A stretch of 64,000 nt of DNA from contig RDEW01000031.1 in NCBI GenBank assembly GCA_011109175.1, forward strand, positions 124,001-188,000. Reading direction: 5' to 3'. Under the pieces are notes generated by a model. The model had not been told where the DNA came from. It saw only the letters and a list, made by a program, of their open reading frames with translations, and ran no database searches. The translations under genes were made by a program, and so were the position numbers. How positions within the stretch are numbered: the first letter of the stretch is position 1; every line of letters begins with the position of its first letter. Below, one piece after another: positions 1-64,000 of this stretch. Source of the stretch: Dicyema japonicum (taxonomy: Eukaryota > Animalia > Dicyemida).

Positions 1-121
1 CCTTATTTTGGATTTTTAGTAACTGAAAAAAATATGCTTATTATTTTTTGGTTAATATTCCGAGATAAGATGCTTATTATTATTAATCGTTTTAGTTGAT
101 ATGCGTTAGTCGTTTGGAGGA

Positions 122-566
122 TTTTTTTATTAACCCAGGCTTACAATCTTTGGTAATCCCAGCACAAACACTCAATTAATTAATCCAAGGGAGGAACACA
201 AGTAAGAATATCTGTTTGTGCCGAGCAAATCCATCCTCCATTAATCCATTATGGGCTTCCGTTTCAGAAGAGAGGTGGAAAAGTAGGTCAGCCCTCTTTT
301 ATTTTAATAACACGTCCTGCAGTCGCTGACATCAATTCATTTTTGGACAAAGATTTTTTATAATGGAAATCTTCACCAGTTGATTGATCAGGGAGAAGGT
401 ATGAAGATCCCTTTCAACAACTGGGTCGTGCCAGAAGGACTCGTTGCCTCATGGGTTGGATCTGTTCGACAAAAAGTGACCTTCGCTGAAAAGTCCATAC
501 TTCGGATTCGAACCCACGACTCTCAGATACGATGTCATCAGATGTTACGTTCAAACAAAAAGGCCA
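122..566 (-). mobile_element. tRNA-derived SINE, family B
   Basis: Minus strand has an A-box-like head and a GGGTTCGAATCC B-box; it ends gggattacc...cctgggttaataaaaaa. Homologous copies at 37840-38120, 48960-49420 and 56205-56540. Confidence 0.65.
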
Positions 567-859
567 TGGAGGACTTAGAGTGCTGTTCAATAAGTGTCGC
601 ATTGGACTTTTCAGACGGCTCCAATATACGATTTTGATCTTCAATAATCCTCATTGCTGATGGATTCTGCCATTTGGCAGTATTCATCATTTCACAATCG
701 TGCTTGTTCACTAATTACTTCAGGAGTATGTATAGTGCATATGAGGTAAAGCAAAATAGTCAGATCTAATCCTTGTGTCATTAAAACTGCAGTATTATTA
801 TTAACATATTGTCAAAATTGGAGTATTTTTGGCTAACTAATGAGCGGCTAAAGAAACGA

Positions 860-2200
860 GTGACCTGAATCACTTAAAATCAATAAAAATGGACAAAAAA
901 GAACAAATAACAGAGCTTACTGGACTTAAAGGAAACCAAAATATGAAGATGAAACGATGGATATACTTTGCTAATATGGATACCGGGAGAATCAGAGATT
1001 GTATCCAGGATAACATAAAGATTGTGAAGAAAAGACTTTGAATACATGCATCTAGAAAAAAATTCAGAAAACATAATTGGTGTTTTGAACTCAATCAAAG
1101 ATATTTTATAGTGGCTTAGACGAGGAGCAAGAGAATTCTCGATTTTTATTTTGGGAGAATATTTGGAACAAACAGGCGAGAAATGAGAACACATTTTTGA
1201 TGAACAAACAAGTGACTGGAGTAAAAGACACATTTGCAGACTTTAGCGAATAAAGCATCCTGGAAGTAATTGAACATCTCCCGAACTGGAGAGTTAGCAG
1301 ATGTGATGGAGTGTACAGCTTCTTCCTCAAAAAATTCACATTGATTCATGACCACCTTTGTGAGAAATCTCAAAGTTAATACACGGGAAGTTTAATCAGA
1401 TGAGTAGTTCTACGCTGGAATCACTTATCTTATCCAGAAAAAGACGTGTTCCATACCCTAAAGGACTTTAGACCAATTATGTGTATGCCAAATTTATACA
1501 AGTCGATTACGAAGTATATGAACCGAAAATTATCAGACTATATTGAGTCATACCATCTGATCAGTAACAATCAATTGGGAACACGAAGGATGTGCCAAGG
1601 ATCTGAAAAGCAGGCACTATTAAACCAATCCATCAACCAACAGAACGGGAAGAATTTGGCCACTGCGTGGATATACGTTAAAAATGCATTCGATTCAGTG
1701 GATCAAGACTTTTATTGTACTCGATAACTGGACTCCCTACTGGATTGTGACCTTTGTAAAGAACTTGGTCACGAGGTGGAAAATTAAATTGAATTTCAAC
1801 TGAAAACAAATTGGGGAATTCAGAATGAAAAAGTGAATTCTGCGGGGTGACTCGTTGTCACCCAAAATGATGAAAGAAGTGAATACTTTCTTCCAGCTGC
1901 TGGACTTGAAATAAATACGGAAAAATCAGCTACAAATGTGCAAAATCTCAGTTCTGAAGCAAAGTTGCTTGATTGAACGGATGGCTATCGATACCTCTGG
2001 GTTCTGGAAAATAAAGATAGCAAAGTCTTGAAAGAAGAAATACTAAAGTCAATCTTTGACGGAGCTAAAAAGAGGATCGACAGTCTGGCGAAGTCAAAAT
2101 TAAACTCAATGAACTTGTTTAACGCTATAAACGAATATTCCCTATCGTTGATAACTATTACATCGGAATAATTGACATCGAACCAACTGAATATGAACTG
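860..2200 (+). mobile_element. Degenerate R4/Dong-like non-LTR retrotransposon (RT region)
   Basis: ORF 1446-1727 DFRPIMCMPNLYK...QLGTRRMCQGSEKQALLN...WIYVKNAFDSV (RT domains 1-3). PNW..GCDG-like and ILRGDSLSP remnants occur in shifted frames. Confidence 0.8.
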
Positions 2201-2389
2201 ATTTTTTTACTACAGATGAATTATAAATTTTTTTCAATTTTGTGAATCAAGCTATGGGTCTTGGAAATGTCCATTTAGTCATCAGTTTACTCTCTTAATG
2301 TTAGATGAGCGATAAATTCCTAAATGTTAGATTATTTTTAAATAAAACAACATCACTCATAACTTCAATTTGTTCCCTTCTGGAACAGA

Positions 2390-2930
2390 CCACCCTCCGA
2401 AATGAGATATCTATTTGTCTCAGGATGGACCCGTGTCAGCCTCATCCATGCCGTTGTGGATCTGCTTTGGAATGAAAAGGATTTTACCCACTCTCTTCCT
2501 GTTTCAGCGGTGGTCGGTTTCAGAGGCATGCCGACAGGGTTGTGAAGGGCTCTCCTGAGGGTGCCAGATTAGCATCATCTCGGAATCAGTGGGCCTGGAA
2601 ATGGGAAGCGCCCGGACGGGGTAACTGTCTTTCCCTTCTCTAGGAGAAAGTCCTTGATTTGGAATGAGGCGTGTACCGGCAACTTTTCCCAGTCGAGACT
2701 TCCTGGTTCCACGTTGAAACCTGAGGAAGCTGCTCGGACTTTCGAGAATTTCAATAAAAGAAAATAGGACAGCCTCTCCATCGTATTCCATGTACAAACC
2801 GTAGTCATCGAGACGAGTCTTCAGGACCGATCTCTTTTTAAAATAACTTGTCAATGGTATCGAAAATGAGTAATGAATGTCAGGAACCGAACACTGTTCC
2901 AAAGGATTTCTCTGGCATTTGTCAGGGGAA
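2390..2930 (-). mobile_element. Degenerate LINE fragment (pre-RT GPD-like region, probably Ingi-like)
   Basis: GC-richer island with a frameshifted PGP.I..EML-like motif in ORFs 2504-2902 and 2575-2808. Confidence 0.35.
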
Positions 2931-2954
2931 AGGTTATTTCATAGTTTTTCTTAT

Positions 2955-3540
2955 TTATTTATTTAGAACCCAGAGGTCACCGAGAAAGAAAGACAAAAAA
3001 ACGTCAGACAGTTAGGTAATCCCAGTTCCCGCAATCAAACGAGCCATCCAACGTCTTTGGTCTCTTATTGTTCTCTCTACCGTGCGAAGAGCCTTCTCTC
3101 ATCCCTGCAGAGGAATCCGATTGGGGAGGGAAACTTCCTAACCAATCGACTTTCTTTTGCCTTGGAAAAGGACAGGCTGGACGGGTTTCCGTCCTCCTTA
3201 CAGACCCGAAGGAATGTGTTCCGTACTAGGGGTCGTATTCTGTGGAGCGTAGCCTCTGATAACGCGAATCTCAATGCAACAGAAGCATACTCCACAGCCG
3301 GGGGGATAGTTTGACGGTAGAATGTTGTAACAGAAGCATTCAAATTCAAGAGTCTTCGGACAAGCGCGCGTACAACATTCAACTTCTGCAAGTCTTTAGT
3401 GAGTTGAAATTCAACAGCCTGTCGAACATTAATCAAAGAATTGAATGATACCTTGTTACTGGTATCTGGACAAGGCCAATAAAAATTCTTTGATCTTCTT
3501 TTGAACGATGATCTGAAGTGAAAAGTGCACATATTGATTT
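2955..3540 (-). mobile_element. Ingi-like LINE 3' fragment with tail
   Basis: ORF 3077-3532 (YRQTIPPAVEYAS) resembles 25600-26000. The tail gggattacctaa...ctcggtg...gggttctaaataaa is near-identical to 63715-64000. Confidence 0.7.
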
Positions 3541-3812
3541 TTTGTCAGGAATAGTCGGTTAGTTGTCAGCCAATCATAGACGGTATTCACTCCCGCCTAA
3601 GCATAAATTATGTGCTTTACATGGTGTCTTGTGGTTCACCCGAAAAAATGTCACCCATTCCGGAAAGGAAAGAGCCATTAACTTTTTCCCACCACTTGGG
3701 GGGTTCCCGTAACTTATAGTTTTTCTTACAATTAATCAATATGAAAAAAATTAAATTCATAATTAAAACTAAATAAATAGAAAACAAATTAATTATAAAT
3801 TATAATAATTAG

Positions 3813-4940
3813 TTAATCACAAACAGCAGTACATCGATCGTAGTTTGCGCGAAAATTTCTTCCCCTAAAATTACCAACTATTAGAATACTTGAATGTATT
3901 CATCGGGATTAAACTTTTTGTCACGAATTGTCTGAAAATTGAGACTCTGAATATTATTTTATCAATTGTACTTTGAAAAATGGATGTTTAAGTACATCAT
4001 TATCATTTAAGGATCCTAGTCTACCGTGAGGGCATTTAATTAATAACTGAGATTCAAAAAATTCAAAACCTTTGATATTAAATTCTTACATTTCACATTC
4101 GTCAACATAGGGAAGCGAGGATTGAGATGTAGAATATCCCAGTAAAGTTCGCGAGTATTAGTTTTAAAATAAGGAAGCTAAAATTAATAAAGTAAAGTAT
4201 ACTTTCCCAAAATACATGTAATAAATTATTATACCAAGGGACCACCAATCCGCACCATAGGAAATTCTATTGTAGCTTAGTATTTCGGGTGAAAAATAGT
4301 GAGGTGATCCATAGTTTGCATGACAAAATGATTTACGACTTTCGTTTATTTTACTCAAATGAAAATTAGTTATTTTCACATAACCGTCTGTCCCCAACAT
4401 TAGATTCTGTAACTTAAGATCGCTAAAATATATTAAAATAAAAAACCTATGGATGATCTTGTTAGCATGCAAAAACTCTACTCCAAGAGCTACACACGCT
4501 GAGTAAAACTTTATTTGTCTATAAGAGAAGCGTTGTTTTTGCATTAAGCGTTCTAAATCACCCATCTGCATGTACTCCATGGGAAAGAAGAGATTAGACT
4601 AACAATTAATAAAATCCCAACATTATCGAAATAATGACTTTAAGTGGACAAAAAATTTATTATTTGTTCTTGTGACTAAATCAAATACTTTCACTTCATT
4701 TATTATTCTTTGCAAGTCGACTGGAGGAGTAAGACTCTGAAGTCTCACTGCGCATTTGTTTAGGTTTTTATCTTTGCACAAATCAACCTATTTATTAATA
4801 TAATGTCACTTTTCCAAATGATCCATTTCCAATTTCTTTTATTATTGTGTAATCAGTTGGGGTTGATCTAATTAAATATATTATATTGTAAACTTTTCAA
4901 TTTGCAAATTTTGTTCGTTCAATAAATTTTTCAAACTCAT
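3813..4940 (-). CDS. AGC-family (PKC/PKN-like) kinase-domain protein, multi-exon, possibly a pseudokinase or pseudogene
   Basis: Spliced reading gives EIGNGSFGK, MEYMQMGDL, HR/DLKLQN, GSPHYFSPE, DWWSLG and RLGS..DDVLKHPFF, with GT-AG introns of about 22-26 nt. Confidence 0.8.
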
Positions 4941-5074
4941 GTTTCGAAAATATTTGCTTTTCGTATTTATATTGAAGGAATTAATTTTTATTACTAATTA
5001 TATGTTTAGTCACTGTTAAATTTATACGTATTTTATTTCATGTCCTAAATTTTTTATTAAATAAAATTAAAATT

Positions 5075-5335
5075 ATTCCAAAGACCAAGGGTAACCAAAC
5101 TACTAACTCCTTGATCCGGAGTCGTTCCAGCGTTCCAGAACTTGTCTCCAGGAAACTACATTGTCCCTAGGGGAAAGATTAGTTGGATCCTCTTGATGCC
5201 GGACAAGCATTGGGCGTCTCCTCATTAAGGTGGATTCAATGACGTCATCGGAGGTAAGGAATATAATTTTTGACAAACTAGCCACATAGCACCAAATGGC
5301 GCTACGCAGCCATTGTGGAAGGAATAAAAATTTAT
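5075..5335 (-). mobile_element. Short non-autonomous Ingi-derived element with HDV-like fold
   Basis: Head and pseudoknot are homologous to 38230-38420, 31550-31670 and 46343-46654. The 3' end ggatca...ttagt...cttggt..ttggaataa resembles the Ingi-like tail at 26006-26069. Confidence 0.6.
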
Positions 5336-5439
5336 TTAAAAGTAAACAATACAAACATAATTGTTTTGAATTTTAAATAATAGAATATTTATTGTTTTAT
5401 TTTCTGTTGATTCTAGTCAATATTGGGGGAAAAACCCAC

Positions 5440-5600
5440 TTCTCTTCAAACTCTAATGAAAGATGATCGTCGTCTATTCAGGAAAGCCGTGGGTACTCTG
5501 GAGGAACATAGGAAAATCCTCTCGATCGTACCGGGATCACTTAATTAGTTGGTTTACTCTTTCTTTCTTTGTGTTTTTTTCGGGGTTATTAAATAAATAA
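5440..5600 (+). mobile_element. Ingi-like LINE 3' tail fragment
   Basis: gggatcacttaattagttgg...cggggttattaaataaa matches the tail at 26006-26069 and 46343-46400. Confidence 0.6.
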
Positions 5601-5639
5601 GTCAATACTGACAGAGCAAATTTAATGATTGACGACTTA

Positions 5640-7200
5640 TCATTCATTATAAGCTCGAAAATATTCAAATTCGGTAAATTTATGGAAATACACTTCTTTT
5701 TCAAGAAAAAACTTAAACTTCTTTTTCGAAGTGTTCAGAGTTAGACTGAGGTTTTCTAGTAAGACTAATAAAAATTTCATACAGTCCAGCATATTTTTTG
5801 GTTGACCGCTTGTGGTGCAATCATCTAAGTACCACACTTTCAAAGGTATAGAACAACATCCCGTAATACGTCTTATTTCGAGGATGAACAAGACTGGGTC
5901 CAGTAAATCCTCTTGTTAGACTCCAGGGGACGAAGGAACGAAATAATGGCCGTGGACAAGGATGGACGGTTTTCCAGCTATGTGCAAGTGTACACTTATG
6001 GACAGTGTACAAAACAATCTTCCAAGATCGCATCATGTTGTGTTAAAGGCGTTTTTAATATCAATTTTGAAGATCACGTGAGAAATATTTAGCTGTCTTT
6101 AGTGAATCTCCGGACAACGTCAACTGCTGCTTCACAATCACAGGAGTGCCGACCCCTATTTGGGCTGGTTGCAGTTGTTTGACAAGTGTGGGAAGGATCT
6201 TTTGTATGCGAATTTGAGGGTAACCTACGGAAAACCAAACCCACAGCAAGGGGGGGATTCATCCCTCTTTTATCAATGGCAGAGAACATGATGTGGCAAA
6301 TTATTTCTGCTAGTGTTCCGGAAATCATCCTATTGACTAATTTTATGATAGCCGACACAAGCCAGATTCCAGAGCTTCCCGTGTTCTGAGAAATGAGGTC
6401 TTTGAGATGCCCCGGATAGAGACCATCAAGTCGGGACGAAAGAGAGAATCCCATCTTTTACGTTCTCATCAGAAACAAGTAGATTAGGTATTTGTCGAGG
6501 ACAAGGGGGAATCCGCTGGTTGTTTGGGATACTAGAGTTTTCGCTCAACGAGCGCTGTGTAGGACTGTTCGGATGGTTCAAGTATACACTTCTGATCTGC
6601 AAGAATCCTCATGGCAGCATGAATTCCAATTTCAGAAAACTTTCGACGTATTTCACTTCGTAATCTTTCTGTTTCCGATACAATCGATGTTTCTTCTCGC
6701 AGTTTTGGGATCTGTATGTGTGCTTTTTGGAGTCAATCAATTAAGCTTTCGGGAAAGTGGATATTTTTTTACTATGGTTGTGAGTGATTTCTTTTCTTCC
6801 CCCTTGCGATGGGGTATGCATAATGTGCATAAGAAGATGGATAATAATCTTACCTAATCCTCAAAGTCAGTCGAAGGAACTGCCCTTTATAGGCAGCCCA
6901 CACAGAGTTTTGGGAATCCTGATAAAGATTCTTTGTGTGGATGTTAGATTTGAAACCAATTCAAGTACTTTCTGATGATCCAGTACCACATGTTCAACAG
7001 AAAAACGCGGAGTTGAGGATGTCGTATTTCTTGGTAGGAAGCATCGAGTCGGTAGTAACAGCAAGGGCTCTTTAGCCATTCTGACGCAGGACATGTGGAA
7101 ACCCCCACTAACCATGCAGTGGATCATCCTCTTTCTTTTGTTGCTTTTATTGCACTTTTCCAAGTCAAACACCACAACAAAAAGCTCCACGTTTGGATTA
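5640..7200 (-). mobile_element. Degenerate CRE-clade non-LTR retrotransposon
   Basis: Fragments PLAVGLVFRRL, QLQPAQIGVGTP and VWYLDDCT match the CRE ORF at 20999-22816. A Cys/His-rich N-terminal region lies at 6867-7190. Confidence 0.75.
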
Positions 7201-7688
7201 CATCGTTAATATAATTCTAACAACACTCACCCTCGCAAATTGAGGCCACATTTTGAAAATTATATGAGAAAAAATCCTATTCTCCTTATTAATTGGCCAG
7301 TTTTAAAATTAGCCACAATTTTTAATACAAATTGGAAAAAATAAGAAATTGACTTTAGAAAATACTATTTTTTTACAAAAATAACTTGCGAAGACGTATT
7401 CGATGAGAAGTTTTTCTAATTTCTTTAAATAAAAAAGTACAAAACAAGTATTATTTAAGCTAAGAAAAGCAGTTAAATATTAAATATTATTTTAATAAAT
7501 TTTAAATGTGTTTTTTTGTTCATTTAATGCATTTTCTAAAAATTGCTCTTCAAAATTATTAAGTTATTTTTTTCAAATTGGCCATTTCTCAAATTGCCAC
7601 AAAATTCTAAGGAACCAAAAATGGCAAATTTGCGAGTGTCGAGAGAATTTATCAAGAATAGTAAAAAAAACGATTGATTTGCTAGCAC

Positions 7689-8012
7689 GGATAGCGTTAT
7701 GTAACAAGTGCCGGGCAAAAAGCCTGATGACCCCATAGTTCGAATCTCGCTGCTGTACTTTTCGCCTGAAGGTTCCACGCATCTGCGATGCTTTGGCTTG
7801 ACGAGTGCCGCCGTCAACAGTGAACATCTCACTGCAGAACCGGATCATCTATAAAGGGACTCTCATATTGCAAAAAAAGATATGAAGAGCATTCCTTGGT
7901 TCTCTCTACGATTAATTATGATAACTGTTCTTTACTTAAAATAAAGTGTGTGTCCTGACTGGGAGGAGCTATAGCAAATATGGGTCTTCGTAAAGTACAT
8001 TATTTACTTATA
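7689..8012 (+). mobile_element. tRNA-derived SINE, family A
   Basis: gttcgaatc B-box, hairpin core and shared tail; flanked by TSD tgctagcac (7680-7688 / 8013-8021). Confidence 0.8.
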
Positions 8013-8032
8013 TGCTAGCACATTACATCCGA

Positions 8033-8367
8033 GCCGGGTGGCTTAGTGGTTAGGTGTCGGGCTTAAGTGGCTTAGGCTACGGGTTCGAATCTCGCTGCTG
8101 TTCACCTGGTGGAAGGTTCCACGCATCTACGATGCAGAAATGGTTTGACGAGTGACGCCGTCATCAGTGAATACTCACTGCGGAACTGGATTTGTCTAGA
8201 AAGGACACTCACACAAGAAAAAGAAAAAAAAAGTGAAGATCATTCCTTGGTTCTACGATTAGTTAAAATTAACTGTTCTTTACTTAAATAAAGTGTGTGT
8301 CCTGCCTATGCGGAGCTATAAAATACTATGGCTCTCGTGAAAAGGCTTTATTATTATTATTATTATT
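8033..8367 (+). mobile_element. tRNA-derived SINE, family A (full length)
   Basis: A-box tggcttagtgg, B-box gggttcgaatc and (TTA)n tail; TSD attacatccga (8022-8032 / 8368-8378). Confidence 0.9.
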
Positions 8368-8769
8368 ATTACATCCGATTGTTTCTGACTAATAAGCACA
8401 AGGATTAAAGTTAGCCCAACAAGATCATATTATTTGTTTAAATTATAGTGCCTGGAGCTTTACTGATTCTTTTTCTTGCACATTAAAATTCCATTTGAGT
8501 CACTCTCTTAAGTTGTTTGTTTTTGTATTTAACAAATAAAGGTCTATTTTAAACTTAAGTATTCGATTAAATTAAAAATAATACTTTTACGAAAACAAAA
8601 TCCAATAGAACAACAAAATAAAAGCCGATTAAGTTTCCTATCAAAATAAAAAACCGCAATCCTAAATAATTAAATCATGAAAAATGCTGTTATCAAACTG
8701 AGACTATCACTATTTTACAATCTTAAAACACTTCCAAATATTATTAACCAAATAATCTGTTAGTTTAGA

Positions 8770-9272
8770 CTATTTTAACATTAAAGTCACGGCCGCTATA
8801 AATAAGCATTAAAAAAGAACCATTAATATCGAAAGACTCAGCGCCTTCAGGAACTTTAATTTCATTCAGAAACGCGTCAAATTGCTCATCAGTAATCGTC
8901 TCCCCAATATTAGTAAGAACATGACGCAGTTCCTGAATGCTAATCATACCTGTCTTATTACGATCCATAGCATCAAAAGCCTCCCTGATGGATTTCTCCG
9001 TTACAGGCTTAGGAATTTTATTGTCAATTAAAAAAGCCATCTCCAACATTGATAGTTGAGTCCCTTAAAATTTACTAATGTCTATACCCTCGCCATGTTC
9101 CGCAGTTATCTTTTTAATTTCAGATTCTGATGGTGTATATCCAATCATTCTACATAAATCACCAACGACGGCGACTGGAAGAGTTTTAAGATTCTTTTTA
9201 TCTAACAGACAAAATGCTTCTTTGAATTCTATTTTTAGCGAATAATTATAAACCTTTTCGGTCCGAAACGCT
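8770..9272 (-). CDS. EF-hand protein, myosin light chain / calmodulin-like
   Basis: EFKEAFCLLDK...DLCRMIGYTPSESEIK, then IREAFDAMDRNKTGMISIQELRHVLTNIGE, with short GT-AG introns. The start codon was not located. Confidence 0.85.
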
Positions 9273-9530
9273 CTAAATTAAATTTCACAAATAATTTTTA
9301 TAATAAAAACGATAAAATGAATTAAAATTCGCAATTTATTTTAAACAAAAAACACCACCAACCATACGAGATGCAAATAAGGTAATATTTAAAACTTAAT
9401 TAAGAATTAATTTAATTAATCAATCAAATATTTATTAATAATATATATTAAATATTTTAAAACCATAAGCCTATTTTTTCATAATTAATTTCTGTCTTAT
9501 TTTTTAACTTGACTTCACAAAAGTAATTGA

Positions 9531-12500
9531 GTAATTATACCAAGGAAAAATAGAAGTGATTTATGCTAATGATGTCGACCTAATTTCTGAAGACAAAGAA
9601 CTCCAGGAGCATGTACTAGAAAAAGCACCAGATATACTTGGGAAATGAATTCTCACCGTGAACAGGGAAAAAACAGAACGGACAGAAATAAGACGAATGA
9701 ATAACTCACTCGAAGAGAAATGGAGACACATAAAGAAACTTGGCTCTCTACTAGGAGATAGCGAAGACATCATACGGAGAAAAACATTGGAAAATGCGGC
9801 ATTACACAAGCTGAAAAATCTTTGGCTAAAACGGAAAGGGTATAACATAAAACAAAGGATTATGTTATACGACACCTTCATCAAACCATTCCTACTATAC
9901 AATTCTGGGACCTGGGCCACCTATAAAGAGGAATTGGAGAGGCTAGACTCATTTCACAGGAATCATCTAAGAAACATAACTGGAATGTCCTGGCCATCCA
10001 AGATTTCGCAAAATGGACTGTACAATAAGTGTGACTGTACACCATTAAGCCACGAGATCATTAGCTCTCGTTGGAGATTTTTTGGACACGTCCTGAGGTT
10101 GGACCCGATATCCTCTCCGAATATCGCAATGGAAGATTACTACTTTTCCAATGTAAAACGCTTTCGTGGAAGACCGAGAACTACCCTCCCGGTCGTTCTA
10201 CAAAACGATCTGAAAGCCGTGAAGAAAACATTGGCATCTGGTGACGATCTGGACTCACTGAGGGACCTAGCAAAGAACAGAAGAGCTTGGAGCAACCTAA
10301 CTTATGTTATGTTATGTTGTCCGAATATGTCGTGTCCGACCCTTGGAGATTTCATCATATAACGTGTTGTTACAACGTGTTGTTGTGGTGTTTATACATT
10401 CTCTGAAACTTATTCCAATATAAGAGCTGTTGATCGGTAAAGACCTGGCAACCTACCCTGTATTTAAATGCCAAGAAAATCTTATAAGCAAACTCTCCTA
10501 CGATCTAATTGGATGCAACGTTACTGCAAAACATCAAATCTCGAGTCTTCGTCACACAGAATCTCACAATTTCGCAACATGGAACGTAAGAGGCTTAAAC
10601 AAAGGGAAACTAGAAGTCGTAAAAAGAGAAATGAGAAGGCTTGATATTGACCTTCTTGGAGTAAGCGAACTTCATTGGATTGACAGTGGTTTTTTTCGTT
10701 CTGATGATTTCGTAATATATTTTTCTGGTAACACAGAAACGGAGTGGCCTTCATTGCTTCAAAGAAAATTGCACCTGCTATTGAAAGTCATAGAATATTT
10801 AATGATCGGATAATACTAATCCACGTCCGTGGACGACCATTGAATATTACGGTCATGCAAGTGTATGCCCCAACATCTATTGCCAAGGATGACGAAATTG
10901 ACCAATTTTATTATGAATTTCAAGAGGCACTAAAACTAATACCCAAAAAGGACATAACCTACATAATGGTGGATTTCAATTCAAAAGTTGGGTGTATGCC
11001 ACATATGGATATTGTGGGAAGTTTTGGTTTGGAGAAAATAATTTATGCTGGGGATCGACTGGTCCAATTCTGTCAGGAAAATGGATTTCAGATAACTAAC
11101 ACATGGTTCAAACAGCACAAACGACGATTATACACTTGGACGTCGCCAAATGGAATGTCTAGGAACCAGATTGATTATAATTTGTGCGCCAAACGTTGGA
11201 AAAGCTCTATAAAAGCCGTCAAAATATATCCAGGGGCAGACTGTGAAACAGACCATCAGCTACTTGTTGCAAAAATTAGGACGAAATTCAGTAACACTCG
11301 GAATACCTTCCCGAGTAAAGAAATTCGATGTCTCAAACATACCACCAGACTACGCAATGGAAGTTAAGCACAATATTGGATTACTGGATTTGAACGGAAG
11401 GATGCCTGATGAATTATGGAATGATATGCAGTTGGCTATCTGGTACGCTGCAATAAAACATGTCAAATAGAAAACGCCGGCCAAGTGCTCTGAGTGGCTC
11501 TCTGCCAACACCCTAAACATTGCTGAGCTCGTAAAGCTGCTAAAATCTCTGGGAATATAGACGAGATAAAAAAACTTAACTCTGAATTCAAAAAGGCAGC
11601 CAGGAAGGATAAAGAAGACTACTGGAGGTTACACTGCAAAAAAATAGATGACTATAAGAGAGGTCACACTAGGAATGCGTATTTACAACTAAAAAGATTA
11701 CGAACCCCCTTTACGAAAATGATGGGCAAAATCAAGGACAAGGATAGTGTTGAATTGCTAGGCCAACATAACATCCGAAATCGTTGGAGAGAATATACGG
11801 AACGGCTATATTCAGAAACTGTGTGCCCACCCATATGTGTTGATGAAGCAACGTTGGGTGAGGGGCATAAAATCCTTGAGGAGGAATGCGTGTGGGCTAC
11901 ATGGCAATTAACGGGGAACAAGGCACTGGGGATTGACAACATCTCAAGCGAATTGTTGAAGGCTATACCGGTGACAGCTATCACCAGTCTATGTCAAAAA
12001 ATTTGGGAAAATGGTATTTGGCCACGCGAGTGGAAAAGATCTATATTAATTCCAATACCGAAAAAAGGGGATAGCAAGGACTGTTCTATCGTACAATAGC
12101 CTTAATTCCTCACGTCAGCAAAATAGTTCTAAAGATAATACAACATCGTCTAATGCCAAATGCCGAAATGCTTCTACCGGAGGTCCAAACAGGATTCAGG
12201 AAGGGACTAGGCACACGTTACCATATAGTAAATTTCCGGTGGATTATGGAGAAAGCTCTTGAATCCCAAAAGAGTGTATACATGTGCTTCATTGACTATC
12301 GAAAAGGTTTTGATTCCGTTATACATGACAAGCTGTGGTCAGTTTTAAAAGAATTTGGATTCGATGCCCATCTGATATTGCTTATCAAATCTCTTTATAA
12401 GGATCAAGAAGCTACTGTTAGAACAGTGTATGGAAATACCGATTGGTTCAAAATTTGTAAAGGAATAAGACAAGGATGCTTATTATATCCTATTCAATAT

Positions 12501-13432
12501 TTATGCCGAAATGATCATGACTAAATTGGATACTGTATCAAATAACGGGATTAAAATTGGAGGCAGGAACATCAACAATTTGCGCTATGCTGACGGTACA
12601 ACCTTACTGGCTGAAACAGAGGATGACCTCAGGGAGTTGATTATAAGATTCAGAGAAGAGAGCGCCGTCTTTGGTTTATTGCTAAATATCAAAAGACCAA
12701 AATTATGACTACTGCTAATAATGGAATAATGGAACTAAAAATTGGGAATGAGAAAATAGAGAGTTGCGATAATTTTGTCTTTCTGGGATGTCTAATTAAT
12801 CGGAATGGTGACGGAGGCTTGGAAATCAAGAGGCGAATTTCCATGGGACGAGACACCTTCCAGAGAATGAATAGAATTTGGAAAAGCAAAGATATTTGCT
12901 TAAGGACCAAATGCAGACTAGTTAATGCAATCGTGTTCCCGGTTTTTCTATACGGCGCAGAATCATGGATATTGAAAAAGGCGGATAGACGAAAAATTGA
13001 TGCTTTTGAGCTGTGGTGCTGGAGGAGGTTACTAAGAATCCCTTGGACTTCCAAAATAACAAACATCGATGTACTCAAACGGGTAGAGACGGACATTTCG
13101 CTAGAAGGAAGAATCTTAAAACACAGATTGGCGTTCTTTAAGCATGTTGTCCGCTCTGATTCACTGGAAAGAGCCATTATGCTGAGCAATATTACTGGAA
13201 AGAGAAGACCTGACCGACCAAGGACTCGGTAGCTATCCACGGTGGAAGACGTCACGGGAATGCCTATATCAAGGCTACTCCAAATTGCAACGGATCGGGG
13301 AGAGTGGAGGAAACTAGTTCATGAGATCTCCAAGGGCAACCTAACTAATTCTCTTATATTTTTTGCTGCACATGCGGGGCTATGAATATTATGGCTCTCG
13401 TGAAAGTGCTAATAATAATAAATAATAATAAT
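9531..13432 (+). mobile_element. 5'-truncated RTE-X-like LINE, interrupted at 10303-13346 by a nested RTE
   Basis: YAND(V)D RT motif and ORF 9658-10362 (LLYNSGTW...RWRFFGHVLR...RGRPRTT). The 3' UTR resumes at 13347 and ends in (TAA)n; TSD aaaagtaattga at 9519-9530 / 13433-13444. Confidence 0.85.
10303..13335 (+). mobile_element. Near-full-length BovB-like RTE retrotransposon (APE + RT), frameshifted, with its 3' tail inverted at the left end
   Basis: ATWNVRGL, QVYAPT, RNQIDY, QTGFRKG, FIDYRKGFDSV, GIRQGC, LRYADG and DAFELWCWRRLLRIPW motifs; TSD gcaacctaact at 10292-10302 / 13336-13346. Confidence 0.92.
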
Positions 13433-13758
13433 AAAAGTAATTGAACAGAATCGGATGATTGATTTCGTAATTGCGCCCATTTTCCTTTCTAAGCGACTAA
13501 AAGACAAGACACCTTTTCTTGTCCTGGTCTGCCTTCGATTTCCTCTCCACATTGGATATATCTTACTTGTCTATGAGCTTTGGTTGTTACTTTTCTATTA
13601 GCTACTGGTTTCCTTCACTTGAAAGGACTGATGTAAATAGATAATAGAAATCAGGAGTCGGAGTCAGTGATAAAAAGGTCGACTCCGATTCCTTTTTGAT
13701 CGCAAATTTTGTTTATTAGTATAAGACAAAATTCAAATATTAATTGTACGATAAGGAC

Positions 13759-13864
13759 CAGGGCTGTGAAGTCGAAATCGAGGGGTTTTTTGTATAGTTG
13801 GAGTCGGAGAAGTAATATTTGAGGAGTCGGATTCGTGCTATATTTTACCGACTCTACAGCCCTG
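13759..13864. mobile_element. hAT-like MITE
   Basis: Terminal inverted repeats cagggctgtgaagtcg / cgactctacagccctg and internal ggagtcgg repeats. The 8-bp flanks match only partly. Confidence 0.6.
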
Positions 13865-14189
13865 ATAAAAAATTATTAAAATTTATGTGACAAATTTTAT
13901 TAGCTTGTAAAAGCATTATTTGAAGCAAGATACTAAAGCGCAGACCTCATGAGATTAACGTTTCAGAACTGCTTCTTCCGAACTTTCTCGTTTATAATGT
14001 GGACAACATCCGTCTCTGGCTGGGAAAAAAGTTTGAGATCTAGACCACCAGGGCTTGACGTGAAAGTAAAGGATCTCTGGGAGCGTACTATCTTTGCCAG
14101 TTTTTACATGTTAACGAAATTAGGTTCAAATATTTAATTTACTTGAATTCTTTTTGTACTCTGATGGATAAGTTTATCTAATAATAATC

Positions 14190-17065
14190 TATAATTTTTT
14201 CGGAAATAAACAATGATGTTAGTAACAAATCATGCTTCAGTTGGCAAGAGACAGTAATTACTGCTGCAGACGTTGTGAAAACCATCGCCATTCAGTCGAA
14301 TAGATTTAAATCTTTTCATCCCTTGTCTGATTAAGTTATTTACAACCCTCTTCACTCAATTGGTCTATGAACAACGATACTTCTGACGACATTTCCATTC
14401 TTGCGTTCAAACATCCTAAAATACTGGTGCTAATAATCGATATTTGTTTATTTTGCTCAAAACATATCACATACATATGGAAAATATCTCAGAAAGTCAA
14501 CTTATGGCGGGAATGTCATGCAGTCTATGATACACATTTTTTGAAGAGCCATCATGTCATTCTAGACTGCCCCTTCCGCAGTCCTGCAAGCCACCCGAAC
14601 AATTTGATAAACTCAGGCGTCTCAATAGAGATCTTCTGGAAAGCGAACCGATCCCCAATGCCGCAGTCTTCCTCCTTTTCAAATCTTCAGCGAACCAAAT
14701 CTATTAAAAGATTAACTTTTCTAATTCTTTATAATCTGAATTTTCATTTTTTCGATAACGCATATAAATAACACGACAGACGGTCAAATTGAAACAACAC
14801 CCTATCTATACATGTAAATACATCGGCACATGCAGACTCCATACTATCATGCGAGTAATCATCTCTTCCTTCTATGCGTATTGGATGGCTGGGTTTTCTC
14901 GATGAAATAAGATTATTTCCATCTTTAACGCTTCAATGCAGTTGCATTTCAGTAATCTATTAATTAATATTTGTCTTCTCTCTTAAGCATTAAGAAATAT
15001 TCTTTTGTGGACTTATTTGGAGCTTATCCATCAAAGTGATCAATATTAACTATTTTACGTGAATAATAAGGCATTAAAAATTAATTCAGAATAAAATTCA
15101 AATTATCTTTAAATTTATTAACATTAACTTTATGTTATTTAACTACTAATAGTATGATATGGTTTGGGCATTAAAAACTTCAATGTAGTTCTTAACAAAT
15201 TGACTGTTTTGGCCATTTGTGGAAGTTCATTGGATTGGGTTTCCACTATTTCATTTTCACGAGAAAATTTAGAAGGAATTGATCCCAATACAGGTTCATC
15301 AGCTTGTTTTATTAACATTTCAGATTTTTCGTGAACTATGCTTTCGTCATTACTCCAATAATTAAAAATATTAAACCTTGACGTACTTTTCTCTGTAGAA
15401 TTTATTGGAGTACACGTTTCATCAAATGAAGGCGATTCTTGAGATTTAAACTGAATCATCTGATTGCTGGTACGAGAAGAAATATTATTAGCAATGTGCC
15501 TTTTACGATATTCTTTCAGTTTCATCGATTCATGTTGAGTATTAGAATCGATCGAAACACTCCCAAAAGCACCGTTGGTAGAATTCTCAGTAAAAGCAAT
15601 TATACTATCACGTGGTAATGAAGTCGAGTATCGAGGACCGGAATCTAATTATGAATCCTTATGTCATACCGATTTCAATGTTTACTGTAGAAACGGGAAT
15701 GGTCTCCACACTCTCTTCAGAAATTTCACTTAACTTTTCCCGGGTTTTATTAGAAACAGGAATATATGTGTATTCATCATAAGTAACAGATTCCCGACAT
15801 CTTCCCAACTGGGATTTAATCTAAAACAAATAAAAATAACGTTTACTTCTTCAAAATCTTTAGCAATTAGCGCTATCTTGTTATCGCTTAAATTATTCTT
15901 GATAGTAATTCAATTATAATACCAATTCACTGTCCAACGAATCATTTCTGGTTGTATCTGTCTTGTTGGTGTCATAAATTTGGACAGGAGGAGTAGGAGC
16001 TTTCTTCTTTTTGGCCTATTTTAAAATCATTAGCTAAGAAAACCGGCAATAAACTTGACAATTTTGAAATGTCTTGTCTAGAAGATAAGTTGACAGAAAA
16101 TGATTTTTCATTAGTGGAGGAATAATTCTTTGAAATGTCAATGGCATTGTTCTGACAAACATTGTTGTCATAGTTCACTATTTTATTGACTTTAGTCTTT
16201 TTGGGTATTAATTTTCTGTACATTTTATTGCATTTTTTCTTGACCTTTGACCCTAAATCGTTAAAATCATACAAATTTTAATAAAATAAATAATTTCTGA
16301 GCAAAAATAAAATACAGAGTTTACGAAAACAAGCATAAATTATAAACAAACACATAAATTTTGCCGTAAAGCGCGAAACTGCGATAAAAGTACTGCCATT
16401 GATTTTCTTTTTAATGACCATCGACTTTTAAAACAATATCATAAAGAAAGTGTACAATGAATGATGACGTGATCGAGACCGTAAACCATAAAAGGATAAT
16501 GCAGTGCAAGCGTAATTCCATTGGGCTTTATTGGATGGATAAGCTCGTATTCTTCAGAAGGTTTTAAATTAAAAATTCCGCATGCTTTAAGAGTCAATTG
16601 TTCAACGGTCATGTCAACGTCAATATTCAGACTTATTGAGACCCCCGTCAATTTGTTAATGACAGATATTTGGGCTTTGCTGGTATTCTAAAACTTTTAA
16701 AAACTGTACTTGATTAGAGTGAAAAGCAAATAACGAATTGTATCCTTCGTTAATAAATATTCGAGGAATCAGTCTTATGTATCGAATATTCAGGTTCTGA
16801 ACTTTATCAGAGCCAGTGCAGATAATTGACTCACTCGGAGGAAATTTTCTGCTGTAGACTTGATAAGCGTAATTAGATGGAATGAGACACATTTCTTGAC
16901 ATACGTTCATAAAAAGTTGTGCTACGTTCATACTATACATAAACATTGAGCTTACTCAGTATAAGTCGAAATTTCCATTAATGTACCATCTGGATAGGCA
17001 GACAAAACGGACGCAATTTCATATGATTGCTCATCGTCAATGCTTGAGCAAGTCATCCGAAAAGA
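14190..17065 (-). CDS. Putative multi-exon gene of unknown product (boundaries uncertain; may be two genes)
   Basis: Successive minus-strand ORFs (16656-16946, 16439-16651, 15972-16274, 15139-15525) separated by short AT-rich GT-AG segments. No domain was recognised with confidence. Confidence 0.45.
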
Positions 17066-18039
17066 TAATTTTAAATATTTAAATAAAAATTTTAAGTATG
17101 ATTTAAATTTTTTTATAAATATCAAAATATTTTGGTTTTATTTTTAAGGTTATATTAATTTTTAGCGTTCAAAAATTTCATAAATTGTCCGAAACTGACA
17201 ACAGAGTCACCGGTATTAATTCCGAGTCTATGACTATTGAAGAACTGCTACTTGAAAAAAGACGAAAATTTTCGGGGGCGACTAACCTGCCAAACATCCT
17301 TTTTTAATACTCCCTACAAAAACCTCTTGAGATAAAAGAAGATAACAAGCCTGCTATGGAAAGCGGTCTAGATGCCAATCTCCTGGATTTCGATTTTTTT
17401 TCTTCTATCATTAATTTTTATAATGTTCGATCGCTTCAATTATTGTTTTCAAAATTATATATCAATATATTGATTTGTATACTTTATAGCAGAGCGATTT
17501 AGATAAATTAATTGTCTGCGGCAGTTGTTAAGCAAATTGGCGCAATTATTTATATTGATGACAACGGTATATAGAGATAATGCCTAAAAAAGGGGGGCTT
17601 TCTGCAGATTATACAAGTGCAATGTATTAATTTATTTTAAAGAAAATCTTTCAAAGTTGATCATTGAGAGTGATTCTGGTGAAGATGAATTTGATTATGG
17701 CGATGATAAGTATTGGCCAAATGCAGGTAAAAAGGTATTTCTAAAATATAATTGAAAGAATAAAATAATTGACGACATTGAATTTGAACCAATCAAAATA
17801 GACATGAATAAAGTAATTAAAAACCTCGAAATACATTGAAAGAAAAAAACATTTCAAGTAACGTTCTAACTAAACACGGAATCGATATGTAATACTAATA
17901 ATTCTCTATTTTGAAATTTTGGTTTATAACTCCAATTTTTTACTTTAGAATAATTTTCTAAAGCTTTTTTATTAAATAATTCAATATACCATAAGTACCA
18001 TATTTTATTGTTTGATTATTGTTTTTCTAATTATTCAAA

Positions 18040-18240
18040 TTCGAAAAAGACTGAGACCCTAAAGATGAAGAATTACAAATGTCTCGGAGGATAGTTCATT
18101 TTGAACCAGTCGCTGTGGAAACGTCAGAAATCATAGGAAGCAAGTCACTAATTATGCTAACAGAGTCGGATCACTCATGAGCTAGCTCATTGAGTGTATT
18201 TACTTGCAGATCGTCAGGGGAAATGCGTTCTCTATTATAA
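18040..18240 (+). mobile_element. CRE-like 3' (RLE) fragment
   Basis: FEPVAVETS motif and IVRGN-like end, as in 22759-23163. Confidence 0.6.
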
Positions 18241-18572
18241 GAAAGCCAGTGATTGTTAACTGTTAATTTTTGCATTAAATAAATGTGTATGTTACTACAA
18301 TAGAAAGGTATAACTATCTGAAAATCGAAATATATATAATTTTAATATTGCAGAAAATATCGGATAAAATGTTAAATATGCTGTAAATCTCTCAAAATGG
18401 ATTATTGGGAGTGATTTTAGAAGATAACTTTGATTATGGAGATGACTATTATGTTATCAATAATCGTTAAGCACAATTAAAAGATAATAATCATTTATAT
18501 TATTCTTGTGTCGTCCTGTCTCAGATCTGTCCGACAATCATTTCCACGTCACTCAGAATATACTATGGGCAA

Positions 18573-18792
18573 TAATAAATTATACTGCACTTTAAGAAGA
18601 GCCATATTAGTATAGCTCCTCACAGACAGGAAACACTTTATTTAAGTAAAGAACAGTTATGATAACTAATCGTAGAGGGAGAACAAAGAATGGCTTACTT
18701 CTTTTTTTTATTGTTATGTGTTAGTCTTTTATAGACAATCCAGTCCACAGTGAAATGTTCACTGATGCCTGCGTCACTTGTCAAGTCAAAGC
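18573..18792 (-). mobile_element. 5'-truncated SINE, family A
   Basis: Reverse complement of the family A core and tail; TSD actatgggcaa (18562-18572 / 18793-18803). Confidence 0.8.
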
Positions 18793-19959
18793 ACTATGGG
18801 CAAATACGATAAAAAAACGTCAAATCATTTTTTTCTAATCAAATTTACGACGTTTCTACAAAAAACATTTATTAAGTTCTTATTGATTTCTGTCAACATA
18901 GTTACCTCTCACGATACTGAATTTTTATATTAATTGGGTTTAGCCATAACCACAAGATTAACATCAAAGACAAGATTAAAAAATTAGTATTAATATGATA
19001 AAATCAAAGTCATTCAACTGCATAATTAATAAATTATTGTTTATGACATTTTATTGCTGGGTTTAGAAGTAGCGCTGTCATCTGTGTCTCATTATTGCGG
19101 AACAGGATTGTTTTCTGGGACTCAAACACAGCAAAAAAAGAATGAAAAGTCAAGATCATTTTCAATGTCTTGCCTTGGATTAATTAGCATGACTGTTATT
19201 AGTTCTTAAATAAAGTGTAAGTGTTAGGTATAAGTAATGAAAACATTACTACTCCTTGCCGGAAGGGCTGTTTTTTTATTGCCAGATTTTTTCTTAAATT
19301 TCAAACACAAAAACCACCAAAGCAAGTTACCCCAGAGTCATTTAGTTTGGAAGTATAAGTAACGATGTATTTCTACTGTGCGTAATGTTTTCATCTCATA
19401 ATAATTAGACCCCATGTCCCCTTTTATCTTAAATGTATGACGAAAGATAGACATGAGATATCCGACATATAAAGTTTCAGTATAAGGATGCGTCATGTAA
19501 CTAATGTTCAGAATTCAAATCCCAACTGACCCAAAATTTATAGAAACCCAAAAAAGTGTCTTTCTTGATGACAAATTCTAGATTTTGATACATATTTTAT
19601 TTTTTTAAATTAACCCTTTTAATTCAAGTTATTGATCTCAGCGGACATAATTGAATTTGCGTTGCCACTAACGATAGCATAGGAGATCAATTGAAGGAGT
19701 TACGAGTTTTACGGACATCATCAGACTAGGTCTTACTGAAAGATTCCAAATATAGAGCATCCGGTAAACCTTCACCAAAGACAGGGGTCTTTTAATAAAA
19801 ATACTAATTAATTATAGCATTGTAGTATAGTTATTATGGGGGCGAACGAAAAAAAGGTTGAGAAACACAGCAAGATGACATCAAATTCAATAGATTTAAT
19901 ATTTCATTTTAATACAACTAAAGAAGATATCATCTTAAATTATTTTTCTAACATAATTA

Positions 19960-20280
19960 TCATTATTAATAACCCCTGATACACCGAGAAAAAAGTTAAC
20001 AGTTAAAATTAATTGTATCCAGTTTCCACTGTCACAGAAACAGCCCTTACAATGACCCACAAGTCCATCCAGTATCTGCATAAAAGGTGGAAGACGTCCA
20101 TTCCTTACAGTTATGGAAACCCCTCCAATGGAGTGGGAGAGAGAAATGATCCTTTTTCGTGCAACCCTGGCACAGGGGCGCCACAGATGGATCACATGAC
20201 GCCACTCTAGTAGGAAAGAGAAGAGGAGGAACAGATAAAACAAACAGAAATATTTAGCCAATTACCAGCATTAACATAGC
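19960..20280 (-). mobile_element. Short non-autonomous Ingi-derived element with HDV-like fold
   Basis: Closely similar to 46343-46654 along its length; the tail ctcggtgtatcaggggttattaat matches the Ingi-like tail. Confidence 0.7.
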
Positions 20281-20407
20281 AATTCGTTTTCCAATGAAAT
20301 TGAAGTTTTTTTTTAACGAGCAGTTAACCAATATGAAAACCTAATAAAATTTCATATTAATTAAATTAATTTAAATATAATTTTTAATTTAAACGAACAA
20401 GAGTAGC

Positions 20408-20667
20408 ATGGCTAATGATGAGTATGATGCTAATTTTGTAAAAACAATTGAATCTGAGCGAGCTAAAGTTGAACTGATGCATAGAGTATGTTTAAATCTA
20501 AAAATTAGATGAATGAAGTAACTTCAAAATGTTGGGATATATGTATCAATAAAATTGATAGACCCTTTAAATCGTCTACCAACAAATGCCTTGAAGATTG
20601 TGCAGCAAGTTTTTTTAATTCGACGTTACATATTGCTCAACGATTTGTTTCAAATAATAAAAATTGA
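20408..20667 (+). CDS. TIMM8: Mitochondrial small Tim chaperone (Tim8-like), 2 exons
   Basis: After removing a 23-nt intron (20486-20508): ...VELMHRMNEVTSKCWDICINK...KCLEDCAASFFNSTLHIAQRF, a twin CX3C motif. Confidence 0.85.
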
Positions 20668-20729
20668 CAAAAAATATTTTTATTTGATATATCTGATAAA
20701 TTTTGAATTAATCACTTTTTTCAATCTCT

Positions 20730-23201
20730 AGTACTATTCTGCGTTACGTATCCTATAAAACAATCAATAGCGTTACGTATCCTATTCAATTCCACACAAT
20801 CCAGTATGGCTCCTGAGAGGCTTCGCTCTCGTGTCAGGAGGAAATTGATGGAGGGCGATCTTACTGCTGCAGTTCGAACTGTTTGTACGGATTCTGACCC
20901 GGTGAAAGCCACTCAGGAGACACTCTGTATATTGGGACAGAAACATCCTCCTGAACCAGAAGACTTTTGTAAACCTGTTCGTCCAGAACAATCTATGCAT
21001 GATATTTCCACTTCAGCCATTTACAACGCTCTTTGTTCTTTCCGAAGAAGTAGCAGTGGAGGAGTTGACGGTCTCAAACCTGGCCATCTGTCAGGACTTG
21101 GTGTCCCATTCTGTCGGTAGGCCTGGATCGCTACTCTTGGAGCGAACCCGGGATCTCGTAGCTCGCATGCTTTCCGGAAACGTTTCCGATTTTGGTCGGA
21201 ATCTCCTCTTTTCGGCGAATCTAACGGGCCTTGGAAAGAAAGATGGTGGTATTCGCCCCATTGCAATTGGAAACGTATTTCGACGTTTATCCGCAAAAAT
21301 GGCTTGTCGTTTTGTTATCTCCCGAATTTCAGCCGAATTTTGTCCTTCGCAGCTTGGTGTCGGAATCAATGGCGGCTGTGAAGCTGGGATCCACGCAGTG
21401 AGAGAATTTGTGTCACAATCAGCTGAATTGAATGTTGAGGACAGAGTTTTATTCAAATTGGACCTCCGGAATGCCTTCAATTCAGTCAGAAGGTACACCG
21501 TCCTTGATACCTGTAGGAGGAGGATTCCTCAGATTTATCCCTTTGTATATCTCGCGTATTCGGATCCATCCCCTCTTGTTTTTGGCAGTGCAATTATTTC
21601 GTCCGGATCCGGAGTTCAACAGGGGGACCCACTCGGTCCTCTTCTATTTTCCTTGTCTATCGACCATATTGCCCAGGACCGTTGCACTCCACTGAACGTC
21701 TGGTATCTGGACGATTGTATTCTCGGTGGAAGTCCCGATGATATTCTCTCCAAAGTTGCGTCGATCAGAAGTTTGTGTGGAAAAATCGGTCTGGAATTTA
21801 ACAATGAAAAGTGCGAAGCAATTAATCTGAATTTGAGTTCCGATTCATTCTACCTTTTTCATAGAAAACTCTGCGAAATCATCCCAGGGGTTAGGGAGAC
21901 TCATATTGATTCTCTCGACTTCCTTGGGTGTGGGATTTTGGTAAACCGGGTGAGGGAGTTATTGGAAGGCAAGAGGACTAATTTACGTCAATATGCCGAC
22001 AGGATGAGTTTTTTGGATTGTCATGTCGCCTTTTTTATGCTGAAGAATTGTCTCCTTCTCCCAAAACTCCTTTTTATTCTACGGGGATCCCCATGCTACG
22101 CCGAAAAAGACCTTCTATCGTTAATTGATATGGATATCCGGTCAACGATGGGGTCCATTCTTAATGTTTGTTTTGATGATTTCGGATGGTTACAGGCCTC
22201 ACTCCCTGTAGCCTGCGGTGGTTTGGGTCTTTCTCTTCCTTCGGACGTTGCTTTGGGCGCCTATTTATCTTCGTTCGGCTCGTCAAGGCGTTTAGTGGAT
22301 ACGGTCCTTCACTCTACTTCCGGACTAAACGTACCGCTGACGCCGTCGGGAGCCTGGGATGAATGGATGAATTTGTACCTAAATGCTCCGGTCAATTGTG
22401 ATAAGCAAAAGTCCTATTTGTTTTGTGTCTTCGAAAAGAAGAAAGAGTCCCTTGAAAAGACGGAAGATATAAGAAGGCTTGCCTGCCTCAAAACAGCCAG
22501 TTGTCACTCGACGGGGGCCTGGATGAACGCTTTTCCATCTGCCGAAATTGGAAACCTGTTGGATGATGAGGCTGTGAGAATAGCTACCTCGCTTCGTCTT
22601 GGTCTTAAATTGTGTGCCGAAAGAAAATGCCGCTGTGGACGTTGGATCGATCCTTTTGGTTATCATCCCTTGTCATGCAAGATGAGTGCGGGTCGTTTCC
22701 CCAGGCACTCCTGTCTTAACATGACATTAAAGAATTCCCTTGCCTCTGCTGGACACCATTGCCTGTTAGAACCTGCTGGTCTTTCCGAAACGATGGAAAA
22801 CGCCCTGATGGGATGACGACTTTTCCATTCGCCAACGGACGAAACCTGATCTGGGACGCGACGTGTGTTGATACTTATTCCCCGTCTAATTTGGTTGCTT
22901 CTGCTTCAGACCCAGGACATGCTTCGAAGCAGGCCGAGGAACGAAAGAGGAGGAAGTACCAGAGAATTTCGGAGGAGTATATATTTGTTCCATTCGCGGT
23001 GGAAACGTCAGGAATCCTTGGCCCCCAAGCAGATGAGTTGGTTCGTAAGATCGGCTCCATGATTCAAGCTGTGACCAAGGATCCGCGAGAGACTGGTTGG
23101 TTCCGAGAACGTATCTCGTTGGCTATTGTTAGGGGAAATAGCATGGCCATTCAGATGCCTTAATTTAATTTTTATTCATTTGATTTGAATTAACACTTCT
23201 T

Positions 23202-23232
<31 letters not shown>
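20730..23232 (+). mobile_element. CRE-clade non-LTR retrotransposon, 5'-truncated, two frameshifts, poly(A) tail
   Basis: RT (KLDLRNAFNSV, GVQQGDPLGP, WYLDD), a CRCG..D..G.H.LSC zinc knuckle, RLE (KRPDG, IWDAT, PFAVETSG) and a 27-A tail at 23206-23232. Confidence 0.95.
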
Positions 23233-23234
<2 letters not shown>

Positions 23235-23383
23235 AATTAGGAGAAAAATAACGATAAATAATGGAGTTAAGTACTATATGTTCGCATTTCTAATAACTAT
23301 TAGTAGTATCCAAAAGCTTTGTCAAGCGATCCCTAATATACAATTTGGGATTGGGGATTAATTCCTTGATCCGACATTAGCGT

Positions 23384-26070
23384 GGCGCATGCGGTTTACC
23401 TGTTGTTGTGTTGGCGCCCGGTGCAAGTTTTGCACAAAAAGAACCGTTTGAACTTCTCCACCCCTTTACGTCTTTTGGAAGGGTGGCCTACCAATTTCGT
23501 CGTTCCCAATTTGCTACTCCCGGCTGGAGACATCAGACTTAACCCTGGTCCTGATTCCACGTTGGTCATTCTCCAACTCAATGTCAATGGAATCCGTAAT
23601 TAAAGTACTGGAGCTACATTCCCTCTTGGCCCGTTTGAAAGTGGACATTGCCATTATTCAGGAATTCTAAACTCTCCAGGTCATCCGCCACCCCACGCAT
23701 CCCTGGCTACAATATACTCCGAAAGGACCAGACATGAAGTCTCGGTGGAGGATTATTGACATATTTTTAGGGAGGGTCTTTTGTTCACCGATGTCACCTC
23801 GTTTGTATCTTCTCTTTGCGAAGGAGACCCTATTCTGGAGCAAATTTATATTGAAGTTCCTTTCTCACCCTCAAGACGTTTTACACTGTGCAATATTTAT
23901 ATCCCACCTCAGAGTTCGTCGACTTAAAGATCTGGTATTATGCGGCGACCTAAATGCCAAACATCCACTCTGGCTCCGGACACAATCAGCCTTTCATTAC
24001 TTAATGATTTGACTATCCTCAATGACCCGGACGCTTACACAAAGACCCCGACCCGCAGAAAGAACAGTCCAAATCCTCTGACCTGTTTCTCTGCTCTCCT
24101 TTCTAGGGCTGGATATATTTCATAAAATGTTCGTTATGGTTTCTCAAGCGACCATAACCTCATTGTGTTGAAACTTAGAAGGCTTACTTGTTCACTTTGT
24201 TGTTCTACAAAGTTCAAAAAATTATTTGAAGGCAGACTGGCAAGTTTTCAGGGCCTATGTGGACAATAGTCTGTTTTATCTTACTATGGATAATTGTACA
24301 GTAGAGAAGACGGCCAAGATTCTGTCTGCTATCGTTTTGAAAGCTGATAAATTATTTTATACCTCTCGCCTTACAAGATGTTCAATCCAAAGATTATTAT
24401 CGCAAATTGTGTCACTCATAAAGAAACGAGATGCGCTTGAAGAGAAACAGGACGCAGTTCAATAACTCCTTTAATTCTATACGTTCACTGAATATCAAAT
24501 TATCTGAACTTATCGAATTAACAAGAGACTCAAATAGAGCCGTCTAGTTGGACGACTGTCACAAAAACTCGTGCCACATTTTTGGAAAACGCTATAAGAA
24601 GAATCAATAGCCTTATCAATGAGGAGGACTGCGGTACTGAGGCCGTTACCCGCAACGCTTCGGAACCCACTCGCATACTTGCAAACAAGATTATAAGTAC
24701 TACGTACCGATCAGTCATAAAGATTTACCATACGCTACCTAATATAGGGAGAATTCCCTGATTACGCCAATTCTAAAGCCTGGAAAACCAAAAGACGTTC
24801 CCTCTTCTTACCGCTTCGTCTCACTAACTTGTGTTTTTTTTCAAAAGTGCTGGAAAAAACTTGTATTAATGCATATCTCTCCGTTCTACAACTACCAAAA
24901 TTTTAACATCAGGGCAGACCGTTCTACACGACTCATTTGGGTTCTATCTCACAGTTTATTACTGACGGCTTCAACATGAGAACACACTTACGGACGGCCT
25001 TAGTATCCATCGATATGCAGAAGGCCTTTGATTCTGTTCCGAGAAAACTCTTAACGCATAAGATTTTTAATTCGAACTTACATCCTAATTTCAAGCTTAG
25101 GCTGGAAAATTTCTTAACTGTGCGACGCAGAAGGGTCCGGATTGACAAACCACTTCAAAAGCAAGACTACTCCCCAATGGGGTCCTGCAAGGATCCCCTT
25201 TATCTCCTCTCCTTTTCAACCTATTTCTACATGACCTACCTACTACCAATGACCAGGACACTATGTTTTTATCCTATATGGACGACTTAATTATCGTTGA
25301 CAGAGATAAATCTTCTTCCGTGGCTGAAGCAATTGTTTAGTCACGCCTAAAACCGGGTATGTGACTGGCTATCTGCAAATATGTTATGTGTCAGCATCTG
25401 AATCTCATTTCACCATTTTCATTACTGATAGAATATTTAAGGATAGACTCGAACTGTTTTTGGAGATACTTCTATTCCTTCCTCTACGCGGACCCAGAAA
25501 ATCGTTGGGGTAGTTTTCGACTCTCTGATGACGTTCTCGAGTCATGTAAAGGAGGTGCTTGCCAAGGATCTTCGGAAATAGAACATTTTTAAAAGCGATC
25601 ATAAAGAAGAGCTTTTCTCCCCTGCTGCTTGCGTCAACAAGGTCTACCAACAAGTCATTGTTCCTACTATTGAATATGTTTGCTCCGCCTGGAGATTTGC
25701 CATTCCCTTTTCGAGAATTGATCGTTTGAACTCTCTCTGGCGGAAAATTATGCACCACACTGACATCTCCATTGGCGGCCTCGTTTCTGATGAGGCGACG
25801 TTGAAGAATAGCCAGGGTTTCCTACGTTTTTGCAAGGAACTGAGAAACCCATTCAAGGAAAAGGTGGCCCATGCAGAGGAAATTCGGTCGATTATAAAAA
25901 AGTGCACGCCGATTGAATTCATATGCAGAAGGAAGAGAAGGCGCTTCTGGAATGCGTTTGGGTCATCAAAAGATCAGGCGAAGAGAGTTCGGATGTGTTG
26001 GAGCTGGGATCACCTAATTAGTTAGTTTTGACCTATCTTTCTTGGTGGTCTTGGAGTTAAACAAATACAA
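23384..26070 (+). mobile_element. Degenerate Ingi-like LINE: HDV-like fold, 2A-like motif, APE, RT, 3' tail
   Basis: LLLPAGDIRLNPGP followed by VILQLNVNG, IAIIQE, LCGDLNAKH, SIDMQKAFDSV and YMDD-like RT remnants; family tail at 26006-26069. Confidence 0.8.
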
Positions 26071-26074
26071 TTGG

Positions 26075-26490
26075 GAGACGTCCAAAACCGAACAACTTGG
26101 ACTAGATTCTTTTCACCGAAGACAACTTAGATCCTTACTAGGGCAGAATTGGCCAACAAGAATAAACAAAGAATTACTATATAATAGATTGTACGGGTCC
26201 ACTGAGTCTCAAAATTGTTAATATGCGTTGGAAACTATTTGGAAATATCTTACGAATGGACTTGGGTACTCCAACTAACATAGCAATGGAGGATTACTTC
26301 ATAAAACAGGGACCTTGTTTCCGTGGATGTCGCCGTGTTACACTTCAAGAAACACTTGATGAAGATCTTAAGCTTGTGAACAGAAGTCTAAAAAGAGGTG
26401 ACGATCTAAAGAGTTGAGGAAACTTTCTTACGATCGAAGAGGTTGGTTCAGAGGATTGTTTCGAATGCTGCACGAGTAAAATTATAACTA
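26075..26490 (+). mobile_element. RTE-X-like LINE 3' fragment
   Basis: LDSFHRRQLR and RWKLFGNILR...AMEDYF...LDEDLK, homologous to 9658-10300. Confidence 0.75.
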
Positions 26491-26518
26491 TCATGGTTCT
26501 ACGCATGTTGCCTTAATA

Positions 26519-28095
26519 ATACAGTCCAACCTCGTTATGTGTGGAAACCAAAACTGCGGGAAAAACCTTGATTTTGGGGAGATTTTATCATTGAAATTTC
26601 TTTTAATAATAAACCCCCAAATGGGGAAAACTAGTAACGAAATACAGCTCGACCTCGTTCTGGGGAAACACAAACTACGGATAAACCTCAATTTAGTTGT
26701 GATTTATCATTTGACTTGTGATATGAATTTTTATTAATAAAACCCCAAATTGGGAAAATTAGCAACGAAGTTTAAACCCAGTTTTATTTAACCAACGAAA
26801 AAGTTAATATCTAGCAATCAACAACCATCCTCGCCAGCCTCCTAGCTAGGTTCGATTCTGGTTACTAAAACAGCTCCGAGAGCGAATTGAGTCATCTGCC
26901 CATATGATATCTGCTAGCTCTCCTCCTATATTCCAGTGTCAGGCTCTCTAGGGTCCGCTTTAATACAGTGGCTAGATCTTCCTATCTACCGCTAACTGTT
27001 TTTGGATGACCCTTGTGGTACTTGTTGCAATTACTTCCCAGTTCATTACGATTGCAATAACGAGGACCTTGAAACCAAACATCTGACCTATCTCATTTGC
27101 AATGATGTCATTACAATGTTTTTAATGTAGTCAAACAGGAAACTCCTGAAAATTTTCTTAAACTAAGCAGATATTGTGCATTACGAAAAAAATAACAAAA
27201 TAACGTGAAAATGACAGATTTATTTATCAAAAAATAAAAATCTAATGATTCATTTTGTTTTTAATATGTCGCCTGATCTGTTATAACAATATTAAATAAA
27301 CCTCTATGTGGTTGTTCTACAAAATTTGAGTAATTTTACCTTGTTTTTATATGGAGATTCAAATCTGTTCAACTTGGGGGTTGGATTAGTCCCATAATCC
27401 TTTAAAACTCGTATCTAAAATTATTCACTAAAAATATTTCACTCCCAATTGAAAAATCATATTTTGATTATGAATGTTCATTCTTTTGTTCATCCGCTTA
27501 AAATAAGCTGAATTTAGATTGGTGGAAAAAAAATTCAGATCAAAATGATCTGCATCTAAGTTTTTTAGCGTACTTTATACAATATTATCTGAAACATTTG
27601 AAATATGTTCTACGTCAATATCCTCTGATGATCGTGGAAAAACATCATCGAACTCTCACTTTCTATGAAATTAAAAAATAATAAACTTTTATGCTCATTA
27701 ATGACTGTGTTTATTCCAGAAACTCCTCTCATTTTTATAAATGGAGTTTCATTTATAGAGAATGAATCGTTATTTCAAACGTTATTTAATGAATTTTTTT
27801 CCAGTTTTTAGTTGATTGAAAATTTCTTGTCATTGATTAAAAAAACACATGTAAAATATTCATGAATAACGGCAAAATATATTATATATTTCCGACATGA
27901 GTAAAAATGATTAAAGCCACATTAAGTATGACATCTGACAGCGTTTGACAGGGGATGTGTAGCCAGCATAGGACGCGACATAATACATTTATTATAAAAG
28001 TAAATTTTCAATATTTTTATTTAGCTTTTAAAAAGACCATCATTTTTTGGGAAAACCTCAAATTGGGGAATTTTTGCCCCATTTCGGGGTCGAAC
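26519..28095. mobile_element. pogo/Tc1-mariner-like DNA transposon remnant
   Basis: TA+cagtccaacctcg and TA+cagctcgacctcg left ends (26519, 26643), right end cggggtcgaactg, and repeated aaaccccaaattggg subterminal motifs. Confidence 0.45.
26810..27125 (-). mobile_element. R4-like RLE-end fragment
   Basis: Minus translation NDIIANEIGQMFGFKVLVIAIVMNWEVIAT, typical of the C-terminal RLE region of this family. Confidence 0.5.
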
Positions 28096-28664
28096 TGAAA
28101 TAACACTATCATATAAACAAAATGTCAAATATACTAATTTAGCTTCCACATGTGCACATGAGACTATCATCCGGTCATTCACATCATAACATTTGTAGAT
28201 TGAATTCCAATAACTCTTGTGAATAGAGAATCCCTGGCCATAGTAATGAGATTCTATCGTATGAGGATGATTCGGTAGTCATTATGTAACTCATCTAGTC
28301 CACACGTAACTTTCGTATCTTGAAAGCACTCAATAGTGGTACTATAGTATTCACGTCCAGGAATGAGATTATTCATTAGGAAATATCGTTGACATTAAAT
28401 GACAGAACGGTAAAATCCTCTGATAGCCTTATATGTGATCAAGACTTCGTGCAATTGAGTCGCGTAGCGATTAGTTTTCCAAATCGTCACGATTAGTTTC
28501 TAGTAACTCAACCAAAATTAACGTAGCGATTAGTTTTCCAAATCGTCTAACATTAACTCTACGAAATTATTATTGTCAGGATTGCTAAAAACCAACAAAT
28601 TAATATATAATTGAAAAAAAATATTAAATTAGTTTTAAAATAAATTATTAATTTATTATGATTC

Positions 28665-30831
28665 ATGTGTGACGGCAGTTTTCAATTAGACGAAGACCAA
28701 TACAGGAAACAAATTCAAAAGAAAAATCCACCATATCATTGTCCTCTTCAAGGATGCAGGACGACATACAACAGCTTAGAAGGATTTAAAATGCACTATA
28801 AAAATATTCACAATCTGGAAATTGGTAGATAAATTTATATTAATTTAAAAGAAAAGCAAAAAAGATTTAAAATTAATCCCGATAATGTAAGGACAAGAAT
28901 GACCTTTGAAGAGTCTCAGCGATTTGTAGAATTTGATTGTTCTGGAACATTAAGGAGGGTAAGCATCTTCGACGAGCTGCCTTTGAAATTGACTGGCGAA
29001 CCGAAAGCAATTTTTAAAATAAAATTTTTTAGAAATTAAATTTTGTCATTCCGAAGATCTCAGTTGAACCTGTGGAACTGTATAAATATGAGAAAATGTC
29101 AAATCTTCATTACGATATTGATGAGCAGGTTTATTATGGTCTGAAATGACAGGATTTGTGTTGGTTAAAAATAATGAATGACAAGGGCGTGGAAATAAGC
29201 GAAGGTGAGTTCAGGCGAGTAATGGAATGGCTGGAGAAGGAGTGCAAGGTATAATATTTAACAAACCTGCAGAGAGGGTCGTCAAATGCTTACGGAGAAG
29301 ATGCATTCTGTGCGGTTTGTATGGAGGGAAGCTCATGTTGCACAAATTCAATCGTATTTTGTGACCGTTGTAATTTATCCGTTCATCAAGACTGTTATGG
29401 AATTCCTCATATTCCAGAAGGTCCTTGGATTTGTAATTATTGCCTTGAAATGCCTGACTCCACTCCCACGTGTTGTCTCTGTCCAAATCAGGGTGGTGCT
29501 GTTAAAAAGTGTATGGAAAACGACAGTTGGGCTCACATTCTTTGTGCACTGTTTATTCCCAATATTACCTTCGGAGATCATACTCTTATGCAACCGATAA
29601 AAGGTGTTAACGGAAGTTTTCGACGGCTCACGTGCTGCATCTGTAAATCAAAAGACGTCGGAATTTCGATTCAATGCTGTAAGGGATGTTGCTTCAGAGC
29701 ATTTCACGTCACGTGCGCTCAGAAATCAAACTTTACTCTTGAAATGAAAATTTCTGGCAGTTCTAATGTAAAGTTGCTTGCATTTTGTGACAAACATTCT
29801 ATCAACAGTACCCGGGAAAGTTCGCCCACAACAAGGAAATTTAGTATTGCTGTTCGACCCAAAGAGAACTCGAAATTTCCTCCGCCTTTGGTAATTCCTC
29901 AAATATCTCCAAGAAAGTATTGATGTAAATAAATATGCTAGAATTGATTTGATGAAATTGAAAATGCATGAAAAATACAAGGATGAAGCTTATTCCAAAA
30001 TATATTCCTATTGGACTATCAAACGGATGTGTCGCTCAGGAATGCCGCTGATTCGCAGACTTAGTTTATTAGACAGTAATTTGAATGTTGAACATGTTTC
30101 TCCAACAAAAGAAGCTTCTGACAAAAAAGAATCTTCTTCAAAATCGAATTCATTTGGAATTATCGTTAAATGCCGACATAATGCTGAAAAGCTGAGATTG
30201 TTGGTTGAGCTTGTAAAGAGAAGAGAAAAGCTGAAATTTGACCTTGTTTTTTTAATTTCTCAGTTTTAGATTCAAAATTGCCAGAAAATATCCGAAGTTT
30301 GCCTACGACCTTCCTTCAATTTCTTTGCAAGTTTGCTAGAAAAACTCGTGGCCTTGGATTCCAAATATGAAATCTTAAAAATCCTGTAAATGTATGAGTT
30401 TTGATTTGACATTTATGCAGATTCCTGAATATCTTGAAATTATTAAAAATCCAATGGATTTTTCAACTATGAAGAAAAACTTAAAAAGTGGAAAATATTT
30501 AAATCTCAAAACCTTTTTATCCGATTATCGTTTGATTTTAAGCAACTGTTTATCTTTCAATGGTAAAAATACAATTTTTCACAGAGAAGCAAGTAAACAG
30601 CGTAAATTGGTTGCGAATTAAATTTATTTGTAGAGTTCTAGCATTATTAATGAAGCTGTTCGGTCTTATAAAAGCATTATGAGTCATGGCGGTTTTAAGA
30701 TAAGCAATGATATTATCCATCACTTACCTGAAATTGGTGATGAATTCACAAGTAATACAAATTTTGAAATTGAATCGATTACTCCGCAGAATCCCAAACG
30801 AAAATTAACTGATTATTTTCTAAATTCATGA
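28665..30831 (+). CDS. BRPF1: Peregrin/BRPF-family bromodomain-PHD protein, multi-exon
   Basis: N-terminal C2H2 finger (PPYHCPLQGC...H...H), EFDCSGTLRRVSIFD, PZP module (CAVC...CDRCNLSVHQDCYG...CCLCPNQGGA...HVTCA), RHNAEKLRLLVELVKRREKLK and bromodomain (YLEIIKNPMDFSTM...NCLSFN). Confidence 0.93.
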
Positions 30832-30887
30832 AAATAATTGATTATTTCAATATTTTTTGTAAATAAATGATCTATCCTTTAGTTATT

Positions 30888-30889
<2 letters not shown>

Positions 30890-30932
<43 letters not shown>
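30890..30932 (-). repeat. 43-nt T homopolymer (A43 on minus strand)
   Basis: Counted directly; minus-strand AATAAA lies at 30941-30946. Confidence 0.9.
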
Positions 30933-30934
<2 letters not shown>

Positions 30935-31089
30935 TCAATTTTTATTAATATTCTTTTCCTTAAACTTTTTTTTCTTACCTTCACTTTTTGGAATACCTCA
31001 CATAAAATTATTTTATGTTTAAAATCGACAGCGTTTTGGAAATGACAATTTTATTATTTTAGGAAATGAATTATGCAAAGAGGATGCAT

Positions 31090-32800
31090 TCTATCTGTTG
31101 ATTTAATTTGTGAGACTGTCATCCCACTGACTCTGCCGAACGGATTAAGCTGGATAAATATTCTGCGTTTGAGTACCGTTTCGTCCAATCGCGTTTGAGA
31201 CTTGATGTGTCTGTCACTAGAGGTGTTTTTGGAAGTCCTAGCTCTTTAAGTTGAAAGATTTTCGGGAGCGGCGTTAGTTCCTTGGACGCATCGGAATTGC
31301 TATCATTAACGGGAATTCTCACTGTCTCATGGCAGCTGGTCTCTGATTTGTTTCTTTCTAATAATAAATTTGAAATTTGTTTATTTCTGACAGCTCTAAA
31401 ATAAAAAAATTGAGGAAAAAGTCAAAAGATATTTGTCTAATTACTCCGGATATGTCTGAAATGTTTTATCGAGTTCGCCAGTCGGATTGAAACGTATCCT
31501 TTCCAAGTATTCTCCATTTTGGAACCCGTTTGTTGGATTAAGAAAGAAAAAGATTATTTTAGGATACCGGCCAGGTATTGGGCGTCTCTTGAGTTAGGTG
31601 AATCTAATGACGTCTCTAGGAATTGAATAAGCAAAGAGCAGATTAGAAATCTTTCGACCAGCAGGTTGTGAGTAAGAATCGAATCCACAGGTATACTTAT
31701 CATCAGTATTGACATGCCCTGGAATAAATTGATGAAATCAACTCAGATACATCGAAAAAACGTTACCAGTTAAAAATTGATTAAAACGTATCAAATTCCC
31801 AAGATTGTAGGAGCAGATAGTCCTCCCAATATCAAATACAATTTTATACAGAACCAACGAAAAAAGATGAATATATTAATCCTTGCAGTAATGATAATCT
31901 CTCCTATGAAGTTTGGGAGCAAATAATCCATATTTAATGCCTCTTGACACTGAGCGTCACCTAAGACAAGTGGATTACATAAATCACTCAGTAAATCGAA
32001 AAATGATAGGAAAAAGTCGATCATCCAATAGATAATTAATTAAAAAAACGCTTTTAGAAATGTTTGAACAACAAAAAATTAACTAGCCATTAATCTAACC
32101 TTCGATCAACTCATTTCTTGTTTTCAATAAGCAGAATGACAGTTATTGACTTCATTACTTCAAATAAATACATTTTCCTTACAGTAGATTTTCCATAATA
32201 GAAAAAAGAACTCCGTAATTTACTTCTTTATAAATTTCAACCTGTTGATTCTGAATTTGAAGCTTTCTCTGTGTCTCCTGTAATTGTACTTTTAGCGAAT
32301 CCACTAAATAGAATACTAGATCAAACATTTTTTATTTTTTTGATCAATAAGATTTTGAAGTTGTTTCATTCTTTCTTGGCAAGGCTGGGAGACTAATTTT
32401 GTTAAAATAAAATAAAAACACTTAAATTTCTATATTTTCTAAAATTATCTGCAATTTCCTTTAAATTTTCGACAATTTTTGAACTTGGCTTTAAAAAAAT
32501 AAAACTTGTTGCAAATCTGAGAATCCAAAGCTTTGTTCGAACTGATCTTGACATCTTCAATATTGTTTTGTCGAGAATTCCACGTTTGATTCACTTCTTT
32601 AAATTAAGGTTTAAAAAGTCTAATTTTCGAATTTCAACAGATTGTTCATCTAAATAATATTTTTGCAAACCTTTTTTATTCTGTAAGGATAATTCAGCTT
32701 TTTTAAAGTGGTTATAAACTAATATCAACATTAGAGTACGTTTAGTGTATTCTGAAATTAATTTGTCTAATTTTTTATTTAGAATTTCTATCTTCATTTC
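31090..32800 (-). CDS. Putative multi-exon gene of unknown product (coiled-coil-like N-terminus)
   Basis: Minus ORFs 32591-32797 and 31119-31322, with open segments between them separated by short GT-AG introns. Confidence 0.4.
31550..31670 (-). mobile_element. Fragment of Ingi-derived element (pseudoknot region)
   Basis: gacgtca-t-tagattc-acc...agacgcc-caa-tacctggccggta is homologous to 5184-5246. Confidence 0.55.
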
Positions 32801-32989
32801 TAAATTTGGTGGTTCTATTTGAATTTAACATAATTCCAAACCTTTGGCAAGTTCATTTATTAATTTTTTGAGTTCGATGAGTTTACCATAAGCGATATGA
32901 ATTAATTTACCGCCATTTAATTGAAATTCAAAATAAGTATAAAAATAATTTAAAAATAATTTTATATATAAATAATTTTGTTAATAAGC

Positions 32990-33710
32990 GAAAAAATATG
33001 ACCCTAAAATTTTATCAATGCCAATGTTTTCAAAGAGTAAGGCTACTCTTTGTGCATCCTATGAGGTTATTTTTTTCTTTCTATTTGCAAAATAGGTTGC
33101 AATATAATTGGAAAAATAAAACGCTTCCCTCTTAGGTAAACTTCTAATGAAGTTATTTGTTGTCTCCATGTGAGAAATTCTTCTTGGAGCTGATTTTTCA
33201 TCTAAATTTAAAGACGTTTCCTTCAGATGATAGGATATTTCGTAGAATTCAAGATATGGAAGGTGATATTTTGTATCAGACATTGAAGCGTGTTAATGAA
33301 AGTCTGGGCGCTTCCACAAGTCCATTAGTGTTATTGTTGGTCCTGGATAGGATTTGATTGATATATCAACAAGCTGGTCAGATGAGAAGTGCCAAAACTC
33401 TGATCCATCCAAGAGGTGAAAATGTCCGAAAGGAATTGTGATATTATTCGTCGGGAATCTCTATAGAGGGTTTCCTCTGAATCATATCTCGTCCAAGAGG
33501 GGACGCCGTCCAACTGGGCGCTTCTTTTATTCAACAAAGAACCATAGTGTTATTAAGAAGATTCACGATTTATAGCTTATAGAGACTTCTGAGCGGGTAT
33601 CAGGGTGCCTTCCCAAGAGATATGGTGTTCTGGTTCTGTACTTTCCGTTTAAGATAGGAGCTATCATACAATTTTTGTGTTCCTTATTTGAATAATTCCG
33701 TTGAGACTGT
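32990..33710 (-). mobile_element. R4-like N-terminal fragment
   Basis: Decayed ORFs 33331-33537 and 33059-33283 resemble the pre-RT region at 880-1200. Confidence 0.4.
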
Positions 33711-33724
33711 ACAGGAACTGAATA

Positions 33725-34044
33725 TAATAATAATACTTTTCACCAGAGCCATAATTTATAGCTCCGCATAGGCATAGTGGTTAGGTGTCGGGCAAAGTGG
33801 CTTAGGTTACGAGTTCGATTCTCGTTGCTGTTCACCTGGTGGAGGGTTCCACGCATCTACGATGCTAAAAGGGCTTGACGAGTGACGCCGTCATCAGTGG
33901 ACATTCACTGGGGAACTGGATAGTCTAAAAAGGACCCACAGACTAGAAAAAGAAAAAAAAGAATTGAAGATCATTCCTTGGTTCTACGATTAGTTAAAAT
34001 TAACTGTACTTTAGTTGAATAAATTGTGTGTCCTGCCTATGAGG
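33725..34044 (+). mobile_element. SINE family A with its 3' tail inverted at the left end
   Basis: 33725-33767 is the reverse-complemented tail; 33768-34044 is the forward head and body; TSD aggaactgaata at 33713-33724 / 34045-34056. Confidence 0.85.
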
Positions 34045-34240
34045 AGGAACTGAATAATAGTATCGATGAATTCGGCTCTATATAAAGTAAGATAAATAAA
34101 ATTTAATTTAAAAATGTTATAATGAAATTTAATGCTAATTATTTTAATACAAACTTAACAGAGTTAGAGTAAACTAAGTTTAAAGCATATCATAATATTG
34201 CTTGCATGATAAAAATTAGAAAAACTCGAGGAATTGTGTT

Positions 34241-35242
34241 AGCTTCAACACAGAGAAGAGAGTGGTGCTCTTAAGAAGAGAGGGCAGCCACCGAAAAAAA
34301 CCAGAAGTAGTCAGGATAACCCTGATTAATGCCCGTTCTCTTTGGAAACGGGCCTCAGTGCTGGTTGCTCTAGCCAGCACGATCCAGATGGATGTTCTAA
34401 TTATAAACGAAACTAAATTATGGAAGATGCCCAAAGGCTGTTGAAGCTAACATTGCGAAGAAAAACAAAATTGACCAAAAAAGGAAAGAATCGAATGGAA
34501 AATTATTTCTAAAACGAGAAAATGCCCATAATGGAGAAAGTGAAGTTTCCAAAACTGGAACTAATAAGAAATTAAAGTCAGAGTTTAGAATGTATGGGCA
34601 GACTGGCTGGAATACGACATATAATAAGAAACCTTCTAAAAAAGAAACAGTAGAAGCTTCAACACAGAGAAGAGAGTGGTGCTCTTAAGAAGAGAGGGCA
34701 GCCACCGAAAAAACCAGAAGTAGTCAGGATAACCCTGATTAATGCCCGTTCTCTTTGGAAACGGGCCTCAGTGCTGGTTGCTCTAGCCAGCACGATCCAG
34801 ATGGATGTTCTAATTATAAACGAAACTAAATTATGGAAGATGCCCAAAGGCTGTTGAAGCTAACATTGCGAAGAAAAACAAAATTGACCAAAAAAGGAAA
34901 GAATCGAATGGAAAATTATTTCTAAAACGAGAAAATGCCCATAATGGAGAAAGTGAAGTTTCCAAAACTGGAACTAATAAGAAATTAAAGTCAGAGTTTA
35001 GAATGTATGGGCAGACTGGCTGGAATACGACATATAAAAAAACCTTCTAAAAAAGAAACAGTAGAAGCTTCAACACAGAGAAGAGAGTGGTGCTCTTAAG
35101 AAGAGAGGGCAGCCACCGAAAAAACCAGAAGTAGTCAGGATAACCCTGATTAATGCCCGTTCTCTTCGGAAACGGGCCTCAGTGCTGGTTGCTATAGCCA
35201 GCACGATCCAGATGGAAGTTCTAATTATAAATGAAACTAAAT
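34241..35242 (+). repeat. Tandem repeat with ~412-bp period (2.4 units) containing a LINE APE N-terminus
   Basis: Units start at 34241, 34655 and 35066; each encodes VRITLINARSL...DVLIINETKL. Confidence 0.9.
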
Positions 35243-35508
35243 TGAAGCACATGGATTGGATTTAGCATCTGAAATTGATGACGAATACGAAAGAAAAACG
35301 AGAAGAATTGGTGATTTATTACATTGCTTGTGGAAACTCGCATTGTAATTGGGGCTTTTTACGGAGAAGAGACATACGGTGTCTCATGAGAGTGCCCCGA
35401 TAGAGACGACCCCAAATCTTGGCTTTCCTCTTTAGTTAATGGCTCTTACCTTGTTTAGTTAGTTGGGGTTTTGCGAATAAATCATGTTATCTATCTATCT
35501 AAAATTTT

Positions 35509-35685
35509 AAGACTATACTTCTAGGGATCATTTCTAGAGTTTGTCTTGAGAGAACGCTTTTCTAAAGTGTTCCCACACCAAACTGTGATGATGCTGTATA
35601 CCTTTATAGCCTTTTCGTGACGCTTCGATCACTATATGGTCGAATGAAAGATCTGTCGTGGCTTTGGAGGTTTCTGAGCAGTTTG
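35509..35685 (+). ncRNA. SNORD3: U3 snoRNA
   Basis: 5' AAGACTATACTTCTAGGGATCATTTCT matches the U3 GAC box/box A'/box A. Box C' TGATGA and box D CTGA are closed by the terminal stem caaactg/cagtttg; box B-like CGTGA and two internal hairpins are present. Confidence 0.88.
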
Positions 35686-35829
35686 TAAAAGTATATAAAA
35701 TGACTTGGTTCAAATTATTAAGCAAAAGAATATTTACTGGCAAAACTTGTCTTAGGTTTTTATTGAAACGAAGTGAAGGAAGGAAACTCAAATAAAGAGA
35801 ATACTTTTAAATAAAAAACTGTTAATTTG

Positions 35830-37420
35830 GCGACTGCACTTTGAAGTCTTTCGATCGATGATTATTCACTCTCTCCATCCTGCATCTAGAAAGACAACCG
35901 TGATCCACTTCCAGAAGTGAACAAGATCATAGTCAGAAACATTCTGGGAGCAATGTGTAAGCTCTCCAGTGACGACAAGATTCTTTTACTAATAAAAAAG
36001 ATGTCCTCGAACAGATCGTCCATAAAATACCCTTCCATAAAATAAAATTTGTATAGACATCTCACATTTTACTGCCACCACAGGTGAAGTACAGACGGAA
36101 CTAGGAAATTGTGTGGCAGATGTCAAGTCTGCCACCTGCTCTCGTCGCACTCGGACTGAACCGTATCCATCCAAATGCGAAGTCATTAACATTATTATCA
36201 CAGAATGACTTTAGTAAAGCAAGAGCTATGATCTGGACTTATCTTAAGTGTATGCCACTTAAATCGAAAACGCGCTCAATGTGACATGAAAATGTCAACT
36301 CTCCTGCAAGAGAAACTTCCATCTGTCCACCATACTTAACAATTCTTGATTCTACGGCGCTATTTTTCCTCAGGAATATCCATCTCACACTTTTTTTTTA
36401 CTAACAGCTCCTGTTCCACGGACATGTAATTTCTAATCGACTAGAGACAATGACTTGCCTAAGGAAGAAACACTTAATATTTCATTTGATAAAATTTGCT
36501 AGATTCAGTGTAAATTATTGCTACTCTGTGAGATATTTGGGATCCGCTTACTGTTTGAACTCGTCCTCTCAACTTTTCTATTTTCAGTCAATGTTTCTAC
36601 TGGTCTCAGGCGACATATCCTACACCACCTTAACGGATTACAAGATAAAGCAGTAGCATGCACGTCTTCGAAGAGTCTAAGTGTGGAATTCCCGAAGAAC
36701 GTTTATAGACAACGAGACTGGGATAAACCATTATATTCAAAAACTATTGATGAGATAAAACCAGAATCGCCTGGCATATTTTCTGCATCGACGGACGAAA
36801 GTGGTGAATGGCTCATACCTTTCCCATGCACCTCATTTGGGACGTTATTGGATGACGACGCCATAAGAATAGAAATTTACATCCGTCTCAGAGTGGGTGT
36901 CTTCGCGGCCCATTGTGTAAGGGTGATCGACGTTAAAGGTATTTACGCTCTTTCCCTAAGAGGAGTTCAAGGCAAATAGCAATCAACGGAGTTATTGCGT
37001 GTAGACTGGATGTAATCGGATTTCCTGTTTAGCTGAAACCTCTAGGACTGGCCCCAGCCAACAAAAGGCCTGACAGAACAACTCTTTCCACAATTCCTAT
37101 TCTGGGACGCCACTTGTAAGGATGGCCTCTCACCCTCCAACGTCGAAATGACAACAACTCACCTACAATCATTTTCCGGAAAGGGCTAAGACCACAAAGA
37201 AGAACTAATATGAATGTCTCAGAGGACTGTTTATTTTTGAACCAGCCGCCGTGGAAACATCAGGACTTATTGGAATCTGATAACTGACCGTGCTAAATTG
37301 CATCAGCTCACTTATCGCCAGGAGGAAGAAGGATGAGTGAGAAAGGAGCTGAGCATATTTTCTTAAAAATCGTCAGGGGAAATGCGTTTTCAAATTTACC
37401 ACTAATTCGATATTATAATC
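35830..37420. mobile_element. Degenerate CRE-like fragments (weak minus-strand RT-like part 35830-36420; plus-strand C-terminal part 36430-37420)
   Basis: GEWLIPFPCTSFGTLLDDDAIRI, KRPDRTT and FEPAAVETSG match the CRE at 22500-23160. Confidence 0.6.
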
Positions 37421-37839
37421 TAATCTTTCTTATCTAACCTTCCCATTACCACATTAAATGAAAAAATAACTTTTTTTGATCCTTCCTTACTTGCAGATTG
37501 ATCCCATGTGCTCCCAAAAATCTCACATTCATTCTACTCTGGGGAAAAATTTCGGCCTCTCGTAACTTGGGGACCAATCCTTCCTTGGTCTTTACTCTGG
37601 ATTTGAACAAAAAAATATCATTTTACCTCACCAATATCTTCTTACATGGCCAACTCTTTACTATTATCTTCTTGCATTGTAGGTTGCACAAAAAGAATCG
37701 CACGACGTGCGTCGAAGAGTACGCTTTCAAGGGTTTTCTTGAGCGCAGTTGCTTGTACAGTAAAACTCCTTCGATTTTGGGAATTCTAAAAAACTGGCTG
37801 TTAGAAAGAGTAATAAAAAAAAATTTATTTTTTGGTAAA

Positions 37840-38120
37840 CTAATTATCAAGTGTGTTGTTAACCCAATTTCCTTTCTTCAACGCTTTTGAAATTTGATTT
37901 TGCGGAAAAGTTTTCACATCGTAATCTTCATCAGAAAATTTGGTCAGGGAGAAAATAGGAAGATCCTTTAACGACTGTGTCGTGACAGAAAAACACGTAG
38001 CCTCACAGGTGGGATCTGTTTGACGACCTTCGTTAAAAATTTCATTTTTCGGATTTGAACCCACGACTGTCAGATAGATGTTAAGTTCAGCCAGAAAGCC
38101 TAAAGTTGAGACCAAGGGTA
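37840..38120 (-). mobile_element. SINE family B fragment
   Basis: ggctttctggctgaac...gtcgtgggttcaaatccgaa head, as at 56205. Confidence 0.6.
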
Positions 38121-38229
38121 AAATCAAACTAACTAATTCCGGTATCCTGACGTGTAGCAGCAGAACCTTCACTCAAGAACAGTGATCCAGAGGACGTTGT
38201 CCGAAGAGCTGAGGTCAATTCCTGAACTC

Positions 38230-38420
38230 ATCGCCAAGGAACTAAATTGTCTCCTGGTGGAATGAATAGCTGGATTTTTTGCCTGCGAGGCATCGGACGT
38301 CTCCTAAGTAAGGTGGATTCATTGACGCCATTAAAGGGAGGGAAGAGAAATTTTCAACCAATTAGCCACATAGCACACAGCGCCACGAGGATGTTTAGAT
38401 TAAGCCGCCTGGTGGAATTT
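38230..38420 (-). mobile_element. Ingi-derived non-autonomous element, 5' part with HDV-like fold
   Basis: Homologous to 5160-5335. Confidence 0.6.
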
Positions 38421-38559
38421 CCAATTTATAATTAAAAAATGTTAAATCAAAATTTGAACATTTTTTACAAAATCTACTAAAAATGTTCAGTCAGGGTTAT
38501 TCGAGAAAATAAATATTGACATTAGTTTAGACCTGCGCTTCCTGATTCGTTTTGAATTT

Positions 38560-39400
38560 GCATCCCCGATTTTAGACCTAGCAGAATTCTAATTTTATTC
38601 ATAAAAATTAGTTACGTTCCTTGAGACTTTTCCTGCCTTTTAGTTTTAATTAATCCTTCAAAACGTGCATAATAATAATGTATGAACAGTCTATGATTCA
38701 AAGCCCTTCTTTAAATGAAATTGACGATTTTGACACACTAGTATGAAGGATACAATAAGTAACTGTTACATCTGGAACATGTTTTCTCAAAAAGGATGCA
38801 AACTCAGACCTGTTTCTCAGCATAACTGGAGCACCGTCCGTGGAAATTGACCCGATAATTTTTAATGGAATATCATGTTCATCAAAAAAAGTTTCAATTA
38901 CATGGAAAATATTTTTTGCAGAAGCTTCCGTTTCGAGAGGTTTGCAAAAAAAAAACTTTTCCGCAATTAAATTTTCTTGTACATACAAACAAAGCCAATT
39001 AGTTGACTGCAATTATCAATATCGGTAGATTCATCCAACTGGATTGAAATCCTGATAAAATAATATCTTCATGTCCGAAACAACTTGTTTAAGAACATCA
39101 CATGATATTATATTAATTGGATCCAGGATACAATTATTTGACAAAAGAATTTGCTGCAGTTTACGAGAGGCGTCTGGACCCAGAACTGTTTTTCACCATT
39201 TCCAATGCACACGGCTTAATAAGAATCTCTGCAATAGTAATGTGGATTCTTTCATTTCGCAACTTCATATGCTACTTCGAATAACGCCAAAAATAACGGA
39301 TTGTCAATTCAGGTAAATACAAGCTTCGGAATTGTTCCTTGGATATCGTATCGTGACTTTTAGCCTTCAAACATTCAAAATTATTTCCTGAACGATGACA
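38560..39400 (-). mobile_element. hAT (Buster/ZBED5-like) transposase remnant
   Basis: EKFFFCKPLET...IFHVIETFF...ISTDGAPVM...YCILH. Confidence 0.8.
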
Positions 39401-39959
39401 AAAAATAGCAAAGATGATAAAAAAAGCAACAAAAATATAAAAATTATTTCATCAAAAATACATCAATCGAAACAAATTTAATTTTATTACTAATCAATGA
39501 TAATGAGTCATATAAACATCAAAGTCGAAAAAGTATTAAATTTATACAAAATAACGCTCTTAAAAATACCAATTTTTAATATTTAAATGAAATAATCAGA
39601 CTGTATTTGTAGCGAAATATGATGTTGATGATTATTATTAGAATATGAAGGCACCTGATAGCTATTATACGTACAGCATCTTGAAAATGATCCCCTGAGT
39701 TCTTTCCATTTTGGGTCGGATTAGACTTGAACTTCGATCTCGTGCATCCGAAAAAAGAAATTTGGGTTTCTGATATTTTCTGAGTAGTCTTTCGCCCAAG
39801 TGACGTGAAGAAAGAAGACAAAGGGAAATCTTATAATAAATATTTAAAATTTATTTAATTTTATTTAATTTTATTAATTTAATAATTTTATTTTAGTTAA
39901 AATAACATTTTTTTAATTTGAATTTAACTTATTCAATTCTGTTTGCTGTTAACAGTAAT

Positions 39960-40790
39960 GTCTGCATAATTGAAACGCTTTTGGCTGTTATAAAATTTAT
40001 AACGAAATGGAACAACCATTGAAAGTTATATTAAGGAAGGTAGTTAATATGTTTTACCAAATTGTAGGAGAAACAGCAAGAAACAAAGTTCAACCGTACG
40101 CATATAACATTTACGACTCAACAGTCTCCGTTCCCTGCTCATTAATTTATGATAATTGGTTGAATAGGATTGAATATAATTTAGTACGACTTTCTTATCG
40201 TTGAAGGAAAATGTCCCAATTCCTGTAGTACTGAACAGTTACTGTGTGGTCTTTTATGCCACCAATATTTGCAAGAGAAATATTTTGTTTTTAATCAATT
40301 CTTTAACGAAATTGGAAAATTGTGGGATTGTCGATTTTGCTAAAACAAAATCATAGTTACTATTTTTGTTTATTTTTAGTCTCCAATTTTCCACCGTTGT
40401 CAACCATGTTGAATGGGTTATTAGTTCCGAAAATTCTGACTATGAGGAAGGATCTAGTATGAATAATTTTCGGTATTTGATCTATTCATTATAAAATATT
40501 TTATTCTAAAATTATGCTAAATATTTGTTTTTCTTAAATATTGATTATTTTAGTGAAATTGCAACTCAAACTGAAAGCCATTATCTGGAGTATCAGAAAC
40601 TAAAAATGAAATTAAAAGGATGAGATGTGATAAAGGAACTCAAGTGATCAGTTTATTAATTTTTAGATTGACGTAAGTTTGTTATCAGGTCGCAAAATCT
40701 CTGGTAATGCCCGACTGGTTGTTCCTCGAGTTAATTTGGAGGAAATAAAAAAATCTGGAATTAAAATAGTCAAATATATCTGTAAAAAAT
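39960..40790 (+). CDS. Possible multi-exon gene of unknown product
   Basis: Open segments separated by GT-AG introns; no recognisable motif. Confidence 0.3.
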
Positions 40791-40928
40791 GAACTCTAAT
40801 TATATCTTTGTAAAATAAAATCTTATATTTTTAATTTAATAAGTGAAGTTTTAAATTCTGGTTATTTTATTTTTTTGCGTTTAATCATTCGTACTGAAGA
40901 ACATGATAAATCCATCCTTACTGACTTG

Positions 40929-41250
40929 GCCGGTGGCGCAGTGTAACGAGTGCTGGATAAGAGACCTGATGACCCATAGCTCGAATCTTGCTGCTGTACA
41001 TTCTGATTGAAAGTTCCACGCATATACAATGCTTTGGCTTGACGAGTGACGTCGTCATCAGTGAACATTTCACTTCGGAACCGGATCGTCTACAAAAGGA
41101 CTCACCCAACAGAAAGAAAAAAGAAGTGAAAAGCATTCCTTGATTCTCCCTCATCGATTAGCTATGATAACTGTTTAATTAAAATAAAGTGTGTGGGAGG
41201 AACTATAACTAATATGGCTCTTCTTAAAGTGGGATATTATTATTAATAAT
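40929..41250 (+). mobile_element. tRNA-derived SINE, family A
   Basis: gccggtggcgcagtg A-box, gctcgaatc B-box, hairpin core and tail ending in tattattattaataat. Confidence 0.8.
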
Positions 41251-42719
41251 GCCAAATGAAGCAATAAAGAAATGGTCCTACTAATATGAACTATGTTGAA
41301 ATTACAATGATTTTGTTTAAGGTACAATTTATTAGATCTCATAGTAGAAGAGGATTTTCTGAATATCTAATTTGGGGAAAAAGATATTATTTAAAAAAAA
41401 ATTTTTTTTAACAATTAAACAAATGTCAGTTGAGGAAGCCTGCTGCGTGGATTGCGAACGAGTTCCCTCGGAGTATGGCTATTCCTATCTTTTGTTTTAG
41501 CCATAACCCTTCTCGTTAAAAAAAATTGAAATACAAACTGCTGAATTGACAAAAAAGGTAGAATTTAATATATACCCTGAAATATCTGATAATTCTTTAA
41601 ATCTAGTAGGCGAGGTTGAAGATACAGACGATATTAATGTGGTAAAATTGACTAATAATGTTATTTGGCTCTTCAAGTATAAAAATACTTTAAACAGCCT
41701 GAATTGTTTGATTTAAATGGAATGAATGGGTTATATCAAATTTCAAAAGCGATAAAAAAATTGGGTTAACAACTCAATTGATAATTGGTTTATCAAAAAT
41801 AAATTTTCCTTTATTAATCCTTCTAACCGCATAAAAGTGTCCTGACTGAGTGGAACTATAGCTAATATGGTGTTTTCTCGGGAACCAGCTCATTTTCTGT
41901 GGTAAATACTTTAAAAAACTGAAAATTACTTTGAAGATTAAAATAAGTAGCTATATATGATAATTGGTTATTTTAGTAATAACGTGATTCATTCAATTTT
42001 ATCAAATATAGTAACAATTTAGGTAATTTTAATCAAAAATCAATTAACCAACAGATTTGATTCATTCCGAATATTAGTAACACATATGATAAATAAAAAA
42101 TCAATTTTATATGTTACTTCAGTTATATTTTTGTATTTGGCCTAGATATTTATCGACGTAAAAATACAATATTATCAACATAATAACATACACAATAACA
42201 CATCATCCTATCTATGCTGCCTCTGACAGATGATAATTCAACTTCTTTCAATTTCGGGTTAAATGGAATTCAAATCCCGATCTTTCGTGCATCGATATTT
42301 CCTTTATATAGAACGATGAAATTGATGAATTAAGGGAGGAAAATGTGGAGGATCCAGTATCGGACGAAGGCTTGCTTCAAAGATATGTGAGCCTTTGAAG
42401 GACTCTGATTGATGCAGAGGCTCGAAATAGCAGTAATCAGTGGGAACGCCTTCGAAATCCTGCCGTTTTAGCTAAAAAATTTTGCTTGTTTTCTTTTTTC
42501 CAAAATTAAAATTTTTAAAGTGCTATATTTATAAATGCCATATTTTGTGGTTTATAAATGCTATAATGATATTTTTAAATGACTGTTTTTAATTTTAACT
42601 GCTATAAAAAATTGCCACACTGCATGGATCAAATTATAAAAATTATAATTTTTAAATAATCGGTTAGAGATTATTTATAGTGACTTGGTTGGTTATCTTT
42701 GTTGATTAATGTGTTACTT

Positions 42720-45578
42720 ATAGTTCAATTACTTTTTTTTGATATATGCAAATACGATCGAAAAATCATGCAATTGATTGAATGAATTTTTTAATGGTAT
42801 AAATGAGTACCCTAATAAAATTATCAAAAATAAAACCTTCGTTTAAAAAAATCACTGGAATCATATTTTGTCCGATTATATTTTCATTTTTATTTTCTAC
42901 TGAAATTCGCAACATACACATGCGACAATTCCAAACCTATTGTCATTAATTCAAAAAACCTTCTCTAAAATGATTTTCTTATTTAATTTCTTGGTGAGTT
43001 TATTATAATTTGAATTTAATTTAATTTTTGTTTCATTTTTATACGTTCCAAATATTCTTATTCGGAAATAAAGAACTCCTTTCAATGGCAGTTTCATGCA
43101 CAGTGATATCAGCTAAAATTGAATAAAAATATTGTAACGTTTATTTCAAGATCAATAGTTTCCAAAATCTGGTTATTTAAAGGCGGTTTTAATATATATC
43201 CGTATGTTTATTATAATTAAAAAACGATAGATTTGCTTGCATATTTTCATCTCAAATAAATTGTATCAATTTACCTAAAGTCTGAAAATTCATTGCAACC
43301 ATTTGACAGCCAACGGTCCAAAAATACTACAAATATTCACAAAGATAACCATTGGATTATAATTAGATGAATTAATTCTTGTTTTCTTAGGATATATTCT
43401 TGAAATCCGACTTTCGTTGTATCTTTAATTTTTTATCATTAAAAAGTCAAACTTACTAAAAACTCTCATTTGACTTTCTATTTGACTTGTAGCCAGAGTT
43501 TCGTTAAACGATGTCATTAGATATCTCGTATCGTGTTCTAGATTTTGAATATATAACAACCAATCAACTTATCCATAGATGAAAATGGAACTGACTGAAA
43601 ATAATTAGCGATTGATTTCAAATTTTCCGAAATTGAGCTATCTTCTGTTTGGACTTCCTTTAAAATAATATTGTCGCAAACAATTGAGAAACTTTTCCGT
43701 CTATCAATTTCGCATAGTTCACACCAGTCATCCGTGTGTTTTGCAATTTCACCTGATCATCAAAATAAAATTTACATATGCATTTGTTACTTATAAAATG
43801 AAAACTAGAAGCTGAAGTTGATTGTTCAATTTCAAGTTTTGACATTTTTTCTGAAAATAAAATTAATTGTGTGACTGGATGATTTAATTTTGGTTTTTAT
43901 TAAAATTTTATTTTTTAATTTGTTTGGACTTGGAATTGGGACGGAAATTTTTAACTAGATAATTTTTATAATCTAATACTGGATGGTCTTCTAAAGGTTT
44001 GCTTATAAGCAGATCTCCAAATATTTCCTTAATATATTTAACCATTTTCTGTTCAACTTTTTTTCTTTTAAAAAAATTAAAAAAAATTTACGAGCAGTGA
44101 TTTTCGATTGAGAGAATTACAGGATATTCTGAAGTTTTAAAAGCGCTTTCTGCAATTGCACTGATTACGCTCTTCAGAGTTAATTGTTTGATTACTTTGA
44201 AAGATATAACTGAACAGACCGAATATCCATGTGTAATAATTGGTTCTGAATTATTTCCATCCCAACAATCCAATTCTACACAACGACATCCTTTAGTCAA
44301 TATCAAATTATAATTTTCTACTATCGATTTTCCTCCAACTTGATTTCCTTTAAATAATCATTTGTAATCACCTAAATACGTATTATGTGACGAATTTATG
44401 AAATATTCGTTCATTGGACGATCCATGTCATCCATTTTATCAAAATTTTCCAAATCCATATACATGTGATGTTTGCTTAGCAGAAATTTGAGCATTCCTT
44501 CAGTAGAAATTAATCCTTAAATAAATAAACGAAATACCATCATTTTTCAAATTTTCGTTGTTTTCAAATGAGATGATTATTTGATTCGCAATGTCTTGAA
44601 TAGAAATTTCAGAATCCAAGTCTTTATATTTATACACTTCGTCCTCCAAAAACTTCAGCAACTGATTAGTAGTCAGGTAAGGATTACCGCCAGAATACCT
44701 AAAAGGTTCAGTTAACAAATTTAACTTGTGAAATATCATTCTAAACCCAATTCTATTTGATATTCCCATATAAAACATGAAGAAGTGATGAAAGGTAAAG
44801 TTTTCAACAGTCAAAACCGAATTCTTGATCGAATTTAATGATTGAATACCTTTTCTAATAATATGTTTGCATAATTTAATGCTTTTTTAATTTTATTTTC
44901 TCCATACTGCATATAATTTTTTGTTAATCTTAATAAGCAAAAACAGAACTTTTCAAGTTTTATTGAGCCGTAATTTTTCATTATTAATTTATATCTGGCA
45001 AATACTTTTTTCAGTTGATTCAAAGGAGAAATATTGGCTAATATGGAATTTTGTAAAATTGCTAATAAAATACTTGCAAACTTCTAAAATTATGGAAATT
45101 TGAATTATTTGGTTAAAGTGGAATTAATGAGTTAAATTTACCCGAGCCAATTTAGTCTTATAAAATACAAAAGTTAATGTGTCTGTGTTTGAGAAACTGT
45201 TCCCAATTGTTATCGTAATTGACTTTTTTTCTTTTATAACCACATTTTCTTTACTCGATTGTCGATAATGTTTGATTTCCTAAAAATTTAAATTATAGAA
45301 AATTAAACTTCATTAAAAGACGATCGTAGTCCTGACTTTACATCGATTATTATGCTTGTATTGATACAATACATTTTCTATATTAGACTTATTTTATTTT
45401 AAAAATCAAAACTTTATCGCTCATAATCCAAAAAATGTAAAATCCGTGTTCTTCTATTCCGAGCTTTATTATTTCCCCACTTTGATTCATCTAATTTTAC
45501 TAGAAAAATTTGTACTAGAGAAAATTTTAAGCAATATGCTTCCTTAAAATCCTCAATAGAATTAATAATCTCATCCAT
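42720..45578 (-). CDS. PLCB: Phosphoinositide phospholipase C, beta-type, multi-exon (3' end approximate)
   Basis: PH-like GFYIFW, X-domain [15 protein letters not shown]...[19 protein letters not shown]...[11 protein letters not shown], and Y-domain [15 protein letters not shown]. Confidence 0.9.
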
Positions 45579-46342
45579 TTACGATTCATTTTTACTAATG
45601 TTATATACTGAAAGCTTTATGGTTGATTAAAACCATTACGCATGTGACTAATTGAATTTTTTAATTTTTTATTCATTTGAAATTTATCAAATTAAAGCAT
45701 TATGGAATTAATGTTACAGTAGGTTATTGATGGTACCTTTTCACAATATGATGGGTTTTTTTCGACTATATAAGTAACATTTTTGATTAATTAAAAATAA
45801 ACAATCAAGTAAATTTTGAAGAGACTCAGTGTTTGAGGATTATTTTTCTTTAATTTTGTAGAGATAATTTTTTTAAAGTAAACAATACAAACATTCCATA
45901 TTTCCAATTTTAAATAGTAGAATAGTTATTGTTTTATTTTCTGTTGCGTTTTAGTCAATGCTGAGGGAGCAAATTTCATGATTGATTTATCATTAACACA
46001 AAAATATTAAATTCCGTAAATTTATGGAAAAATATTCAATTCCGTAATTATGGATATAAACTAACACTATTTCTAGAAAAAATCAATTTTTACAAGTCAC
46101 TGTGATTAAAATGCGATTTAGTTTCAGTTTTACAATTTATTTGATCAGTTAGTCGAATGGTTAATTGATCGGAAGGTATAGGTGATGACGTACCACCATT
46201 GAACTAATTGTCTACTTTTCTACATGGTAGATGAAAGTCCTTTTCCATCAAACATGACGAGGTGATGGACTCAGGATATCCGAAAATTTGAACAAAGGAG
46301 GTGTCGGATGCAAGGAGAACCCTAGTTCTAATTTCGTCGAAT

Positions 46343-46654
46343 TTATTTAATAACCCCGGATACACCGAGAAAGAAGTTAAAGTAAACAACTAATTAAGTG
46401 TATCTAGTTTCCACTTGCACAGAAACAGAGTCCATCCGGAATCAACATAAAGGGTAAAAGACGTACATACCTTCAGTTGTGGAAACCCCTCCAGTGGAAT
46501 GGGGGAGAGCAAATGATCCTTTTTTGTGCCGGCTTGGCACTGGGCGCCACCTAGACAGGTGGATCACATGACGCCACTCTAATAGGAAAAGAGAAGAGGA
46601 ACAGACGAACAAACAGAAACTTCAACCAATTAGCCACGAAGCACCACATGGCGC
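46343..46654 (-). mobile_element. Complete 312-bp non-autonomous Ingi-derived element with HDV-like fold
   Basis: TSD cgtcgaat (46335-46342 / 46655-46662). The 5' part aligns with 23384-23470 and the 3' end with the Ingi-like tail. Confidence 0.8.
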
Positions 46655-46935
46655 CGTCGAATGTGAAATTGAACGAACTTGGAAAATCATTTGTAGGAAG
46701 CTGCATGTATAAGATGATAGTTAATATGATTCTATGTATGTTGCTAATAATAATTTTTTTGAAATTTGTTCAATGATTTTTGCGTCACAATTCTTCTACG
46801 CATTAACTTTATGTCCAATTTAACATTTTTTATGATTGTTTGATTATGCATAATAACAAAATTCTGAAATTAATAGAAATTTAATTAACCAAAAATTGAT
46901 AATTCATATAAAAATACTAAAAATTTCAATCTTAA

Positions 46936-47951
46936 ATGGTGACAGGTATCGATGTAAAAATTATTTAGAATTTCGAAAGCTAACACTAGAACTTGCGGCA
47001 TTTGCAGAAAAACTCGCTCTTTTGGCGGGAAAAGTATATTCTTAATTAATTAGCAGATGATGATAGATGAATTAAAACTGGGCTTAAAAGTCGATGAAAA
47101 ATCTTCTTGTCATGATCTTGTTACAAATTCAGATATTGCGATTGAAAATAAACTCAAAGAAATTATATTAAAACGTTACAAAAATCATATGTATTTGATT
47201 TTATTTTTTTCAGAGTAATTGGGGAAGAAATGTGTCATTTTCTCGGATACCGTGGACTTAGTGATGATGTAACGTGGATTATTGATCCAATCGACGGAAC
47301 ACGGAATTATGTTCACGGATATCAAAGTTTTTGCATTTCTATTGCTGTCACTTGCTTTAAAAACGTAGATGTAAATATCAGTTTAGCTGACGATAGGAGT
47401 AGTCTATAATCCTATGAAAAAAGACATGTACACAGCAATCTCTGGATGTGGAGCACGTAAAAATGGAAAACCAATATCATGCTCAAACATTAAAAGTTTT
47501 TTGAATTAAATTACATTCTTTTAAATTTAGAACTTGAAAGTGCTCTCATAATAGTTGAACGTGGTAGGTTACGCTCTGAAAAAATTATCTTAAAAACTAT
47601 TGAGAATAATAATCGAATCATGACTAAAGCAGGAGCGTAGAAACAAAATATAAAATTATTTTTAGTGTTAGAATGAATGGGAGTGCTGCTTTGAATCTTT
47701 GTTATGTGGCTGAAGGTAGTGCAGATGGATATTTTGAATTTGGAATTTATATTTGGGATTATGCTGCAGGTGTTTTAATAGCAAAAGAAGCTGGCGCATG
47801 TGTAATAAATCCGCACGGTAGTTAGTTGAAAAATTTAATTACAGGTGGTGCTGTGGATCTTTTTAATCGCTGTGTTTTATGCGCTTCAACAGAAATACTA
47901 GCTTCGGATATAAACGGCCTAATTGAAGAAATTCACTTTGATCGAGACTAA
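46936..47951 (+). CDS. IMPA1: Inositol monophosphatase, multi-exon
   Basis: DLVT..D, IGEE, TWIIDPIDGT.NYVHG, GVVYNP, R.NGSAALNLCYVAEG..DGYFEFG..IWDYAAG; the first intron is 23 nt (46946-46968). Confidence 0.95.
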
Positions 47952-48089
47952 GAATTTGGAAGTTTAAATTCAGTTCTTTTGATTATTTTAGCATTTAAGT
48001 TTAAATTAAAATGAATATTAATCATTTCTTTCTTAATAGTGCTAAATATAAAAAAAATTTGATATTTTCCGAAAAATTCATTTTATATG

Positions 48090-48460
48090 GAGGTCAAAAA
48101 ACATGAATTGGGAATAAAGTTACTTCTGGGAAATGGCAGCTAATTGGACATATCCTAAGAGCTTCTGAAATGGCACCGGCCAATCAGGCCATGGAATCAT
48201 ACTTTTATGTATTAAACTAAACAACGTATCGAGGTCGACAATGAACAACGTTGCCGTCGAGGCTCGACAAAGAACTCACTTGCATAGGAAGAAAACTGAT
48301 AACAGGAGAGGATCTGGATGATCTGAGGGCGGATGCGAGAAACAGAGGAGGATGGAACGACTCACAGCGTGTATCAAGAGATGTATGGCGAAAGTGGAAT
48401 CTCAAATTAGTCAACTTTTCTGGTTCCGCAGACAATGCTAATAATAATAATTATAATATG
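48090..48460 (+). mobile_element. RTE-X-like LINE 3' fragment with (TAA)n tail
   Basis: GHILR...RGRQ.TTLPSRLDKEL...DLDDLR...RGGW, ending gctaataataataa. Confidence 0.65.
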
Positions 48461-48959
48461 GATGTCAAAAGATTTCCTCTTTGCTCTTTTCCTTTTCAAT
48501 TCCTAGAGGCGTCACTGGATTTACATAACTCAGTATACATTTAATTTCTGGCCAACATTTAAAGAGGGTCCTTCTATCCTCTACTCCTGTGGATGGGTTC
48601 CCATAATGGTGGATACTGGGAAAGGACGAGATACTTGGAAAGGATATATACTACTCCAACCAAAAAACTAGGTTATTTAAAAAAATATATACATTGGGAT
48701 CGCATCAATTTAAAAAAATTAATTAAATTAGATGAAGTGGCTGGAGAAACTACTGGGTATTTCATACGTCGTGGCTCTTAAATGTAACCAGACGGCCCAG
48801 CTTCTTGAAGAATCGAAGCGATTTTCCGCTTATTTCTCCAGTTGTCTCAACTAGGACGTCCCAGAACGTGAATCGGTCTAACGGCACTTGCTTTTTTACT
48901 TGGCCTTTACAGATAAAATTATATCCTCAATTAAATTAAAAGTATTATTTTAATACACA

Positions 48960-49420
48960 TTAATGACTTTTAGAACTCCAGCTGTTCTGATGACATCGGA
49001 TCTGATGTCGTGGGTTCGAATTCGAATGATGGAGTTTCTGCGGAGATCAATTCTTGTCAAACAGTTCCCATACGTGAAGCGACGAGTCCTTCTTCACGAT
49101 ACAGTTGTTGAAATGGATTTTCCTACCTTTCTCCTGGCCAAATCAACTGTGAAGATATTCCATTATGAAAACTCTTCCGCTAAAAAATGAAGTGATGTCT
49201 TGGCCCGTAGGAAGTGCGACAAAAATGGATGGGGCGGGCCTACTACATCACCTCTCTTCGGAAGCGTAAGAGTGTAATGGACTATAGCAGGATATAATTG
49301 TTTGCACAAACAGACCCTCTCCCTTTGGTTCCTTCCTTGTATTAATTCATTGTGACTATTTGTGCTGGATATGTTTACCAAATAATGTAAGCCTGGGGTT
49401 AATAAATAAAAATATAAAAA
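48960..49420 (+). mobile_element. SINE family B
   Basis: gtcgtgggttcgaa B-box; body and tail (tgtaagcctggggttaataaataaa) homologous to 122-566. Confidence 0.65.
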
Positions 49421-49769
49421 ATTAGAACTACAAAAAATAAATTAATCAAATTTTGTCGATACTATATTGAAGGTTTTCCCTTTCCTTTTTCAGGGATCGA
49501 TAAATTATACTCAATCCAACTATATACTCTGCTTCAAAAGTCACTTTGTCAGAGTCAGATGAATCAACATAAAACAATACCTTTAGTTTTCTGAATAGGG
49601 AAACCTATCTGAAAACAAGATCATCCAATCAGAACAATCCAGTTCAGCACCTGACCTATTATTATTTTATTATTAGACGTGACCTTTTATTATTTTTGAT
49701 AATACACCTGATTACAAGAACCGTTAGTAAATTTAAGTCTTACAAGTTAGTAAAACGTTGTGAATCTAA

Positions 49770-49843
49770 GCCCTGGTAGCTTAGTTGGTTAGAGCGTCGT
49801 GCTTATATCGCGAAGGTCGTGGGTTCGAGTCCCACTCGGGGTA
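49770..49843 (+). tRNA. trnI-UAU: tRNA-Ile(TAT), intronless
   Basis: 74-nt cloverleaf with anticodon loop CTTATAT, perfect T-stem gtggg/cccac and a downstream TTTTT terminator. Confidence 0.8.
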
Positions 49844-49989
49844 CTTTTTGTTGATTTTCTAAAGGTCACATGTATGTCTTGTAACTAGAGTCTAGTTTTT
49901 TGATTAGTTTAATCTAAGCTAGACTCCTCCATTGGCTGCATGCCATTGTCGCTACGCCATCCGGCCTCTTTCTATCACCTCGTCAAGTC

Positions 49990-52900
49990 TGAAGTGTTCC
50001 AGAAATCATGTAAACTCTCATGACGGTCGACTTTAGCATGCTTGACGAGGGAAAGTATTGAACCAGCACCTCAAATTTACAACGGACACCGCCTTTAGAC
50101 ATGTACATCAATGAGTATCTGCTGAACTTCCAAGTTCTTTAAACTCCTTTTTACATAGGATTTAGTCCCAATTTTTTTGGGAGATAAAGTTCTATGAACA
50201 TCTATCCCTCTTGTTGTCCACTGTTGCATAACCGTGTTAACTATAGGATCCGGACTCAATCCGAGTCAGGAACATAGCAGGGAATGGCCAAATCGGCATA
50301 AGTTTCAACTATCTTCGCACCAGAGAACAAAAACTCTAGGCAGTTTTGGACGATGAGACCTCGTCCGGCGGAAAGCCAAGATTTATAATTTCTTTCCTTC
50401 GCATATTTGCTTGCAGACCGAGGTCTGACAAAGTGGGAATAGCGATTTTCAGAACGTTCATAATTGAGGTGTCTCCCTCAATCGTTCATCTATATATTTA
50501 ATGTGGCTGAGATCTTCTGAATAACGTGATCAATAGTAAGGGAGAAGAAGCATAGGAGGGTCACCTTCTGCACATCTGTAAAAGAGTCAACAAGTGTCTA
50601 AATCGGAAATCATAATGGATTTGTTATTACTTCTGATCTAAGAACTAGTGGAAGAGGAAGGATTAACGTTGTGAATTGGAGCGAAAAGAAAGAGTCTGCT
50701 TCAGTCTTCAGGATGGTCAGAAGAAATGGAAGAATCTATAAGACATGAAAGAGTTTCTTCTGCCAGGATCACACTTTATGAATGCGGATGGGGATTCTCA
50801 CCTTTTTTCTCAGAACAGAGTTGGGAGAGTATTCCTATTAACTATCACTGTCAGGGATAAAGAAGGCAGTTTTGTGGTGGTCGAAAAAAAAATAAGATAA
50901 AATAACTTTTAAAATGGTCTTGAGCATCAAAAAAGTTGTTTCTCCTAAAAATAACTTGTCCATTCAAAGAATTTTATATTTTCAGGACGGCTCCTTATTT
51001 TTCTCTCGAACCAACTCTTATATTGACTCTCCTTTTCATGATGCGGCAGAGCAAATTTGTAACGTTCTTTTCGACGACACCACTTGGAAACAGGACACAC
51101 CTCCTGTCAGATTCTATTTACTTTGATGTTTCTCTGCCTGCACATTTTTTCTTTCTTGTGGCCTCAGCCCTAGTCAGGAAGGTTTTATATTCTTCCCTGG
51201 AGCTGACCAATAAAACTGGCTATACATGTTATAGTTAGTTAGTATCCACGACTTCGCTACTTTGTAGGAGGCCGATCAACCTGGACGCTTCCACAAGTTT
51301 TAAATGTTCATCGGAGGTCCTTGGTAAGAGAAAGCTTCTCACATTATCATGGATAGTTGGTCCGATGATGAGAGCACCACTCATCTCTAAGGAGGAAGTG
51401 CCCAGAACATAGTTTTGCTAGGGTTTTCCATTTCTCTATCGAAGGTAGTCTCCGAATAGTCACCAATGGGGAAAGCAATCCAATATTTATCCAAATCTTA
51501 ATCTTTACCCAAACAAGAAAATATAATCAATAATAAACTAAATGTCAATCTATCCGAAAGTCCATTTATAGGACTAACTCTTTTCACTCATTAAACTCAG
51601 AGATCTTGTCCGCCAAACTATCAAGAATGACATCTAAGAGTAGCTCGAGTTTCAGTTCACTTAGCGTCTTAATATCCAATGGAATACACACAATGTTTAT
51701 GTCCTAAATATTCTATAATTGCAACCAAATGAGCTTTCTGTGAAAATTTGCCCTGAGAATTGCCCACACCTGCTATATGCCACACTTCTGTTATATAAAC
51801 TAAAATAAGCTTCAAAACCATTTTCTTACTTATAAAAAACATGGATCTTAAACCTCTTTAAAAGTATCACGAGGAAGATATAATCTTTGTTACTTGCTGT
51901 TTTAAGATGTACTCGGAGTTTTCTAATTTTGAACGAATTGTGAATCAACCATTTCATACTCGTATGGCTCCATATCAATAAGTCCTACAAAATACTAGAG
52001 TGCTTATTTATCTAATGCCTTGAAGAGATTCAGTGAATTTATTATTGAATTTAGTTTTGTGGACACCAAACTCTCAATTCATCTGTTAACTTCTTTGATA
52101 ATAAAGTCGATTTTTCCAGATTCTTTTTAAGACCAACAACTTTGAAATATAAATTCATATCTTCCTTCTTTTTTTACAATAACATCTTCGTTATTCGAGA
52201 CAAATTTCAGATCGTTGATAAAAAAGAGGTGATTAGTCCAAAATGATGATACTGATTGATCCTCATTCAGAATTGAAACTTTCGGGTATTTTCGGAGAGG
52301 AATCTTCATAGTGGGAACTAGCACAAAAAGCGTTGGGGAAAGACTGTCTTCTGCAGAATACCTGTTTCAGTAAAAATATAACAAATATCTCCATTATTTA
52401 ATTTAAGTCTTACTTTCCACCGTGAGATAAGAGATCAGGAATTCTTGATTTTCCAGGATCTCCATTATAAAATTATGATCCAGAGTCAAATGTTTTTTGG
52501 CATCAACCCATGCCCAAACAGTCTATTCTTATTTATTTGATTGACTCATTTGTTAATGATAGGTTGTTCCTGCACATTTTCCTTGTACCCATCTGATTTT
52601 CGGAGATGAGACTAAAAGCCTCCACATACTCCCAAAGTTTTTTGATTAGTAAATTTTGTTATAAGCTTATAAAGTGACGACATGCATATTATAGGTGAAC
52701 ACATGCTTTCACATTTATGAATCAGATAAGTAACCTCGGTATAGAACAAGACAGCAGAAATATTTTTACTCGAGTCATCCTTCTCTCAATGATAAATCAT
52801 GTTCATTCATGGTTTTCTTATTCCAAACATATTTTCAGAATAATTTACATTCATTCGATCAATTGCGGGAATTGAGATCAGCTAATTGTTTGACGTTATT

Positions 52901-53480
52901 TCTGTCTTTTCTATCCAGGTGATCTCGGGATTCTAAATAAATAATTTTACTCGTCATTATTTACTGCTGATTTAAGACTTCCGTAAAAAGTTCTTCGGTT
53001 CAGTTCAAAGTTATGGTCATCCATTCGGACTCTCTTCTTGACTCACTTTCTTTTCAAGAATCTCAATTTTTTTACTCTATAATTGATATTATTCTCGCTC
53101 TCTCCTCAGAGTTTTTATTTGTAGAACCAAACAATGATAGCCCAGGAGGCGCTGCTGGCTTTTCCTCATAAAATTTCTAGTAACATTCATATGAGACTTC
53201 TACTCTTTAATTTTATTAACAATGCCCTCTTTCTATTTGGAGGACCCGTACCTCTTCAATGCATCTATAAAAAAAAACTTGTTTAGCATAGATTATCAAG
53301 GAAGTCTTCATCGAAGCACGTAGATTATCCTTTATGAGTTCCATAGTAACCCGATTAATGTTATTTAGGATTATGACACTTTGGAGAAAGGAATTTTTTC
53401 GTGAGTGGCAATAAATATCTGTTCCCAGGATTATGACACAGTGTTCAATAAATTTTGAAGATTTCTATTCTAAACCTAGT
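49990..53480 (-). mobile_element. Heavily degenerate R4/Dong-like retrotransposon
   Basis: Remnants NHLFFINDLK (YMDD region), GILENQE (GILQGD-like) and LNSIINSLNLFKA; C-terminal RLE-like region near 50000. Confidence 0.6.
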
Positions 53481-53864
53481 GAATAATCTTGCTTTTGGGG
53501 TGAATGACATAAGTTACAACTTGGTTGTTGTGTGAAATAATTCTTTTCTGTGAATTCTCCAAGTGATGCTTCTGTCAACTATTTCCTTTTATGTTTATAA
53601 AATAGCTTTCTGGATTCATAAAAAGTAATTTCCTCTCAAAATTTGACTTGAAACAATCAAAATAATCACTCAACCTCATTAGTAAAACGAGTAAAGGTCT
53701 TTCGATTGGCTTCGAGTAAATCGATTGCCCGCATATTTTTATAAGTGATAGTACAACTGGTAAATTATTCTCATTAGAATGAGTCTATGGCTATAAAACA
53801 AATCAAGCTAACAATAATTAGACATAAAATCAAATATAGTTTATCGTAGAATTTACGATGGAAA

Positions 53865-53938
53865 GCCCTGGTAGCTCAGTTGGTTAGAGCATCGTGCTAA
53901 TAACGCGAAGGTCGCGGGTTCGAACCCCACTCGGGGCA
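53865..53938 (+). tRNA. trnI-AAU: tRNA-Ile(AAT)
   Basis: 74-nt cloverleaf with anticodon loop CTAATAA, one T-stem mismatch and a T7 terminator. Confidence 0.88.
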
Positions 53939-54763
53939 TTTTTTTGTTTATGTTAGGGTAATATATATGCCTTGTTTTTTTAAGATCGGCTATATGAAAA
54001 GGTCAATAAGGATCAAGAGATTGTATCACTTCGGAAGCTTATCTAAATGAGATACCCTTGTTATTCAAACGCCTAGATTGTTATTAACTTTCATCTTTAT
54101 TGTCGGGAGCGCGCACGTGAGACTCAGTGGCTTCTTCAGTTGATCTTAGTTACAAGCATGAGAGGCAACGAAAGTCGATTATGTCGGCTGGGATTATCCT
54201 TGATTAATTTTTGTTTTCAATAAAAATATATTTTAACAATAAAATATTATTTATTAACAATAACGGGGAAGAGCGGTTGCTGACATTACGGAGTAAGCAT
54301 TTCCGCCGCGGTCAATTCGTTGCCTCAGCCAGACCGCTTCCTGCACGAATTTCTTACAATGGGCCAACTTCCCCCGATTTCCTTCAGGAACGAGGCTGTG
54401 ACACTTCCCGCAGCACTAGAAGTTTCGATTGCTACCGGTAAGAAACGAAAGCGATCTTCAATTCCATCATAATTTTTTAATCTTGATTTTCTCTGCAAGA
54501 TCGGTTTCCAATCTAGCAGACTGCGCCGAAGTGAGCTTCATAGAGTTCAACAATTAAGCTAAAATTATTTATTTTCGAATATAGTTTAAAATTATATCCA
54601 TAAAACAAAGTGAAAAAAGAGTTAACATTAAATGAATAAGGAAGCCGAATAGCATAGCTATTCTATTTCAAAATTTAAAATAAAAATCTATAAAATAGCC
54701 ATCTGCGCTCACGAACAACAATTGTTCTGAAAGAAAATAAATAAAAAGGTTGCTAACATCTAA

Positions 54764-55214
54764 GACTGGTTAATGCAATCGTGTTCCCGGTTTTTCTATA
54801 CGGCGCAGAATCATGGATATTGAAAAAGGCGGATAGACAAAAAAATGATGCTTTTGAGCTGTGGTGCTGGAGGAGGTTACTAAGAATCCCTTGGACTTCC
54901 AAAATAACAAACATCGATGTACTCAAACGGGTAGAGACGGACATTTCGCTAGAAGGAAAAATCTTAAAACACAGTTGGGCGTTCTTTAGGCATGTTGTCC
55001 GCTCTGATTCACTGGAAAGAACCATTATGCTGAGCAATATTACTGGGAAGAGAAGACCTGGCCGACCGAAAACTCGGTGGCTATTCCACAGTGGAAGACG
55101 TCACGGGAATGCCTATATCAAGGCTACTCCAAATTGCAACGGATCGGGGAGAGTGGAGGAAACTCGTTCATGAGATCTCCAAGAGTCGACACGACTTAAT
55201 TGGACAACATAACA
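54764..55214 (+). mobile_element. 5'-truncated BovB-like RTE copy with (ACATA)n tail
   Basis: Near-identical to 12915-13335; TSD taacatctaa (54754-54763 / 55215-55224). Confidence 0.92.
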
Positions 55215-55531
55215 TAACATCTAATTATGTTTTTGCTGCATATACGTGCTATATGTGATATGTTTCTCGTGATTCTTGAAAACGCATGACCCGAGATAAG
55301 GTTTGAATATTTCTATTTTTTCGTATTATCAAGGACGAAAAAGAATTGTTGTTTTAACAAAAACCTTAGTCATTATTGCGCGTTAACCGAATTTCAACTC
55401 TGAATTACGACAACATAACAATACTGTTGTTTATAAGGCATAAAAAAATCCAAAAGAAATTTATTAAAGAAAACAAGGGTAAATAGCAGATCGAAATTAA
55501 CGTTAATCATTCCTATAAAATAAAATCAATC

Positions 55532-56098
55532 TCAAACAGGAACGTAGTATTCCCCTTCATTCAACAGTTTGGTGACCTCCTTGGGGGATTTGTTATCCAC
55601 AGTGCAACCGATAGACAGACACGTACCTAAAAATATCAAAAAGAAAATACCAAGAATCTCTTTTGCAACTCCTTTAAGACTGTTGGAAAGACTTGCAGGT
55701 TGCATAGTTTTAGCAATATTAATGACGTCATCAAAAGTTATATTTCCGTTATGTTTAATATTCTTCACCTTCTTTCTGTCCCTTGGAGTCTCTTTTAAAG
55801 CCTAAATTAGGTTTAAAGAAAAGTAGACTTTCATTATGAGAGCAGATGAAGATGGAATAATCTCTGCCTTATACTGACGGTTTTGAATTCTCAGTTGGAC
55901 TGTGACTCGTATTCCCTTCCATTGAGCAGTAAATTTAGCGATTTCTTCACCGACCTTCTTAGCTGGTAATCCGAGGGGAGCAACTTTAGGAGCAATTTGT
56001 GAGCTAGCTCCAATTTCACCACCAATAACTCTCAATTTCACTAAAATGAATATTTTGATTTTACCAAAATGAACTGCATTAGGATCGAATTTAGACAT
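55532..56098 (-). CDS. RPL12: 60S ribosomal protein L12 (uL11), 4 exons
   Basis: MSKFDPN..., [60 protein letters not shown] and [14 protein letters not shown]. Confidence 0.97.
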
Positions 56099-56204
56099 GA
56101 CGCACTATACACAAAAACAAAAACGTGATATTATAAATTTTTTAATAATTTAAATTAATCAAATTTAAATTAAAAATTTTGGTTATTTCTTTTCTTACCG
56201 TTTT

Positions 56205-56540
56205 GGCCTTCTGGCTGAAGTAACGTCTGATGACGTCAAATATGGACATCATGAGTTCGAATCCGAAAAATGGAGTTTTCAGCAAATGTCAATTCTCGTC
56301 AAAAATATCCACTCGTGAGGCACGAGTCACAGTAGTTGAAAGGGATTTTCATACCTTCTCTATGACCAAATCCTCTGGTGGAGATTACAACATGAAGACA
56401 CTTTTGCAGAATGAAGTGATCTCCGCGACAGTATGGCGTGTAATGAAAATGGAAGAAAGTGAACCTACTTCTCCACCTCTCTTCTAAGCAGTAGTTGTAA
56501 TGTCTTATTGAAGGATGGATTTTGTCGGCACGTCGAATAA
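56205..56540 (+). mobile_element. SINE family B
   Basis: ggccttctggctgaag A-box-like head, gagttcgaatcc B-box and homologous body. Confidence 0.65.
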
Positions 56541-56990
56541 CGGAGGATCCCTGATCCAACGTGATTAGGAGAAAACATAACCCCAACGAGCTTATGTAGG
56601 AAAGAGGGAAAACCCAACATCGAGCCAAGCTGACAGTCTAAATGAAATTTGTCGTGATCACTTAGTTTGTTTTTTCGGTTTAACATTGGTTTTGGAATAA
56701 AGATTTGATTAAATTTGATTCATGTGTTGAGATGGACCAACAAGTAAAACCCATGCCGATGTGGAGATGTTGAGCCAAACCCTGGACCAGCTAGGAAAGT
56801 TCAACTGAATGTATGCGGAGTCAAGAGTAAGCTACTTGAAACTATTTTGAGAAATACCTGATCGACATATTATTACTTCAAGAATCCAAAATTTCCACCA
56901 GCAACACCAAGGTTACTGGATTCATAGTTATTGCCGTAACAGACTTGGGAAGCTTAGTGGAAGCCTCATTACTGTCATTCGTAATGGAAT
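56540..56990 (+). mobile_element. Ingi-like LINE 5' fragment with 2A motif and APE start
   Basis: CRCGDVEPNPGP (56763-56789 encodes GDVEPNPGP) directly followed by KVQLNVCG; an LLQES motif occurs in a shifted frame. Confidence 0.7.
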
Positions 56991-58010
56991 TCTGTACGAG
57001 GATATCTAGGAACAAATTTCTTGCATTTAGAGAAGTCTTACATAACAACTCAGCCCTTCTATGAATTCCTTCAGTAATTTGTCACTTTGTCTCAGGCATG
57101 ATAAGGAACTTTGGAGTTTCAATAAAACCCAGATACTTATATCCTTCGTGCTCCTCTAAGACTCTTACTAACTCGCTACATACTTACTTGTTAGTCTAAG
57201 AATTGAATAGCTCAATTCTAGCCCTATACTCTCAAGGAACAAACCCCCATGGAGTAGAGCATAAATTATCAACTCATCAATAAAAAGAAGGTGGTTTGTA
57301 CTAAATTAAACACCCTCGCAATGAACTGGTATTTGCTCACAACGTTCGTTAATGTGGCAACTCAGTGGCTCAAAACAGATGACAAAGAGCAGTGGAGACA
57401 TGCTATCACCCTGAAGGATCCCCCTCTTAAATTTTATCTCGCTTATTTGATTCTCATTATAGGTCAAATGAATACTCGACCTATTCATCACAGCTACTAG
57501 AAAGTTGATGAATTACACAGCCATACATAGACTATGTAGGCATTCGACAAGGTAAGATGATCAACTGACTTCTTCACATCCACCCAAATAGACAAGTGAG
57601 TTTCTATGAGACAAAGATAGAGCAAAGCCTGCTCTTTTTCGTTGACAATTTTGCACACTACCCAACTATTTCTCAGAGACAATTCCATTGGCTTCTACAA
57701 AGCATCTGACTTCAGTAGCCATCAATTTGGTCATCAGCTTATACAGGATTGACATGCAGGTTATGGATCGATAATCTGCAGCAGATTGAGAGTTGTCCAG
57801 CTTTGGGATCGAATAAGTTTCCTAGTGCAGATCCAATCAGGAATAGTTTCCGGCTTAGTAATATTTTTTCTGTATTACATTACACAGACTCGTGCAATGA
57901 AGTGCATCTGATAATAAAGGAAATATACACTTTATCTACCCCAGCCGTTTTCCAATCAGGGAGACATCTCACTGCCTTTTCAAATTTCCTACGGAAAATT
58001 TTAATTCAAT
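56990..58010 (-). mobile_element. R4/Dong-like RT fragment
   Basis: KEQALL, IWVDVKKSVDHL and FKRGILQGDSMSPLLFVICFEPLS. Confidence 0.8.
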
Positions 58011-58122
58011 AATTCTTGTACAATAAATAGTAATTATTACCATTGAAATATCAGGACTCAATCCCTAGTGCTTTTTGTTTTCTATTAAATCAATGATTGA
58101 AGATGTCAATATTTTTGTGATC

Positions 58123-58800
58123 CTATAAACTGAATCTCTCTAGGGCCTTTGACACGGTCCGTCGTGGTCTACTTCTCAGGATACTGGAACAATTTTCGGA
58201 TCCTGATTCTGTCATTATGATCTGAGTGTTGCTATTCGTGCAATGTTGGTACTCCCCTGGAGATTCCCTCTCGCCCCTGCTATCTGGAGACGGCATTACG
58301 AGACATTCGGAAGTTCTATGATGGCAACATTGTGTCAGAAGACAGAAGACAAAATCGGCCCTAAATTTCAATAAACTACCAATTAAATCTGTTACCATAA
58401 AATAAAAAAAATTAAAATCAATTAATAAGTGAATGTTTACATTCCAATGTGGCATCCGTCACTGATATTAACCCGTTGAATAAAAAGCGAGAATTATACA
58501 GGTATAGTTCCACAGGTTGCTTACTCAGTCCGATTTTTTTAAGAATGTATAAACCGTCGCCATCGTTCCCAAATGTAACATTGTAATGGCCAATATATAC
58601 AGATATTCCAGAACCAAAGATTTTATAATGAAACCAGGTATTAATCGTTACTCCTTGTAAACCAAGTCATATTTGGTTTTATTGTAGACTAGTTCGGTTA
58701 TGAAGCAAGGGTGGTTATTTAGATTTTCTGTTTTGAAAAATTTTTCATAGGTATTTGGTGATTTAATTTTTTCCTTTAAAGCAATGGATAGCACTAAATT
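58123..58800 (-). CDS. Possible small multi-exon gene of unknown product
   Basis: ORF 58123-58455 with an intron-like AT segment and upstream open segments. Confidence 0.3.
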
Positions 58801-59034
58801 ACAAATTATTGATTAAATAATACATAATGTCAAGACAATGTTTGTTATTAAAAGATGCACTATTTTTGTTGTAAACAGCATCGCTAAACAAAAAATGTGC
58901 ACTTATGTATAGAAATAAGTGACGATAAAACTTATGGACAAAATTGGAAATCGTAGACTTCCTGTAAATAAAAATATTAAAAAATAATTTAAAAAAATTT
59001 CGATAAATTAAGATTTATCATACAATACATCTTT

Positions 59035-59240
59035 CGTTTGGGGACCCTCGCAAATGTTGCCATGGAGGATTACTTTGTTATGGACACTCCTCGTTTCCGT
59101 GGTCGACCAAGGACGACTCTACCGTACCTCCTTGATAAAGATCTTAAGAAATTGGGAGACGCCTCAAGGACGAGAAAGATCTCGACAGGCTGCGAGATTA
59201 GGCAAAGAATCGCCAGAACTGAGGAAGTTAACTAGTCATT
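59035..59240 (+). mobile_element. RTE-X-like 3' fragment
   Basis: ANVAMEDYF...RFRGRPRTTLP..LDKDLK. Confidence 0.75.
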
Positions 59241-60090
59241 TGATTTCTAGTGTTATGCATTCTCTGTCACGTCTTATGACATATAAAATTTCTCGATTCT
59301 GCACTTTTTAATTGTTGCCTGTTCTTGTTCCTTAGCCCATTGACACATTCTTCTGTTCTCAATTGATTGTTATTGATCAGATGGTATACCTCAATATAGT
59401 CTGCCAATTTTATGTTCACACTTCGTAACTTATATAAAATGGGCATGCATGTAATTTGCCTCAAGTCATTTGACCTATTTCCGAATGGAATAGATAAGAG
59501 CTTCGTAGTGTGTTGCTCAGCATAAATGATGACAGAAATATTATTCGCAGAAGGGTGGCACTTGATAAATTAAAAATTTCCTTTTTTAAGAAGTTGGTAA
59601 GGAATTTTTTGGTAAAGTATCTATAATCCATGGGAAATTGGCCTACTATTTTACTTAGCACAAAATTCATTCAAGCAATTTTCAAAATTGGAAATTTCAG
59701 TATTTAGAATCTAAACTTCCTGACCCTACGGAAAGGTAAATTCTTTTTATTTGACCTTCGCCAGACTCTTCAAATTAGCCACCGATTTTTTCTTACTCCA
59801 GTGGGGATTCCTATAATGGCGGATACTTGGAAAGAACGCGATCCTTGAACAGGATATGTCCCACCCCTACCGGAGGCACCTGATAAAACCTACTATATAT
59901 ATTTGTGGTTATAATCAGCATTGGCAGGAATCTGAAAAAGTTCTTTGAAGCGAGAGTATCCATTCATTTGACGTCAGAGACGTGGGACTTTCTATCAGTA
60001 AACAGAGAGATGGTAATTCCAACTGGAAGTTTTCCGTCTCGTCTACAGGACTTAGGAGAAACTAACCACCCCAAACCTTTTTTTTGAAAA
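59240..60090 (-). mobile_element. R4-like fragments
   Basis: RQITCMPILYKL...YIEVYHLINNNQL, homologous to 1446-1727. Confidence 0.6.
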
Positions 60091-60129
60091 ATAGTAGAAT
60101 TAAAATCGAAGCAGATAGCTGGCTGCCAG

Positions 60130-62900
60130 TATCAACCCTAAAAGGCTTTTTCTAATGATGCCCAGCTACTTCATCGGAAATTTTTTATGGCTAACATAAG
60201 TTCAATTTTCTTTGACTCATGCTCTTTTTTGTAACCCCAATGCAACACCTTAATAAGCTTTAAGAACAATTTCAAAGAAAAAAGTAAGATGATACAATAT
60301 TAAACAATTGTTAAATGGTTTTCTTATGACGAATTCTACGGAGTATTCCAGATTTCTTTGACTTCTTTTCAGCCCCCTTGTCGGAGATAAGAGAAAACTA
60401 TCAATCAAATATTAATGAAAAATACAGTAGATCCGTTAATACTCTCCCTGCGAGAAATACGCTTAAAAACAGACGAATCGTACGAAAAAAGTGACGTCGT
60501 CTCGAATTCATCAACATAATTCATAGACGCCTAAGAAAAAATATCAGGTTAATACCCTCGCAATGTTCATATTCATGTTAATTTCAGGAGATGCTTTAGA
60601 GCTTTTAAAATCCGAATAACCGAATGAAAACATCCGAGTCAAACTATGCGTCAATCTAAGGAAATTCAACAAAAACAAAAACCTTGACAATTTTGACTGA
60701 ATGACACTTGATGGAAGATTATCAATCCCACAATGAAGAATTAGCGAATTCTACATATCAGAAAAAACTACGTTGCTGCAGGAGGTGGAATTACTGATAT
60801 GCTTTGCCAAATCGTCAATAACCTTCTTCTTCACATCGCAATCACCCATTTCTTCTCTAATAAGGGAAAAAGCACAAATAAGCTCACTCATCGAATTAAT
60901 TGACTGCCAAACCAATGCAAATACATAATCTGAATATAAAAAAAGATTAAAAAAACCGCTATCATCTACAAAAATGATGCGACGTATAAACGAATGAGGT
61001 AGCAATGCAATGTGTTTATATGGTTTTGTCTGTCTATGTCCAGGAATGTTAATTTTTCTCCTACATTTGCAGAACTAAAAGTAATATTTGAATGTGAAAC
61101 TTCAAGATAGTCGTTGAATACACAAATTATCATTTCGTCTCCTTCTTTAACCAGCAGATTGGATAATTCTGTCACTTTAATTTTCATCAACAATTTGCTA
61201 CTGGACGATTGCAATGATTGCTTTGAAATTAAGATAATAAAAAACAGGGCATTTGGATATATCATTTATAAGATCAAGCATGCATGCTAAATTGTCATTT
61301 TCCTCACAAAACCGATTAATCTTTCTAAAAATAAATATGCAATGAAACGATAAAGAATTTTCTAGCAAAGAAACTGCTTGAGTAAGAGATGAATGCTCTG
61401 GAAACTTCTCTGAAGTGTACTTTAACATTTCTGGTCTAATTATGATCAGTAACCTTGCAGGAGAAGTTTTGTCTGAGGGAGCCGTTGAATAGGTCTAATA
61501 TAAAGATCAAGGAATTTCTGTCTTGCACTCACTTCAAATGACTCTTTAAGCTAAAAGTAAAAAAAATAAAAAAAAAATAGAATAAACAACAAAAATAAGA
61601 TTAAAAAAGATTAACGAAAATACCTTAACAAATGCCATAAATCTTGGTTTTTCGACCATCAAGTTTTTTACACGTTTAATTGAATCTTTGTATTTATTGG
61701 TAAACCTCATATATCCTGTAGTAATTTGGTCAATCCTTTTAATATAAATTTCCCCAATTGAAGCTTTATCATTCCAATTAGCAGCAATTTGGGACAATTC
61801 ATTCAAAATTGGTCGATGAATTTCATAAAGGTGACTTATAGTTCCAAAAATATAACTGATGTCTGAGATGGAAATAAGTTCTTTATTAGGATCACCGACC
61901 AATTGGGAAGCTCAGTGTAAATATTCTTAAAATATAAAGAATTGAAAGAAAACCTGTCCAATAAACTCCAATACACTACAATAATTAATTTCGGTATTGT
62001 AAAGCTCGTCAAATAAAAAATGTTGCCTAGTTTTGACTGCTGTTGGAGGCGGTTTCTGCTGGCCTTTTGAATCACTATTTGAGGACATTCCTGAACATTT
62101 ACAAACTGCATCTTAAGCCTTAAATTCTAATGTTTATACTTGAGTGTGTCGAAGAAGGCGAAGGTACCGTTATGTGAGTCAAATCAACTTTATTTTTTTC
62201 ATCGATAGAATTTTCGCAGGGAATAGAAACGTTGACTGTAAGCAACTGAGAGTTTGGCCTTTCTTCCACCAGTTCGGCCAGAGTAAATCGCTGTTTTTTG
62301 TCTCGCGGTTGAATATTCTACATTTTTAAAAAATATACATTCAGATAAACCAAATAAGAATTTACGTTCACGTACATGTTAATTTGGATGCATTTCCAGA
62401 ACCACTGAAATCAAAAATTCAAGCAAACTTCCGAACTAACAACAACCACGTTGAGCTTAGAAATAAGGGGGATCTCCGAATCATCGTAATCTTCGAAAAC
62501 AACCACGTGGGTGCAATTACAATCAATCATTTCAACATAAGTACCATCAAATTATATAGGAAAAAACTAACCGTAATTTCCTATTAGATCAATGTAGTGT
62601 TGCAAATCATCTTCTGAAGAAAGTCCGAAAAATGCAATGTGAAGACCATGGAAGCACTTAATTTGATGCTTCAACATGAAATCCTCCGATAGAGGATCGA
62701 AATTTTCGTCATCACGGGCATTCCAGGATTCAGTTATCCAAGAATCCGTTAGAACAGAAATTCCCATGGCTGAGCCTTGAGCTGCTTCAGAAGAATCGGC
62801 TCGTTGACTGATGATGATTTGAATATCTTCAGAAACGATTTTTTTAACCAAGGCTGACATATTATGAAGTAGCGAAACATATTTTCCCTGAAAAAGTTAA
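60130..62900 (-). CDS. ECT2: ECT2/Pebble-like RhoGEF (BRCT-BRCT-DH-PH), multi-exon; 5' exon not located
   Basis: VSLLHNMSALVKK...SWITESWNARDD..F...FHGLHIAFFG (BRCT region), IFGTISHLYEIH...W....IGEIY (DH), MLKYT...HSSLTQAV and CVFNDYLEV (PH). Confidence 0.85.
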
Positions 62901-63189
62901 AAAACAGTATTTAAATTATAAAAAATAGATAAAATACAATAAAAATAAATATTTGAAAATTAAACAAATTTTTTGTAAAAATAATAAAATTGATAAACAA
63001 ATTTACTGATGCGATGAAAATTAAGTGAATAGTTTTAAATTAAATTTAATAATAATCCAATCACAAAATGTTATTCACTACCTAAACTTTCGAATAAAAT
63101 AATATTTTCGAAGTAAATAAATACGTTGATTTATATGAGAATTTAAGAAAAATAATAAAGTTGTTCAAACTGCTTAACAATATTTAGAT

Positions 63190-63620
63190 ATGTTTACTAA
63201 CCATGATGTCTCGATCGAAGCCCACGCTGAAGGAAATTACGACATTCTTTAGTTTTTTGTTGTATGTTGGTCTCTTCAAGCAAGGAAGTGTCTATCAATC
63301 AACAAAAATCAAACATCGTATTGTTTAACATGATCCATGAACATTTTAGGACTAATGATAGATCTAATAGTGTGTCGACACTCCATAAAAGCTTCAGATT
63401 CGAAATCGTTAGTGACTAAACAATATTTTGCAATTTTTTGGTGAAAATTCCGAGATATCATTGATAAACAAGATTCTGTCAGCGACACTCTGTTCTTAAT
63501 AAAAATTGTTATTACAAACCTCAGCGGCACAATATAGTTTGGAGTCTTCATTATTTCGCTGGATGCCAACAAATACAACGAGATTTAAACCGCCCATCCA
63601 AGACAACCACAAGAAAATTT
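63190..63620 (+). mobile_element. Possible piggyBac-like transposase remnant
   Basis: Decayed EI..FL..L.YVGL and KP..H.I.W-like segments with many stops. Confidence 0.3.
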
Positions 63621-63714
63621 AAACTGATACCTCCTAATTGATTGTATAATAATTACAATAAATAAAATTTAAATTTAAAAAAATATTTAATTTAAATACT
63701 ACGGCAGATGCTTA

Positions 63715-64000
63715 TTTCTTTATTTAGAACCCCGGGATCACCGAGAAAGAAAGACAGAAAAAAGGTCAGACAGTTAGGTAATCCCAGTTCCAGCGATCAA
63801 ACGAGCCATTTAACGTCTGTGGTATCCCATTGTTCCCACTACCATGCAGAAGAGCCTTCTCTCATCTCTACAGAGGAATCCGATTGGGAGGGGAACTTCC
63901 TAACCAATCGACTTTCTTTTGCCTTGGCAAAAGACTGCTAAGCGGGTTTCCGTTTTCTTTACAGAACCGAAGCAATCCGGTTCCGCGACTACGGGTCGTA
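63715..64000 (-). mobile_element. Ingi-like LINE 3' fragment with tail (runs off the window)
   Basis: Near-identical to 2960-3240. Confidence 0.75.

Follow-up and report, generated by a model that had tools for sequence, protein, structure and literature searches.

The window analysed here is a 64,000-nt stretch of the Dicyema japonicum genome (contig RDEW01000031.1, positions 124,001 to 188,000), and all window coordinates below count from its first letter. Its host features include a U3 snoRNA gene at 35509-35682 (77 bits), two tRNA-Ile genes at 49770-49843 and 53865-53938 (anticodons UAU and AAU), and two exons, one at 4164-4580 on the minus strand encoding a protein kinase domain fragment and one at 29321-29923 on the plus strand encoding a PHD-finger / zf-HC5HC2H fragment. 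The retroelement of main concern, copy A, lies on the minus strand and is organized as follows:

46343-46655, minus strand: SINE-like non-autonomous element, copy A, 313 bp, made up of a head, an HDV-type module and a 3' part ending TTATTAAATAA (TSD on both sides, contig depth, piles of loose ends)
46656-46662, minus strand: 5' TSD copy ATTCGAC (sequence)
46336-46342, minus strand: 3' TSD copy ATTCGAC (sequence)
46576-46655, minus strand: SINE head and pyrimidine-rich spacer, the head being GGCGCCAUGUGGUGCUUCGUGGCUAAUUGGUUGAAG with an A-box-like UGGCUAAUUGG (head likeness of copies A, B, D and E)
46514-46575, minus strand: HDV-type nested double-pseudoknot module, copy A (sequence, covariance model, covariation)
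46570-46575, minus strand: P1 5' strand GGCGUC, with putative G1 at 46575; pairs with 46543-46548, no two-sided covariation (a 7-nt version in the earlier note adds A46569)
46561-46566, minus strand: P2 5' strand UGAUCC; pairs with 46514-46519, two-sided changes among copies in 4 of 6 pairs
46549-46560, minus strand: P3 ACC/GGU around L3 UGUCUA, in the register of the LINE motifs, RCC-7nt-GGU (CCU/AGG with L3 GUCU in the earlier note)
46543-46548, minus strand: P1 3' strand GGCGCC (sequence); G46547 is A in 30-55% of genomic relatives (U.G to U-A)
46526-46540, minus strand: P4 hairpin GUGCC-AAGCC-GGCAC (minimum-energy fold; two-sided changes in 3 of 5 pairs); C46526 is the candidate catalytic C if P4 has 4 bp
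46520-46525, minus strand: J4/2, AAAAAA in copy A; G at 46525 in 83-93% of genomic relatives, giving C-G-A-A-A-A-A
46514-46519, minus strand: P2 3' strand GGAUCA (sequence and covariation)

Copy A is non-coding, carries a 7-bp TSD and belongs to a family of very high copy number, as is characteristic of SINEs. The TSD had been noted before, with the 5' end placed at 46654; the duplication is real, and the element starts at 46655. Genomic relatives came from four contig sets of one sample, aligned at 80% likeness; these hold intergenic and exon sequence alike and are therefore probably DNA. Summed contig depth is ~800-1300 in the flanks and ~0.85-5 million within 46335-46657, a roughly thousand-fold difference, and loose contig ends pile up at 46655, with 78-93 contigs per run, and at 46341/46345. 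Further piles fall at indel-rich internal sites and consist of homologous spacer that was counted as loose. The loose ends that extend past 46655 have TTAGCCGCGT as their sense-strand consensus directly before GGCGCC, and most relatives extend ~10 nt further upstream, which indicates that copy A lacks ~10 nt of the family head and that its terminal GGCGCCA is not the family terminus. A few contigs join 46655 of one SINE copy to 46346 of another with AAACCACGT between them, forming head-to-tail pairs that are rare relative to total depth.

In a search for a small-RNA origin of the head, Rfam at E<=10 matched neither the locus nor a second head to a tRNA or any other RNA family. ARAGORN, applied to the idea of a tRNA-derived head, found just the two tRNA-Ile genes elsewhere in the window. 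The head start GGCGCCAUGUGGUGCU (46640-46655) and the module start GGCGUCAUGUGAUCCA (46560-46575) are alike at 13 of 16 positions, and GUGGCGCC is present in both the head and P1b; this likeness may reflect a partial duplication, or microhomology at the junction of head and LINE 5' end. The SINE tail had no match among LINE 3' ends within the window.

The fold and its covariation

The copy A module is 62 nt long as read from the sequence, running from 46575 to 46514 on the minus strand. In the shifted register it is GGCGUC-AUG-UGAUCC-ACC-UGUCUA-GGU-GGCGCC-CA-GUGCC-AAGCC-GGCAC-AAAAAA-GGAUCA, and in the register of the earlier note the same bases divide as GGCGUCA-UG-UGAUCC-A-CCU-GUCU-AGG-UGGCGCC-CA-GUGCC-AAGCC-GGCAC-AAAAAA-GGAUCA. 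The HDV topology claimed for these positions is borne out, since the order P1-P2-P3-P1'-P4-J4/2-P2' can be read directly from the sequence; in full (P1-J1/2-P2-P3-L3-P3'-P1'-J1/4-P4-J4/2-P2'), it is the nested double pseudoknot by which HDV-like ribozymes are defined (PMC4908430). Both registers are possible, and the one-base shift, with P3 ACC/GGU, L3 UGUCUA and a 6-bp P1, fits related canonical motifs better than CCU/AGG does.

Copy A is picked up by a strict motif descriptor. Since the bare topology also gave a descriptor match in 8 of 300 sequences made by dinucleotide shuffling of the 451-nt region, a single copy alone is modest evidence. A loose descriptor gave ~18 AT-rich chance matches in the window, and helix-rich matches together with shuffle rates were relied on. 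The minimum-energy fold of the whole element chooses the internal P1a pairing, and the P4 hairpin is also predicted by minimum-energy folding. Single-sequence folding z-scores ranged from -1.2 to +0.7, the method being uninformative for a pseudoknot.

The six copies listed in the earlier note are all real, each being recovered by a covariance model at E 1e-14 to 1e-20. The same model found a seventh, degenerate and unlisted, at 31986-31918 on the minus strand (E 0.001), and its search of the window gave no other standout match beyond these seven. The minus strand given earlier as the sense strand is correct for the listed copies except 23384-23447, which sits on the plus strand. Besides copy A, the modules are:

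20141-20204, minus strand: copy B, in a SINE of A's family (element ~20264-19966), P3 deleted, J4/2 C-GAAAAA (covariance model)
23383-23452, plus strand: copy C, heading a degenerate LINE, G1 at 23384, P2 CGGUUU/GAACCG, P4 GUGCAA/UUGCAC, P3 partner absent (covariance model; no SINE-type head upstream)
5178-5247, minus strand: copy D, second SINE subfamily, L3 UUAAUGA, P4 AUGCU/GGCAU followed by C-AAGA (covariance model)
38265-38330, minus strand: copy E, D's subfamily, P2b lost (covariance model)
31545-31615, minus strand: copy F, P4 AUACC/GGUAU, P2 AGAUU/AAUCU, P3 broken (covariance model)
31918-31986, minus strand: copy G, an old and decayed member of the A/B family, P2 UAAUCC/GGAUUA, L3 UGUCUUA, 7 nt (covariance model)

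Copy B is 77% identical to A over its length, and copy F represents a third subfamily, apart from A/B/G and D/E. The covariance model was built from the six listed copies with helices P1, P3 and P4 only; P2 was left out of it, so that covariation in P2 is an independent test. P2 occurs among the copies as UGAUCC/GGAUCA, CGGUUU/GAACCG, UAAUCC/GGAUUA and AGAUU/AAUCU, and P4 as GUGCC/GGCAC, GUGCAA/UUGCAC and AUACC/GGUAU. Across the seven copies, and mostly between subfamilies, two-sided changes affect 4 of 6 pairs in P2 and 3 of 5 in P4, compared with 0 of 7 in P1 and 0 of 3 in P3; the compensatory changes reported earlier thus stand for P2 and P4, where the quoted variants exist, and not for P1 or P3. 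Standard pairs fill 81.6% of cells, against 33-46% with partners slid, and the observed covariation score was reached by none of 500 shuffles. Strands pair better with their own partners than with those of other copies in both P2 (0.94 vs 0.72) and P4 (0.97 vs 0.67). P1 has mismatches (A.C and A.A) in copies D and F, and its two strands closely resemble the palindromic sequences GGCGCC and GACGTC; copy B has no P3, the P3 strand of C is unpaired, and P3 is weakened in D, E and F. For P2 and P4 the fold is thus well supported by these copies, and for P1 and P3 it is plausible.

These two-sided changes split the subfamilies A/B/G, C, D/E and F and not the members within one family. Within the A family, the paired positions of P1a, P2 and P3 all vary by less than 10% in the genomic contigs, and at that level of invariance they offer no within-family test. 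Covariation could therefore stem from LINE lineages with an active ribozyme, and not from selection in SINEs, a point that counts against the interpretation preferred below.

The 2A-LINE of copy C and its relatives

Copy C is the only module in the window that heads a LINE, one with 2A, APE and RT motifs that are all now broken. The body of the SINE is therefore homologous to the 5' end of an autonomous LINE, which is a mark of SINEs with bodies derived from LINE 5' ends. Its diagnostic feature is:

23526-23552, plus strand: 2A-like motif GDIRLNPGP of the copy C LINE, with the APE domain (LVILQLNVNGIRN...) directly after (frame open from 23382 through the module)

Upstream of the 2A motif the frame is open from the module start (23382-23552) and has no AUG. 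In a related LINE (L016:801-900), the called ORF begins 16 nt before the ribozyme motif, so that the frame runs through the motif. One possible role of the 2A is to shed a peptide that stems from translation of the ribozyme region. The single ORF of Ingi/L1Tc has its 2A directly upstream of APE (PMC3708506), and the copy C LINE has the same layout. The comparison that was applied to the SINE heads found nothing resembling a head upstream of this LINE, and a search for its TSD found none; G1 is a candidate for its exact 5' end. Among RT relatives, an Octopus sinensis protein ranks first, with 48% identity over ~90 aa.

A second LINE, at 20788-23232 on the same strand and ~150 nt upstream of the copy C LINE, belongs to another family; it is 5'-truncated, without 2A, and ends in a poly(A) tail. 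The intact 605-aa RT ORF at 20999-22816 belongs to this truncated LINE and not to that of copy C, and its best named relatives are Octopus sinensis proteins as well, at ~45% identity.

Relatives of the copy C LINE were reached by way of its RT piece, which led to 2A-bearing LINE proteins and their relatives and from these to contigs. A strict HDV-type motif was found in all six 2A-LINE families with a recovered 5' region, just upstream of the pre-2A frame or inside it, at the following positions:

L003, 163-228
L004, 90-169
L006, 219-286 (sisters L005 and L007-L014)
L015, 638-702
L016, 817-894
L018, 2-65

Dinucleotide shuffles of the same 5' regions gave a match in 1-5% of cases (five families tested). 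Two further loci, L001 and L002 (P0143 and P0152), had no motif, their contigs lacking the pre-2A region; L019, which begins too far downstream, was left out of the six families, and L017, the Octopus sinensis locus of P0121, had no module.

P1, P2 and P4 are unrelated in sequence between these families, and MAFFT misaligns P4 and J4/2 of the six relatives. What they share is a P3 of RCC/GGU directly after P2, an L3 of 7 nt with U...C-G, and a J4/2 that starts C-A-A-A or C-G-A-A. P1.1, formed by L3 positions 2-3 with J1/4, covaries in four families (GC/GC, AC/GU, AU/AU and UC/GA). In one family (L005-L014), ten independent insertions with unrelated flanks all start exactly at G1. The L3 of L018, UUCACGU, is that of the CPEB3 ribozyme, and Rfam matches L018 to CPEB3_ribozyme alone, at 13 bits against a gathering score of 35; the spacing of copy A equals that of L018 element by element. 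None of the canonical LINE relatives had an Rfam match at gathering score. Judged by these features, the LINE motifs are almost certainly working 5' ribozymes, and the copy A fold very probably derives from a true LINE 5' ribozyme of this kind.

Catalytic features, element ends and competing explanations

The catalytic signature of the window family is incomplete. The absence of a canonical P1.1, the one or two L3-J1/4 pairs that create the second pseudoknot, was remarked on before and is confirmed, as J1/4 (CA, CG) offers nothing complementary to L3 positions 2-3, which are GU in A and UA in D and E. L3 reads UGUCUA in A, UGUCUUA in G, UUAAUGA in D, UUACUUA in E, UAACUCA in F and UGUUGUUGU in C; it thus differs per subfamily, is 6 nt long in the A family, and is without the C-G of the LINE relatives. 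Canonical L3 loops are 7 nt with U...C-G, as in HDV (UCCUCGC) and CPEB3 (UUCACGU), and CPEB3-type ribozymes function with a weak P1.1. In HDV-like ribozymes the catalytic C opens J4/2 and precedes a purine and two As; in copy A, C46526 precedes AAAAAA. A C directly after P4 can be placed in A, B, C, D and F. C46526 may alternatively close P4 with G46540, a pair that covaries to A-U in D and F, which have an extra C after it. The catalytic C is thus ambiguous, and it may be in place, given the C-G-A-A-A of the family majority, as in HDV and CPEB3. Rfam gave no ribozyme at gathering score across the whole window, or at E<=10 for 251 nt at the locus, and this miss carries little weight because the canonical LINE relatives miss too or reach just 13 bits.

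The ends of the elements bear on the same question. The fold had been described as lying at the 5' end of an Ingi-derived element, a placement that does not hold for copy A, where it lies ~80 nt inside a SINE-like element. The SINE copies have 55-80 nt upstream of G1, and this upstream sequence is kept in all six short copies of the window; heads of A, B, D and E are homologous, with likeness scores of 35-58 against a shuffle maximum of 21-25. In retrotransposons with HDV-like ribozymes, the cleavage site is the first P1 nucleotide and coincides with the 5' end of the element. A start at G1, which marks the LINE family L005-L014, is not found in these SINE copies. Among the thousands of genomic relatives, too, the 5' ends lie at 46655, and there is no pile at 46575/6 among the piles listed (the smallest listed for run X1 being 42). 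Depth over the head is ~1/3 of that over the module, so that a substantial group of copies without a head might go unnoticed, although the drop is also explained by a poorly conserved spacer and by other families that carry the module.

Could the module nevertheless still work as an HDV-like ribozyme, cleaving SINE or LINE transcripts at the internal G1 (46575) and releasing a head-less 5'-OH RNA, with the genomic heads coming from uncut RNA? The complete helix order, the 6-7 bp P1, the C followed by G-A-A-A in the family majority and the descent from canonical ribozymes would all accord with this, as would the choice of the internal P1 in the minimum-energy fold of the whole element and a head depth below module depth. 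The missing P1.1 partner, the variable L3 without C-G, the loss of P3 in B and C and its weakening in D, E and F speak against it, as do the lack of an Rfam match, the absence of a G1 start in all six short copies and the lack of a listed end pile at 46575. Moreover, if cleavage at G1 were efficient, no template would keep its head, so the retained heads argue against it. We regard this explanation as unlikely; weak activity is a possibility, as J4/2 C-G-A-A is still canonical.

The earlier note had offered another solution, in which G1 is the first base of the element and the terminal GGCGCCA pairs with P1b over a ~80-nt J1/2 to trim read-through, the internal P1a acting as a switch. The perfect 7-bp complementarity on which it was built exists in copy A, the retention of the head is what it would predict, and large J1/2 insertions are known in HDV-like ribozymes, although long unstructured ones slow them by about three orders of magnitude (PMC4908430). 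The complementarity is not shared: in D (4/7) and E (5/7) the internal strand is the better partner of P1b, in C (3/7) the terminal strand fails to pair, and most genomic relatives are ~10 nt longer upstream of GGCGCC, a palindromic sequence for which matches are cheap. The minimum-energy fold takes the internal P1a. With a terminal P1a that is specific to copy A and without covariation, the switch is not supported, and the solution as a whole is scarcely credible.

Transcription, and not RNA structure, could also be thought to maintain these sequences, with the A-box-like motif of the head and GUCAUUGAAUCCACC (P1a-P2a-P3) as a B-box-like sequence forming a polymerase III promoter. The head seems to resemble an A box and tRNA 5' ends, and UGGCUAAUUGG agrees at 10 of 11 positions with the A-box consensus. 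In D and E, UUGAAUCC, 50-70 nt downstream, is one deletion away from the B-box core. Such a promoter would leave unexplained why P2b and the P4 3' strand change with their partners, and why the fold occurs headless in the LINE copy and in the LINE relatives; Rfam also gave no tRNA match. It is very improbable as the main explanation. Almost as improbable, in our estimate, is a conditional working HDV-type ribozyme in a polymerase-III SINE, where pairing of the head through GUGGCGCC would decide between a head-bearing template and a cut 5'-OH RNA. If this were true, the rare head-to-tail arrays might also yield unit-length or circular RNAs as one fate of the cut RNA.

It is also conceivable that the module is a neutral relic, brought in by the fusion of a LINE 5' end with a SINE head and without function in the SINE, its compensatory changes predating the fusion in LINEs. 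The restriction of two-sided changes to comparisons between subfamilies is what this would produce, and the loss of P3 in B and of P2b in E fits as well; so does the density of variant sites in the contigs, which in the module (4 in 62 nt) is no lower than elsewhere in the element (13 in 173). The homologous head across SINE subfamilies instead favours one module-bearing SINE ancestor, in which case the changes in P4 and P2 took place in SINE lineages without loss of pairing. Furthermore, the 3' parts differ between subfamilies, leaving module and head as the sole parts conserved across them. On balance, a purely neutral history seems rather unlikely.

We consider it probable, with moderate confidence, that the copy A block is an HDV-type fold that stems from the 5'-terminal ribozyme of a 2A-LINE, was captured by a SINE, is now non-cleaving or feebly cleaving, and is kept as a structure. 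The source would be a 5'-terminal self-cleaving ribozyme of a LINE lineage with a 2A peptide before the endonuclease. A SINE-like family would have captured it, so that the fold now sits between a ~80-nt head and a 3' tail. Within the SINE the catalytic core would then have drifted, with P1.1 gone, L3 variable and without C-G, and P3 weakened or lost in several copies; with this part of its signature lost, the module has probably ceased to cut. The helices were retained, and a catalytic loop that is unconstrained beside retained helices suggests that the fold is kept for structure rather than catalysis. The folded module may thus serve retrotransposition, most plausibly as a handle for the machinery of a partner LINE or as an RNA stabilizer, which is the weakest step of the scheme. 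From its sequence, the SINE module is most likely a structural relic that cleaves weakly or not at all. The original proposal of a variant metazoan Ingi-family ribozyme is accordingly upheld in its topology and in its descent from LINE 5' ribozymes; it fails in the internal position of the module within a SINE, and membership of the Ingi clade is a possibility to which the 2A-APE layout points.

Known systems and the meaning of the locus

HDV-like ribozymes are established at the 5' ends of the non-LTR retrotransposons R2, RTE, LOA and L1Tc/ingi (Eickbush 2010, Ruminski 2011, Sanchez-Luque 2011; PMC3185411, PMC3774820). The window module shares with them the helix order, a G-starting P1 of 6-7 bp, a 3-bp P3 and a C followed by an A-rich J4/2, and copy C, like them, lies at a LINE 5' end and, as in L1Tc/ingi, just upstream of 2A and APE. 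Copy A differs in its internal position behind a SINE head and in having no P1.1, an unconserved L3 and no Rfam match. The Pr77 hallmark/L1TcRz of trypanosomatid LINEs and of their derivatives NARTc, RIME and SIDER (PMC4035085, PMC3383444) likewise comprises one ribozyme-bearing 5' module in an autonomous LINE and its abundant short derivatives, and activity has been lost in some Pr77 ribozyme relatives (Sanchez-Luque et al.; PMC4035085). Pr77 modules, however, lie at the extreme 5' end and double as promoters, whereas the window module is preceded by an unrelated head and occurs in an animal host.

SINE bodies derived from the 5' ends of Vingi and RTE LINEs have been described (SINE2-1_AMi, SINE2-1_ACar, Ceph-SINEs; Kojima 2018, PMC5786205), and these have the same architecture as copy A, with a head, a LINE 5'-end fragment and a tail. 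Their bodies were recognized by sequence similarity only, whereas the window body is an HDV-type fold with compensatory changes. The same work remarked that such SINEs would lose their head, and so be truncated, if the 5' ribozyme worked (PMC5786205). With the mammalian CPEB3 ribozyme (RF00622), the LINE relative L018 shares an identical L3 (UUCACGU) and the ...CUG-C-GAA junction; the majority of the window family likewise has C-G-A-A, and the window module had no RF00622 match at E<=10.

Thus HDV-like ribozymes at LINE 5' ends, SINE bodies from LINE 5' ends and a published remark on their incompatibility were all at hand, and this locus would be a case in which the two meet, a delta-type fold present in thousands of SINE copies with its helices intact and its catalytic loop decayed. 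The function of SINE central domains is an open question (PMC4824008), and the fold would give a structural identity to one of them. The series from canonical to degenerate ribozymes would also help to separate the core features needed for cleavage from those needed for folding only. Finally, the distribution of the ribozyme class may be widened, since canonical motifs undetectable with Rfam define the 5' ends of 2A-PHD-APE-RT LINEs on several unrelated contigs, and LINEs that encode 2A (mostly 2A-PHD-APE-RT) may constitute a previously unrecorded host group of HDV-like ribozymes.
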